From assembly GCA_963830935.1 (NCBI GenBank), contig CAWHOC010000002.1, positions 1 through 43,867 on the forward strand: a DNA stretch of 43,867 bases, read 5' to 3'. A program made the position numbers and the translations under genes. How positions within the stretch are numbered: position 1 is the first letter of the stretch; each line of letters begins with the position of its first letter. Source of the stretch: an uncultured bacterium. Its GTDB lineage: Bacteria > Patescibacteriota > Minisyncoccia > UBA6257 > 2-01-FULL-56-20. Below the pieces are notes generated by a model. It was not told the DNA's origin and ran no database searches. It saw nothing but the letters and a program-made list of their open reading frames with translations. Positions 1 through 43,867 of this stretch are shown piece after piece.

Positions 1-1
1 C

Positions 2-574
2 CCTGCCGAGGACGCCCGCCAACTCGATGGGCTTTGCGAGGAGCAGGACACCAAGGAGTTCCTGCCGGTCTCGTCGGAGGAGCTGACCGCGCACGGCCAC
101 TATCGCAGGGTCGTACAGTTCTGCGACGTGGTGGACGACCTCGCTGACATGCTGGAGCAGAAACACCTCGCCGACAGGAAGGGGCTTCGGCCGACCGCTG
201 GCAAGGGCTTCTATGGGCGTTACCTGCGTCTCCGGGGGGTTGGCGTCCTTCTGCTCTGCGATCTTCGCAAGTGGACGGACTACGCCTCCACGCCGCTTTG
301 GCTCTCGGTTCAAGGTCCGACTTTTCGGGAACCAAGCAAGGCAAAGGAGGTGTTGGCTCCGCTTGAACACAAAACTCCCCGCCGCATGTTTGTAGCCCGC
401 GACGGGTTTCCAATCGTCCCTCTGTTCGTTCGGAAGGGCGAAGAAAAGCCAGTCGTCCTGAAGCAGCTCATCGATCAGCTCGTCGAGGTCGGGAACTCGA
501 TCGCTCCCCTTGCTCGGGATGTTTCGACCGAGCAAGCCAGCGCGGTCCCGCCGGAATCCGAGCATCGAGGATGA
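2..574 (+). CDS. hypothetical protein, C-terminal part (frame open to the left window edge)
   Basis: Frame 2 has no stop from nt 2 to TGA 572-574. Third codon positions are GC-rich. No family recognised. Confidence 0.4.
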   Translation, partial: PAEDARQLDGLCEEQDTKEFLPVSSEELTAHGHYRRVVQFCDVVDDLADMLEQKHLADRKGLRPTAGKGFYGRYLRLRGVGVLLLCDLRKWTDYASTPLWLSVQGPTFREPSKAKEVLAPLEHKTPRRMFVARDGFPIVPLFVRKGEEKPVVLKQLIDQLVEVGNSIAPLARDVSTEQASAVPPESEHRG

Positions 575-1034
575 GCGCTCGCGCCCGGCTTCTCGGTGAC
601 CTGCTCGCTCGTCCGTGCTGTCGCTCAGCGTCGGCGAATTTCGCCGCCTTGACAGTTCACGGACGACCCCGCACCTCCGTCACCCGTGACATCGTGGTCA
701 CGACGGCCGAGATCGAGGTCGAGCACGACGAGCCCCGCCGTTTGGCCGCCAGCCGACGGGATGAGAGCCAGAGGGCAGCCCTAGGGGAGATCGCGGCGAT
801 GGGGCGGGCCTGCTCCGCGAGCTGACCGGGCGGCCGACCCACTCCATCCCAGAGACTATACGAGCCGTGGCGCAAATGGTCGCCTTAGCGGAGCGCAGCG
901 TCGATGGTCACGTGGAGTAGGGTCTCCGTCGACGCCAGTACCGAAGCTCGGTACGCTGCTTGACCCTCACGGCGACTGCGCGCAACAGAAGGTAGACATC
1001 ATTGTCCCCGTCATCGTCGCGACGCGCGCCGACT

Positions 1035-1586
1035 TCACGATGCACCCTTGGCTGTTGAGATAAACGGCGTTCTCATCGGCAGCACGGTCATTGCACACCA
1101 CAACCACCCCTCGCAACCGGTCTTTCCAGCCCCGGTGGTGTGGCTGACGCTACATTGCACCATCAACTGCCTGTGGCCCTCTGCCGCCATTCGCCTCTTG
1201 TACTCCTCGTCGCGCCTCGCTTGTTCCGCCTCCTCTTTCCTTCTGAGCCTATCCACTTGAGGATAAATCTTTTGCCGTGTTTCCTGAATTTGGCGCAACA
1301 AACTTGCCCACGAGTCCGTCGCCTCTACGCCGCTACCACGCACGTCTTCCAGGTCTCGTTCCGCCGAGTCCAAGCGTGCATCGGCGCCGAGAAAGTCAGC
1401 CGCCTTCACCTTCCCGGCCGCGTCTTGGAGCTTCGTAACGATCTCGTTCTGAATTTTCGGCCACGCCACCACCTTTGCCTGGATTGCACTGGCCCGCGTC
1501 ACCATCTCCGAGGTCTCCCGTTCACTCCGAGCCTTCTCAGCTAATGTCGTTCTTCGTCGCAAGAGTGCGAGTTTTGCGGTCGCCAA
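1035..1586 (-). CDS. hypothetical charged/coiled-coil protein
   Basis: 183-aa ORF in the track. The central part is E/R/K/Q-rich and helical-looking. No recognisable motif. Confidence 0.3.
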   Translation of the reverse strand: MATAKLALLRRRTTLAEKARSERETSEMVTRASAIQAKVVAWPKIQNEIVTKLQDAAGKVKAADFLGADARLDSAERDLEDVRGSGVEATDSWASLLRQIQETRQKIYPQVDRLRRKEEAEQARRDEEYKRRMAAEGHRQLMVQCSVSHTTGAGKTGCEGWLWCAMTVLPMRTPFISTAKGAS

Positions 1587-1629
1587 CTTGGACCCCGCTT
1601 CCGCCCTTGTTGAAATCCGCTAACGTCTT

Positions 1630-2487
1630 TTAGGTTGACTCGCAGGCCCTTCTCGGGTGTGGCCCCGTTGCACGCCCTATCCGCCACGTCCCGAGTGGCC
1701 GAGCAAAGATGGACGGAGCGTCCCCGATCTCGGCGTGGAACATGCCTGGGATGAGCACCCTGTAGCCGTCACCGGGAAGGCTCGAGAACACGTCCCTAGT
1801 GCTGTTCTCCTGCTCACGGATGGCCGATGGCGTCCAGCCCTCGAGGAGCTTCGTCTCCGGTGTTGCGCTGATCCACATCGCGGGTTGCTGCAAGCCCGAG
1901 CGAACGACGTCCGGGGGCGCGGCGACGTCGAGCATGAGGCAGCATTGAAAGCGGTGATCCAATCGACACGCTTCGGCCGCGGCGATGCCGCCCAGAGAGG
2001 ACCCGAAGATCCCTACGTGTTGCAGGTCCAGTCGTCCGGTGAGCAACCGGGCGGGATTGCCGCTGTCGAGCGACGAGAGCTGGTTCAGGGTGAACACCGC
2101 GTCCTGCCCCAGACTGTCGAACACTTCGAGTATGAAGGTATCGTCGACGACGTGCTCGTCGAGCATGGATGCGGCCACGCGCGGGTCGAGCACGACGTGG
2201 CGCCCGTCGGGAAAGACCACGTCCGCCACCGTGCCGGGGTGATCGATCCCCACGACGACGTAACCGTGCGAAACGAGCTCCTCGACCTGGAACGTGCTGT
2301 TTTGACGATAGCCGCCCCGACCCGGCGAGAAGACCAGCACCGGGAAGCGCGTCGGGGCCGCGGCCATCGAGGCAGACGGCTGGGCGTTCGTCGCGACGTA
2401 CTCGAGGTGGTCGAGGAAGAATCGGGGGAGGTGACCCAGACGGTTCAGCGCGTCGAAATTGGTCCCGGGCGCAGCTAAGCGGTGCTA
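1630..2487 (-). CDS. alpha/beta-fold serine hydrolase (PAF-acetylhydrolase/lipase-like), apparently 5'-truncated
   Basis: Has the GSSLGG nucleophile elbow (GxSxG) and a PVLVFSPGRGG strand typical of this fold. The first ATG is at 2367, but the frame stays open upstream to TAG 2485-2487 with no start codon. The N-terminal region expected for the family is missing. Confidence 0.55.
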
Positions 2488-2607
2488 CGATTCCCGCAGT
2501 TGGGGGCCGCTGCCCGCGAACGATATCGTGGGCCTCGTTCGTTTCCGCCTCTGGCCCGTGAACGCCATCCAGATGTTCAGCGCTCCGAAATATCAGTAGC
2601 GATCATC

Positions 2608-3932
2608 ATGCCCACACCTAAACAAGAAAAAGAAAAACCTAGGGAACCTAAGGAGGTGGTGCGCACCTTCCAGTCCGCGAAGGGGATGCACGACGTCCTG
2701 CCCTCGGACGAACCGTATTGGGAAAAAATAGAGAGCGTGGCGCGACTCGCTCGCGACGGCGTATGGATTTTCGCGGATCGAACCGCCGATTTTGGAATTC
2801 GCAGAGCTCTATAATAAGACGTCCGGCGAGGAGAGCGACGTGGTGCAGAAGGAGATGTATACCTTGAAGACCAAGGGCGGCGATTTCCTGGCGCTCCGCC
2901 CGGAGTACACGCCGGGCATCTCTCGCGCGTATATGCAGCACGGCCTCTCGCGCCTCGGCCCGCCGCAGAAGCTCTTTGCGATGGGCCCGCTCTTCCGCCA
3001 CGAGCGTCCCCAGCTCGGCCGCCTGCGGCAGTTCACCCAGATCAATCTTGAGACGCTGGGCGGCGTGAACGATCCCATCTACGATGCGGAGATCATCGCG
3101 TTCTTTTGGGATCTGCTGAACGAGCTCAAGATCAAAGGACTCGCTCGTCAAGATCAACTCCATCGGATGCCGCATCTGCCGCCCGATCTATAAGAAGCAG
3201 CTCACCACGTATTATAAGAACCACGAAAAGGAGCTCTGCGAGGATTGTGAGCGCCGGCTGAAGGTAAATCCGCTCAAGCTGCTCGATTGCAAAGAGCCGG
3301 GATGCATCGCGCTCAAGGAGAAAGCGCCGAACTTCCTCGACAAGATCTGCGTGATGTGCAGCACGCACTTCAAATCCGTTTTGGAATATCTGGATGAGGT
3401 GAACATCCCGTACGAGCTTGACCACCACCTGGTGCGCGGGCTGGATTACTACAGCCGCACCGTGTTCGAGATGTATGCGGAAGGGAACGAGGCGCAGATC
3501 GGCGCGCTTCCCGCCGGCGGGCGCTACGATTACCTGATGGAAACGATCGGCGGCCATCTGACGCCCGCCGTCGGCGGCGCGTGCGGCGTGGAGCGGCTGA
3601 TCGCCGTCATGCGCGCGAAGGAGATCACATTCAACGGGAAGTCGAGCAAGCGCGTTTTCCTCGCGCACGCGGGCGACCTCGCAAAGAAGAAAGCGTTCGC
3701 CATTTTGAAGGACCTCCGCGGCCGCGGATTTCTCGTCTCCGAATCGCTCGCGAAAGAATCGCTCGCGGCACAGCTTAAGGTGGCGGACCGGGAGGGGATC
3801 GCGCTCGCGCTGATCCTTGGCCAGAAGGAGATCTACGAGAACAGCATCATCGTCCGCGACCTCGTGAACGGCCTGCAGGAGGCGGTGCCGCTCGAGAAGC
3901 TCGCGGACGAGATCAAAAAGCGCCAAAAATGA
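2608..3932 (+). CDS. hisS: histidine--tRNA ligase; two +1 frameshifts as written (~2760, ~3147)
   Basis: Class II aaRS/HisRS motifs are spread over frames 1, 2 and 3: GMHDVLP; YGFSRIEPPILEFAELY; KEMYTLKTKGGDFLALRPEYTPG; GPLFRHERPQLGRLRQFTQ; VKINSIGCRICRP; LVRGLDYYSRTVFE; GGRYDYL; anticodon-binding C-terminus. Confidence 0.9.
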
Positions 3933-3947
3933 AGGAAAACCAACCAC

Positions 3948-3975
3948 TTGACTATTAGGCCGATAATGGTATAAT
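3948..3975 (+). promoter_or_regulatory. sigma70-like promoter (TTGACT-N16-TATAAT with TGn extension)
   Basis: TTGACT at 3948-3953 and TATAAT at 3970-3975, preceded by TGG. Lies just upstream of the PP2C gene ATG at 3984. Confidence 0.45.
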
Positions 3976-3983
3976 ACTTGCAT

Positions 3984-5087
3984 ATGGTAGAAAAGCCCAA
4001 GCTGGAAGTGGAATCCAAAAGAAGTCGCAAAATCAAAGGCTCTGAATCGGCTCCAGGGGAGAAGATCCGTGCGATGGGGTTTAATGGCGAAATAGTCGGT
4101 GGTTGGAAAGTTATGCATCGCGGGAAAAAAGGACAGTGGGTGCTCGAGCGAACGGATGAGAATGGAGAAAAGTTGAAAAAGACGATCTCGGATGAAGAGC
4201 GTCTTTTATGGAATCCGGAACCCGTCGCCGTTCCGGAAGCGGAAAGCGAAGCCGTAGCTACACCAGTAGCGGAGGAAGATGTCGCTGCCCCCATCGAACG
4301 CGAAACGAATTCCAATGAGTTCGTCAGAGAATATGGCTCGGTAAGCCGTGCCGCAAGCAAGGAATCCCATGAAAAAAATGAGGACAGAATTTTAGCGCGA
4401 CCCGAAGATGGGTTCTTCGGTGTTTTTGATGGCATGGGAGGGCACGCTGGAGGGGAAAGGGCATCCGAATTGGCCAAAGCGACCATCGAGAAAAAGTTAA
4501 AGGAGTTGCCCAAAGACATGGACGCGAAGCAAGCGAAAGATGCCTTATGGGCCATTCTCAACGAAGCAAATCAGGCGGTTCTCGATGAGCAGAAAAGGGA
4601 TCCTCAATTAAAAGAAATGGGAACCACGGCCTCTTTGGTCAAGCTGATTTCCGACGGCGAAAAACAGTTTGCGGTAATAGTTACGGTTGGAGATAGCCCA
4701 GTGTATGTCGTCAGGAAAAACGGCGCGGACGGCGAGTTGGAATGCATGGGGATTGATAACGACATGTTGGGCGTCACGATGCCGGGAAGCCCGAGGGAAA
4801 TCAAGGAAGCGGATGCCCGACTGGCAAATGTCAAAACAATCGAAGATTACGCTAAGTTGGAGGATCACGAAAGAGATGCATTCGACCGGAGAAATGTGCT
4901 GGTAAACGGTCCTGTCGGTAGTAGTTATATGCTTCCGGAAGATTATCTGGTGCAGGTGGAGCCAGGAGATAGGATCGTGATCGCCTCGGATGGCATCACG
5001 GACAATCTTACCCGCGAGCGCATTGCTCAAATTGTCGGGAATCATTATTCCGAACGCTTCCGAGGCGTCCCAAATGTTAGCGAATGA
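3984..5087 (+). CDS. PP2C-family Ser/Thr protein phosphatase with an N-terminal extension
   Basis: PP2C motifs: FGVFDGMGGHAGGERAS, MGTTASL, VGDSPVY, IASDGITDNL. The track ORF starts at TTG 3978; the first ATG is at 3984. Confidence 0.8.
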   Translation: MVEKPKLEVESKRSRKIKGSESAPGEKIRAMGFNGEIVGGWKVMHRGKKGQWVLERTDENGEKLKKTISDEERLLWNPEPVAVPEAESEAVATPVAEEDVAAPIERETNSNEFVREYGSVSRAASKESHEKNEDRILARPEDGFFGVFDGMGGHAGGERASELAKATIEKKLKELPKDMDAKQAKDALWAILNEANQAVLDEQKRDPQLKEMGTTASLVKLISDGEKQFAVIVTVGDSPVYVVRKNGADGELECMGIDNDMLGVTMPGSPREIKEADARLANVKTIEDYAKLEDHERDAFDRRNVLVNGPVGSSYMLPEDYLVQVEPGDRIVIASDGITDNLTRERIAQIVGNHYSERFRGVPNVSE

Positions 5088-7456
5088 GGCGCAAGAGGTC
5101 GCCGAGTCAATTGAAATCTCCGGAGTATAAGAAATTCAGACAAGACAAGCAAGAATTTCCCGGGCGAAACATCCGGGCGAAGGATGATGACATGAGCACC
5201 ATCGTCATTGAGGTGGGCGAAGCGAAAAAGCCGGCCGAAACGCCGCCCCCGGCCGCTCCGGCTCCGGAAAAATCAAAATCCCGGTATGATTTTTGGACAC
5301 CGGGTATTAAGACCCAAGCTGAACCAAATCCCGCCGCGGAAAAACCTGTCGCTGAACCGACGCCGACGCTGGAGCCGCAGCCCGAACAGAAAGAAAAACT
5401 TCCCACGCTCGACGAGGCGCGCGCGGCATACGCAAAAGCGCATCGGGAATATCGCGAGGCGAATAAACGCAGCATTGCATCGATGCTCAATATCGGCGGC
5501 GACACATCCGCAATATCAGAGGCGCGCGCGGCGTATGACGCGGCGTTGAAGGCCGCCACGCATGCGGAACGGGAAAAGCTCACGGCAGAGAGCGAGGATA
5601 TAATGGAATCAAAAGATAAGGACCCATTAAAGTGGCGTTCTTCGGAAAATATAAATCGGGCACTTTTTGATAAATTCGTCGTTGACGAAGAGCGCAAGAT
5701 GGCGGGGTTAAAGATCTCGGAAATGCCCGAGCAGAAGCAGGGCATGCTTAAGAAGGCATGGACGGCATACGCGCGTCTGAAACCCTGGCAGAAGATCGCG
5801 CTCTCCACGGCGATCGGTACCGGCGCCTTCGCCGCTTCCGGAGTGGTCGCCGGATCCGCCATTCTTTACTATGCCGGCAGGCGTATCGTTGTTTCGGCCG
5901 GTGCGATCAAGGCAGCCCCGGTGATCATGAAAGGGATCGGGGCCGTGACCACGCTTGGGTACGAGGCATACGATAGGACATTGGGAAGAAAGAATACGAA
6001 GGAATATCAAATTGGCTCATTGCTCGCGAAGCGCGAAGGGGAGATTGCCGAATGCCTCGACGACATGCGCCTTAAATACGGTGACATTCTGGGGAAAGAG
6101 GCAGACCGTGAAAAGAAGCGGATGTATCTGAAGATCGCGATCGCCGCCGCAGTCGGCGTGGGTGCGGCGGGGTTGGCCGCTCACTATGTCCCGTCTGGCG
6201 GTGGTGGGGTGGAACATCATGTTCCTACAGGAGGGAAGCCGCTGGTGCCCGGCCATGCCACGCCCGATCATCCATCGGGTGCCCATCCAGCGGAGACACC
6301 GTCCGCGCCCAAGACAGTCGATCACCCCGCGAACGCTCCGGCGCATCCGGCCGAGACACCGCCACCATCACCTAAAGTCCCGGAACAACACGCATCCGCG
6401 CCCGCACCGGCAGCCGTATCAGTGGAACACCCTCCGATCGAGGTGCACAAAGGTGATTCGTTGTGGGAGATCACCGCAAAGGAACTTCAAAAAGATCCGG
6501 CATTTGATAAATTGAACGACGCGCAGAAGACGTGGATGATCAGCGACATCGTGGACCGCGCCGAGGCCCATAAAGCCGCGCTTGGCATTGCGAATCCTGA
6601 CGCGCTCGCCGTTGGAGAGAAGATCGACCTTTCGAGCGTTCTGAAGAGCGGTGACATCCATAGCTTGGTAGAGAAGGCGGGACACCTCACCGCCGCTCAG
6701 CAAGAACACATCCTTGCAAATAATCACGAGATATCAGCGTGGCTCCACGCGCATCCGCACGAGCAGCTGACCGGTGCGCGCGTCAATGAGATATTACATG
6801 GACACACGCCGGATCACCCGGAGATAACGACCGTGCAGCCGCCGGACGTGGACAATGCGATCCCACTGCAGCACCTGGAAAATTTCAAACTCGCCCCACA
6901 GCACGTGCAGGTCGGCAACATCGCGGAACAGATCCATAGAATGCCGTACAACCCGGAACATGGTCAGCAGCTCCTCGAACGCATTGACAGCATGGACCGG
7001 ATCCCGCCCCCGGAGATGCGGCAACTCTTCCTCGTCGCCGCGGAAAGGGTCGGAGATCATCACCCCATGTTCGTCGATATGAATAATGTTATGGAAGTGC
7101 ACCGCCGGATGAGGGATTATCTCGTCTCATATCCGAGGGCCCGTGATTTTGGATTCCATTCATACGACCACTGGGCGAGGGTAAGGGATGTCCCCGTGCA
7201 CAGGTTCGCGGAGGATACGATGATCTCGCCGCGTCCGGAAGCCATGCAATCGGCGCTCAGGCACTCGTTCTTCCATCGCGGCGCGAGCGTCCACGAAATG
7301 CAGGGTGACGCGCTGCGCAGGGTTCCGCTCGAGGAACGGCATGCGAACCTCGGCAGGGCGATCCGGGGAAACTCGGATCTCGTGCGCAGGGCGCCCGCGA
7401 CCACGACCGTGGGGGATTTCGTCGCGACGCATCATGGCGCGATAGGGAGAAAATGA
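5084..7456 (+). CDS. large membrane protein with Pro/Ala-rich linkers and a LysM-like segment; function unknown
   Basis: 790-aa uninterrupted ORF. Hydrophobic segments (ALSTAIGTGAFAASGVVAGSAILYYAG; IAIAAAVGVGAAGLAAHYV), proline-rich stretches, and a HKGDSLWEITAKEL...VGEKIDLS LysM-like stretch. An alternative start is ATG 5192. Confidence 0.6.
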   Translation: MRRKRSPSQLKSPEYKKFRQDKQEFPGRNIRAKDDDMSTIVIEVGEAKKPAETPPPAAPAPEKSKSRYDFWTPGIKTQAEPNPAAEKPVAEPTPTLEPQPEQKEKLPTLDEARAAYAKAHREYREANKRSIASMLNIGGDTSAISEARAAYDAALKAATHAEREKLTAESEDIMESKDKDPLKWRSSENINRALFDKFVVDEERKMAGLKISEMPEQKQGMLKKAWTAYARLKPWQKIALSTAIGTGAFAASGVVAGSAILYYAGRRIVVSAGAIKAAPVIMKGIGAVTTLGYEAYDRTLGRKNTKEYQIGSLLAKREGEIAECLDDMRLKYGDILGKEADREKKRMYLKIAIAAAVGVGAAGLAAHYVPSGGGGVEHHVPTGGKPLVPGHATPDHPSGAHPAETPSAPKTVDHPANAPAHPAETPPPSPKVPEQHASAPAPAAVSVEHPPIEVHKGDSLWEITAKELQKDPAFDKLNDAQKTWMISDIVDRAEAHKAALGIANPDALAVGEKIDLSSVLKSGDIHSLVEKAGHLTAAQQEHILANNHEISAWLHAHPHEQLTGARVNEILHGHTPDHPEITTVQPPDVDNAIPLQHLENFKLAPQHVQVGNIAEQIHRMPYNPEHGQQLLERIDSMDRIPPPEMRQLFLVAAERVGDHHPMFVDMNNVMEVHRRMRDYLVSYPRARDFGFHSYDHWARVRDVPVHRFAEDTMISPRPEAMQSALRHSFFHRGASVHEMQGDALRRVPLEERHANLGRAIRGNSDLVRRAPATTTVGDFVATHHGAIGRK

Positions 7457-7468
7457 TATACTCATTTC

Positions 7469-7780
7469 ATGAACACTATGAACGATGAATTGATGAAAAG
7501 CTTGGGCCTGGATGCGTTGCCTCCGGAGGAGAAGGCCACGATGATGGAAAAGTTCGCCGACACGCTGTTCCAGGCGGTCATGGTTCGCGGGCTGGAGCTT
7601 TTGCCGGAAGATAAGAAAGATCTTCTGGACGAGGAGATAAAAAAGAGCCCGGAGAGCGCGCAGGACGTCCTGATGGATTTTTTTATGGTGAACATCCCAA
7701 ACTTCCAGTCGGTCGTGGACGAAGAGGTAAAGCGGATCAAGGATCGGGTGGCGGACGTGGTGGGCAAGCCCACGGCATAG
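7469..7780 (+). CDS. small acidic helical protein, hypothetical (resembles a Parcubacteria-type DUF, recalled only)
   Basis: 103-aa ORF with clean intergenic spacing. No catalytic motif. Confidence 0.5.
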   Translation: MNTMNDELMKSLGLDALPPEEKATMMEKFADTLFQAVMVRGLELLPEDKKDLLDEEIKKSPESAQDVLMDFFMVNIPNFQSVVDEEVKRIKDRVADVVGKPTA

Positions 7781-7823
7781 GCACCGCTTGCAAAACCTTC
7801 ACCCTCCCTTTATACTGTCTTCC

Positions 7824-8039
7824 ATGGCAATAGAAGCACGGAAGAAAGAAGGGGAGTCGGGGCAGTCGCTTTTGTATACCTTCACCCGCAAAGTGAAGCG
7901 GAGCGGCATCGTCAAAGAGGTGCGTCATCGCAAGTTTCACACGCGGACGATCAGCCGCATCAAACGCCGCTCCTCGGCGATCCATCGCGAGGAAAAGAAA
8001 GCCGATGTGGAACGCCAGAAGAAGCTTGGACTCATTTAG
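7824..8039 (+). CDS. rpsU: 30S ribosomal protein bS21
   Basis: MAIEARKKEGESGQSLLYTFTRKVKRSGIVKEVRHRKFHTRTISRIKRR matches the S21 pattern (basic; V.V...E....AL.RF.R....GI..E.R.R.F). ATG at 7824 lies inside the 7788 track ORF. Confidence 0.75.
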   Translation: MAIEARKKEGESGQSLLYTFTRKVKRSGIVKEVRHRKFHTRTISRIKRRSSAIHREEKKADVERQKKLGLI

Positions 8040-8073
8040 CGCCGCGCGTTCGGATATTTACCACTCGCCTTCA

Positions 8074-8523
8074 ATGGCACTCTTCCAAAAAATCAACGAC
8101 GATATGAAGGCCGCCATGAAGAGCGGCGATAAAGCACGCCTCGACGTGCTTCGTTTTACGCTCGCCAGTTTGAATCCCGCGCAGAAGGAAAAGGCGTTGA
8201 AGGATCCGCAGGCAATACTGAGCGACGAGGAGGTGGTAACGATCCTCCAAAAAGAAGCGAAGAAGCGCAAGGACTCGATCGAACTTTTTAAGCAAGGAAA
8301 GCGTGACGATCTCGTCGCCAAAGAAGAGGGCGATCTTAAAGTGATCTATGAATATTTACCCGCGGCGCTTTCCCGCGAGGAAGTGGTTGTGATGGTAGCA
8401 GCGGCCAAAGCAAGTGGTGCGAATGATTTCAGTTCGATCATGAAAGAAGTGATGAAGCTGGCAAAGGGCCGCGCCGACGGAAAGATGGTAGGAGACGTGA
8501 TCCGCGATGTGGAACGAGCGTAA
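8074..8523 (+). CDS. yqeY: GatB/YqeY domain protein
   Basis: MALFQKINDDMKAAMKSGDK..LDVLRF...KKRKDSIELFKQGKRDDLVAKEEGDLKVIYEYLP...GRADGKMV is the typical YqeY pattern. ATG at 8074. Confidence 0.8.
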   Translation: MALFQKINDDMKAAMKSGDKARLDVLRFTLASLNPAQKEKALKDPQAILSDEEVVTILQKEAKKRKDSIELFKQGKRDDLVAKEEGDLKVIYEYLPAALSREEVVVMVAAAKASGANDFSSIMKEVMKLAKGRADGKMVGDVIRDVERA

Positions 8524-8878
8524 ACTTTCGCGCCTGGCGCAAAAGATTTTGAAAACGCTCAAGGTCCGGAGCGCGACGTTGGATATCATTCTGCTCGACA
8601 ACGTGAAAATGGCCGCGCTCAAGACGCGGTTTATAAAGAAGAAGACCGAGCCGAACGTCCTCTCATTCCCCGAGCCCGCGCACTTTCCGCATCCCGAAAC
8701 GAAAAAGCGCTATCTAGGTGAGATCTATCTGAATCGCGATATTTTAAAGAAATCACCGGAACGAACGAAGGCGTTGCTGCTGCACGGCGTACTGCATTTG
8801 CTGGGATACGACCATAAAAAAAAGATGGATATCGTAAAGATGGAAGGTTTGGAGAAAAAGATATTAGGAAAAATATAA
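8507..8878 (+). CDS. ybeY: rRNA maturation endoribonuclease YbeY
   Basis: Zinc-binding HGVLHLLGYDH motif, LGEIYL, about 120 aa. Overlaps the yqeY end by 17 nt. Confidence 0.85.
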   Translation: MWNERKLSRLAQKILKTLKVRSATLDIILLDNVKMAALKTRFIKKKTEPNVLSFPEPAHFPHPETKKRYLGEIYLNRDILKKSPERTKALLLHGVLHLLGYDHKKKMDIVKMEGLEKKILGKI

Positions 8879-8888
8879 GCAAGAAAAC

Positions 8889-8916
8889 AAAAAATCGCTC
8901 TTTGAGCGATTTTTTG
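8889..8916 (+). terminator. rho-independent terminator after ybeY
   Basis: aaaaatcgctc-tttg-agcgattttt hairpin followed by a T-run. Confidence 0.7.
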
Positions 8917-9011
8917 TTTGATGGTGCTTGCGGCACCACGCCAGATTGCCACCTTGATATCCATAGTACTCGGATCTCTATGGACGTCAAGTCCAGGATT
9001 CTCGCCAACGT

Positions 9012-9082
9012 TGACCGGTGGGGAGTCGAACCCCAAACTTCCAGGTAGCAATCTGGCTATGATACCGTTTCACCACCGGCCC
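9012..9082 (-). tRNA. tRNA gene with irregular cloverleaf (possibly tRNA-Ala UGC; isotype uncertain)
   Basis: Minus strand reads GGGCCGG TG GTGA AACGGTA TCAT A GCCAG ATTGCTAC CTGGA AGTT TGGGG TTCGACT CCCCA CCGGTCA. The T-arm and D-arm are good and there is a G3:U70 pair. The anticodon loop is 8 nt as written and position 1:72 is G:A. Confidence 0.55.
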
Positions 9083-9241
9083 TTTCGTCGTTGGCTCCGC
9101 CACTATAACATAAGTGCCATTAAAACTATTTTAAAAAAACATCAAGCTGGAACTGTGAAAGACTTGCGAACGATCATCTGCTGGAGGCGGTAGCTTTGCA
9201 CAGTTCCTTTTGTGATGCTTTTCGTGATAAAATGAGAGCAT

Positions 9242-10489
9242 ATGAAGCTCAAGGGAATCGGCGGAGGCGGGGATTTTATCACGGGATTGGACGTGGGAAC
9301 TTCGTCACTCAAAATTGTGGTTGCGGAATGCCGCGGCGCGCGGCCGGTGATCGTGTACGCGCACGAGGAGCCATCATTTGGCATCCGAAAAGGTGCCGTC
9401 GTTGATCTCGGTGAGGCGTCGCAAGCGATCAATCGCGCGCTCTCGGAGGTCAAAAAAATATCAAAAGCGGCGCTACGCAATATTTATGTGAGCATCGGCA
9501 CGCCACAAGCGAAGATGCAGACCTCGCGCGGCATCGTTGCGGTTTCGCGCGCGGACGCGGAGATCGCGAAGGATGATATGGACCGCGCCGTGCGCGCGAG
9601 CCAGGCGGTGAACCTTCCGCAGAACCGCACCATCGTGCACACGATCGTGAAGGAATATATGGTGGACGGCGTCGGCGACATCCTTGATCCATTGGGGCTT
9701 TCCGGAAGCCGGCTCGAGGTGCAGAGTTTGATCATCGACGCGTTCGCGCCGCACATCAAGACGCTCATCCGTGCGGTGGAACTTTCGGGCGGTGACATCA
9801 GCGGGCTTGGCTACGGTCCGATCATCGCCGCGCAGGCCGCGCTCTCCAAACGCCAGCGCGATCTCGGCACCGCGATCGTGGATCTCGGTTTCGGCACAAC
9901 CGGCGTTGCCGTATACGAAGAAAATCGCCTCGTCGGCGTATCAAAATTCCCGGTGGGCGCGGGAAATATTTCGAATGACCTCGCGGTGGGATTGAAAGTG
10001 CCCGTTGACGCGGCAGAAGAAGTGAAGATCCATTACGGATACGCGTATTCGAAAGAAGTGCCGCAGAAGGAATCCGTTGATATGAAAAAATTTGCCGATG
10101 ATGCGAAAGGTTCTGTCTCGCGCAAGTTTATCGCGGAGATCATAGAGTCGCGGCTTGAAGAGATTTTTGACCTCGTGAACAACGAACTGAAGTTGATGGA
10201 AAAATACGGGCAGCTGCCGGGCGGCGTGGTGCTTGTCGGCGGCGGCGCAAAATTGCCGGGACTTACCGATCTCGTCAAGCAGGAGATGAAGTTTGCGGCG
10301 CAGATCGGCTTCACGCTCGCGGACGAGTGGGAGGGCCGCGGAGGCGGCTTCAAAGAATATCTGGAAGACCCGGAGTTCGTGGGTGCTTTTGGCCTTGTTT
10401 TATGGGGCATGGAGAGCGAGGGCAGGGGCGGGGACAGGACACCATCGGGCGCGGGCCTCAAGAAGTTCTTCCGCTATTTTGCCCCGTAA
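9242..10489 (+). CDS. ftsA: cell division protein FtsA
   Basis: Actin-fold motifs GLDVGTSSLKIVV, DLGFGTTGVAVY, VLVGGGAKLPGL. Directly upstream of ftsZ. Confidence 0.9.
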   Translation: MKLKGIGGGGDFITGLDVGTSSLKIVVAECRGARPVIVYAHEEPSFGIRKGAVVDLGEASQAINRALSEVKKISKAALRNIYVSIGTPQAKMQTSRGIVAVSRADAEIAKDDMDRAVRASQAVNLPQNRTIVHTIVKEYMVDGVGDILDPLGLSGSRLEVQSLIIDAFAPHIKTLIRAVELSGGDISGLGYGPIIAAQAALSKRQRDLGTAIVDLGFGTTGVAVYEENRLVGVSKFPVGAGNISNDLAVGLKVPVDAAEEVKIHYGYAYSKEVPQKESVDMKKFADDAKGSVSRKFIAEIIESRLEEIFDLVNNELKLMEKYGQLPGGVVLVGGGAKLPGLTDLVKQEMKFAAQIGFTLADEWEGRGGGFKEYLEDPEFVGAFGLVLWGMESEGRGGDRTPSGAGLKKFFRYFAP

Positions 10490-10526
10490 CCATTTTCTGT
10501 TACCATACAAGAAACATTAAAACTTT

Positions 10527-11863
10527 ATGAAAAAGAAACATCGGGCGGCGCGTCGGGCGACACAGAGCAGTAGGCCGAAAAAGCAGAGCGAGCGATTCCA
10601 GCCATTGTCTGCGAACGTCAAAGTGATCGGCATCGGCGGCGGCGGCGGTAACGCGGTCGCGCGCATGGCAAAAGATTTCACGCGCGGCGTGGACTTCATC
10701 GCTATCAACACCGACCATCAGGACTTGGACGAGTGCGACGTCAAGCAGAAATTATATATTGGAAAAAGTTTGACGCGCGGATTGGGCACCGGCATGAATC
10801 CGGACCTTGGCCGCCAGGCAGCGGAGGAGAATCGCTCGGAGATCACGGAAGCGGTGCAGGGCGCGGACCTCGTGTTCCTTGCCGCGGGACTTGGCGGAGG
10901 CACCGGCTCCGGCGCAACGCCGATCGTCGCCGAGGCGGCGAAGCAGTCCGGCGCGCTCACGATCGCGGTCGTCACGAAGCCGTTCACCTTTGAAGGGAGC
11001 CAGCGCGAGCGCATCGCGAACGAAGCGCTTATAAAATTGCGCGATAAAGTTGACGCGATCATCATCGTGCCAAACGATCGCATTTTCACCGTCATCGGCA
11101 AGGACACGCCGATCGTAAAGGCGTTCGAGGCGATAGACGAAATTTTGCGCAATGCGTTGAAGGGACTTGTGGAGATCATCGCGATGCCGGGTATCATCAA
11201 TGTTGATTTCGCGGATGTGAAGAACATCATGCAGGACGCGGGGATCGCGATCGTGGGCGTCGGCCGCGCGAGCGGTCCGGATCGCGCCGTGAAGGCCGTC
11301 AACGCCGCGCTCCATTCGCCGCTCCTTGAGACGAACCCCGAAGGCGCGAAGGCGGTACTGCTCGGTATTACCGGCAGCCGTGATCTCAGAATGACGGAAG
11401 TGAACGATGCGGCAAAGATCGTCGCACAGACGGCGGATCCCGGAGCGCGCATTATCTTCGGCGCCTATCACGATCGGAATATGAAGCCGGGCGAGCTTAA
11501 GGTGACGATCGTCGCCGCGGGCTTCAGCGGCAGCCAGCCGGGAGCGCTCTTTGGCAACCATTTTGAGGGTCGCCAGGGCGGGCTTCCATGATGTTCGGCA
11601 CCGGTCGGGCGGGCGGCGAAGGACCGGTCAATGGCAACGGCGCGGCGCTGATAAGCAAGCAATCCACGCCGATGCGGGAGGCAGGCACGAGCTCCAAGAA
11701 CCCTACGGTCCACGCCCGCGGCGAGGAATCGGCCGACGAGATGATGGCCCAAAAAACGCTCTCGCCCAACAATTTTGACAAGAAGCCCGAACTGGCAAAG
11801 CCGACAGGGAAAGATAACGACGCGTGGGATATTCCTGCGTTTTTGAGAAGGAGAAAGCGCTAG
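10527..11863 (+). CDS. ftsZ: cell division protein FtsZ; one frameshift (~11585) separates the core from the C-terminal linker and peptide
   Basis: IKVIGIGGGGGNAV and GLGGGTGSGATPIVAE (tubulin signature) are in frame 3. The conserved C-terminal peptide DIPAFLRRRKR is in the 11588-11863 ORF (frame 2). Confidence 0.9.
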
Positions 11864-11891
11864 GGTTTTTATTAAACTAACAACAAATTCA

Positions 11892-12533
11892 GTGTCACTC
11901 GCTGCTCTTGGACTCTTAGCTGGACTAGTGACGGATGGATTGATGTTGCTAACTAAAGATAGCGGCATCGTTGGGGTTTTTCTTCCCGGCATTATTTTTG
12001 GAGTCATCATATCTTTCTATTTTTATAAACAGCCCATCTATAAAATAGTAACGTTTATAATAATTTCGGGGGCTGCATATTTTCTCGCGTATTTCATAGC
12101 TTCGCTCATTGGGGGTTGTGCGGTTTGCGGATTTACACCAGCTTATGTTGAGGCTGGATGGTTGGGGATCGCGAGACCCGGAATGCTTCAATTGGCCATT
12201 GCCAATCTTGCAGGCGGCGCAGTGGGGGCACTTATGGTATCTATCGCTTATAAAATTTTTGTACCTCACCCTCCCCGTATTTACGGTGGCATTTTTGACC
12301 TGACGCTAATTGGCGGAGTATTGGCTGTTGTAGGATTTCTTCCCGGACTTTTTTTGGGGAGTACTTACGAAAATAACTATATTCAAAGTTTCTACATTCT
12401 ATTTCCGGTTTGGCAATTTGGAATGGCGTTCGCGTTAAGCCGTTATATGGGTAAGGAGAAAAATTCTGAAGCAGCAGAAAATATTCCTCCCCGACTGGAC
12501 ACCGAGGGAAATCATATCGAACTAATGCACTAA
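11892..12533 (+). CDS. hypothetical polytopic membrane protein in an AT-rich islet
   Basis: 213-aa ORF with about 5-6 hydrophobic spans. GC is about 40% versus about 57-60% in the flanking ftsZ and rmuC. Confidence 0.55.
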   Translation: MSLAALGLLAGLVTDGLMLLTKDSGIVGVFLPGIIFGVIISFYFYKQPIYKIVTFIIISGAAYFLAYFIASLIGGCAVCGFTPAYVEAGWLGIARPGMLQLAIANLAGGAVGALMVSIAYKIFVPHPPRIYGGIFDLTLIGGVLAVVGFLPGLFLGSTYENNYIQSFYILFPVWQFGMAFALSRYMGKEKNSEAAENIPPRLDTEGNHIELMH

Positions 12534-13593
12534 GAAGGGTCCACTTCCTCCGGCTTCTCCACAACTGGCGATTCAAGTTCAAGCTGCTCTCCCGTGATGC
12601 GCAAAATGTCTTTATTGATCTTCCCAAACTCCTTTCCGGCAGAGTTGTAGGCGGAGACGGTGGTCGTCAGGTTCTTGCCCACTTTGCCAAAGTATTCCTC
12701 ATAGCTCAGCAAGTGTTTGCCGAGTTCACCGACGCGTTCACTAATTTTTTCGCGCTCTCCTCGATGCGCAACGCTTTGAGGCCCTGGAGCACCGTCAAAA
12801 GATAGGCGTGGAAGGTGGTGGGGGAGACGATGATCACTTTCTTCTTGCCACTCGCGTATTCGATGAGGTTGACGTTATTGGACTTGAGCGCGCCCACTTT
12901 ATTGACGAGTAGGTCGTAGTAGACGGCCTCGGACGGGATGAACATGAATGCGAAGCCGAGCGTGCCTTCCTCCGGCTTTATGTATTTTGACGTCTCGTCG
13001 ATGCGGATCTTGAGGTCGTTCGCGAACGCGTTCTCAAAACGCTCACGCTCGGTCTTGTCGGCCGATTCCAAAATGCGATTGTAGTTCTCGAGCGAGAATT
13101 TGGAGTCCACGGGGATGATGCCGTCCTTTGTGATCACGGCGGCGTCCACGATCGTGCCATCCTTAAACGGATATTGCATCTGGTACGCGTTCGGCGGGAG
13201 CACGTTCTTCAGCACGGTCTCCAGATAATATTCGCCGAGTACGCCGCGCTGTTTCGGGTTCTTCAAAATATCCTGCAGGTTCTTGAGGTTGTCCGCGATG
13301 CTCACCACCTGGCGCTGGCCCTCGCCCACCTTAGCAAGTTCCTGCGTTATCTCGCGGATGAGGCGCGTGCTCTCCGTAGCCTGCGTGAACGCTTTGTTTG
13401 TGGAATCATTGATGGCCTTTGCCGAATCGCCCAGCTTGGTCTCGATCGTGCGGTTCAACTCGTTCAGTTGATTTTGGAGCATGAGCAACGATTGCGAATC
13501 CTCTTTTTGCGCCGGCCGATCCTGAAGTTTCCAAAGCCGCCACACGATGGCGGCAAAGAGGATAGCGATGATGATGAGCAGGATGGTTTCCAT
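12530..13593 (-). CDS. rmuC: DNA recombination protein RmuC; one frameshift in an A6/T6 run (~12745)
   Basis: N-terminal TM helix, coiled coil, then KQRGVLGEYYLE, PVDSKF, FMFIPSE. The C-terminus SERVGELGKHLLSYEEYFGKVGK continues in the 12530-12712 ORF. Confidence 0.85.
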
Positions 13594-13625
13594 ATAGATA
13601 GATTTTACTCTGATTGGCTGACAAA

Positions 13626-13652
13626 CAAAAATGCCCCCGAAGGGGCATTTTT
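13626..13652. terminator. bidirectional rho-independent terminator between rmuC and the RRM gene region
   Basis: aaaaatgcccc-cgaa-ggggcattttt. Confidence 0.7.
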
Positions 13653-13671
13653 GAGAAGCAGATCCGAAGAC

Positions 13672-13980
13672 CTACTGCCAATCCCTGCCACCACCACCAC
13701 CGAAGTTGCCTTCGCGGCGGGGAGGGCGGGCTTCGAGAGGCTTGGCCTCGTTCACGGTGAGCTTGCGCCCATCGAAGTCTTGGCCGTTCCACATTTCGAT
13801 CGCTTTCTGCGCATCGTCATCGGAACCCATCTCGACGAAACCGAATCCGCGCGAGCGGCCGGTCATCTTGTCCATGATGATGCTCGTGGACACGACTGCG
13901 CCCGCCTTGGCGAACGCTGACTGGAGCTCGTCCTGAGTCGTCGAGTACGGTAAACCTCCAACGTATAATTTTGTAGCCAT
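13672..13980 (-). CDS. RRM-type glycine-rich RNA-binding protein
   Basis: RNP-2 KLYVGGL, RNP-1 RGFGFVEM, and a C-terminal GGGG tail. Confidence 0.85.
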   Translation of the reverse strand: MATKLYVGGLPYSTTQDELQSAFAKAGAVVSTSIIMDKMTGRSRGFGFVEMGSDDDAQKAIEMWNGQDFDGRKLTVNEAKPLEARPPRREGNFGGGGGRDWQ

Positions 13981-14119
13981 TCAATTGCTAATGATGTGTA
14001 AGGCGACCTACTTCTCCTCTGCTTCTGCGCCGCCCAAACAATAGTAGTGCGGCCAGTGGAAACTTACTAAGAACACTTACATCGCAATCATTATACCATA
14101 AGCTTTCCCAAAAGCGCAA

Positions 14120-14978
14120 ATGGCGGTTAATATAGATTTAATGTCTCGAACGATGACCATGAGCGCTTTTCAGAAGGCAATTTGGGCGTATTACCGCCGC
14201 GCCGGGCGGGGCACGCTCCCATGGCGGCACACGGGGGACCCGTACGCGATCCTGGTTTCCGAGATCATGCTCCAGCAGACACAGGTGTCGCGGGTGGAGG
14301 GATACTATAATCGATTTCTCAAACAATTTCCCAACTTCCGCGCGCTCGCGCGGGCGAAGAACAGCGCTATCCTGAAAGCATGGCAGGGGCTCGGCTACAA
14401 TCGCCGCGCGATGTTTTTGAAGCGCGCCGCGGAGGTCGTCGTTGAGCAATATGGCGGACGCTTGCCGGGCGACCGCGCGGCGCTCGAGGCGTTGCCCGGC
14501 ATCGGAAAGGGAACATCGGGTTCGCTCATGGCGTTCGCGTTCAATAAGCCGGAAGTTTTTATAGAGACGAATATCCGCCGCGTGTTCATCCATTTTTTCT
14601 TTCCAAAAAAGCGAAGGGTAACGGATGCGGAACTGGAACGTTATATCGAAAGGAGCATAGACCGCAAGCATCCGCGGGAATGGTATTGGGCGCTCATGGA
14701 CTACGGAGCAGCAATGCATGCTCGGGATCGGCAATGGAGCAGGCGAACCCAATCGGCGGAGTGCGCATTACAAACGGCAGGCCGGCTTCAAAGGATCCGA
14801 TCGCGAACTGCGCGGCAAGATCATGCGATCGACCCTCGCCGCAAAAAGGAATAAAGTAAGCGTTGATGAGCTATTGAAAATTCTGGGTGTTTCTCCGCAA
14901 AGGTTCATGAAAGTGCTTGGAGGCCTTGAAAAAGAAGGTTTTATCGTTAAGAAGGGGGATTATATTTGTATTAAATAA
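14120..14978 (+). CDS. HhH-GPD DNA glycosylase (MutY/Nth-like) with a C-terminal winged-helix-like tail; one frameshift (~14717)
   Basis: LPWRHTGDPYAILVSEIMLQQTQV, LGYNRRA and LPGIGKGTSGSL (helix-hairpin-helix GPD). After DYGAAM the protein continues in the 14718-14978 frame (NRRSAHYKRQAGFKGSDRELRGKI...). No Fe-S Cys cluster seen. Confidence 0.75.
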
Positions 14979-14992
14979 TAAGAACAACGCGA

Positions 14993-16182
14993 ATGCAGAA
15001 ATTTTTTACCAAAGCGACGGTCGCCGCGCTCATCGCGGGCGCGGTGCCGTTTTTGGCGTTCGCGGCCACCGCCACCACCGCGAAAACACCATTCTATTAC
15101 GGCGCCTGGGTGCCCTATTGGACGAGCACCGCGGGCGAGCAGCAGATCGCCGTCAATCTTGATTCACTGAACGAGGTAAGCCCGTTCTCGTATGAGATCG
15201 TGAGCGGTGGGGCCATCAAAGACGACCTCGGCATAAACCAGGGGCTTTGGACCGGGTGGATATCCGCTGTCCAGTCGGGCGAGCGTGAAGGTCATTCCGA
15301 CGATCGCGTGGTTCGACGCAGGCGGCATTTACCGGTTACTTTCCGTTGCAAAAACGCGACAGGCGGAAGAGAATTCGATCGCCGCGCTCGTGAAGGCCAA
15401 TGGTTTTGACGGTATCGATATCGACTTTGAAGCGATGTCCACGTCAACGCGCCCGTATTACTCATTATTTATAGAGGGACTTGCGATGCGGCTCCATCCG
15501 GCGGGGGAGAAGCTGACGTGCACCGTCGTGCCGCGCGAGCCGGCGAGCCAGGTTTATGTGGTCGTCCCCGCGACCCTCACGTACCCCGAAAATTATACGG
15601 TACTCAACCAATATTGCGACGAGGTGCGCCTTATGGCATACGACCAGGGAACGACGGACCTCAAACTCGATGCTTCAAAGGGCGGCAACGGCACAGCTCT
15701 ACTCACCGACCGCGGATCCGGATTGGGTGACGAAGATCGTCCAGTACGCCGTCCAGTACATTAGCCCGAAGAAGATCATGCTCGGCATCCCGACGTACGG
15801 ATACGAGTACGAGGTCTCGTGGGCGAACAATGTGACGACGTATCAGGAGGTGCGTGCGTGGGATTACTTCGGCGCGATGGACCGCGCGGATTCGCTCGGC
15901 ATCACGCCGGTGCGTGACAACGCGGGGGAGCTGAGCTTCACGTTCACCTCCAGCACCTATATTCAGGAGCCACTCGTTCTTACCAATTATGTTTCCTCCA
16001 CGGAGCCGGCGGTGCTTACCACGCACGATCCGAATGCCTCCACCACGTTCTTTGTGTCCTTCCCGGACGCGACATCGGAACTCCAGAAAGTGGCGCTCGC
16101 GAAGAAGTACGGCCTGCGCGGCGTGATGTTCTTCAAGGCGGACGGGGATATAGACCCGTCCATCTGGAACTCCCTCAACTGA
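14993..16182 (+). CDS. secreted glycoside hydrolase family 18 (chitinase/peptidoglycan-hydrolase-like); two frameshifts (~15278, ~15693)
   Basis: Signal peptide MQKFFTKATVAALIAGAVPFLAFA. GH18 catalytic motif FDGIDIDFE. MLGIPTYGYEY. The three track ORFs (14993, 15285, 15556) tile one protein. Confidence 0.8.
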
Positions 16183-16186
16183 TTAA

Positions 16187-16306
16187 GGCCAGCAAGCGTA
16201 TGGTTTGAAGGGCTTCGCGGAGGTAGTCCCGCGGACTACCGAGCGTGAGCGGCCCGGCCAGCAGGCCGCGGAACGCGAAGCCCTTCAAACCATACGCTTG
16301 CTGGCC
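16187..16306. repeat. 120-nt palindromic element: perfect 33-bp inverted repeat enclosing two small hairpins
   Basis: 16187-16219 (ggccagcaagcgtatggtttgaagggcttcgcg) is the exact reverse complement of 16274-16306. The 54-nt spacer contains ggtagtcc/ggactacc and gcggcc/ggccgc stems. Confidence 0.85.
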
Positions 16307-16344
16307 CCAATGATAATTCAGGGAGTTTCCATTGTTCGGAAATA

Positions 16345-16374
16345 TAAAAAATGACCCGGGAGGGTCATTTTTTA
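16345..16374. terminator. bidirectional rho-independent terminator
   Basis: aaaaaatgaccc-ggga-gggtcatttttt. Confidence 0.7.
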
Positions 16375-16379
16375 TATTA

Positions 16380-16472
16380 CTACGACTGGCATCCGCACCG
16401 GCAGGCGCCGTCGGGCGCGGTGTGCTCGTGCCCGCATTCTTGGCATCTGCCCTCATCCTCCATTTCTGCCAT
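16380..16472 (-). CDS. candidate 30-aa cysteine-rich peptide (MAEMEDEGRCQECGHEHTAPDGACRCGCQS)
   Basis: Not in the ORF track (too short). Pattern is CxxC...CxCxC. Ends a few nt before the 16345-16374 terminator, with an AT-rich upstream region. No clear Shine-Dalgarno. Confidence 0.3.
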   Translation of the reverse strand: MAEMEDEGRCQECGHEHTAPDGACRCGCQS

Positions 16473-16649
16473 GGATAATGGTGTGGTCGATGATTGGTTT
16501 ATATAAGTCGACCTTGGGCTGTCAATCACTAATACTTATTACGCTCGGATTTATTTCATATATTCCCTTATGGGAAGCGTTCTATAGATCATAAAAAGAA
16601 AACAGCGCCCACTTTCGTGTTCAGGCGCCGTGAAAAGATGGAATGGAGT

Positions 16650-16988
16650 TCATTCCGTATTCTCGGGATTTCTTTTTATTCCCTTTATTTTTTCATAGCC
16701 GGGGAGGCGCTTCTCTGCCCGATGGAGCGATTCCGCGAGCCGAGCGAAGACGTCTTCCAGTCCGGGATGTTCCTTCTGGGTGTTCAGGAAGCAGTGAGCC
16801 CTTACGATCGCGTCCTGAATATATGCCACCCATGTCTGTGGATTTCCCACGAGCTCCTTATTGAGCTCGTACTCGCTGAAAGCATTTTGGAGCGACGTGC
16901 GCAGCTCCTCAAGCTCCCGGCGCAGTTCTTCTTGCGATTTGTGATGCGTCAGCAACTCATCTTCGCAGCCTTTGGCCATTTCCCTCAC
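16650..16988 (-). CDS. hypothetical helical protein
   Basis: 112-aa ORF directly downstream of the terpene-synthase-like gene on the same strand. Followed by a hairpin and T-run (~16593-16640). Confidence 0.45.
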   Translation of the reverse strand: MREMAKGCEDELLTHHKSQEELRRELEELRTSLQNAFSEYELNKELVGNPQTWVAYIQDAIVRAHCFLNTQKEHPGLEDVFARLAESLHRAEKRLPGYEKIKGIKRNPENTE

Positions 16989-17039
16989 CTCCCTTCCGCT
17001 ATCCCATTATGGCAATAACTGCCTGTAGCTTACCGTATT

Positions 17040-18998
17040 TCAAAATGGCGCGCCAGATGCGGAATTTTCCTTGAAATCATTAAGAAAAACAAGAGCATCG
17101 CCTCGCTCTTTAATCGCACGCTGGGCGCCGGATTCGAGTTTGCGGAGCTCGCCTTCGAGGAGATCCGAACCGTCCAGGATCGACGATCGCTGTCGCGCGA
17201 GGCGCGCCTCATGCACGTGTGCGGTTATCAAGTTTGCCGCATCGTCGACGACCTCTTTCCAAAACGACGCGCGCAACTCGGGCATCATCGCGCCTGGTGA
17301 TGTCATAACCTCTTTATCCTTATACCGTTTCTTAAAACGCGTGAGGACGAGTGCGCCAACGCTCGTCACGCGGCCGCGCAGGAGATCCTCCGCCCAATCG
17401 TGCGCGTCATCATGGATCTGGCGCGCGATGAGGTAGTGGCGAAAGAATAGCTCCACATTTTTATATTCTACGGAGTCGGCGCTGTACCCGGCGATGAGGA
17501 ATTCGGCGAGCGGGCCCATGGCATGGCCAATACTCCGGTCGGCGAGCGTGTGGTAGTCGCCGAACGACGGTATCGCGGGGAAGCAGCAATGTTTTTGCTC
17601 CCACGCGTTGGCATCATCAATACGATTCATGGTGGTGCGGAATAGGTGAGCCATTCCCGGAATTTGTACCGCAAGCGTCGAATATATTTCTGTGAGCGCG
17701 CGGAGAAAGAAATTCGCACAAGGAATGGACGAGGCATTCTCGTCACCATCGAGCACATCGTCATAGATGTCATACGCCATCCATCCGTAAAGATTTGCAA
17801 GGGAAAGTTGTTCGACGATGTCCAAAGGGATGACGATCCCGCTGCGGTATATCGCCTCGTGAAAATCATAGGCGAGCATCGTGATCCTTTCGTCCGTCGT
17901 TTTATCGATCTGCGCGATCGCGGTATCGCGCAGTGAATCGCCGATCGCGGCGCATGCTGTTCGTGCGAGGCAGCGGATATGTTCATGGAGGGTGGGCGCC
18001 TGTGCTGCCGCGGCGGAAGATGAAAATTCGGGCGCGCTGTATAGCGCGAGAGCTTCCGCGCAGAACGCCGCCGTGAGCGCGGACGATCCTGCATAACAGC
18101 GCCTGCCATCACGGGTGGGATCGATGCAGAACGCATAGGGCATGAATCCCTCATGTTCCACATGTCGGGCGAGGGCATCCGGCATGGCGATCGCGATCTT
18201 TTCCCGATGGCCGATATACACAAGCGATGAGATCGTCATCGCGAGTTCGAGCGTTGTGATATTTTTGGCACTATATTTATGTAAGTGCCCTAGGATGATA
18301 TCCGCGAGCGCGCCGCGGATCGCGGCGTTATCCGTATTGCCATTGCCTTTATAAAATCGCGAAATAAAATAACCTACATGAAAAATGCCCGGATAGTACG
18401 GCGATGCCAGCCGATTTTCGCGGACCGCTTCACTGATAAAGTGTTCCAACGCCGGAAGGTGAACGCCGACGAGCGAAAGGAAATAGCCGATCGTGGCGTT
18501 GACTACAATGTCCGTATCCTGCCATTGTGCCGGAGCGTCATTCCCGACAAGCCATGTGCGGTACGGGCCGCCCGCGCGCATCTCCTGCGTGGTAAGTATT
18601 TTTGCGATGGAGGAAAGAATATGGCCGTCTATGATTGAAGGATTGTAGCTCGCGAGCGCAGTCAGCGCGGCAAACGTATCATCGAGATCGTCCGGATAAG
18701 GCGGGTAAGGCATTGTGGCATTCCCGCCGTCACCACGTGCCCAGTAATTGAATGACCATCGCATACTCTTTTCTGAAAGCAGAAAACTCGCCGCGCGATT
18801 TTGAATATCGGTTGTCCGCCGCTCGACATGTCGCAGACATGTCAGGATAGTGGAAGCGAAAAATGTCGTCCGGCGCGGGATGGCGTGAGAAAAGTCGGTT
18901 GGCGAATGTCCCGAAAGGTTCACAAAGCTGCCGTCAGGGGATTGTTCGCTTCGTATGTGGTCGATGGCCCGATGTATCAGTTCCTGGTATTTCTGCAT
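17040..18998 (-). CDS. terpene cyclase/synthase-like fusion protein (N-terminal prenyltransferase/squalene-cyclase-type alpha-toroid + C-terminal class I isoprenoid-synthase-like domain)
   Basis: 652-aa intact ORF. N-terminal half: SEQSPDGSF repeat-like motif and PDDLDDTFAAL (DxDDT, class II cyclase-type acid motif). C-terminal half: YDIYDDVLDGD (DDxxD) and, about 115 aa later, IHDDAHDWAEDL (NSE/DTE-like). Confidence 0.55.
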   Translation of the reverse strand: MQKYQELIHRAIDHIRSEQSPDGSFVNLSGHSPTDFSHAIPRRTTFFASTILTCLRHVERRTTDIQNRAASFLLSEKSMRWSFNYWARGDGGNATMPYPPYPDDLDDTFAALTALASYNPSIIDGHILSSIAKILTTQEMRAGGPYRTWLVGNDAPAQWQDTDIVVNATIGYFLSLVGVHLPALEHFISEAVRENRLASPYYPGIFHVGYFISRFYKGNGNTDNAAIRGALADIILGHLHKYSAKNITTLELAMTISSLVYIGHREKIAIAMPDALARHVEHEGFMPYAFCIDPTRDGRRCYAGSSALTAAFCAEALALYSAPEFSSSAAAAQAPTLHEHIRCLARTACAAIGDSLRDTAIAQIDKTTDERITMLAYDFHEAIYRSGIVIPLDIVEQLSLANLYGWMAYDIYDDVLDGDENASSIPCANFFLRALTEIYSTLAVQIPGMAHLFRTTMNRIDDANAWEQKHCCFPAIPSFGDYHTLADRSIGHAMGPLAEFLIAGYSADSVEYKNVELFFRHYLIARQIHDDAHDWAEDLLRGRVTSVGALVLTRFKKRYKDKEVMTSPGAMMPELRASFWKEVVDDAANLITAHVHEARLARQRSSILDGSDLLEGELRKLESGAQRAIKERGDALVFLNDFKENSASGAPF

Positions 18999-20226
18999 GT
19001 TGTATAGGAAATGCGACGGTAAACGTTGAGCCGAGCCCTTGTTGGCTCTCTATGGCAATCGTTCCCGAGAGATCTTTTTCTATGATATTGTTGATGGTCG
19101 CGAGGCCGATGCCGATCCCTTTCTGAGCATCCTTTGTGGTAAAAAATGGCTCAAATATACGGGCACGGACCGCAGGCGTCATGCCACATCCGTTGTCGGT
19201 CACGCGGAGCGTTGCCACCCCATCTTTTTCTTCAATAAAGATCTCGATGGTGCGCACGCGAGTATCCTCGGCACCAACGCCCTCGTATGATTCGATGGCA
19301 TTCATGAGGAGATTGATGACGATCTCCTGGAATTTGAACGGCGCGTCATACTGCACGATGTCCGCATGAGTATCGTGCCGGAACACGATACGGATATGCT
19401 CTTTATTTGCCTGGTAATTGACGAGCTGGATGGCTTGCTTGACGCCCTGGATGAGCGAGAATGATTCCTTCTCGCTTTCTCCGCGGATCTGCTTTCGCAC
19501 CGCCTGCATGAATCCCTGGATCTGCTTTGTGGTATCGAATGCGCTTGCAAGCGCCGGATCCGCTTCATCATTAGCTTTGAGCGAGAGGACATTCAGCAGA
19601 TTGAGGATATCGTGGAACAATCCAGACGATAATTGGCCGAGTTCAGCGAGGCGATTCAGTTGTTTCACTTTTTCAAGCTGTGTTTTGCGGAGTTCGTCGG
19701 TGCGTTCCTCCACTTTTATCTCCAGCAGGTCACGTTCTTCCTTGAGCGCTTGCTCGGAGGCCCGCGCCCGCCGCAGCGAACGCTCGATCTCGCGGTTATA
19801 CAGCCACGCGACGATCATAATAAGGAAGTACAGTATCGAGAAGACAACGGCGTCGTCCGCGCTCATGATCTGGGCTTGTGTGGCTACCATTCCGTGGAGC
19901 TGCGCATACCACAGCGGAATGATGAATGCGGCGATGGCGCCGGTGACGAAAAATCCGAACTTCGTTCCCCGGAGGATGGTCGCCATGACGATGATGAGGG
20001 CGTAGGCGATCAGCACCATCTGCATCCCAACGCCGTATCGATATGCGGCATAGCTGTCGCTTACAAAATAGGCGGCTATCAAAAGAAAAGACGCCGTATT
20101 GTAGAAGCCCCGCCGCGAGAGTAGGTAGAGGAGGATGAAGAATGCTGGTAATACTCGAGAATAACGCGAACGGGATGCCTTGGTGGCTGCTCCCTTCCCG
20201 GAGCGAATAAAAGAGGACGAGCGCAT
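18934..20226 (-). CDS. sensor histidine kinase
   Basis: TM segments, an H-box (LSSGLFHDILNLLN), N-box NLLMNAIESY, DNGCGM, FEPFFTTK, GIGIGLA. A possible N-terminal extension to 20308 (MDENDLPRRANILNVILVGSLVMLVIL...) would need one more frameshift. Confidence 0.85.
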   Translation of the reverse strand: MRSSSFIRSGKGAATKASRSRYSRVLPAFFILLYLLSRRGFYNTASFLLIAAYFVSDSYAAYRYGVGMQMVLIAYALIIVMATILRGTKFGFFVTGAIAAFIIPLWYAQLHGMVATQAQIMSADDAVVFSILYFLIMIVAWLYNREIERSLRRARASEQALKEERDLLEIKVEERTDELRKTQLEKVKQLNRLAELGQLSSGLFHDILNLLNVLSLKANDEADPALASAFDTTKQIQGFMQAVRKQIRGESEKESFSLIQGVKQAIQLVNYQANKEHIRIVFRHDTHADIVQYDAPFKFQEIVINLLMNAIESYEGVGAEDTRVRTIEIFIEEKDGVATLRVTDNGCGMTPAVRARIFEPFFTTKDAQKGIGIGLATINNIIEKDLSGTIAIESQQGLGSTFTVAFPIQHAEIPGTDTSGHRPHTKRTIP

Positions 20227-20313
20227 CGAGTATTACCAGCATCACTAACGACCCGACCAGAATGACGTTCAGGATATTCGCTCTTCTTGGTAGATCGTTT
20301 TCATCCATGGCAG

Positions 20314-20502
20314 TTAGGCCCAGGATTCAAAAGGATCCTCGGCTATGGCCATTACTTCCATCTGTTCCGCTTCGCGCGCCGATTCGTCGGTAAGGATCTT
20401 TTCCAATAATGTGTTCATGAGGATATCGTGTGAGATATTTTTCGACCTTTCCCACGCATTATACTCATCGCACATTAAATATATATTAACTAAAAATGAC
20501 AT
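20314..20502 (-). CDS. small acidic hypothetical protein (real start may be the internal Met, MCDEYNAWERS...)
   Basis: 62-aa ORF between the response regulator and the kinase. Its 5' end overlaps the 22-bp hairpin arm. Confidence 0.3.
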   Translation of the reverse strand: MSFLVNIYLMCDEYNAWERSKNISHDILMNTLLEKILTDESAREAEQMEVMAIAEDPFESWA

Positions 20503-20560
20503 AAAGTATGAGCCTCACCGAACGGTCATCTGCAGGGAGGTGAGGCTCATACTTTATGTC
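20498..20560 (-). terminator. perfect 22-bp inverted repeat hairpin immediately after the response-regulator stop (terminator/attenuator-like)
   Basis: 20498-20519 is the exact reverse complement of 20539-20560, with a 19-nt loop. On the minus strand it is followed by ATTTTT. Confidence 0.55.
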
Positions 20561-20561
20561 T

Positions 20562-21227
20562 TTAACCAACAATGAAGCCGTGGCCGGGAACGGCGTGGAT
20601 GAACGCATCTTTATCTTTCGGGTCGATCTTTCTGCGGAGGTTCATGATGTGCATCTCAATGCTTTTCGAGAACTGATCCACGCTGCTGTCCCAGACGTGT
20701 TCCAGTATCATACCGCGGGAAACCACCTTCCCGGCGTTCTTCATAAGATATTCCAATAGCATAAATTCCTTTGGGGTGAGGCCCTCTCTTCGTTTATGAA
20801 AAGTGAATGAATATGTTTCCCGGTCGAGTGTCAGGCCGTCAACGAAAAGTACTTTTCCCTCAATGCTCTGCGGGCGGCGTAAGAGCGCTTTCACGCGCGC
20901 CGCCAGTTCGCTGAACACATAGGGCTTCGTAATATAATCGTCCGCGCCGCAGTCGAGCAGGCTGACCTTATCTTCTATCTCCGCCGCCGCGCTCAATATC
21001 AAAATCGGCGCGTTCATTTTATATTCCCGTAACTCCGAGCATATCTCCGAGCCGTCTTTTCCCGGCAGTCCCTTGTCGAGAAGAATAAGGTCGTAATCGT
21101 TCGTGCGGGCTTTGTAGAAACCTTTCTCGCCGTCGTGCTCCACATCCACCGCATAGCATTCGGCCTCAAGTTTGCGCTTTAGGGTTGCCGCCGTTTCTTC
21201 CTGGTCTTCGACCACGAGGATTCTCAT
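20562..21227 (-). CDS. OmpR/PhoB-family response regulator
   Basis: Receiver domain (MRILVVEDQ..., DLILLD, ADDYITKP) plus a winged-helix C-terminus (LTPKEFMLLEYL...VWD). Confidence 0.9.
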   Translation of the reverse strand: MRILVVEDQEETAATLKRKLEAECYAVDVEHDGEKGFYKARTNDYDLILLDKGLPGKDGSEICSELREYKMNAPILILSAAAEIEDKVSLLDCGADDYITKPYVFSELAARVKALLRRPQSIEGKVLFVDGLTLDRETYSFTFHKRREGLTPKEFMLLEYLMKNAGKVVSRGMILEHVWDSSVDQFSKSIEMHIMNLRRKIDPKDKDAFIHAVPGHGFIVG

Positions 21228-21397
21228 GCAATTGTTATTCAGTATACACCAAGTCGGCCGAACCCGTGGACCCGCCGGAACTTGCGCCCGGTTCCCCGTT
21301 TTGGCAAAAGCGGTGTCCTACTCCATAGACGACGGGCCCCACGATCCACAGGCAAAGCCACAGTATCATAAAGTGCATTAAATCTATCTAAACAAAA

Positions 21398-21422
21398 ACG
21401 GCCACAGCAAGTGGTCGTTTTT
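21398..21422. terminator. hairpin with flanking A/T runs (bidirectional terminator-like) in the intergenic region
   Basis: acggccac-agcaa-gtggtcgt followed by ttttt, with aaaaa on the other side. Confidence 0.45.
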
Positions 21423-21498
21423 GCGCCAAAACGGAGATGAGATCCGTCACCTAACGGATCACCGCTTTCGTAAATAATTCTAGTGATTTTCCGGGCAA

Positions 21499-21539
21499 TG
21501 TCAAAATCCATTTAATGATTTTTTAATGTTTCCTTGACT
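21499..21539 (+). promoter_or_regulatory. copy A of a ~41-nt AT-rich motif with 11-bp phased TTTAATG repeats and a TTGACT box
   Basis: tgtcaaaatccatttaatgattttttaatgtttccttgact. About 34/41 identical to 23450-23491. Confidence 0.45.
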
Positions 21540-21576
21540 GCTAAAGAACTCGCGTATGGTAAAAGTAAAAATGGAA

Positions 21577-21612
21577 TAAAAAAGCGCTCCGGGACGTTAA
21601 CATCCGGAGCGC
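21577..21612 (-). terminator. rho-independent terminator for the 21622-21864 gene
   Basis: On the minus strand: gcgctccgg-loop-ccggagcgc followed by a T-run. Confidence 0.65.
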
Positions 21613-21621
21613 CAATGGGAG

Positions 21622-21864
21622 CTAGAAAGGAGCCTTCCCATGATCTTTAAATGCATTTCCCAGGGCTAGTTGCATCGCCACCTGCGCTAAGTCCCTTGGT
21701 TCTCGGACGGTATGTGGGTGAACCACCCGACCGGGGAGAGTTTCAGAGGCAGAGGGGAGTGCTGCGCCGCACTTTCTGCACCGTCCATTCGCCGTCCGAT
21801 ATTGCTTAAGCTTGCAGCGTTGGTTTTCACACCGCACCACTTCCTTACTGAGAGACATGCCCAC
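21622..21864 (-). CDS. small zinc-ribbon protein, hypothetical
   Basis: MSLSKEVVRCENQRCKLKQYRTANGRCRKCGAAL has a CxxxC...CxxC arrangement. It has its own terminator. Confidence 0.4.
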   Translation of the reverse strand: MGMSLSKEVVRCENQRCKLKQYRTANGRCRKCGAALPSASETLPGRVVHPHTVREPRDLAQVAMQLALGNAFKDHGKAPF

Positions 21865-21986
21865 ACCCTTTCCTTTGCCGCAGGCTTTATGTAATCACTC
21901 TTCTTTGGATAAGTCAAAAATTATTTTTAAAAATTAAATATTTCATCGGTCGCCTGGGCGGCTTCCCCGCATGGTACAATAATAAA

Positions 21987-22826
21987 ATGTCAGGCGGCGT
22001 ATTTGACCCACAGGGCCCGATAGCGTTAGAGGAGCGGAATCTGATCATTCTGGCCGTCGTTCTCATGCTCCTTATCGCCATCCCGATGCTCGTTTTGCTC
22101 TACACGTTCGCGTGGAAATACCGCGCGGGGAACAAGAAGGCGAAGTACGATCCGGAGCATGTGGGCAACGCATGGCGCCAGATCCTTTGGTGGGTAATCC
22201 CGGCGGTGATCATCGTGGCGCTCGCGTTCGTGGATTGGGCGAGCACGCACGCGCTCGATCCCTTCGCGCCGATCGTGTCCAATAATCCGCCGCTCACGAT
22301 CGAGGTGGTGGCGCTCCAGTGGAAGTGGCTCTTCATTTATCCGGCGCAGGGGATCGCGACGGTCAATTACATACAGTTCCCGGAACAGACGCCGGTGCAT
22401 TTTGTGTTGACGGCGGACGCGCCGATGAGCTCGTTTTGGATCCCGGAGCTCGGCAGTCAGATCTACGCGATGGCGGCGATGCAGACCCAGCTCAGTTTGG
22501 AGGCGAGCTCGACGGGGGAGTACATCGGCAAAGATACGGAGATCAACGGCGCAGGATACGCGGGGATGACCTTTACCGCGCAGTCGGTGTCGCAGGAAGA
22601 TTTCAACGCATGGGTCGCGTCCGTAAAGAATTCATCGAATACGCTCACGCCCGCCGTGTACAACAATACGCTCATGCCGCCGAGCGAAAACGTGCCATCG
22701 TCAACCTACTCGTCCGTGGACCCAAGTTTGTATGATACGATTCTTATGAAGTATATGATCCCGCCCACGAGCACATCGCCGACGAGCGGATCTGACACTG
22801 GTTCGATGCCCGGCATGACGATGTAG
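21987..22826 (+). CDS. cyoA: cytochrome bo3-type quinol oxidase subunit II
   Basis: Close to the CyoA pattern as recalled from E. coli: DPQGPIALEERNLI, FAWKYRAGNKKAKYDPE, IEVVALQWKWLFIYPAQGIATVN, SFWIPELGSQIYAMAAMQTQL. No CuA Cys/His motif. Starts at the mature-protein position with no lipoprotein signal peptide. Confidence 0.9.
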   Translation: MSGGVFDPQGPIALEERNLIILAVVLMLLIAIPMLVLLYTFAWKYRAGNKKAKYDPEHVGNAWRQILWWVIPAVIIVALAFVDWASTHALDPFAPIVSNNPPLTIEVVALQWKWLFIYPAQGIATVNYIQFPEQTPVHFVLTADAPMSSFWIPELGSQIYAMAAMQTQLSLEASSTGEYIGKDTEINGAGYAGMTFTAQSVSQEDFNAWVASVKNSSNTLTPAVYNNTLMPPSENVPSSTYSSVDPSLYDTILMKYMIPPTSTSPTSGSDTGSMPGMTM

Positions 22827-22876
22827 TTGTTTAAGATAGTTTTAATCCCCGCACGTTACCATGAGGCAATCGCCTT

Positions 22877-23326
22877 ATGGAATACAAAAAGATTTTTATC
22901 GAGCGTATTTTAGGTACTGCCTTAAAGTCACCGATCATCTCCGCGAAGATTTTTATCTGTTCCATCACAACGGAGATCCAGATGGTGATCTACGGGAGCG
23001 GCCACATATGCCAGTCGGTTTTTCTGAATACGTGGGCGTTAAAGCATATTTACGACAGGCACCGTTATGATAAGGATGCCATGCCTGATTTTTATCTTAT
23101 ATTCGACAATTTTCTCCCAATCATGGCGGATCCCGATCGTATATACAGAAACATTCCAGGGAAACGTGGGCAATTCCTTTTTATCAAACGTGTTGGCGGG
23201 AAACTCTGTTTATGCTCGGTGGAGATTTTGGGACCACGAAAAGATATCGCCATCGTTTCGGCGTCCATTACCGGAGAGAAATATCTGGATAAATTTACCC
23301 TATTGTGGAGTCGGGAGGACGGCTAA
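22877..23326 (+). CDS. hypothetical protein in an AT-rich insert between cyoA and cyoB (weakly reminiscent of phage/toxin-associated Barnase-EndoU-ColicinE5/D-RelE-like nuclease domains)
   Basis: 149-aa ORF at about 40% GC. Has ALKHIYDRHRYDK...IMADPDRIYRN...GKRGQFLFIK. The family assignment is from memory only. Confidence 0.5.
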   Translation: MEYKKIFIERILGTALKSPIISAKIFICSITTEIQMVIYGSGHICQSVFLNTWALKHIYDRHRYDKDAMPDFYLIFDNFLPIMADPDRIYRNIPGKRGQFLFIKRVGGKLCLCSVEILGPRKDIAIVSASITGEKYLDKFTLLWSREDG

Positions 23327-23449
23327 CCCTCCATCGCAGAGCACGGATCGAAGATCGCGAGCTCCCAACAGTAGAGCCTTCCTGCTATTTCGACCCCACA
23401 ATAAGGTACATTCTATCTACATATGCAAGTATAGCTTTGAACAGACAAC

Positions 23450-23491
23450 TGTCAAATTCATTTTAATCATTTTTTAATGTAAAATTTGACT
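23450..23491 (+). promoter_or_regulatory. copy B of the ~41-nt AT-rich motif, ending at the cyoB start codon
   Basis: tgtcaaattcattttaatcattttttaatgtaaaatttgact. See copy A at 21499-21539. Confidence 0.45.
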
Positions 23492-25495
23492 ATGGAGCAT
23501 TTCCTTCTCGGCAACATCACGTGGAGCGATCTTCCTCACCAGTGGTTTACCATCGGCGGGACGGGGACTATCATTATCGGTCTCATTGCGATTGCGGCGG
23601 TGCTCACGTACTTCAAACGCTGGAAATGGCTTTGGAAAGAATGGCTGACCTCCACCGACCCGAAGAAGATCGGGATCATGTACATCGTGATGGCGTCGGT
23701 CATGCTCTTCCGTGGGGGACTGGACGCGATCATGATCTGGCTCCAGCAGTCCATCGCCTCCGGCAACGCGCCGGGCATTCTCGGCGCCACGCACGGCTAT
23801 CTTGATGCAAGCCACTTCCAGCAGATCTTCACGGCGCACGGCGACATCATGGTGTTCTTCGTGACGATGGGATTCTTTTTTGGCCTCATGAACCTGATCG
23901 TGCCCCTCCAGATCGGCGCGCGCGACCTCGCGTTCCCGTTCCTTAACTCGCTCGGATTCTGGCTCTATGTAGCGGGTGCTATCTTTATTAATATGTTCTT
24001 CGTGGTCGGCGGCGAGTTCGCGGCGAGCGGTTGGCTGTCGCTCCCACCGCTCTCGGAACTGCAGTTCAGTCCGGGCACCGGCGTGGATTATTGGATATGG
24101 TCTCTCCAAATATCCGGGCTCGGATCCCTGCTCGGCGGCATCAACTTCCTCGTAACGATCATCAAGATGCGCGTGAAGGGGATGACGCTCATGAAGATGC
24201 CGCTCTTCACCTGGACATCGCTCTGCAGTATGGCACTCGTGGTCGCCGCATTTCCGGTGCTCACTATCACGACGCTTCTGCTCTGGTACGACCGCTTCTT
24301 CGGCATGCATTTCTTTACGACGGGCTTCGGGGGCAATCCGATGCTGTATGTGAACCTCATTTGGATGTGGGGTCATCCGGAGGTCTATATTCTGGTCATC
24401 CCCGCATTCGGAATATTCTCTGAGATCGTCGCTACGTTCTCCGGTAAGAAAATATTCGGTTATGTGTCCATGGTGTGCGCCGCGATCTGCATCACTCTGC
24501 TCTCGTTCCTCGTCTGGTTACACCACTTCTTTACGATGGGCGCCGGCGCGGACGTGGACGCGTTCTTCGGCATCATGACGGGGATCATCGCGATCCCGAC
24601 GGCGGTGCAGATCTTCAATTGGATCGCCACGATGTTCCGCGGCCGGATCCGGTTCAGTACGCCCATGATGTATTTCATGGGATTCGTCAGCTTGTTCACG
24701 TGGGGCGGCATGGCGGGCGTTCTGCTCTCCATTCCCGGCGCGGATTTTGAACTGCACAATAGTTTATTCCTCGTCGCGCATTTCCACACGATGATCGTGA
24801 GTGCCGCGCTCTTTGGCATCTTCGCGGGCATCACGTACTGGTTCCCCAAAATCATGGGATTCAAGCTGAACGAGCGTGTCGGCCGCCGCGCGTTCTGGTT
24901 GTGGGTAGTCGGGTTTTTCGTTTCGTTCACCCCGCTCTATATATTGGGATTCATGGGCGCCACGCGCCGGCTTGATTCCTACGCCGCCTCCACCGGCTAT
25001 CAGCCGTTCTTCATCTGCGCTGGCATCGGCGTCTGCATCATCGCCGCGGGCGTGCTCACGCAGGTGTGGCAGGTGTACGTCAGCGTGCGCGATCGCAAGA
25101 AGAATATGGACACGACAGGTGATCCGTGGGACGGTCGCACGCTCGAGTGGGCGACGTCATCACCCGTGCCGTTCTACGATTTTGCGAAGGAGCCGGTGGT
25201 GAGCAGCCGCGACGAATTTTGGGAGATGAAGAAGCGGGGGGATTGGCCGCACGCCGTCGCCGCGGCGAAGTACGAGGACATCGAGCTCTCAAGGAACACC
25301 GGCATGGCGATCTACCTTTCGGGATTCTTCTTCCTGTTCTCGTTCGGCGCGGTGTGGCACATCATCTGGCTCATGGCGCTTGGTCTCATTGGTTGCATCG
25401 CGTGCATCATTATCCGCTCGTTCGATGAGGATACCGAGTATACTATTCCCGCCGCGGAAGTCGAAAAAATGGAACAACTGGCATGGAAAAAATAG
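23492..25495 (+). CDS. cyoB: cytochrome bo3-type quinol oxidase subunit I (heme-copper oxidase)
   Basis: 667-aa intact ORF. Has WMWGHPEVYILVIPAFG, HHFFTMG, VAHFHT and 12 or more TM helices. The track start at TTG 23486 is replaced by ATG 23492. Confidence 0.95.
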   Translation: MEHFLLGNITWSDLPHQWFTIGGTGTIIIGLIAIAAVLTYFKRWKWLWKEWLTSTDPKKIGIMYIVMASVMLFRGGLDAIMIWLQQSIASGNAPGILGATHGYLDASHFQQIFTAHGDIMVFFVTMGFFFGLMNLIVPLQIGARDLAFPFLNSLGFWLYVAGAIFINMFFVVGGEFAASGWLSLPPLSELQFSPGTGVDYWIWSLQISGLGSLLGGINFLVTIIKMRVKGMTLMKMPLFTWTSLCSMALVVAAFPVLTITTLLLWYDRFFGMHFFTTGFGGNPMLYVNLIWMWGHPEVYILVIPAFGIFSEIVATFSGKKIFGYVSMVCAAICITLLSFLVWLHHFFTMGAGADVDAFFGIMTGIIAIPTAVQIFNWIATMFRGRIRFSTPMMYFMGFVSLFTWGGMAGVLLSIPGADFELHNSLFLVAHFHTMIVSAALFGIFAGITYWFPKIMGFKLNERVGRRAFWLWVVGFFVSFTPLYILGFMGATRRLDSYAASTGYQPFFICAGIGVCIIAAGVLTQVWQVYVSVRDRKKNMDTTGDPWDGRTLEWATSSPVPFYDFAKEPVVSSRDEFWEMKKRGDWPHAVAAAKYEDIELSRNTGMAIYLSGFFFLFSFGAVWHIIWLMALGLIGCIACIIIRSFDEDTEYTIPAAEVEKMEQLAWKK

Positions 25496-26046
25496 CTGAC
25501 CGGCACGCATTCGGATTCTGGGTCTATCTGATGACCGACCTTGTAATCTTCGGAGTGTTGTTCGCCGTATATTTTGTGCTTCGGGACAGCACATTCGGCG
25601 GCCCGTCATCCAACGACCTGTTCAGCTTGTCGACGGCGCTCACGAACACGATCGTGCTTCTGACATCGAGCTTCACATGCGGACTCGCCACACTCGCGGC
25701 GCGATCAAAAAAATTGAATCAGACGATCGCATGGCTTTCCGTCACGTTTGTGCTTGGCGCCACGTTCCTCGGGCTGGAGCTCAGCGAGTTCTCCCGCTTT
25801 GTCACCATGGGCGCGAGCTGGCAGAGGAGCGCGTTCCTTTCCGCATTCTTTACGCTGGTGGGCACGCACGGCCTCCACATCGCGGTGGGGCTGCTGTGGA
25901 TCATGGTCGCGATCATCCAACTCAAGGTCCGCGGGCTCACGCCGGGCGTCGTCTCAAAGCTCGACCGCTTCACCCTTTTCTGGCACTTCCTCGACATCGT
26001 CTGGATCTTCATCTTCACGACGGTCTATCTTATGGGAATCATGTAG
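25483..26046 (+). CDS. cyoC: quinol oxidase subunit III
   Basis: FGFWVYLMTDLVIFGVLFAVY and LVGTHGLHIAVGLLW. Operon position. Confidence 0.9.
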   Translation: MEKIADRHAFGFWVYLMTDLVIFGVLFAVYFVLRDSTFGGPSSNDLFSLSTALTNTIVLLTSSFTCGLATLAARSKKLNQTIAWLSVTFVLGATFLGLELSEFSRFVTMGASWQRSAFLSAFFTLVGTHGLHIAVGLLWIMVAIIQLKVRGLTPGVVSKLDRFTLFWHFLDIVWIFIFTTVYLMGIM

Positions 26047-26061
26047 CACTATCGTAACGCC

Positions 26062-26421
26062 ATGAAAAAAACACTGACATCATACATTATGGGATTCGTG
26101 CTTTCACTCGTGCTCACGATCGGAGCGGCGTGGCTCGTCTCGGCATATATAAGCTCCGGCCGCGCGACGTTCGCGCCCGATGTGCTCATTGGCATCGTTC
26201 TCGCCCTTGCGATCGTCCAGCTGTTCGTCCAGCTCATATTCTTCATGCATCTCGCGGACGAATCCGGGCCACGCTGGAAGCTCGGCGCGCTCATCTCAGC
26301 GGTGGGCATCATTCTCATCGTGGTCGTCGGCTCCATCTGGATCATGGACCACCTGAACTACAACATGATGGCCTCGCCGGCGGATATGAACACATACATC
26401 CAAAGCCAGGATGGGTTCTAG
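26062..26421 (+). CDS. cyoD: quinol oxidase subunit IV
   Basis: 119 aa, three TM helices, YIMGFVLSLVLT...QLFVQLIFFMHL. Operon position. Confidence 0.85.
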   Translation: MKKTLTSYIMGFVLSLVLTIGAAWLVSAYISSGRATFAPDVLIGIVLALAIVQLFVQLIFFMHLADESGPRWKLGALISAVGIILIVVVGSIWIMDHLNYNMMASPADMNTYIQSQDGF

Positions 26422-26458
26422 GAGACCGAGTAACTAGCAAACTAGGAAACTAGCAAGA

Positions 26459-27382
26459 ATGAAATATTATTACGAACTTACGAAAGCAGGACTGGTGCTC
26501 GGCAACCTCGTTACCGTGGTCGCGGGATTTTTGCTCGGCGCGCGGGTCCTGCACGGGATCATCGGCACGCTGCCTTTGAACCCGGGGCTCTTCCTTGCGA
26601 CGGTCGTGGGCATCGCGCTCGTGATGGCGTCGGGGTGCGTGTTCAATAATTACATCGACCGGGATATTGACGTGAAGATGGATCGCACAAAAAATCGAGC
26701 GCTCATCAAGGGGCACGTTTCCCCGCACGACGCCCTTGTTTTTGCTTCCGCGCTCGGCGCCATCGGTTTTCTCCTGCTCATATTCTGCACCAACCTTTTC
26801 GCCACGCTCGCGGCGGTCACCGGATTTATTTTCTATGTGTTCGCGTACAGCTTGTGGGGGAAGCGCAATTCCGTATACGGCACGTTCATCGGCGCCATCG
26901 CCGGTGCCACGCCGCCCGTGGTGGGCTACGCCGCGGCGAGCGGGCGGATCGATCTCGCGGCGGCGCTCCTGTTTCTCATCATGCTCGCGTGGCAGATGTC
27001 GCACTTTTTTGCGATCGCCATCCGGCGCCATGACGATTATGCCGCCGCGGGGATCCCGGTCATGCCCGTCAAGAACGGTCTCCGGCGCACGAAGTTCAGC
27101 ATGCTCATCTATATCATAGAATTCATGCTCGCGGCGTCTTTGCTTTTCATCTTTGGTTACGCCGGAATGACATACCTTGTCATCGCACTCGTGTCGGGCT
27201 TCGTATGGCTCGCGGCCGGACTCCGCGGATTCTGGATAGGGGACGGCGGCGGCGCGCCACAGAACAACGCGGCACGCGTGAGCGACGCCAATCGCGACTG
27301 GGCGCGGCAGATGTTCTTCCTTTCGCTCATCGTCATGATGGTGTTTTTCATCACGATCGCGGTGGGGGCTGTGGTGGGCTGA
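26459..27382 (+). CDS. cyoE: protoheme IX farnesyltransferase (heme O synthase)
   Basis: UbiA-family motif NNYIDRDIDVKMDRTKNR, polytopic. Operon position. Confidence 0.9.
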   Translation: MKYYYELTKAGLVLGNLVTVVAGFLLGARVLHGIIGTLPLNPGLFLATVVGIALVMASGCVFNNYIDRDIDVKMDRTKNRALIKGHVSPHDALVFASALGAIGFLLLIFCTNLFATLAAVTGFIFYVFAYSLWGKRNSVYGTFIGAIAGATPPVVGYAAASGRIDLAAALLFLIMLAWQMSHFFAIAIRRHDDYAAAGIPVMPVKNGLRRTKFSMLIYIIEFMLAASLLFIFGYAGMTYLVIALVSGFVWLAAGLRGFWIGDGGGAPQNNAARVSDANRDWARQMFFLSLIVMMVFFITIAVGAVVG

Positions 27383-27441
27383 CACCGGTTGCTCCGCGTC
27401 AATTTTTCATATATAAAGATGAGAGAAGGAGAGGCGCAACC

Positions 27442-27777
27442 ATGTCTCGAAAGCGAAATGGTTTCAAAGGGGAAAGAACGATCGAGTTCAAGTACCTGAA
27501 GAAAGAGGATCGGTGGCGCCTAGTCAGGAAGAGCGTTGATTCCGAGATAAAAAATATACTCGGAGCAAAGGCGCTTCGCATGCCGACCACAATTGATTCT
27601 CCGTTCATACCGTCGGAGTTCCTCCCAAAATTATACGCTACGCTTGCCTTGCACAATCTTGAAGCCGGCAAACTAGGGGCGTTCTACGGGTCGTCCGAAG
27701 ACGGCTTCGGGGTTTCGACGGATTCCTACAGTGTCGAGATCACGATACGGGAGCGGCATACAAAACCCAGTGCGTAA
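27442..27777 (+). CDS. hypothetical protein
   Basis: ATG 27442 is preceded by aggagagg. 111 aa inside the longer 27205 track ORF. No family recognised. Confidence 0.45.
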   Translation: MSRKRNGFKGERTIEFKYLKKEDRWRLVRKSVDSEIKNILGAKALRMPTTIDSPFIPSEFLPKLYATLALHNLEAGKLGAFYGSSEDGFGVSTDSYSVEITIRERHTKPSA

Positions 27778-27832
27778 AGCTTCACTATTGAAGGATGGAC
27801 CAGCTCCATCCTTTTTTCTATCTCATGCGCGG

Positions 27833-29119
27833 CTAGCTGATCACCACTTTTGCGATCGCGTAGATGCTCCTGATGGTATATTTCGAAGTAAAAATGACAT
27901 TATTGCCGTCCACGATATATGGGTCTTTCATGATGTAATTCCCCCTACTGCCGCTCACAAGTACCACGAAGTGGGTGCCGCCGTAGGCGTTGATGCCGAC
28001 GATAACTGGGTTGCCCGTGGCGAGCGTCGCGTCGATGGCCGCGGTCTTCCGCGTGGCGGTTATGCCGTCCACATCAATGCTCGTCAAAAGATATGCCGGT
28101 TCGTATGCCGCAAAATCGTTCGGATTGGAATTGATGGTGACCGGCGTCACGTCTTTGTACCCGTAGTGGGTGAGCACCATCGCCATCGCGGTCACGAGGC
28201 ATCCGTCCGCCGCCATGGAGTAACTCGTGCCGTCGAGCGGTAAACTGCCCCACGCGCTGTCGCGTTGATTATAATAACAACCCCACGAATCGCAGATGGT
28301 CTGATTGCCGAGCAATTTGGAACCGCCCGCATTCGCCGCGAACGCGGAGAAACTGTTTAACTCGGCGTTTGCCGCGGCGAGGAGCTTCTCATACGTTGCT
28401 TCCTGCGCATTCGTCTCGGTAAGCAGTTGCGCTTTTGATTGTTCGGTCGAGACGAGCGATTGCTGCTGCGCCGTGAGCGATTGCTGCTGCGCCGTGAGCG
28501 TGCTCTGCTTCTGCTCGGAGGCGGTTTGGGTGCTGGCAAGCGAGCTCTCCTGCGACTTGAGGGTCTGCATCTCGTTTTGGATGCCTTCCTGGATCTGCAG
28601 CGTCTGATTGAGATCGCTCCACGATTGCACGAGCCCGCCGGACGAGAGCATCTGCTGGATGAGCGGTTTTGCATCCGCTTTTTGCAAGCTCAACAGATAC
28701 GCGCTGAGCGCCGTCTGATCGGTGGCGATCGTTTGCTGGGCGTTCGTGATCTCGCCTCCAAGCTGCTGGATCTGGATCTGCGTATTTTGGATCTGCGTTT
28801 GGGTCAGTGTGATCTGGGTCTGGACCTTCTTCTTCTGGAGATCAAGGCCGTTGATCGCCGCCTGAAGTGTCTTTTTATTCGCCCCGACCTGCTGGAGCTC
28901 CGCTTGGTATTGCGCGATCTGAGTATTGAGGGCGGCCATCGCCGCGTTATTGGCGTCGAGCTGGGCCTGCAGGGAGCTCGTGCTCACGCCGATGTTCGCG
29001 GTGCTCGTGGACGCGGCCGTCACTTGCGCGTAGGCGACAAAAATGGCGCGCCCCGCGATGGCGCTAAAGAGTGTGGCGAGAGAAAGCGCCACTGCGAGCG
29101 CTAAAAGGATCCTTTTCAT
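27833..29119 (-). CDS. secreted coiled-coil protein with a C-terminal papain-like (C39/CHAP-like) cysteine peptidase domain (PcsB-like architecture)
   Basis: Signal peptide MKRILLALAVALSLATLFSA, a long Q/T/L-rich coiled coil, and a C-terminal domain with DGCLVTAMAMVL (Cys nucleophile context) and GGTHFVVL. Confidence 0.65.
   Translation of the reverse strand: MKRILLALAVALSLATLFSAIAGRAIFVAYAQVTAASTSTANIGVSTSSLQAQLDANNAAMAALNTQIAQYQAELQQVGANKKTLQAAINGLDLQKKKVQTQITLTQTQIQNTQIQIQQLGGEITNAQQTIATDQTALSAYLLSLQKADAKPLIQQMLSSGGLVQSWSDLNQTLQIQEGIQNEMQTLKSQESSLASTQTASEQKQSTLTAQQQSLTAQQQSLVSTEQSKAQLLTETNAQEATYEKLLAAANAELNSFSAFAANAGGSKLLGNQTICDSWGCYYNQRDSAWGSLPLDGTSYSMAADGCLVTAMAMVLTHYGYKDVTPVTINSNPNDFAAYEPAYLLTSIDVDGITATRKTAAIDATLATGNPVIVGINAYGGTHFVVLVSGSRGNYIMKDPYIVDGNNVIFTSKYTIRSIYAIAKVVIS
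28454..28500 (-). repeat. 21-nt tandem repeat (2.2 copies) inside the coiled-coil gene, encoding TAQQQSL x2
   Basis: gagcgattgctgctgcgccgt at 28454-28474 and again at 28475-28495, followed by a partial third unit. Confidence 0.85.
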
Positions 29120-29198
29120 GATTATAGCCCGAACACGTTGTTATATACCCCAATAAGCTTCATATTATTCCATTATAACACTGGAATAATGGGGCGGA

Positions 29199-30098
29199 CT
29201 ATAGTTTTAACTTCTTGATGTAATCCTCAAAATCCCCGCGCAGATCCTCATGCCGGAGGCCGAACGTGACGACCGCTTTAAGATATTCCAATTTGCTTCC
29301 GCAATCATACCATTCGCCGTTCATGATCTTGAGCGCCTGACACTTCCTTCCACGCTCAAGCAGGATCTTGATAGCATCAATATAAATGAGTTCCCGTCCG
29401 CTGCTCGCGTCATGGCGTTTCATCGCTTCCTCGATGGCATTGAACATTTCCGGCTCATAGATGGAACCGCCGATGACTGCGTAATCAGAATCAACATTCC
29501 CCATGCCCGGCTTTTCCACGAGTTCGGCGACATCCAATAATCCCGGCTTAACTTCTTTACCCGTTGCATATCCGTATCGATCGTAATCCCTACTCCTGTT
29601 TTTGGTGACGCTTGCGAGCATGACGCTCGCGTCCGATTCCCCGAACGCCTTCGTCAATTGTTGTGAGCGGGTAGGGGTCGCGTCCATGAATTCATCGCCC
29701 CATAGTACGAGGAACGGTTCGTCGCCGACGACGGCGCGCGCGTTCCAAATCGCCGTCGCGCTGCCGACGGGTCCCTTCTGCCGTACGAAATAAAAATTCG
29801 CCAAATTGGCGATCTTGCGGATCTCTTCTAGTTCTGCGGTTTTTCCCGAGGCCTCCAACCGCTTTTCCAACTCGTAGGGATAATCGAAGTGATCCTCGAT
29901 GCTGCGCTTGAGCGATCCGGTGACGATGATGATGTCTTCGATGCCTGCCGAGACGGCATCCTCCACCACGTACTGGATGATCGGCTTATCGACGACCGGC
30001 AGCATCTCTTTCGGCTGGGCCTTCGTCGCCGGCAAAAATCGTGTCCCGAATCCCGCCGCCGGGATGATGGCTTTTCGTATCTTCTTACGCGTGGACAT
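29199..30098 (-). CDS. galU: UTP--glucose-1-phosphate uridylyltransferase
   Basis: IIPAAGFGTRFLPATKAQPKEMLPVVDKPIIQY and LWGDEF. Confidence 0.9.
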   Translation of the reverse strand: MSTRKKIRKAIIPAAGFGTRFLPATKAQPKEMLPVVDKPIIQYVVEDAVSAGIEDIIIVTGSLKRSIEDHFDYPYELEKRLEASGKTAELEEIRKIANLANFYFVRQKGPVGSATAIWNARAVVGDEPFLVLWGDEFMDATPTRSQQLTKAFGESDASVMLASVTKNRSRDYDRYGYATGKEVKPGLLDVAELVEKPGMGNVDSDYAVIGGSIYEPEMFNAIEEAMKRHDASSGRELIYIDAIKILLERGRKCQALKIMNGEWYDCGSKLEYLKAVVTFGLRHEDLRGDFEDYIKKLKL

Positions 30099-30118
30099 TC
30101 TTCGTAGTGCGTCCGATT

Positions 30119-30238
30119 CTATTTTTTCCTGCGACCGGCCTTCTTTGCCTCAAGCATGAGCCGCTTTGCTTCGAGCCGCTTCTTGGTCTTTTTGGAATGC
30201 GATCGCTGCCCGGTTATCCACGTTCCTCGTTTTGCCAT
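30119..30238 (-). CDS. candidate 39-aa highly basic small protein (MAKRGTWITGQRSHSKKTKKRLEAKRLMLEAKKAGRRKK)
   Basis: Not in the track. Lies 20 nt upstream of galU on the same strand. Ribosomal-protein-like composition, but no family recognised. Confidence 0.3.
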   Translation of the reverse strand: MAKRGTWITGQRSHSKKTKKRLEAKRLMLEAKKAGRRKK

Positions 30239-30316
30239 GGGTGTATGTTGATTAATGTGAAATGAGTATAACAGAAAGCCCTCATAAAGGGAAGGGAGGC
30301 CGCGCGCTGGCGCGGA

Positions 30317-30353
30317 AAATAAAAATCCCCTCAGGCCTTATCGGTCTGAGGGG
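30317..30353 (-). terminator. rho-independent terminator at the end of the 30331-30757 gene
   Basis: cccctcag-loop-ctgagggg, followed on the minus strand by ATTTTTATTT. Confidence 0.6.
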
Positions 30354-30757
30354 CTGGCTTTTTCTTCGATCCTACGAAGAATGCGACTCCGGAAACGGTC
30401 CCGAATGGGAACGGGACAATTAAGGCAATCCCAACGGCGATGAACAATCTTTTTGTCAGCGACACGGAACCCCCGATTTTATTTGCTGATCTTTCGTGAG
30501 ATAGACACCCCAATCCTTCCGAGGCCGCCAATCACCCAAAGCGTCACGACGAACAGGATGAAACAGCCGAAAGGAGTAAGGCTCAATTCGAAAGGGGGGA
30601 GCATCTCGCTCGGATCGCCGACGACGATCGCGATAAAGGCGATCACTATCGTCAACACCAAAGCCGCTATTAAACAATAATCGGATAACCGTCGAAGCGT
30701 ATCCCGGCGGCGCGTCCGATTGGCTTCTGTGGTCGAACAAACATAGAGCTGCGTCAT
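30331..30757 (-). CDS. hypothetical membrane protein; probably one frameshift (~30485)
   Basis: Two overlapping track ORFs (30479-30757 and 30331-30531). Both are hydrophobic and tile head to tail. Confidence 0.4.
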
Positions 30758-30854
30758 CAGTTCCTCCTATGAATTCGGCCCCAAAAGTTCAGTGCCGCGT
30801 ATATCTTAACGTAAAAATGGGCATTGGTCAAATAAATTCCGCGCGAGCGGACCG

Positions 30855-31316
30855 TCAGTGGACGTAGAGGCTTACGAATAAGGCGATCCCGGAGAGAATG
30901 GAGATGCCCCAGGCACAGGAGAACACTATCGTCAGACCTCGGTGGCGGAGAAAATAATTCTCTCCGTGTTTGTATCCGCGCGCGGCGACGAGAAAGAAAA
31001 CGATGAGCGCGACGAACATGACGAGCGAAAATATTCCGTGGAACGCGCCGAGAAATGTCTGGTACGGATTCAGGACGCCGTCGTCCTGTCCGCCGATCTC
31101 GCGCGAGACCATATAAGAGATGTTGAAGATCGCCTCGTATCCGAGCACGCAGAAGGCGAACCATCGGAGAAATTTGCCGGTCCGGTAAGATCTCCAGATA
31201 ATGAAATAAATCGAGGCGGTCACGAGGAGCTCGGCACACAGCGTCACTGCGCTCCAGAAGGGGATGTGCATTGATTCCATTATATCAATTAACGGTAGGA
31301 CCGAATATCGATTCAA
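30855..31316 (-). CDS. polytopic membrane protein (tentatively DUF420/CtaM-like)
   Basis: Four hydrophobic spans. ARGYKHGENYFLRHRGLTIVF resembles the conserved loop of the family as recalled. The start may be the internal Met (~31280). Confidence 0.5.
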   Translation of the reverse strand: MNRYSVLPLIDIMESMHIPFWSAVTLCAELLVTASIYFIIWRSYRTGKFLRWFAFCVLGYEAIFNISYMVSREIGGQDDGVLNPYQTFLGAFHGIFSLVMFVALIVFFLVAARGYKHGENYFLRHRGLTIVFSCAWGISILSGIALFVSLYVH

Positions 31317-31626
31317 CTGATTTCAGGGCTTCCACATGATCTTCATTCGAATGGCCGCAATAGAGTGCGACGTTCTCGCGAGCCAGCCGCTTGATCTCCG
31401 CGTCGGCAATCTGGAAATACACCGTCTTCATCGCTTCGTCGGGGACAAAAACAAGGTGGGACGTTCCTTTAAGCTCCTCCTCCCACAATTCCATATCTCT
31501 CTTGTCCGCCAGCTGGGTAAGTTGGGCGATCGTTCCCGGATTGTTCGCGAACGCGCATTCGAGCGCGTGGCATTCCGCCTCGTCCAGTTCCACGCTCCCC
31601 GGCGCCCGCTCCATATAATTTCTCAT
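31285..31626 (-). CDS. hypothetical protein
   Basis: 113-aa ORF. No family recognised. Confidence 0.4.
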   Translation of the reverse strand: MRNYMERAPGSVELDEAECHALECAFANNPGTIAQLTQLADKRDMELWEEELKGTSHLVFVPDEAMKTVYFQIADAEIKRLARENVALYCGHSNEDHVEALKSVESIFGPTVN

Positions 31627-31638
31627 ATATCTTTATGC

Positions 31639-32301
31639 CTATGCCGCCTTAGACCCCTCAATAAAATCTTCCAATTCGGCGATCTCGTTGTTCAACTGCA
31701 TAAGAAGCACCCTGTCGTCCGGTGTCCATGCATCGGTCCCGACATAGGTTTCGAGATTCGCCTTTCTCTCTTTTAGGGCAGCCAACTTTGCCAGAGGATC
31801 TTCCGATTGCTCCGGCTCGGCTTGGATACGTTCCCGCTTTCCGAAGAATGACATGATCTTATTGTAATACGCGTCCGGATTTATACAACCGTTGCCCGAT
31901 GCTTCTCGCACCGGCATCCTTTTGGCTTGATGAACTTGTCGAAATATTCTTTTCCGTAATCGTAGGTGAGCTCGCTGCCTGCCTTGATGCGCTTGCGGGA
32001 AAGGATGAATATTTTGCCGAACGGCCCGGTGGCTTCGCAGTTCGGCCTGCAGGAGTGATTGATGTAGCGGGCGCGGATTTGAGCGGACATTCCCGTCGAT
32101 CGTCTTTCGCGGGCTTACCTCAAAAAGATATTTGCCGCCGTCTTCTTCCGCCTCTTTTTCGCTCACAACGCGGCCCGTGTACTCGATGATGCATGCCCCT
32201 TTCGGGATGTCTTCTTCGGTAAAGAGCCCCTTGCCCGTCAACGACCGGCGCACCGCAAGTTTATATCCCCGCGGGGTGTATTTGGAAATTCGTTTTTTCA
32301 T
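31639..32301 (-). CDS. SET-domain protein (lysine methyltransferase-like) with a C-terminal extension; two compensating frameshifts (~32072, ~31905)
   Basis: GKGLFTEEDIPKGACIIEYTGRVV and YLFEV are in the long ORF. ARYINHSCRPNCEA and ELTYDYG are in the alternative frame (31881-32090). Confidence 0.7.
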   Translation of the reverse strand: MKKRISKYTPRGYKLAVRRSLTGKGLFTEEDIPKGACIIEYTGRVVSEKEAEEDGGKYLFEVSPRKTIDGNVRSNPRPLHQSLLQAELRSHRAVRQNIHPFPQAHQGRQRAHLRLRKRIFRQVHQAKRMPVREASGNGCINPDAYYNKIMSFFGKRERIQAEPEQSEDPLAKLAALKERKANLETYVGTDAWTPDDRVLLMQLNNEIAELEDFIEGSKAA

Positions 32302-32416
32302 TTTTATTTATAATGATGAAATAAAAACAGCTCTCATATTTTAGCATAAAAAATCCGCCGATGCCGTAATGGCACGATGAAAGTTCGTACTGGAAGTATG
32401 GTAATCTTTTAATATC

Positions 32417-32862
32417 ATGAGAATACTGGAGTAGATTGCGGTAACGTCATTTTATATCCCTTCGGCGGGATAGTACCCGATTCGTTTGAAAGCCTGAAGG
32501 TCATTGCACAATCACACCGTTTTGACGGTATCTATATCGTATCGCGGGCGAATATCATTTCCCGATCTCTTTTTCTGTTCCGCCTTCAAAAAGCGAATTT
32601 TTGGGAAGAGACCGGTATCCCGAGGGAGAATATCTATTTTTGCCTGAAGAACCGAAAAAAGATCGACATTTGTAAAGAACTGGGCGTTACCGATTTCATC
32701 GACGACCGGATCTCGGTATTGAAACATATGGAAAGCCTTGAGCGATGTTTTATGTTCGCTCCAAAAAATGGCGGCGTAAGGAAATATCTCTATTCGCCGC
32801 CGTGGCTCACCCCCGTGCGTTCGTGGAATGAATTGGAACCGATGTTGCTTTCGCTATCTTAG
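32417..32862 (+). CDS. hypothetical protein (weak HAD/nucleotidase-like look); frameshift just after the start (~32429)
   Basis: Not in the track. ATG 32417 gives MRIL, then frame 1 is open from 32428 to TAG 32860-32862 (GVDCGNVILYPFGG...ELGVTDFIDDRISVLKHM...). It reads more protein-like than the antisense 32512-32727 ORF. Confidence 0.45.
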
Positions 32863-33239
32863 GGTCGTCCCTACGAATTGACTCACAAAGCAATGATTAG
32901 TTCGATGTGGGGGTATATGTTTCAGTAAAAACGCAGTTCGCTGTTATTCCTGCATGGATTCCCTCGATTTGCGAGCAACCAGCGCTGGCAAGAGAAGTAT
33001 AATATGGGATTTCAGAAATATTTGCCCCAACAAACAAATCTGGGCTCACTATAATAAAGGTCTGCCGCGACTGCGTGGCCGGGAAAAGAGGATAAAGTCG
33101 GATCATGGCCGTTAATTTTTACCATAAAATTAGAAGGCGTTGCAGTTCCGCCCTGGTGAGTTATTGACTACGACCGATATATTGTAGCCCGCCTGTGGGC
33201 TATTTGGGGGCAAGGCGGTAATAGCTACCGGCGCTTGAC

Positions 33240-34230
33240 TCAGTGTTCGCTGTTCCAATAGTGCTCAAAGGTATTCAGTCCCGCAGGAAAGATGGAGGTT
33301 GCCCCATCGTCGCACGCAAAGTCGGTGCATTTGTCCAAGCGAACTATTTCAATTACAGGGTATGACGTATCGCCTCCGCTCGTCAGCGAAAAACTTGCAC
33401 TGGCCCGTACGATGCCATAAGCAATAACGCCATCCGCGAGGCCTCCACTGGAATACATGGCCGTATGATTTAAATCTGGTCGTCGCGAGGTAGTTGAGGA
33501 TCTGCAACATGATGCGATTGGTCGCCGAATTAATCCCGGCCAGCGGAGCGATTTCAAGATAGTTTTCTGTACCGCCACGCCCTCCTGCACCGAGGAAGTC
33601 AAAGACTATGCCAGCCACTTTAACCTGCTTACCGAGATAATAGCCAGGGTCATTTAAAATATCCGGGAGGCTTGTACTTGCATAGGCATCCCAGCCGGAA
33701 ACAACGGAAATCGCTGGCCGGGTAGGGGGTTGAAGTTGACTGGATCCCGTCGGTATCACTACCGGAGTTTTATTACCTTTCACAGTTCCACTCGATAGGG
33801 TTGGACCTACTTGCGTCCACGTGCCACATCCCGCAGACTGAAATCCCGCATCGGTTGGAGCGATAGTGACAATTGCGCTTCCATCACTATTCTCGTTCGC
33901 GATGATATCGCTATCAGTGCCGCCAAAACCACTTAGTCGTGCGTAATAGCAATTATTGCCACCGCCACTCGTGCGGTAGGTACCCGGTTCAATGTCATTG
34001 CCCACAATAAACGTGCCATCATTAAAACTTATTGCTGGCCCCGTAGATGTTGCAACTGCTGCGACCTCATTTCCTCCTTGCGGTGATGTATCTTCTGTGA
34101 CAGGAGATGTTGTTCCCGAGTTTGATGCACTTGAACCAATAAGTGCGATGAAGCCGAAGATAGCGGCCACTACTACAACGCCAATTATTACCCCCGCCAT
34201 GGACTTTTTTTGCGGAGTCCCTTTATCCAT
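33240..34230 (-). CDS. membrane-anchored secreted hypothetical protein; one frameshift (~33470)
   Basis: N-terminal anchor MAGVIIGVVVVAAIFGFIALIG and a Ser/Thr/Gly-rich ectodomain. The C-terminal part continues in the 33240-33602 ORF. Confidence 0.5.
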
Positions 34231-34243
34231 ATCAGTTGTTGAT

Positions 34244-34498
34244 CTAATTATATGGGTGGACTGTGCTCAAATCAACTGACCTAAGTTTTATAGCAGCTCC
34301 GCAGAATGGACAAGTAACGACACTGCCATTAGACGCTTTTCGAGCGATAAATTGGACGGACTTCGAGCGGGAACTGCGGTATTCCGGCATCTTGGAGATC
34401 GTGCCGCATGCTAAATAGGCCATTAGAACCAGCAAAAATCGGCATATTGACACAGCAATCCACTCATAGTATAATAAAGGCGTTCTTTTACAACTCAT
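34244..34498 (-). CDS. small membrane/zinc-ribbon-like hypothetical protein
   Basis: Read from the internal Met (MSCKRTPLL...) with a TM span and TCPFCGAAI. Ends 14 nt before the next gene start. Confidence 0.3.
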   Translation of the reverse strand: MSCKRTPLLYYEWIAVSICRFLLVLMAYLACGTISKMPEYRSSRSKSVQFIARKASNGSVVTCPFCGAAIKLRSVDLSTVHPYN

Positions 34499-34595
34499 GC
34501 GGGATATAGCTTCCAGCTCATATGCGCTTGTGATCTGAAAGCTATAACCCGTTTTATCCAAAATCCAAAAGGCGGAATAGCAGAAGGAGGTTGCC

Positions 34596-35227
34596 ATGAG
34601 CAACCCAACATTCGATCAGGCGTTCCAGCTTCTCTCCGTCGTCCGCGAGGCCGACAAAAACCTTGAAGGACTCCAAGCGCTCTACACGACCGGGCTCCTC
34701 TCTGACCTTCTGAAGGCAGAGAACCTCGCCAAAGTGGATCGTGAGGCGTTCCGTAAACTCCTCGGTTTCGACCCCTCATCCTTCCGCGTGAAGAGGGCGC
34801 GGCAGAGACGACGGACGAGATCGCGGCTTACCTCAACGCAAACGGGTTCAACTACGTGAACGAGTGGATCAACCAGAAGAACTTTCCACTCAAAGCGAAG
34901 GAGATCCCCGAAGACGACGAGGTCGTAATCTACGATCCGGGCACGAGCTTCACGGAAGAAGAGGGTCTCGCGATCCTCAAGCGTGAAGGTCTGCTGCGGC
35001 CGACTTACGAGCACGGGCTGCGCTTTGCACGGGAGCATGGAACGACTACGACTTCCGCAAAGAAGCCCTTTGTCATCTTCCTGCACGAACCTTGGCGGGA
35101 CCCGAGCGGCGACCGTCGTATCGTCTGCGTGGACCGTAACCCCGACGACCGCGAGCTCTACTTGGTCTATCCCGACTGCGGGTTCGACGACCGCTGCGTG
35201 CTCGCCGGTGTCCGGCCTCGCAAGTAG
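34596..35227 (+). CDS. DGR target (variable) protein, ~210 aa, no signal peptide; one frameshift (~34780)
   Basis: The 34596-34859 ORF joins the frame open from 34757 (..GFDPSS / LPREEGAAETTDEIAAYLNANGFNYVNEWINQ..). The last ~44 codons are the VR (WRDPSGDRRIVCVDRNPDDRELYLVYPDCGFDDRCVLAGVRPRK). Confidence 0.75.
35092..35223 (+). repeat. DGR variable repeat (VR)
   Basis: Direct repeat of 35593-35729. Differs from the TR at 15 TR-adenine positions and 1 TR-cytosine position, plus one short unalignable patch. Confidence 0.85.
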
Positions 35228-35592
35228 TCCTCGGATTCTTTGTCCTTGGATCTTTGGGCCTTTTTCCCTTTGCCCGTTCCGATTTTGGAACCGGCATTTC
35301 TTTTTCTGAAAAATAAATCACAATAGAAAACGGAAGTAGATCAGCGTGCCCGCGGCTACGGCTTCGGACGGTCGAGCCTAACATCGCAAGCGCCGACGAG
35401 AGTGAAGCCGGCGCCGCCTTGCCGGAAAGAGCCGCATGCTTGCCGTTTTAAGAACGAGGATGCTTGGTGCGGGAAGTTGGAGGATTACCTATATGGGAGA
35501 TCCCAAATACGATACAGCTCCGAAGCTGTCGGCTTCGAGATAGCTCGCCCGACACCGAGGGGCAGTGGTGCTGATGACTTGCCGTACATTTT

Positions 35593-35729
35593 TTGGCAGG
35601 ACCCGAACGGCAACCGTCGTATCGTCTACGTGAACCGTAACCCCTCATAATCCGAAGCAAGCTCAACTTGAACTATCCCGACAACAAGTTCAACGACACC
35701 TGCGTGCTCGCCGGTGTCCGGCCTCGCAA
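35593..35729 (+). repeat. DGR template repeat (TR)
   Basis: Rich in AAC codons and has internal stops when translated. The 3' 28 nt (35700-35727) are A-free, GC-rich and identical to the VR end (IMH-like). Confidence 0.85.
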
Positions 35730-35738
35730 CCCTCTTCG

Positions 35739-36116
35739 TTATTTTACCGCCGCCCGGGGGAGTTGTTCTCGGCGGCAGCGTCACTTGCCGCAGCCAACCG
35801 CCGAGCATCCGACCAACCTCGTCAAGCGGTTCCGACAGCGCTACGTACTTCGAATTGTCGAGCACTTTAATTTCCCACCCGAGCTGAAGGAAGAACTTCA
35901 GCATGTCCAATTTTCCGACCGCTTCTTGGAGGTACGGACTTTTCTGTTCTTTGGGCAGAAAACTGGTACGTATAACAACTCATTATTCCAGAAACAGCTG
36001 CATCGACTTTCTCGCCGAAGCGGCACAGCGGCATTCGAAACATTTGGAAGGATGCCATACCAGAGCTTATACGCGGCCGTGAACTTTTGAAGGATCGGCA
36101 GGTCGCCGGTTCGCAT
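35739..36116 (-). CDS. avd: Avd-like accessory variability determinant (four-helix bundle); at least 2 frameshifts, 3' end uncertain
   Basis: N-terminus MRTGDLPILQKFTAAYKLWYGILP. C-terminal part SFLPKEQKSPYLQEAVGKLDMLKFFLQLGWEIKVLDNSKYVALSEPLDEVGRMLGGWLRQ, found in three minus-strand frames. Confidence 0.7.
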
Positions 36117-36143
36117 TCTTTATTCGTCTCCATATTTATTTTA

Positions 36144-37147
36144 ATGAAAACAAGGTCATTGCTCACGCTCGACCATATCGCAAGCACCGGAATCCTCATT
36201 CCAGGCATGGCAGGAGTTCGTCGCTGGAAAGCAGAAGCGGATCGACGTGCAGGCATCTGCGCACCTGACAACGCGATTGCGCTTCATCGAGAGATCATTT
36301 CTCGACTCGATCGCCACGGGCCATACAATGGCGCTTTCAGCATCAGCGATCCGAAGCCACGCAACATTCACAAAGCCCTCGTGCGCGTCCGATTGCTGCA
36401 TCACGCGATCTACCGAAAACTCTATCCATTTTTTGATCGGACGTTCATCGCACACTCGTATTCCTGTCGAGAAAATAAGGGGACACAAAAGTACCCCATT
36501 GCTTCGATGCGTTTGCTCGTCGCGTGAGCCAAAACCATACGCGCACAGTATGGGTGCTGAAATGCGATGTCCGCAAGTTCTTTGCGAGCATCGACCATGA
36601 GATATTGCTGGGCATCTTGCAGCGCCGTATTCCCGACGATGAGGTCTTCTGGCTTTTGCGTGAGATCATCGAGAGCTTTTAGATTCGACGCGTCCGGGCG
36701 TTGGGCTGCCACTTGGTAACCTCACCTCGCAACTCCTCGTAAACGTTTACATGGACGAGTTCGATCAGTTTGTAAAACGTGATCTTGGAGTCAAATACTA
36801 TGTTCGCTACGCCGATGATTTTGCGATTTTCTCGCAAGACAAAATATGGCTCGTAGAGATGTTGACGCGGATCAAAATGTTTTTCGAGAACCGTTTGCAT
36901 CTTACTCTTCATCCCGATAAAATCTCCATTACGAGCTTCGCATCCGGTAGATTTTCTGGATGGGTCCATTTTCCTGATCATCGGGTCTTGCGTACCACGA
37001 CCAAGCGTCGGATGTTCAAACGGATCGAACAGCATCCGTACCCGCAAACCATCGCATCGTACGTGGGAATGCTGACAATATGGCAACGCAAAAAACCTTT
37101 CTGACAAAATCGAGGTTCTTTATCCACATGTTTCGGAGGGAATGTGA
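36144..37147 (+). CDS. DGR-type reverse transcriptase; at least 7 frameshifts as written
   Basis: Motifs, spread over three frames: AWQEFVAGKQKRIDVQ; FSISDPKPRNIHKA; RLLHHAIYRKLYPFFDRTFIAHSYSCRENKGT; VLKCDVRKFFASIDHEIL; GLPLGNLTSQLLVNVYMDEFDQFVK; YVRYADDFAIF; LHPDKISI; GWVHFPDHRVLR; GMLT(H)GNAKNLSDKIEVLYPHVSEGM stop at 37145-37147. Confidence 0.85.
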
Positions 37148-37460
37148 AAACGTCCTACTTCTCCGCGTATTACCAAAGACGAATATGACAAAAAGCTGCA
37201 AGACCTCAAGGATCGGCAGTACCGGCTCAATCTCGAACTCGACGAACACACAAAAGCCGATCACGAGTACCACATCCACGTATCCACGGTAATAAATCTG
37301 TGCCGTCGCATCCGCATCATCTTCGAAGGTTCGGAAGTAAGCGAAAAACACGCAATTATCAATTTCGTACTATCGAACCTATCGGTAACCGACAGAAAAC
37401 TCAAGTATTCCTTACGTAAACCATTCGATGCAGTGCTCGATTTAGCACTATCGTCCAACT
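37148..37460 (+). pseudogene. remnant (C-terminal ~100 aa) of a large serine recombinase
   Basis: The frame opens right after the RT stop: ITKDEYDKKLQDLKDRQYRLNLELDEHTKADHEYHIHVSTVINLCRRIRIIFEGSEVSEKHAIINFVLSNLSVTDRKLKYSLRKPFDAVLDLA. This matches the conserved C-terminal helical region of large serine recombinases (..EK+..+NFVLSN......L....+PFD). No catalytic N-terminal domain is present. Confidence 0.65.
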
Positions 37461-37461
37461 T

Positions 37462-37488
37462 TGCTCCGCGACCAGGACTCGAACCTGG
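37462..37488 (-). repeat. partial tRNA-Asn copy (T-arm + 3' acceptor strand, 27 nt)
   Basis: tgctccgcgaccaggactcgaacctgg is identical to 37505-37531. Confidence 0.9.
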
Positions 37489-37506
37489 GAATGTTTTATC
37501 AACCTG

Positions 37507-37578
37507 CTCCGCGACCAGGACTCGAACCTGGAACCATCGCCTTAACAGGGCGCCGCTCTACCATTGAGCTATCGCGGA
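37507..37578 (-). tRNA. tRNA-Asn (anticodon GTT)
   Basis: TCCGCGA TA GCTC AATGGTA GAGC G GCGCC CTGTTAA GGCGA TGGTT CCAGG TTCGAGT CCTGG TCGCGGA G. Canonical cloverleaf, G73 discriminator, CCA not encoded. Confidence 0.9.
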
Positions 37579-37603
37579 GCAGGGTGATAAAAACAAATTT
37601 TTA

Positions 37604-37729
37604 AACCAATCGCCTTACTATCGGCAGCGAGACCGATAATGAAAAATGCTTTTCATTATCGTCGAGCGAACCGATAGGCAAAATCATTATTTTGCACAGG
37701 GCGCCGCTCTACCATTGAGCTATCGCGGA
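37604..37729 (-). pseudogene. disrupted second tRNA-Asn copy: 5' half (37696-37729), 78-nt structured insert in the anticodon (37618-37695), 14 nt of the 3' anticodon stem/variable region (37604-37617); T-arm missing
   Basis: 37696-37729 is identical to 37545-37578. TAAGGCGATTGGTT matches TAAGGCGATGGTT of the intact gene. The insert folds into a 7-bp hairpin plus a 7-bp stem enclosing a 12-bp hairpin. Confidence 0.75.
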
Positions 37730-37852
37730 ATGATTTCTAACGGTTTGATTGTAGCAAGCGCAACAAAAAAATTCAACTGGTTTTTTGAGCAAGATTCAGG
37801 CGCGTCCGGAGGCGCAAAATCACGAAAATCGGCAAAGAGCACGGGAATGTTC

Positions 37853-38504
37853 CTATCCCGATTGCTGGGGGATCGCGACGTCAAGGCCGCCGTCGGTGGT
37901 GGTCGTGACTTCAAAATAGATATTCGATGTTCCGCCCGTCATGAGAAGGAACGGCGTATTCGCGGGATCGACCGTAAAGGTCAAGGGTTCGCTCGGGATA
38001 GAGTCGTGTTCGGCGTTCCTTCGCATGTGCTCGTGCTCGAGCGGGAAATTCGTTGTCGGTGGGCGAAGTGGGCGCGGCCATATCGCCTTGCTCATCGGAA
38101 ATGAGGCGGAGGTTGATCGGGACGCATTGCGGGATCTCGCCCACGGTAACATTCACGAGGAGCGTGAGTTCGTTGCCGGTGAGCGTCGCTCCCGAGATGG
38201 CGAATGATGATTGTCCTTCCGACCAGGTGACGGGATAGGGCGCGGAGAAATTCGAAGAGAACGTTCCGAAAGCGTCGAAGCGTCCGAGCTCGCTGGCGCT
38301 TGCCGAGGGCGAGGATGAAGATGCCGTGGAAGAGGGGAATATGAACGTCGCGGCCGAAGAGCTTCGGAGATGTCGCGGCGTTGTTCGGCTGGACGACCTG
38401 GGTGCCCGTCGCCGAAGATGACGAAATAGGCGCTGATGCCGAGAACGACTGCGATACACGACAAGAACGCCGAGAACGATTTTGAGATTGATTTTTCCGT
38501 TCAT
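37853..38504 (-). CDS. secreted/membrane-anchored hypothetical protein; at least 2 frameshifts
   Basis: Starts MNGKINLKIVLGVLVV, then a hydrophobic anchor in a second frame. Later ..VTWSEGQSSFAISGATLTGNELTLLVNVTVGEIPQCVPINLRLISDEQG.., and ..LTFTVDPANTPFLLMTGGTSNIYFEVTTTTDGG in a third ORF. Confidence 0.45.
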
Positions 38505-38584
38505 GGTAGATGGTATTTATTTTACCACATAACGAAAAATCCGGCCGTGTGGCGGGCGCAAGTATTTTATGCGCCGCGCGTTAT

Positions 38585-40886
38585 TTATATGCCGAGCTTC
38601 GCTTTGTCTTCGGCGGGAATGTCGTCGATTTCGCACACGCCGCCGACGCACGCAAGCTCTTTTTTCACGTCGGTCATATCCTCATGCTCGTAGAGCAGGA
38701 TCTGCGAATAGTCGATCTTCGGCATCTTGGCGATCATTTCTTCGTAGCGTTCTTTCGTGATCTCTTCATACGGCGCGAGCAGATAGGAATATTCTTCGCG
38801 CGGCAGGAAGGAAAGTCCGCCGATGATGTCCCAGTTCTCGTAGAGCCAGTTCGCGACCTCGACCCATTCGTTCGCGCCGACGGAGATCGTCGTCGGAAGG
38901 ATTGTGTTCGGTGTAGTTCATTTTCACCATCTTCCAATATTCGAGCTGTTCGAGCGCGGTGACTTCGTTTTTCGTGAGCGTCTCGTCCGGCGCCTTCACT
39001 GGAAATTCAACACATAGGTGTTCGCGGATGCGAGCGATTGGCCGACCTCCGGGAAGTAGGGAACTTTCTGGTCCTTCATCATCTGGAAGAGCGCGTCGGT
39101 CGCCATGATGCGGACGCGGCGGATGTAATACTTCGCGTGCCGCGGGTGGAGGCCGGACGCCGAATCAACGGTTTGCGAAACGGTGCCGGACGGTTTCACG
39201 CAGGTGACGGCGGTCGACTGGTTGATGCCGAAACGCTTCGCGTATTCTTTGTTCACTTCGATCGGCGTGGTCGCGGAGCTTGCGCAGAGGTGTCGCGTTC
39301 CGCACGGCGGGGCAATCCAACTGGCCGGTGAGCGAAACGCCGAGGAGACGTTCCTCTTCGCAGTTCTTCTTCCATTCTTTGGAGAGGTAGGGGAAGTTGG
39401 TGAGCGTTGATTGATAGGTGCCGAGAATGGTCGCGATGCGGATTTTCTGCAAGCAGCGTTTCTTCGGTATCTTCCTTGCGGCAGACGACCTCGGAAAGAT
39501 TGCAGAACTGCTTGGATTGAAGCAGGATCTCGCCGCAGGGATTCGCGCCGATCGGTGTAGATGCGCGTCGCCCAGGATCTTCGATGCGCCGCGCGGGCAT
39601 CTGCTTCGCGAGGCTGCCGCGGTTGAAAATGCCGCGTTCGCCGGTCTGGCTTTTGACGAGGGAGAGCCATTCTTCGAGGAACTGTTCGGCGGTCGGTTTC
39701 TCGGTATAGACCGCGGAATTGTTCGCCATGACGCGCTGCGGTTCGGTGTTCCAGAATTGGCCGGTTTTCGCGCCGCGCATCTGCTTCGTCGTCGAGGTCG
39801 GAAAGCGAGATCATGGCCGAGCGGCGGACGCCGCCCGCGACGACGCACATGCCGATCTTGCAGCAGATATCATGGACATCAATGTTGGAAAGCCGCTTGC
39901 CTTGCTTCCCAAGTATCTTTCGCGCGCGAAAGTAAGGAGCTGGCGCAACGGTTCCGGGCCGGAGCTTGTGCCGCCCATGGTCTTGAGCCGCGCGCCCGCG
40001 GGACGGATCTTCGAATAATCAAAATCAATGTCTTTGCCGTCGAACCACGTTTTGAGGCCGAGCGTGAGCGCGTCGCGCCCATCCCTCCTTACTGTCTTCG
40101 ACGACATGCGTCGCCAATTTTTTTCCGGTCTGTTTTTTGATGTGCGGGAGCTCTCCGACGTTCTGGCTTTCCACCGAAAAGCCGACGCCCGGTGCCGGAC
40201 ATCGAGATGTACATGATCTCGGCGAAGTCTTCGATCTTCGCCGGCGCAGTGAACGAACAATTGTATGCGGTGATGTTGAATCACGCGCGCCGCCTTTCCG
40301 GCAAACTGGAACAGGCGCATGGACGGCATCGCCTCCTGGTTGAGGATCGCCTGGCGCACCTCTTCGTATTCGGCGTCGGTCAGTTTGTTGCCGAGATTTT
40401 CTTTCATGAAGTCGACATAGCGCTCCGACGGTCTCGATCCATGTTTCGCGGCGCCCCTCTTCCTCGATCCATCGCGAATAGGTGCGGAGGTAGACGAACT
40501 CCGCGAGCGGGTTCTTGAAATATTTTTTGCTCTCGTCGAAAAGATGTTTTGACGTGCTCCGGAACCTCCTGCTTTTTTGCGCGGATCGCGGCGCGGTCGT
40601 TGCGGTAGAGGATGTACGCTTTCGCGGTCTTCGCGTAGTCCATCACGATGAGCTCGGTCTCGACGACGTCCTGGATCTCTTCGATCGTCGGAATGTGTTC
40701 TTCGGGGAACTTCCGATTGAGCTCCGCAACGACGCGGTCGGAAACTTTTTCCGCTTCTTCGTGCGTTCCCTCGCCCGTGACGCTCATCGCTTTCGCGATA
40801 GCGTTCAAGATGCGATTTTCGTCGAACGGCACGATGCGGCCGTCCCTTTTTTTGACCTGCACGAGATGATTTTTTGAAAAAATCAT
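38585..40886 (-). CDS. nrdJ: class II (adenosylcobalamin-dependent) ribonucleoside-triphosphate reductase with an N-terminal ATP-cone; 11 frameshifts as written
   Basis: The protein can be tiled through 11 frame changes: VQVKKRDGRIVPFDENRILNAIAKA (ATP-cone); FKNPLAEFVYLRTYSRWIEEEGRRETWIETV; ERYVDFMKENLG; FNITAYNCSFTAP; GVGFSVE; IRPAGARLKTMGGTSSGPEPL; VVAGGVRRSAMISLSDLDD; NPCGEILLQSKQFCNLSEVV; TCVKPSGTVSQ; C-terminal CVGGVCEI. Confidence 0.85.
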
Positions 40887-41270
40887 AATGAAGATGATGT
40901 TGGTCCGCGCAAAAATTCATTTTTCCTTTCCCCGTGGCCGCGTCATCATTCAGAAAACGCTCTCGAAAGTATCATCGTGAAGGAAAACATACTTTCGAGA
41001 TAGTTTTCTTGATGGATGGATTTTTGATCTTGTCTTGGGACTGAGAACCGCGATGCGCGCGGTTTCTGAAATTTTTGTGCGGCTATTAATTTTTTATTTC
41101 GACATAGCCATTGTAGCACAGGTGCAAGCTGTGCATAACTCGCCAGGACCCATAAATGCACCGCTTTTATGGTTCCGTCAAAAGATGTTGGAATAGAAAT
41201 GAAAAATAAAGGGTTTTTCTTTCCGGAAGACTTCTCGGGTCTCGCACGGGTGAAATGTTATAATGACAAC

Positions 41271-43062
41271 ATGGCTAAAGTGTCAAATCATGACGTTGCC
41301 GGGATGCTCCGCGAGATCGGGGAGCATCTTGCGATGAAAAATATTCCGTTCAAGCCGCGCGCGTACGAAAAAGCCGCGGGCGTGGTCGATGGACTCGAAG
41401 AAGAGGTTGCGGAGATCTATAAAACCGGCGGAAAAAAAGCGCTCGAAGCGATCCCCGGCGTCGGAATTTCCATCGCGGAAAAGATAGAAGAGTTTTTAAA
41501 GACCGGCCATGTGAAATATTTGGAGGGACTTGAGCGAAAAACGCCGGTCGATCTTGCGGGATTGTCGCGCGTCGAGGGATTGGGACCGAAATCGATCAAG
41601 ACGCTCTATCAAAAATTGGATATCCGGACCGTTGCGGAGCTTGAAGCGGCGGCGAAGGCGGGAAAGATCGCGAAGCTCGAAGGATTCGGCGAAAAAAAAG
41701 AAGAAAATATTTTAAAGGGCATCGGTTTCGCGAAATCTTCCGGCGGACGGTTCGTGCTCGGATTTGAAATGGCGGAGATCCGCGGGATCGAAAAAAGATT
41801 GCGGGATTTGCGTGACGTGAAAAAAGTTATCGTCGCCGGTTCGGCGCGGCGACGGAAAGAAACGATCGGCGACGCGGACATCCTCGCGGTTTCGAAAAAT
41901 CCGAAACCGATGATGGATTTTTTTACGGCGATGCCGGAGGTGGTGAACGTGATCGCGCACGGTGCGACGAAATCATCCGTGAAATTGAAATCGGGGATCA
42001 ACGTCGATCTTCGCGTCGTCGAAGAAAAATCCTATGGCGCGGCGCTCAATTATTTTACGGGATCGAAAGATCACAATGTTGCGTTGCGGCGCATCGCGAT
42101 GGCGAAAGGTTTGAAGTTGAACGAGTACGGATTGTTCCGCGGAGAAAAAATGATCGCGGGAAAAACGGAAGAGGAAATTTATAAAAAGTTTGGGATGGAT
42201 TACATCGAGCCCGAACTTCGGGAAAATACCGGCGAGATAGAGGCGGCGAAAAAACATGCACTGCCGAAATTGATCGGCTACGAAGATCTGCTGCGGCGAT
42301 CTTCAGGTGCAAACAAATTGGACGGACGGATCGGATTCGATCGAGTCGATGGCGAAAGCGGCGATGGCCCGCGGCTTGAAATATATTGCGATCACCGATC
42401 ACACGAAACGCTTGGCGATGACGCACGGCCTGGATGAGAAACGTATCATGGAGCAGATGGCGGAGATCGACCGCGCTGAATAAAAAATTGAAAGGGAAGA
42501 TAACGATCTATTAAAGGGAAGCGAGTGCGACATTCTGAAGGATGGCACGCTCGATCTGCCGGACAAAATCCTTGAAAAGCTCGATATGGTAGGCGTTTCG
42601 GTCCATTCCTACTTCAATCTGCCGCGCGAGGAGCAGACAGAGCGCATAAAACGGGCCATGGCGAACCCGAACGTCGATATTCTGTTCCATCCCGACCGGC
42701 CGGTTATAAACCGCCGCCCGGCCTATGACGTTAATATAGAGGAGCTTGTCGCGACCGCCAAGAAGACGGGAACGATCATGGAAATAGATGCTTTTCCGGA
42801 CCGGCTGGACCTGAAAGATGAGCATATCCGGCTTTGCGTGGAGGCCGGCGTCAAAATGGCGATAGATTCCGACGCCCACGCACCGGCGCATTTCCCATAT
42901 CTCGAATACGGCATCGCGCAAGCGAGAAGGGGATGGGCGGAAAAAAAAGATATCATAAACGCCTGGCCGGTCGAAAAGATGCTGAAGTTTCTGAAGAAGA
43001 AATTCCCAAAATATGTCATCTCCGCGAAGACGGAGAATACCATGCTATTGCATCTTTCCTAA
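41271..43062 (+). CDS. polX: family X DNA polymerase with a C-terminal PHP domain; 3 frameshifts (~42293, ~42474, ~42512)
   Basis: HhH motifs (IPGVGISIAEKI, VEGLGPKSIKTL). Pol beta-like nucleotidyltransferase (AGSARRRKETIGDADIL). PHP motifs (GDLQVQTNWTDGSDS, ITDHTK, SVHS, DSDAH). Confidence 0.85.
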
Positions 43063-43116
43063 AAGCACGGATGGCTCGCCGTCGCACCAAGACAAGAAGA
43101 ATGGTATAATTATTTC

Positions 43117-43664
43117 ATGAAAGAAGAATCCTCCTACGAAAAATACCGCCAAAAAAGCAGGTCGTTGCCGGATTTGTTATTTTTCGGCGCACACGGATGG
43201 CATAAAATTTTTACTGCTGTATCGCCGCGGCAGTTATTGGAATTTCCCGAAGGGACATTTCAAGCCGGGCGAACGGACGATCGACGCCGCGCTTCGCGAG
43301 CTGGAAGAGGAGACCGGGATCAAAAAATCGGAACTGCGCATCGTGCCGAACTTCCGCGCGTACGAAAGGTTTCATTTTCAGGTCGGCAATGAACGGATTT
43401 TCGATACGGTAATTCTGTTCCTCGCGGAAACCCACAAGGCGGAGATCAAGATCGAGCCGCGCGAGCACAGCGGCTATGGATGGTTCCTGCCGCGCGATGC
43501 GTCGGAGCGTCATCGGGAAAAAATATGAGGATACGCGAAAAGTGTTGCGGCAGGCAAACACCTTCCTTGTTGAACGCAGTCGACGTTTTCGCCGCCATCC
43601 CGCGGAACCTACACCAGCGAAGGAAGTGAAAGAAATAAAGGAGAGACCAAAAAATCCGCAGTAA
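43117..43664 (+). CDS. Nudix hydrolase; at least 2 frameshifts
   Basis: Nudix box GHFKPGERTIDAALRELEEETGI is found in a frame different from the ATG 43117 ORF. The C-terminal parts lie in the 43343 and 43476 ORFs. Confidence 0.7.
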
Positions 43665-43675
43665 GCGGATTTTTT
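43649..43675. terminator. bidirectional rho-independent terminator between the Nudix gene and rplT
   Basis: aaaaaatccgc-loop-gcggatttttt. Confidence 0.7.
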
Positions 43676-43684
43676 GATGCGAAG

Positions 43685-43867
43685 TTATTTTACGGACGCG
43701 AGGATCTTTTTGAAGACTTTCGGTTCATGTTCGGCGAGATCGGCAAGGATCTTCCGTATCGAGCGCAATCTTGCTCTTCTTGAGCGCCGGCGATCAACTT
43801 GCTGTAGGACATGCTTTCTTCGCGGCTTGCCGCATTGATCTTCACGCTCCACAGCCGACGAGCATTC
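43685..43867 (-). CDS. rplT: 50S ribosomal protein bL20, 3' part (runs off the right edge); one frameshift (~43770)
   Basis: ARRLWSVKINAASREESMSYSKLIAG, then in another frame LKKSKIALDRKILADLAEHEPKVFKKILASVK stop. Confidence 0.75.
   Translation of the reverse strand, partial: ECSSAVEREDQCGKPRRKHVLQQVDRRRSRRARLRSIRKILADLAEHEPKVFKKILASVK

Follow-up and report, generated by a model that had tools for sequence, protein, structure and literature searches.

The window, i.e. the whole 43,867-nt stretch of DNA analysed here, contains a gene cassette with the parts of a diversity-generating retroelement (DGR) (Table 1). On the plus strand, a small target gene carrying the repeat VR at its 3' end is followed by a structured leader, the repeat TR and a hairpin, which together would form one RNA gene; an accessory variability determinant gene (avd) in reverse orientation and a reverse transcriptase (RT) gene complete the cassette. 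The sequence-only reading had called this a complete DGR. Every defining part was present and stood up to testing, but none of the DGR genes was intact as sequenced. We interpret the element as a chromosomal DGR of the CPR/Patescibacteria clade that would operate by the mechanism proposed below and whose indels are most likely noise, and we assign this interpretation a probability of roughly 0.8. The main reference for comparison was a cassette with 95% identity to that of the window and with an intact TR (L002).

Table 1. Features of the DGR cassette and its borders in the window.
Feature	Position	Strand	Remarks
Left edge of conserved cassette	34294-34309	+	Homology to L001, L002 and L103 starts at GCTCCGCAGAATGGAC
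Promoter-like site of target gene	34447-34475	+	TTGACA, 17 nt, TATAAT; 12/12 matches
Target gene, ~210 aa	34596-35227	+	Patescibacteria hypothetical-protein family; -1 frameshift near 34794-34798 as sequenced
VR	35092-35223	+	Encodes the 44 C-terminal residues of the target; exactly 132 nt, in frame
IMH-like VR end	35194-35223	+	30 nt identical to TR end; GC-rich
Degenerate short repeats CCTCGG / CCTTGG / CTTTGG	35229-35262	+	Just 3' of VR
Hairpin and T-run, putative target-gene terminator	35269-35306	+	Read from sequence
Weak -10-like CACAAT	35319-35324	+	Upstream of leader
Structured leader of DGR RNA	35332-35592	+	~260 nt, directly 5' of TR
Leader helices P1; P2	35348-35369; 35390-35434	+	
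Leader helix P3	35467-35478 with 35576-35587	+	
Leader helices P4; P5	35482-35485 with 35500-35503; 35517-35521 with 35559-35563	+	
TR	35593-35729	+	Damage specific to the window: excess of 5 nt and 6 substitutions at 35645-35656, A>C at 35699
TCTTCGTT	35733-35740	+	Just 3' of TR; pairs with leader AACGAGGA (35453-35460); pairing covaries across loci
Stem-loop 3' of TR	35749-35776	+	Overlap with the final avd codons (opposite strand)
avd	35742-36133	-	7 frame corrections; corrected Avd 89% identical to that of L002
DGR reverse transcriptase	36144-37147	+	5 frame corrections; start codon 10 nt from divergent avd start
ORF fragment	37169-37460	+	Common to L001
tRNA-Asn	37506-37578	-	Duplicated 27-nt 3' fragment at 37462-37488
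Duplicated tRNA-Asn 5' fragment	37696-37729		

The repeat finder returned two alignable TR/VR blocks at the same coordinates that had been proposed from the sequence alone, namely 35092-35143 with 35593-35644 (52 nt, 90%) and 35151-35223 with 35657-35729 (73 nt, 85%). A base-by-base count over both blocks reproduced the 16 mismatches between the TR of the window and its own VR. Rather than being spread over the four TR bases, 15 of these fell on TR adenines (from TR to VR eleven A>G, three A>T and one A>C), the remaining one being TR C35699 versus VR G35193. Adenines made up 30 of the 125 aligned TR nucleotides, and the hypergeometric probability of at least 15 out of 16 mismatches at adenines was 2.4e-10. 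Between the two blocks, 12 nt of the TR (35645-35656, TCATAATCCGAA) stood against 7 nt of the VR (35144-35150, GACGACC) and could not be aligned. This stretch and the lone C>G mismatch are damage peculiar to the TR of the window and do not reflect DGR behaviour. Compared with the intact TR of L002, all 17 differences of the window VR were located at TR adenines (P=2e-12), and all of them affected codon position 1 or 2. In this comparison, 34 positions of the window VR are opposite an adenine of the intact TR. The A-free, GC-rich and identical repeat end of 28 nt that had been described before was borne out, with identity reaching 30 nt (35700-35729 and 35194-35223) and the final two bases being AA; no further copy of this end was found in the window. 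Examination for IMH and IMH* sequences showed that TR and VR part beyond CGCAA, where the TR continues with CCCT and the VR with GTAG, and the shared end represents a putative IMH.

Among four cassettes of ~95% identity located on four contigs, the TR was invariant, and each of the 27 variable VR columns faced a TR adenine. The upstream coding sequence differed between L002 and L001 at a single nucleotide in 497 nt. VR diversification has thus taken place recently within this lineage, and the high identity of the cassettes, the invariant TR and the adenine-facing VR columns together show very recent activity of the element in an uncultivated lineage. The same pattern extended to ~50 loci of the same RT clade, in which 859 of 900 TR/VR mismatches were found at TR adenines.

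The presence of an Avd-like gene beside the repeats was confirmed, on the minus strand, by matches to NCBIfam DivGenRetAVD (6e-12) and Pfam bAvd (1e-7) in the window; the intact Avd of L002 reached 71.6 bits (6e-20) with DivGenRetAVD, whose curated cut-off is 80, and also matched PHROG 3206, annotated as "Avd protein of DGR", with 4e-17. These scores are significant, yet they lie under the curated cut-offs of NCBIfam and Pfam, and a search of the PDB gave no sequence match for the Avd homologue. After correction the RT was 93% identical to the intact 334-aa RT of L002 and showed zero in-frame stops. On L002, the RT gene occupies 4498-5502 and avd 4487-4092, and the corresponding RNA spans about 3696-4130. 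All three RT motifs that had been read from the sequence were found, though in different reading frames: SYSCR.NKGT (as SYSCRENKGT, 36456-36485), GLPLGNLTSQ (36703-36732) and YVRYADDF (36799-36822). With the intact relative as query, the best RT of solved structure was bRT from a Bordetella phage (8ub7_A, 1e-42), compared to ~1e-23 (at most 7e-24) for group II and retron-type RTs. Within the second motif, LGNLTSQ (36709-36729) aligned to IGSLTSQ of bRT (I181-Q187 in 8ub7_A). DGR-type RTs carry [I/L]GxxxSQ at the position where group II and retron RTs have QGxxxSP.

One could also regard the repeat as a remnant of ordinary duplication or gene conversion, the RT as belonging to a retron, a group II intron or a defence system, and the adenine bias as chance, and the top NCBIfam model for the RT was indeed that of group II intron RT/maturase (TIGR04416). 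Its 117-140 bits were, however, far under the curated cut-off of 300, the Retron St85 model reached 53 against a cut-off of 235, and the group II model ranks first because NCBIfam holds no DGR RT model. Among solved homologues, bRT was the best by ~19 orders of magnitude in E-value. The adenine bias, with P in the range of 1e-10 to 1e-12, recurred in the ~50 related loci, an Avd is present, and a search of Rfam yielded neither intron nor retron RNA. We therefore consider such an origin extremely improbable.

As a DGR, the element is conventional in layout and host. The order TR, avd on the minus strand and RT was the same in the window, in L002, L004 and L007, and in all retrieved RT loci whose upstream DNA was long enough; in all of these loci avd was located directly upstream of the RT gene. 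Hosts were Patescibacteria according to the record titles, the element is chromosomal, and a single adjacent target carries its VR at the C-terminus and has no recognisable domain or transmembrane segment, all as in other CPR DGRs of this type. The DGRs of CPR/Patescibacteria have reportedly been described by Paul et al. in 2017. The arrangement TR-(avd)-RT corresponds to architecture B3, which was found in 90% of CPR DGRs (Wu et al. 2018, PMC5758913), and a CPR-restricted DGR clade is known as clade 2 of Roux et al. 2021 (PMC8144416). Because the element is a Patescibacteria DGR with this published arrangement, layout and host are typical and the novelty earlier attributed to layout and context was not upheld. 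In architecture we found no difference to CPR B3 DGRs; the window copy differs in being frameshifted as sequenced.

The target gene had been taken for a single open frame, which is in fact interrupted by a -1 shift (Table 1). It belongs to a family with 89 database relatives of ~210 aa, for which no mapping to published UVR classes was found. The protein had no Pfam match. An AF2 model reached a pLDDT of 85 (>90 over residues 60-210), and Foldseek searches of PDB and BFVD with this model gave top matches that were mostly C-type lectin domains, none of them significant (E at least 0.09, TM 0.26-0.58). The model weakly suggests a C-type-lectin-like fold. Downstream of the VR, most related loci had similar short repeats. 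The stem of the putative terminator was perfect in L002, and one of its pairs was broken in the window.

The leader directly 5' of the TR was conserved throughout the RT clade regardless of the target. Relatives in a scan of metagenomes number more than 559. Compensatory changes were seen in 37 of its 44 base pairs, and 95.1% of the paired cells in the alignment could pair, versus 72.5% in shuffles and ~44% when the partners were slid. The number of compensatory cells was 498, as opposed to 138 in shuffles, and none of 500 shuffles reached the observed value by any measure. A covariance model built without the window and without L002 gave one match in the window (35450-35589, 72 bits, E=1e-15). 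It further matched 25 of 60 loci outside the training set, all with an RT or a cassette, and 0 target-only loci; L103, where the cassette is present and the RT lost, was among the loci matched. Covariation thus establishes an RNA structure for the leader. The structure also involves the sequence 3' of the TR, for which the duplex with the leader was predicted at -8.0 kcal/mol for cognate and -5.6 kcal/mol for non-cognate pairs (RNAduplex and permutation test, 0/5000 permutations). RNAalifold returned no structure for the region 3' of the TR because alignment gaps split the hairpin arms, and the hairpin was read by eye; in most relatives a U-tract comes after this stem-loop. Within the leader, 5 base pairs that L002 retains are disrupted by changes specific to the window.

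Folded as a single sequence, the whole RNA of L002 was no more stable than shuffles (z = -1.2), and therefore only the comparative evidence carries weight. This fold would suit an alternative in which the leader forms a separate element outside the DGR RNA, such as the 5' UTR or a regulator of a different gene, or protein-binding DNA. We judge this to be very unlikely, as the leader was always found on the TR strand, ending 8-10 nt before the TR, and occurred once per RT-bearing locus and was absent from all target-only loci. Conservation at the DNA level would not produce the covariation seen in its base pairs, and the leader also covaries with the segment that directly follows the TR.

Rfam 15 contained no match to the leader/TR region of the window at the gathering threshold and nothing relevant at E<=10 over 35200-36200, nor was there a match in 19 related loci (15 searched at the gathering threshold, 4 at E<=1). 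In the literature, of which our coverage of DGR papers was partial, an earlier description of the leader was not found. Among curated RNA motifs, RT-10 alone has been connected with a DGR (Weinberg et al. 2017, PMC5737381). It resembles the leader in being a structured RNA beside a DGR template repeat with a proposed role in reverse transcription; in contrast to RT-10 and the other motifs of the RT-1 to RT-19 series, the leader of the window lies upstream of the TR and is without an Rfam 15 match. Retron msr-msd RNA offers an analogy only, being a structured non-coding RNA with a template segment inside it that is offered to the cognate RT; there is no relation in sequence or family, and the DGR product recodes a gene and forms no msDNA.

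With leader, TR and hairpin taken as a single DGR RNA, the closest comparison is the Bordetella phage BPP-1 DGR (mtd-VR, avd, TR, Sp, brt). Both share a homologous RT in which the motif contacting template and dNTP is the same, an Avd homologue, mutagenesis at the adenines of AAC-rich codons, an A-poor, GC-rich and IMH-like repeat end, and a stem-loop directly 3' of the TR. RNA segments 5' and 3' of the TR pair with each other, comparable to the published avd:Sp RNA duplex (bioRxiv 10.1101/2023.10.23.563531). The element in the window differs from BPP-1 in that avd is encoded on the opposite strand, outside the TR transcript, and that the structured RNA is located nearly entirely 5' of the TR (~260 nt), whereas the 140-nt Sp of BPP-1 is 3' of the TR. 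Moreover, its VR is followed by short CCTTGG-like repeats without an immediate GC hairpin, the TR and VR ends are identical through CGCAA with no IMH/IMH* difference inside the repeat, and the host is cellular and not a phage. We see about an even chance that the leader, the terminal stem-loop and the covarying pairing of the leader with 8-9 nt 3' of the TR make up an RNA family not described before, which would serve CPR-type (B3) DGRs as the scaffold for RT and Avd. Such a scaffold would be a permuted counterpart of Bordetella Sp RNA, in which nearly all structure is placed 5' of the template and the TR loops out where two helices adjoin; avd would be expressed on its own from the opposite strand. 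If so, the primer nucleotide might be situated in the invariant leader motifs GAUACUUGG, AAUACGAUACAGC and GCAGUGG.

If the element works like the Bordetella phage DGR, the plus strand would give rise to a non-coding RNA of ~450 nt (roughly 35332-35776), with start and end as we infer them. Its leader is predicted to fold into five helices, and the segment 3' of the TR would pair back to the leader, so that a compact scaffold might present the ~132-nt TR as a loop. This RNA might then recruit RT and Avd into an RNP, in which the RT would copy the TR from a presumed priming site into cDNA and misincorporate opposite adenines. In a homing step the cDNA would replace the VR, with the shared 30-nt A-poor end as a likely 3' anchor. 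As a result, up to ~20 of the 44 C-terminal residues of the small target protein would be recoded.

Reading frames had to be corrected at 13 places in the DGR genes as sequenced (~6.4 per kb), once in the target, seven times in avd and five times in the RT gene. The TR of the window carries a 5-nt insertion and is longer than the VR by this length, thus full-length homing from it would frameshift the target. A similar density of frameshifts was found in the gene for ribonucleotide reductase (RNR; 40886-39265), with 12 (7.4 per kb) relative to a homologue of 86% identity. Because this nearby gene also needs 12 corrections, the noise in the DGR is probably technical. The 13 frameshifts and the damaged TR are accordingly best explained, in our view, as probable indel noise of assembly or sequencing rather than biological decay. 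A profile of stop-free frames along the window was only suggestive of noise limited to the region beyond 30 kb, and we therefore restrict the claim to the noise not being specific to the DGR.

True decay of the window copy, with real frameshifts in target, avd and RT genes, a real 5-nt insertion in the TR and a VR that is a fossil, is the less favoured explanation and seems unlikely to us. Losses do occur in related cassettes: L001 lacks the 3' half of its RT gene, which was lost between CGCGT microhomologies, and in L103, which is syntenic with the window, the 5' part of avd and the RT gene are replaced by 243 nt with 99% identity to L002 6026-6270. The broken pairs in leader and terminator mentioned above would also agree with decay, as would the differences between window and L002 that were partly clustered in multi-base patches and were not simple homopolymer indels. 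Against decay, an essential housekeeping gene 2 kb away shows an equal frameshift density (RNR, 12 in 1.6 kb), the frame-corrected DGR genes are free of nonsense codons and retain 89-93% aa identity, and the VR is in frame with exactly 132 nt. Split PolX and RNR genes were likewise seen in related "contig_N" assemblies that stem from this type of dataset.

At the borders of the cassette, the sequence at the left edge resembled a 3' fragment of tRNA-Asn (TGCTCCGCGACCAGGAC), and fragments of a tRNA-Asn gene were duplicated on the right (Table 1). The cassette ends might be explained by a tRNA-att model, which we treat as a lead because the left edge gives only 7+4 matching bases. The ORF fragment downstream of the RT gene had no match in Pfam or PHROGs, and its assignment as a serine recombinase C-terminus was dropped as nothing in these databases corresponded to it.

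The element adds one example to a well-catalogued class of DGRs and for this reason matters little on its own. Two by-products of its analysis may be of greater importance. The near-identical cassettes on four contigs represent a clean natural experiment on adenine-directed diversification. As to the RNA, a considerable part of the DGRs known to date belongs to the CPR clade, and to our knowledge no DGR of this clade has been reconstituted so far. The covariation-backed unit of ~450 nt, comprising leader, TR, 3' pairing and hairpin, defines the RNA to co-express with RT and Avd, and suggests that the RNP architecture solved for the Bordetella phage DGR is permuted in the CPR clade.

The sequence-only reading had recognised a diversity-generating retroelement (DGR) with a target gene, an Avd and a reverse transcriptase (RT). 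All three genes were identified, although none is a single open frame as sequenced, and the RT motifs it had named were present but spread over three different frames. After stitching, the RT matched Pfam RVT_1 (1e-20) and the Avd matched Pfam bAvd (1e-7) and NCBIfam DivGenRetAVD (6e-12). An intact copy of the entire cassette, 95% identical to that of the window, was found on a related contig, L002. Its Avd gave stronger matches (DivGenRetAVD 6e-20; PHROG 'Avd protein of DGR' 4e-17) and the best solved relative of its RT was 8ub7_A (1e-42), with group II and retron-type RTs at about 1e-23. We take 8ub7_A to be Bordetella phage bRT from the position of its IGSLTSQ motif at I181-Q187, residues named for bRT (bioRxiv 10.1101/2023.10.23.563531). 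This bRT motif aligned with LGNLTSQ of the window.

Features of the DGR cassette and its surroundings (window coordinates unless L002 is named)
Feature	Location	Strand	Remarks
tRNA-like gene	9010-9082	minus	
SET-domain gene	31639-32301		
Target gene	34596-35227	plus	
Variable repeat (VR)	35092-35223		3' end of target
Structured leader	35332-35592; L002 3696-3947; about 45 other loci		about 260 nt, directly 5' of TR
Leader partner of post-TR stretch	35453-35460		AACGAGGA; just 5' of P3
Long-range helix P3	35467-35478 with 35576-35587		
Template repeat (TR)	35593-35729		non-coding
Conserved post-TR stretch	35733-35740		UCUUCGUU; just 3' of TR
Stem-loop 3' of TR	35749-35776		overlaps avd stop region on opposite strand
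avd	36133 to about 35742	minus	stitched, profile matches
RT	36144-37147	plus	
Duplicate of tRNA-Asn 3' part	37462-37488		27 nt, exact
tRNA-Asn	37506-37578		
Duplicate of tRNA-Asn 5' part	37696-37729		34 nt, exact
Class II ribonucleotide reductase (RNR)	40886-39265	minus	
PolX gene	41169-42437		
L002 target	2955-3587		
L002 TR			132 nt, colinear with own VR
L002 Avd		minus	
L002 RT			334 aa, uninterrupted
L002 LOOT RNA	6587-6705	minus	Rfam, 75.7 bits, about 1 kb downstream of intact cassette

A repeat finder returned exactly the two blocks proposed earlier (35092-35143 with 35593-35644, and 35151-35223 with 35657-35729), and the 16 mismatches were reproduced base by base: A to G 11 times, A to T three times, A to C once and C to G once (TR 35699, VR 35193). 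Adenines make up 30 of the 125 aligned TR nucleotides, and chance would place 15 or more of the 16 mismatches on them with a probability of 2.4e-10. The stretch between the blocks could not be aligned (12 nt in TR, TCATAATCCGAA, versus 7 nt in VR, GACGACC). TR and VR share an identical last 30 nt with no further copy in the window, which indicates a single target. Adenine-specific divergence, the Avd match and 8ub7_A as nearest solved relative of the RT bear out the interpretation as a DGR.

The divergent start codons of avd and RT lie 10 nt apart, so that each promoter must sit within the other gene, and this close spacing recurs throughout the RT clade. A metagenome scan with the RT yielded more than 559 relatives. 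Among 80 fetched loci, avd was inverted and directly upstream of RT wherever upstream DNA was available; a TR/VR pair was found in about 50, with 859 of 900 mismatches at TR adenines, and most of these diversify other target families. The novelty earlier suggested for layout and context did not hold up: the gene order is the published architecture B3, TR-(avd)-RT, which makes up 90% of the CPR set of Wu et al. 2018 (PMC5758913), and the host context is that of a known Patescibacteria-restricted, cellular DGR clade with targets lacking recognisable domains (Roux et al. 2021, PMC8144416). The window itself encodes FtsA/FtsZ, cytochrome o oxidase, RNR and PolX and resembles a Patescibacteria chromosome segment. 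In its first 3000 nt G+C is 61-65%, compared with about 50-58% in the remainder, and long ORFs overlap on the two strands; a foreign origin or a chimeric join may account for this stretch. The tRNA-like gene was not assigned an anticodon by ARAGORN and scored only 34.6 bits against Rfam tRNA.

VRs and TRs were aligned from the window and three contigs with close relatives of its cassette (L001, L002, L003). The relatives' TR reads GACAACC at the site of TCATAATCCGAA and GACAAC at the site of the window's GACACC; by this alignment the unalignable block and the C to G mismatch are damage in the window's own TR. Against the intact TR, the window VR differs at 17 positions, all of them TR adenines in the first or second codon position (P=2e-12). 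The TRs of L002 and a further close relative, L103, are identical (132/132). Among four near-identical cassettes 27 VR columns vary, and every one faces a TR adenine. Upstream of the VR, 497 nt of target CDS carry one difference between L002 and L001, as against 19 in the 132-nt VR. This comparison takes the place of the read mapping suggested earlier, and the VR differences show what looks like very recent mutagenic homing in the window's lineage.

The target search gave 89 relatives of about 210 aa, none with a Pfam domain, and every named source was a Patescibacteria MAG. Modelled with AlphaFold2 from 53 aligned sequences, the target has a confident predicted structure (pLDDT 85 overall, above 90 for residues 60-210) in which the VR takes up the last four strands. 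Foldseek matched this model mostly to C-type lectin domains, none significantly, and the usual DGR scaffold, a C-type lectin fold, is plausible for the modelled target. Of 15 species-representative genomes, 12 have a target homologue with neither RT nor Avd inside 4 kb. The C-terminal 45 residues are hypervariable family-wide, even though most target-bearing representatives (L005, L009-L012, L014-L022) lack RT, Avd and leader alike over that distance. Several degenerate CCTTGG/CTTTGA-like copies follow the VR (35229-35262), and similar repeats occur in the first 60-80 nt past the VR in most of the related loci L004-L101, whatever the target; these repeats may act in recognition of the target site.

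Over 2.87 kb the window cassette differs from L002 by 109 substitutions and 23 indel events. Frameshift-aware alignment required five corrections in RT, seven in Avd and one in the target, after which no in-frame stops remained and identity was 89-93%. For the RNR gene 2 kb downstream, comparison with a homologue of 86% identity called for 12 corrections, a density much like that of the DGR genes. Since RNR and also the SET-domain and PolX genes appear interrupted, indel noise extends beyond the DGR. Related contigs of one sample carry assembler-style 'contig_N' names, among them L103 with split PolX and RNR genes. Five leader base pairs intact in L002 are broken by window-specific changes. 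We consider the gene disruption not specific to the DGR and probably technical (roughly four chances in five). The window's DGR may instead be truly decayed, a possibility we keep because its relatives have genuine structural losses: L001 lacks the 3' half of RT, deleted between CGCGT microhomologies (L001 7543-8343), and L103 has lost RT and the 5' part of avd, replaced by 243 nt (13404-13647) 99% identical to L002 6026-6270. Both truncated DGRs retain diversified VRs.

The left edge of homology to L001, L002 and L103 is identical to the base, at 34294 (GCTCCGCAGAATGGAC; GCTCCGC...), and the flanks beyond it are unrelated, giving four different genomic contexts. On the right, homology to L002 stops just past the RT stop, behind TCTCCGCG (37167), and that to L001 runs on through an ORF fragment to about 37470, adjoining the duplicated tRNA-Asn 3' fragment (TGCTCCGCGACCAGGAC...), which the ends of the 2.9-kb cassette resemble. 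The exact duplicates flanking tRNA-Asn form a pattern as left by integration and excision events; no integrase was found. L103 is syntenic with the window on the tRNA-Asn/RNR/PolX side, and these housekeeping flanks are 85% identical versus 95-96% for the cassette between contigs, so the cassette appears recently exchanged or homogenised. Such sequence comparisons suggest recent cassette exchange at a tRNA-linked island.

The leader is kept throughout the CPR DGR RT clade irrespective of target family; across loci with unrelated targets, the spacer between VR and TR keeps both its length (median about 340 nt) and its motifs. RNAalifold on 47 aligned leaders predicted 44 pairs, and 37 of these show compensatory double changes. 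Paired cells reached 95.1%; shuffling the columns gave 72.5% and sliding the partners about 44%. Compensatory cells numbered 498 versus 138 in shuffles, and none of 500 shuffles attained the observed value on any measure. A covariance model of the 3' domain, built leaving out the window and L002, matched the window once (35450-35589, 72 bits, E=1e-15). Among 60 loci outside the model it matched 25, all with RT or cassette (L103 has lost its RT), and no target-only locus.

P3 closes 8-10 nt ahead of TR. The conserved stretch just 3' of TR (consensus UCUUCAUU) pairs with a leader segment (AAUGAAGA); this pairing covaries across loci, and duplex energies favour cognate over non-cognate combinations (-8.0 versus -5.6 kcal/mol; 0 of 5000 permutations). 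A U-tract comes after the stem-loop in most loci, and many have an extended -10-like sequence, TGnTAnAAT, about 7 nt ahead of the point where conservation of the leader sets in. Taken together, helix, pairing and stem-loop give a predicted RNA unit of about 450 nt (leader-TR-pairing-hairpin) with TR extruded between two adjacent helices. Rfam 15 gave no match for the leader in the window or 19 related loci, Wu et al. are silent on it, and the range of a Bordetella-based RNA-element survey ended 40 nt before and 100 nt after TR. We could not find an earlier description, Paul et al. 2017 being outside this comparison. The window carries a noisy copy of an element that fits unremarkably into the known CPR B3 DGR group; of most interest are this leader RNA, for which no description was found, and the clean record of recent activity that the cassettes give when compared.
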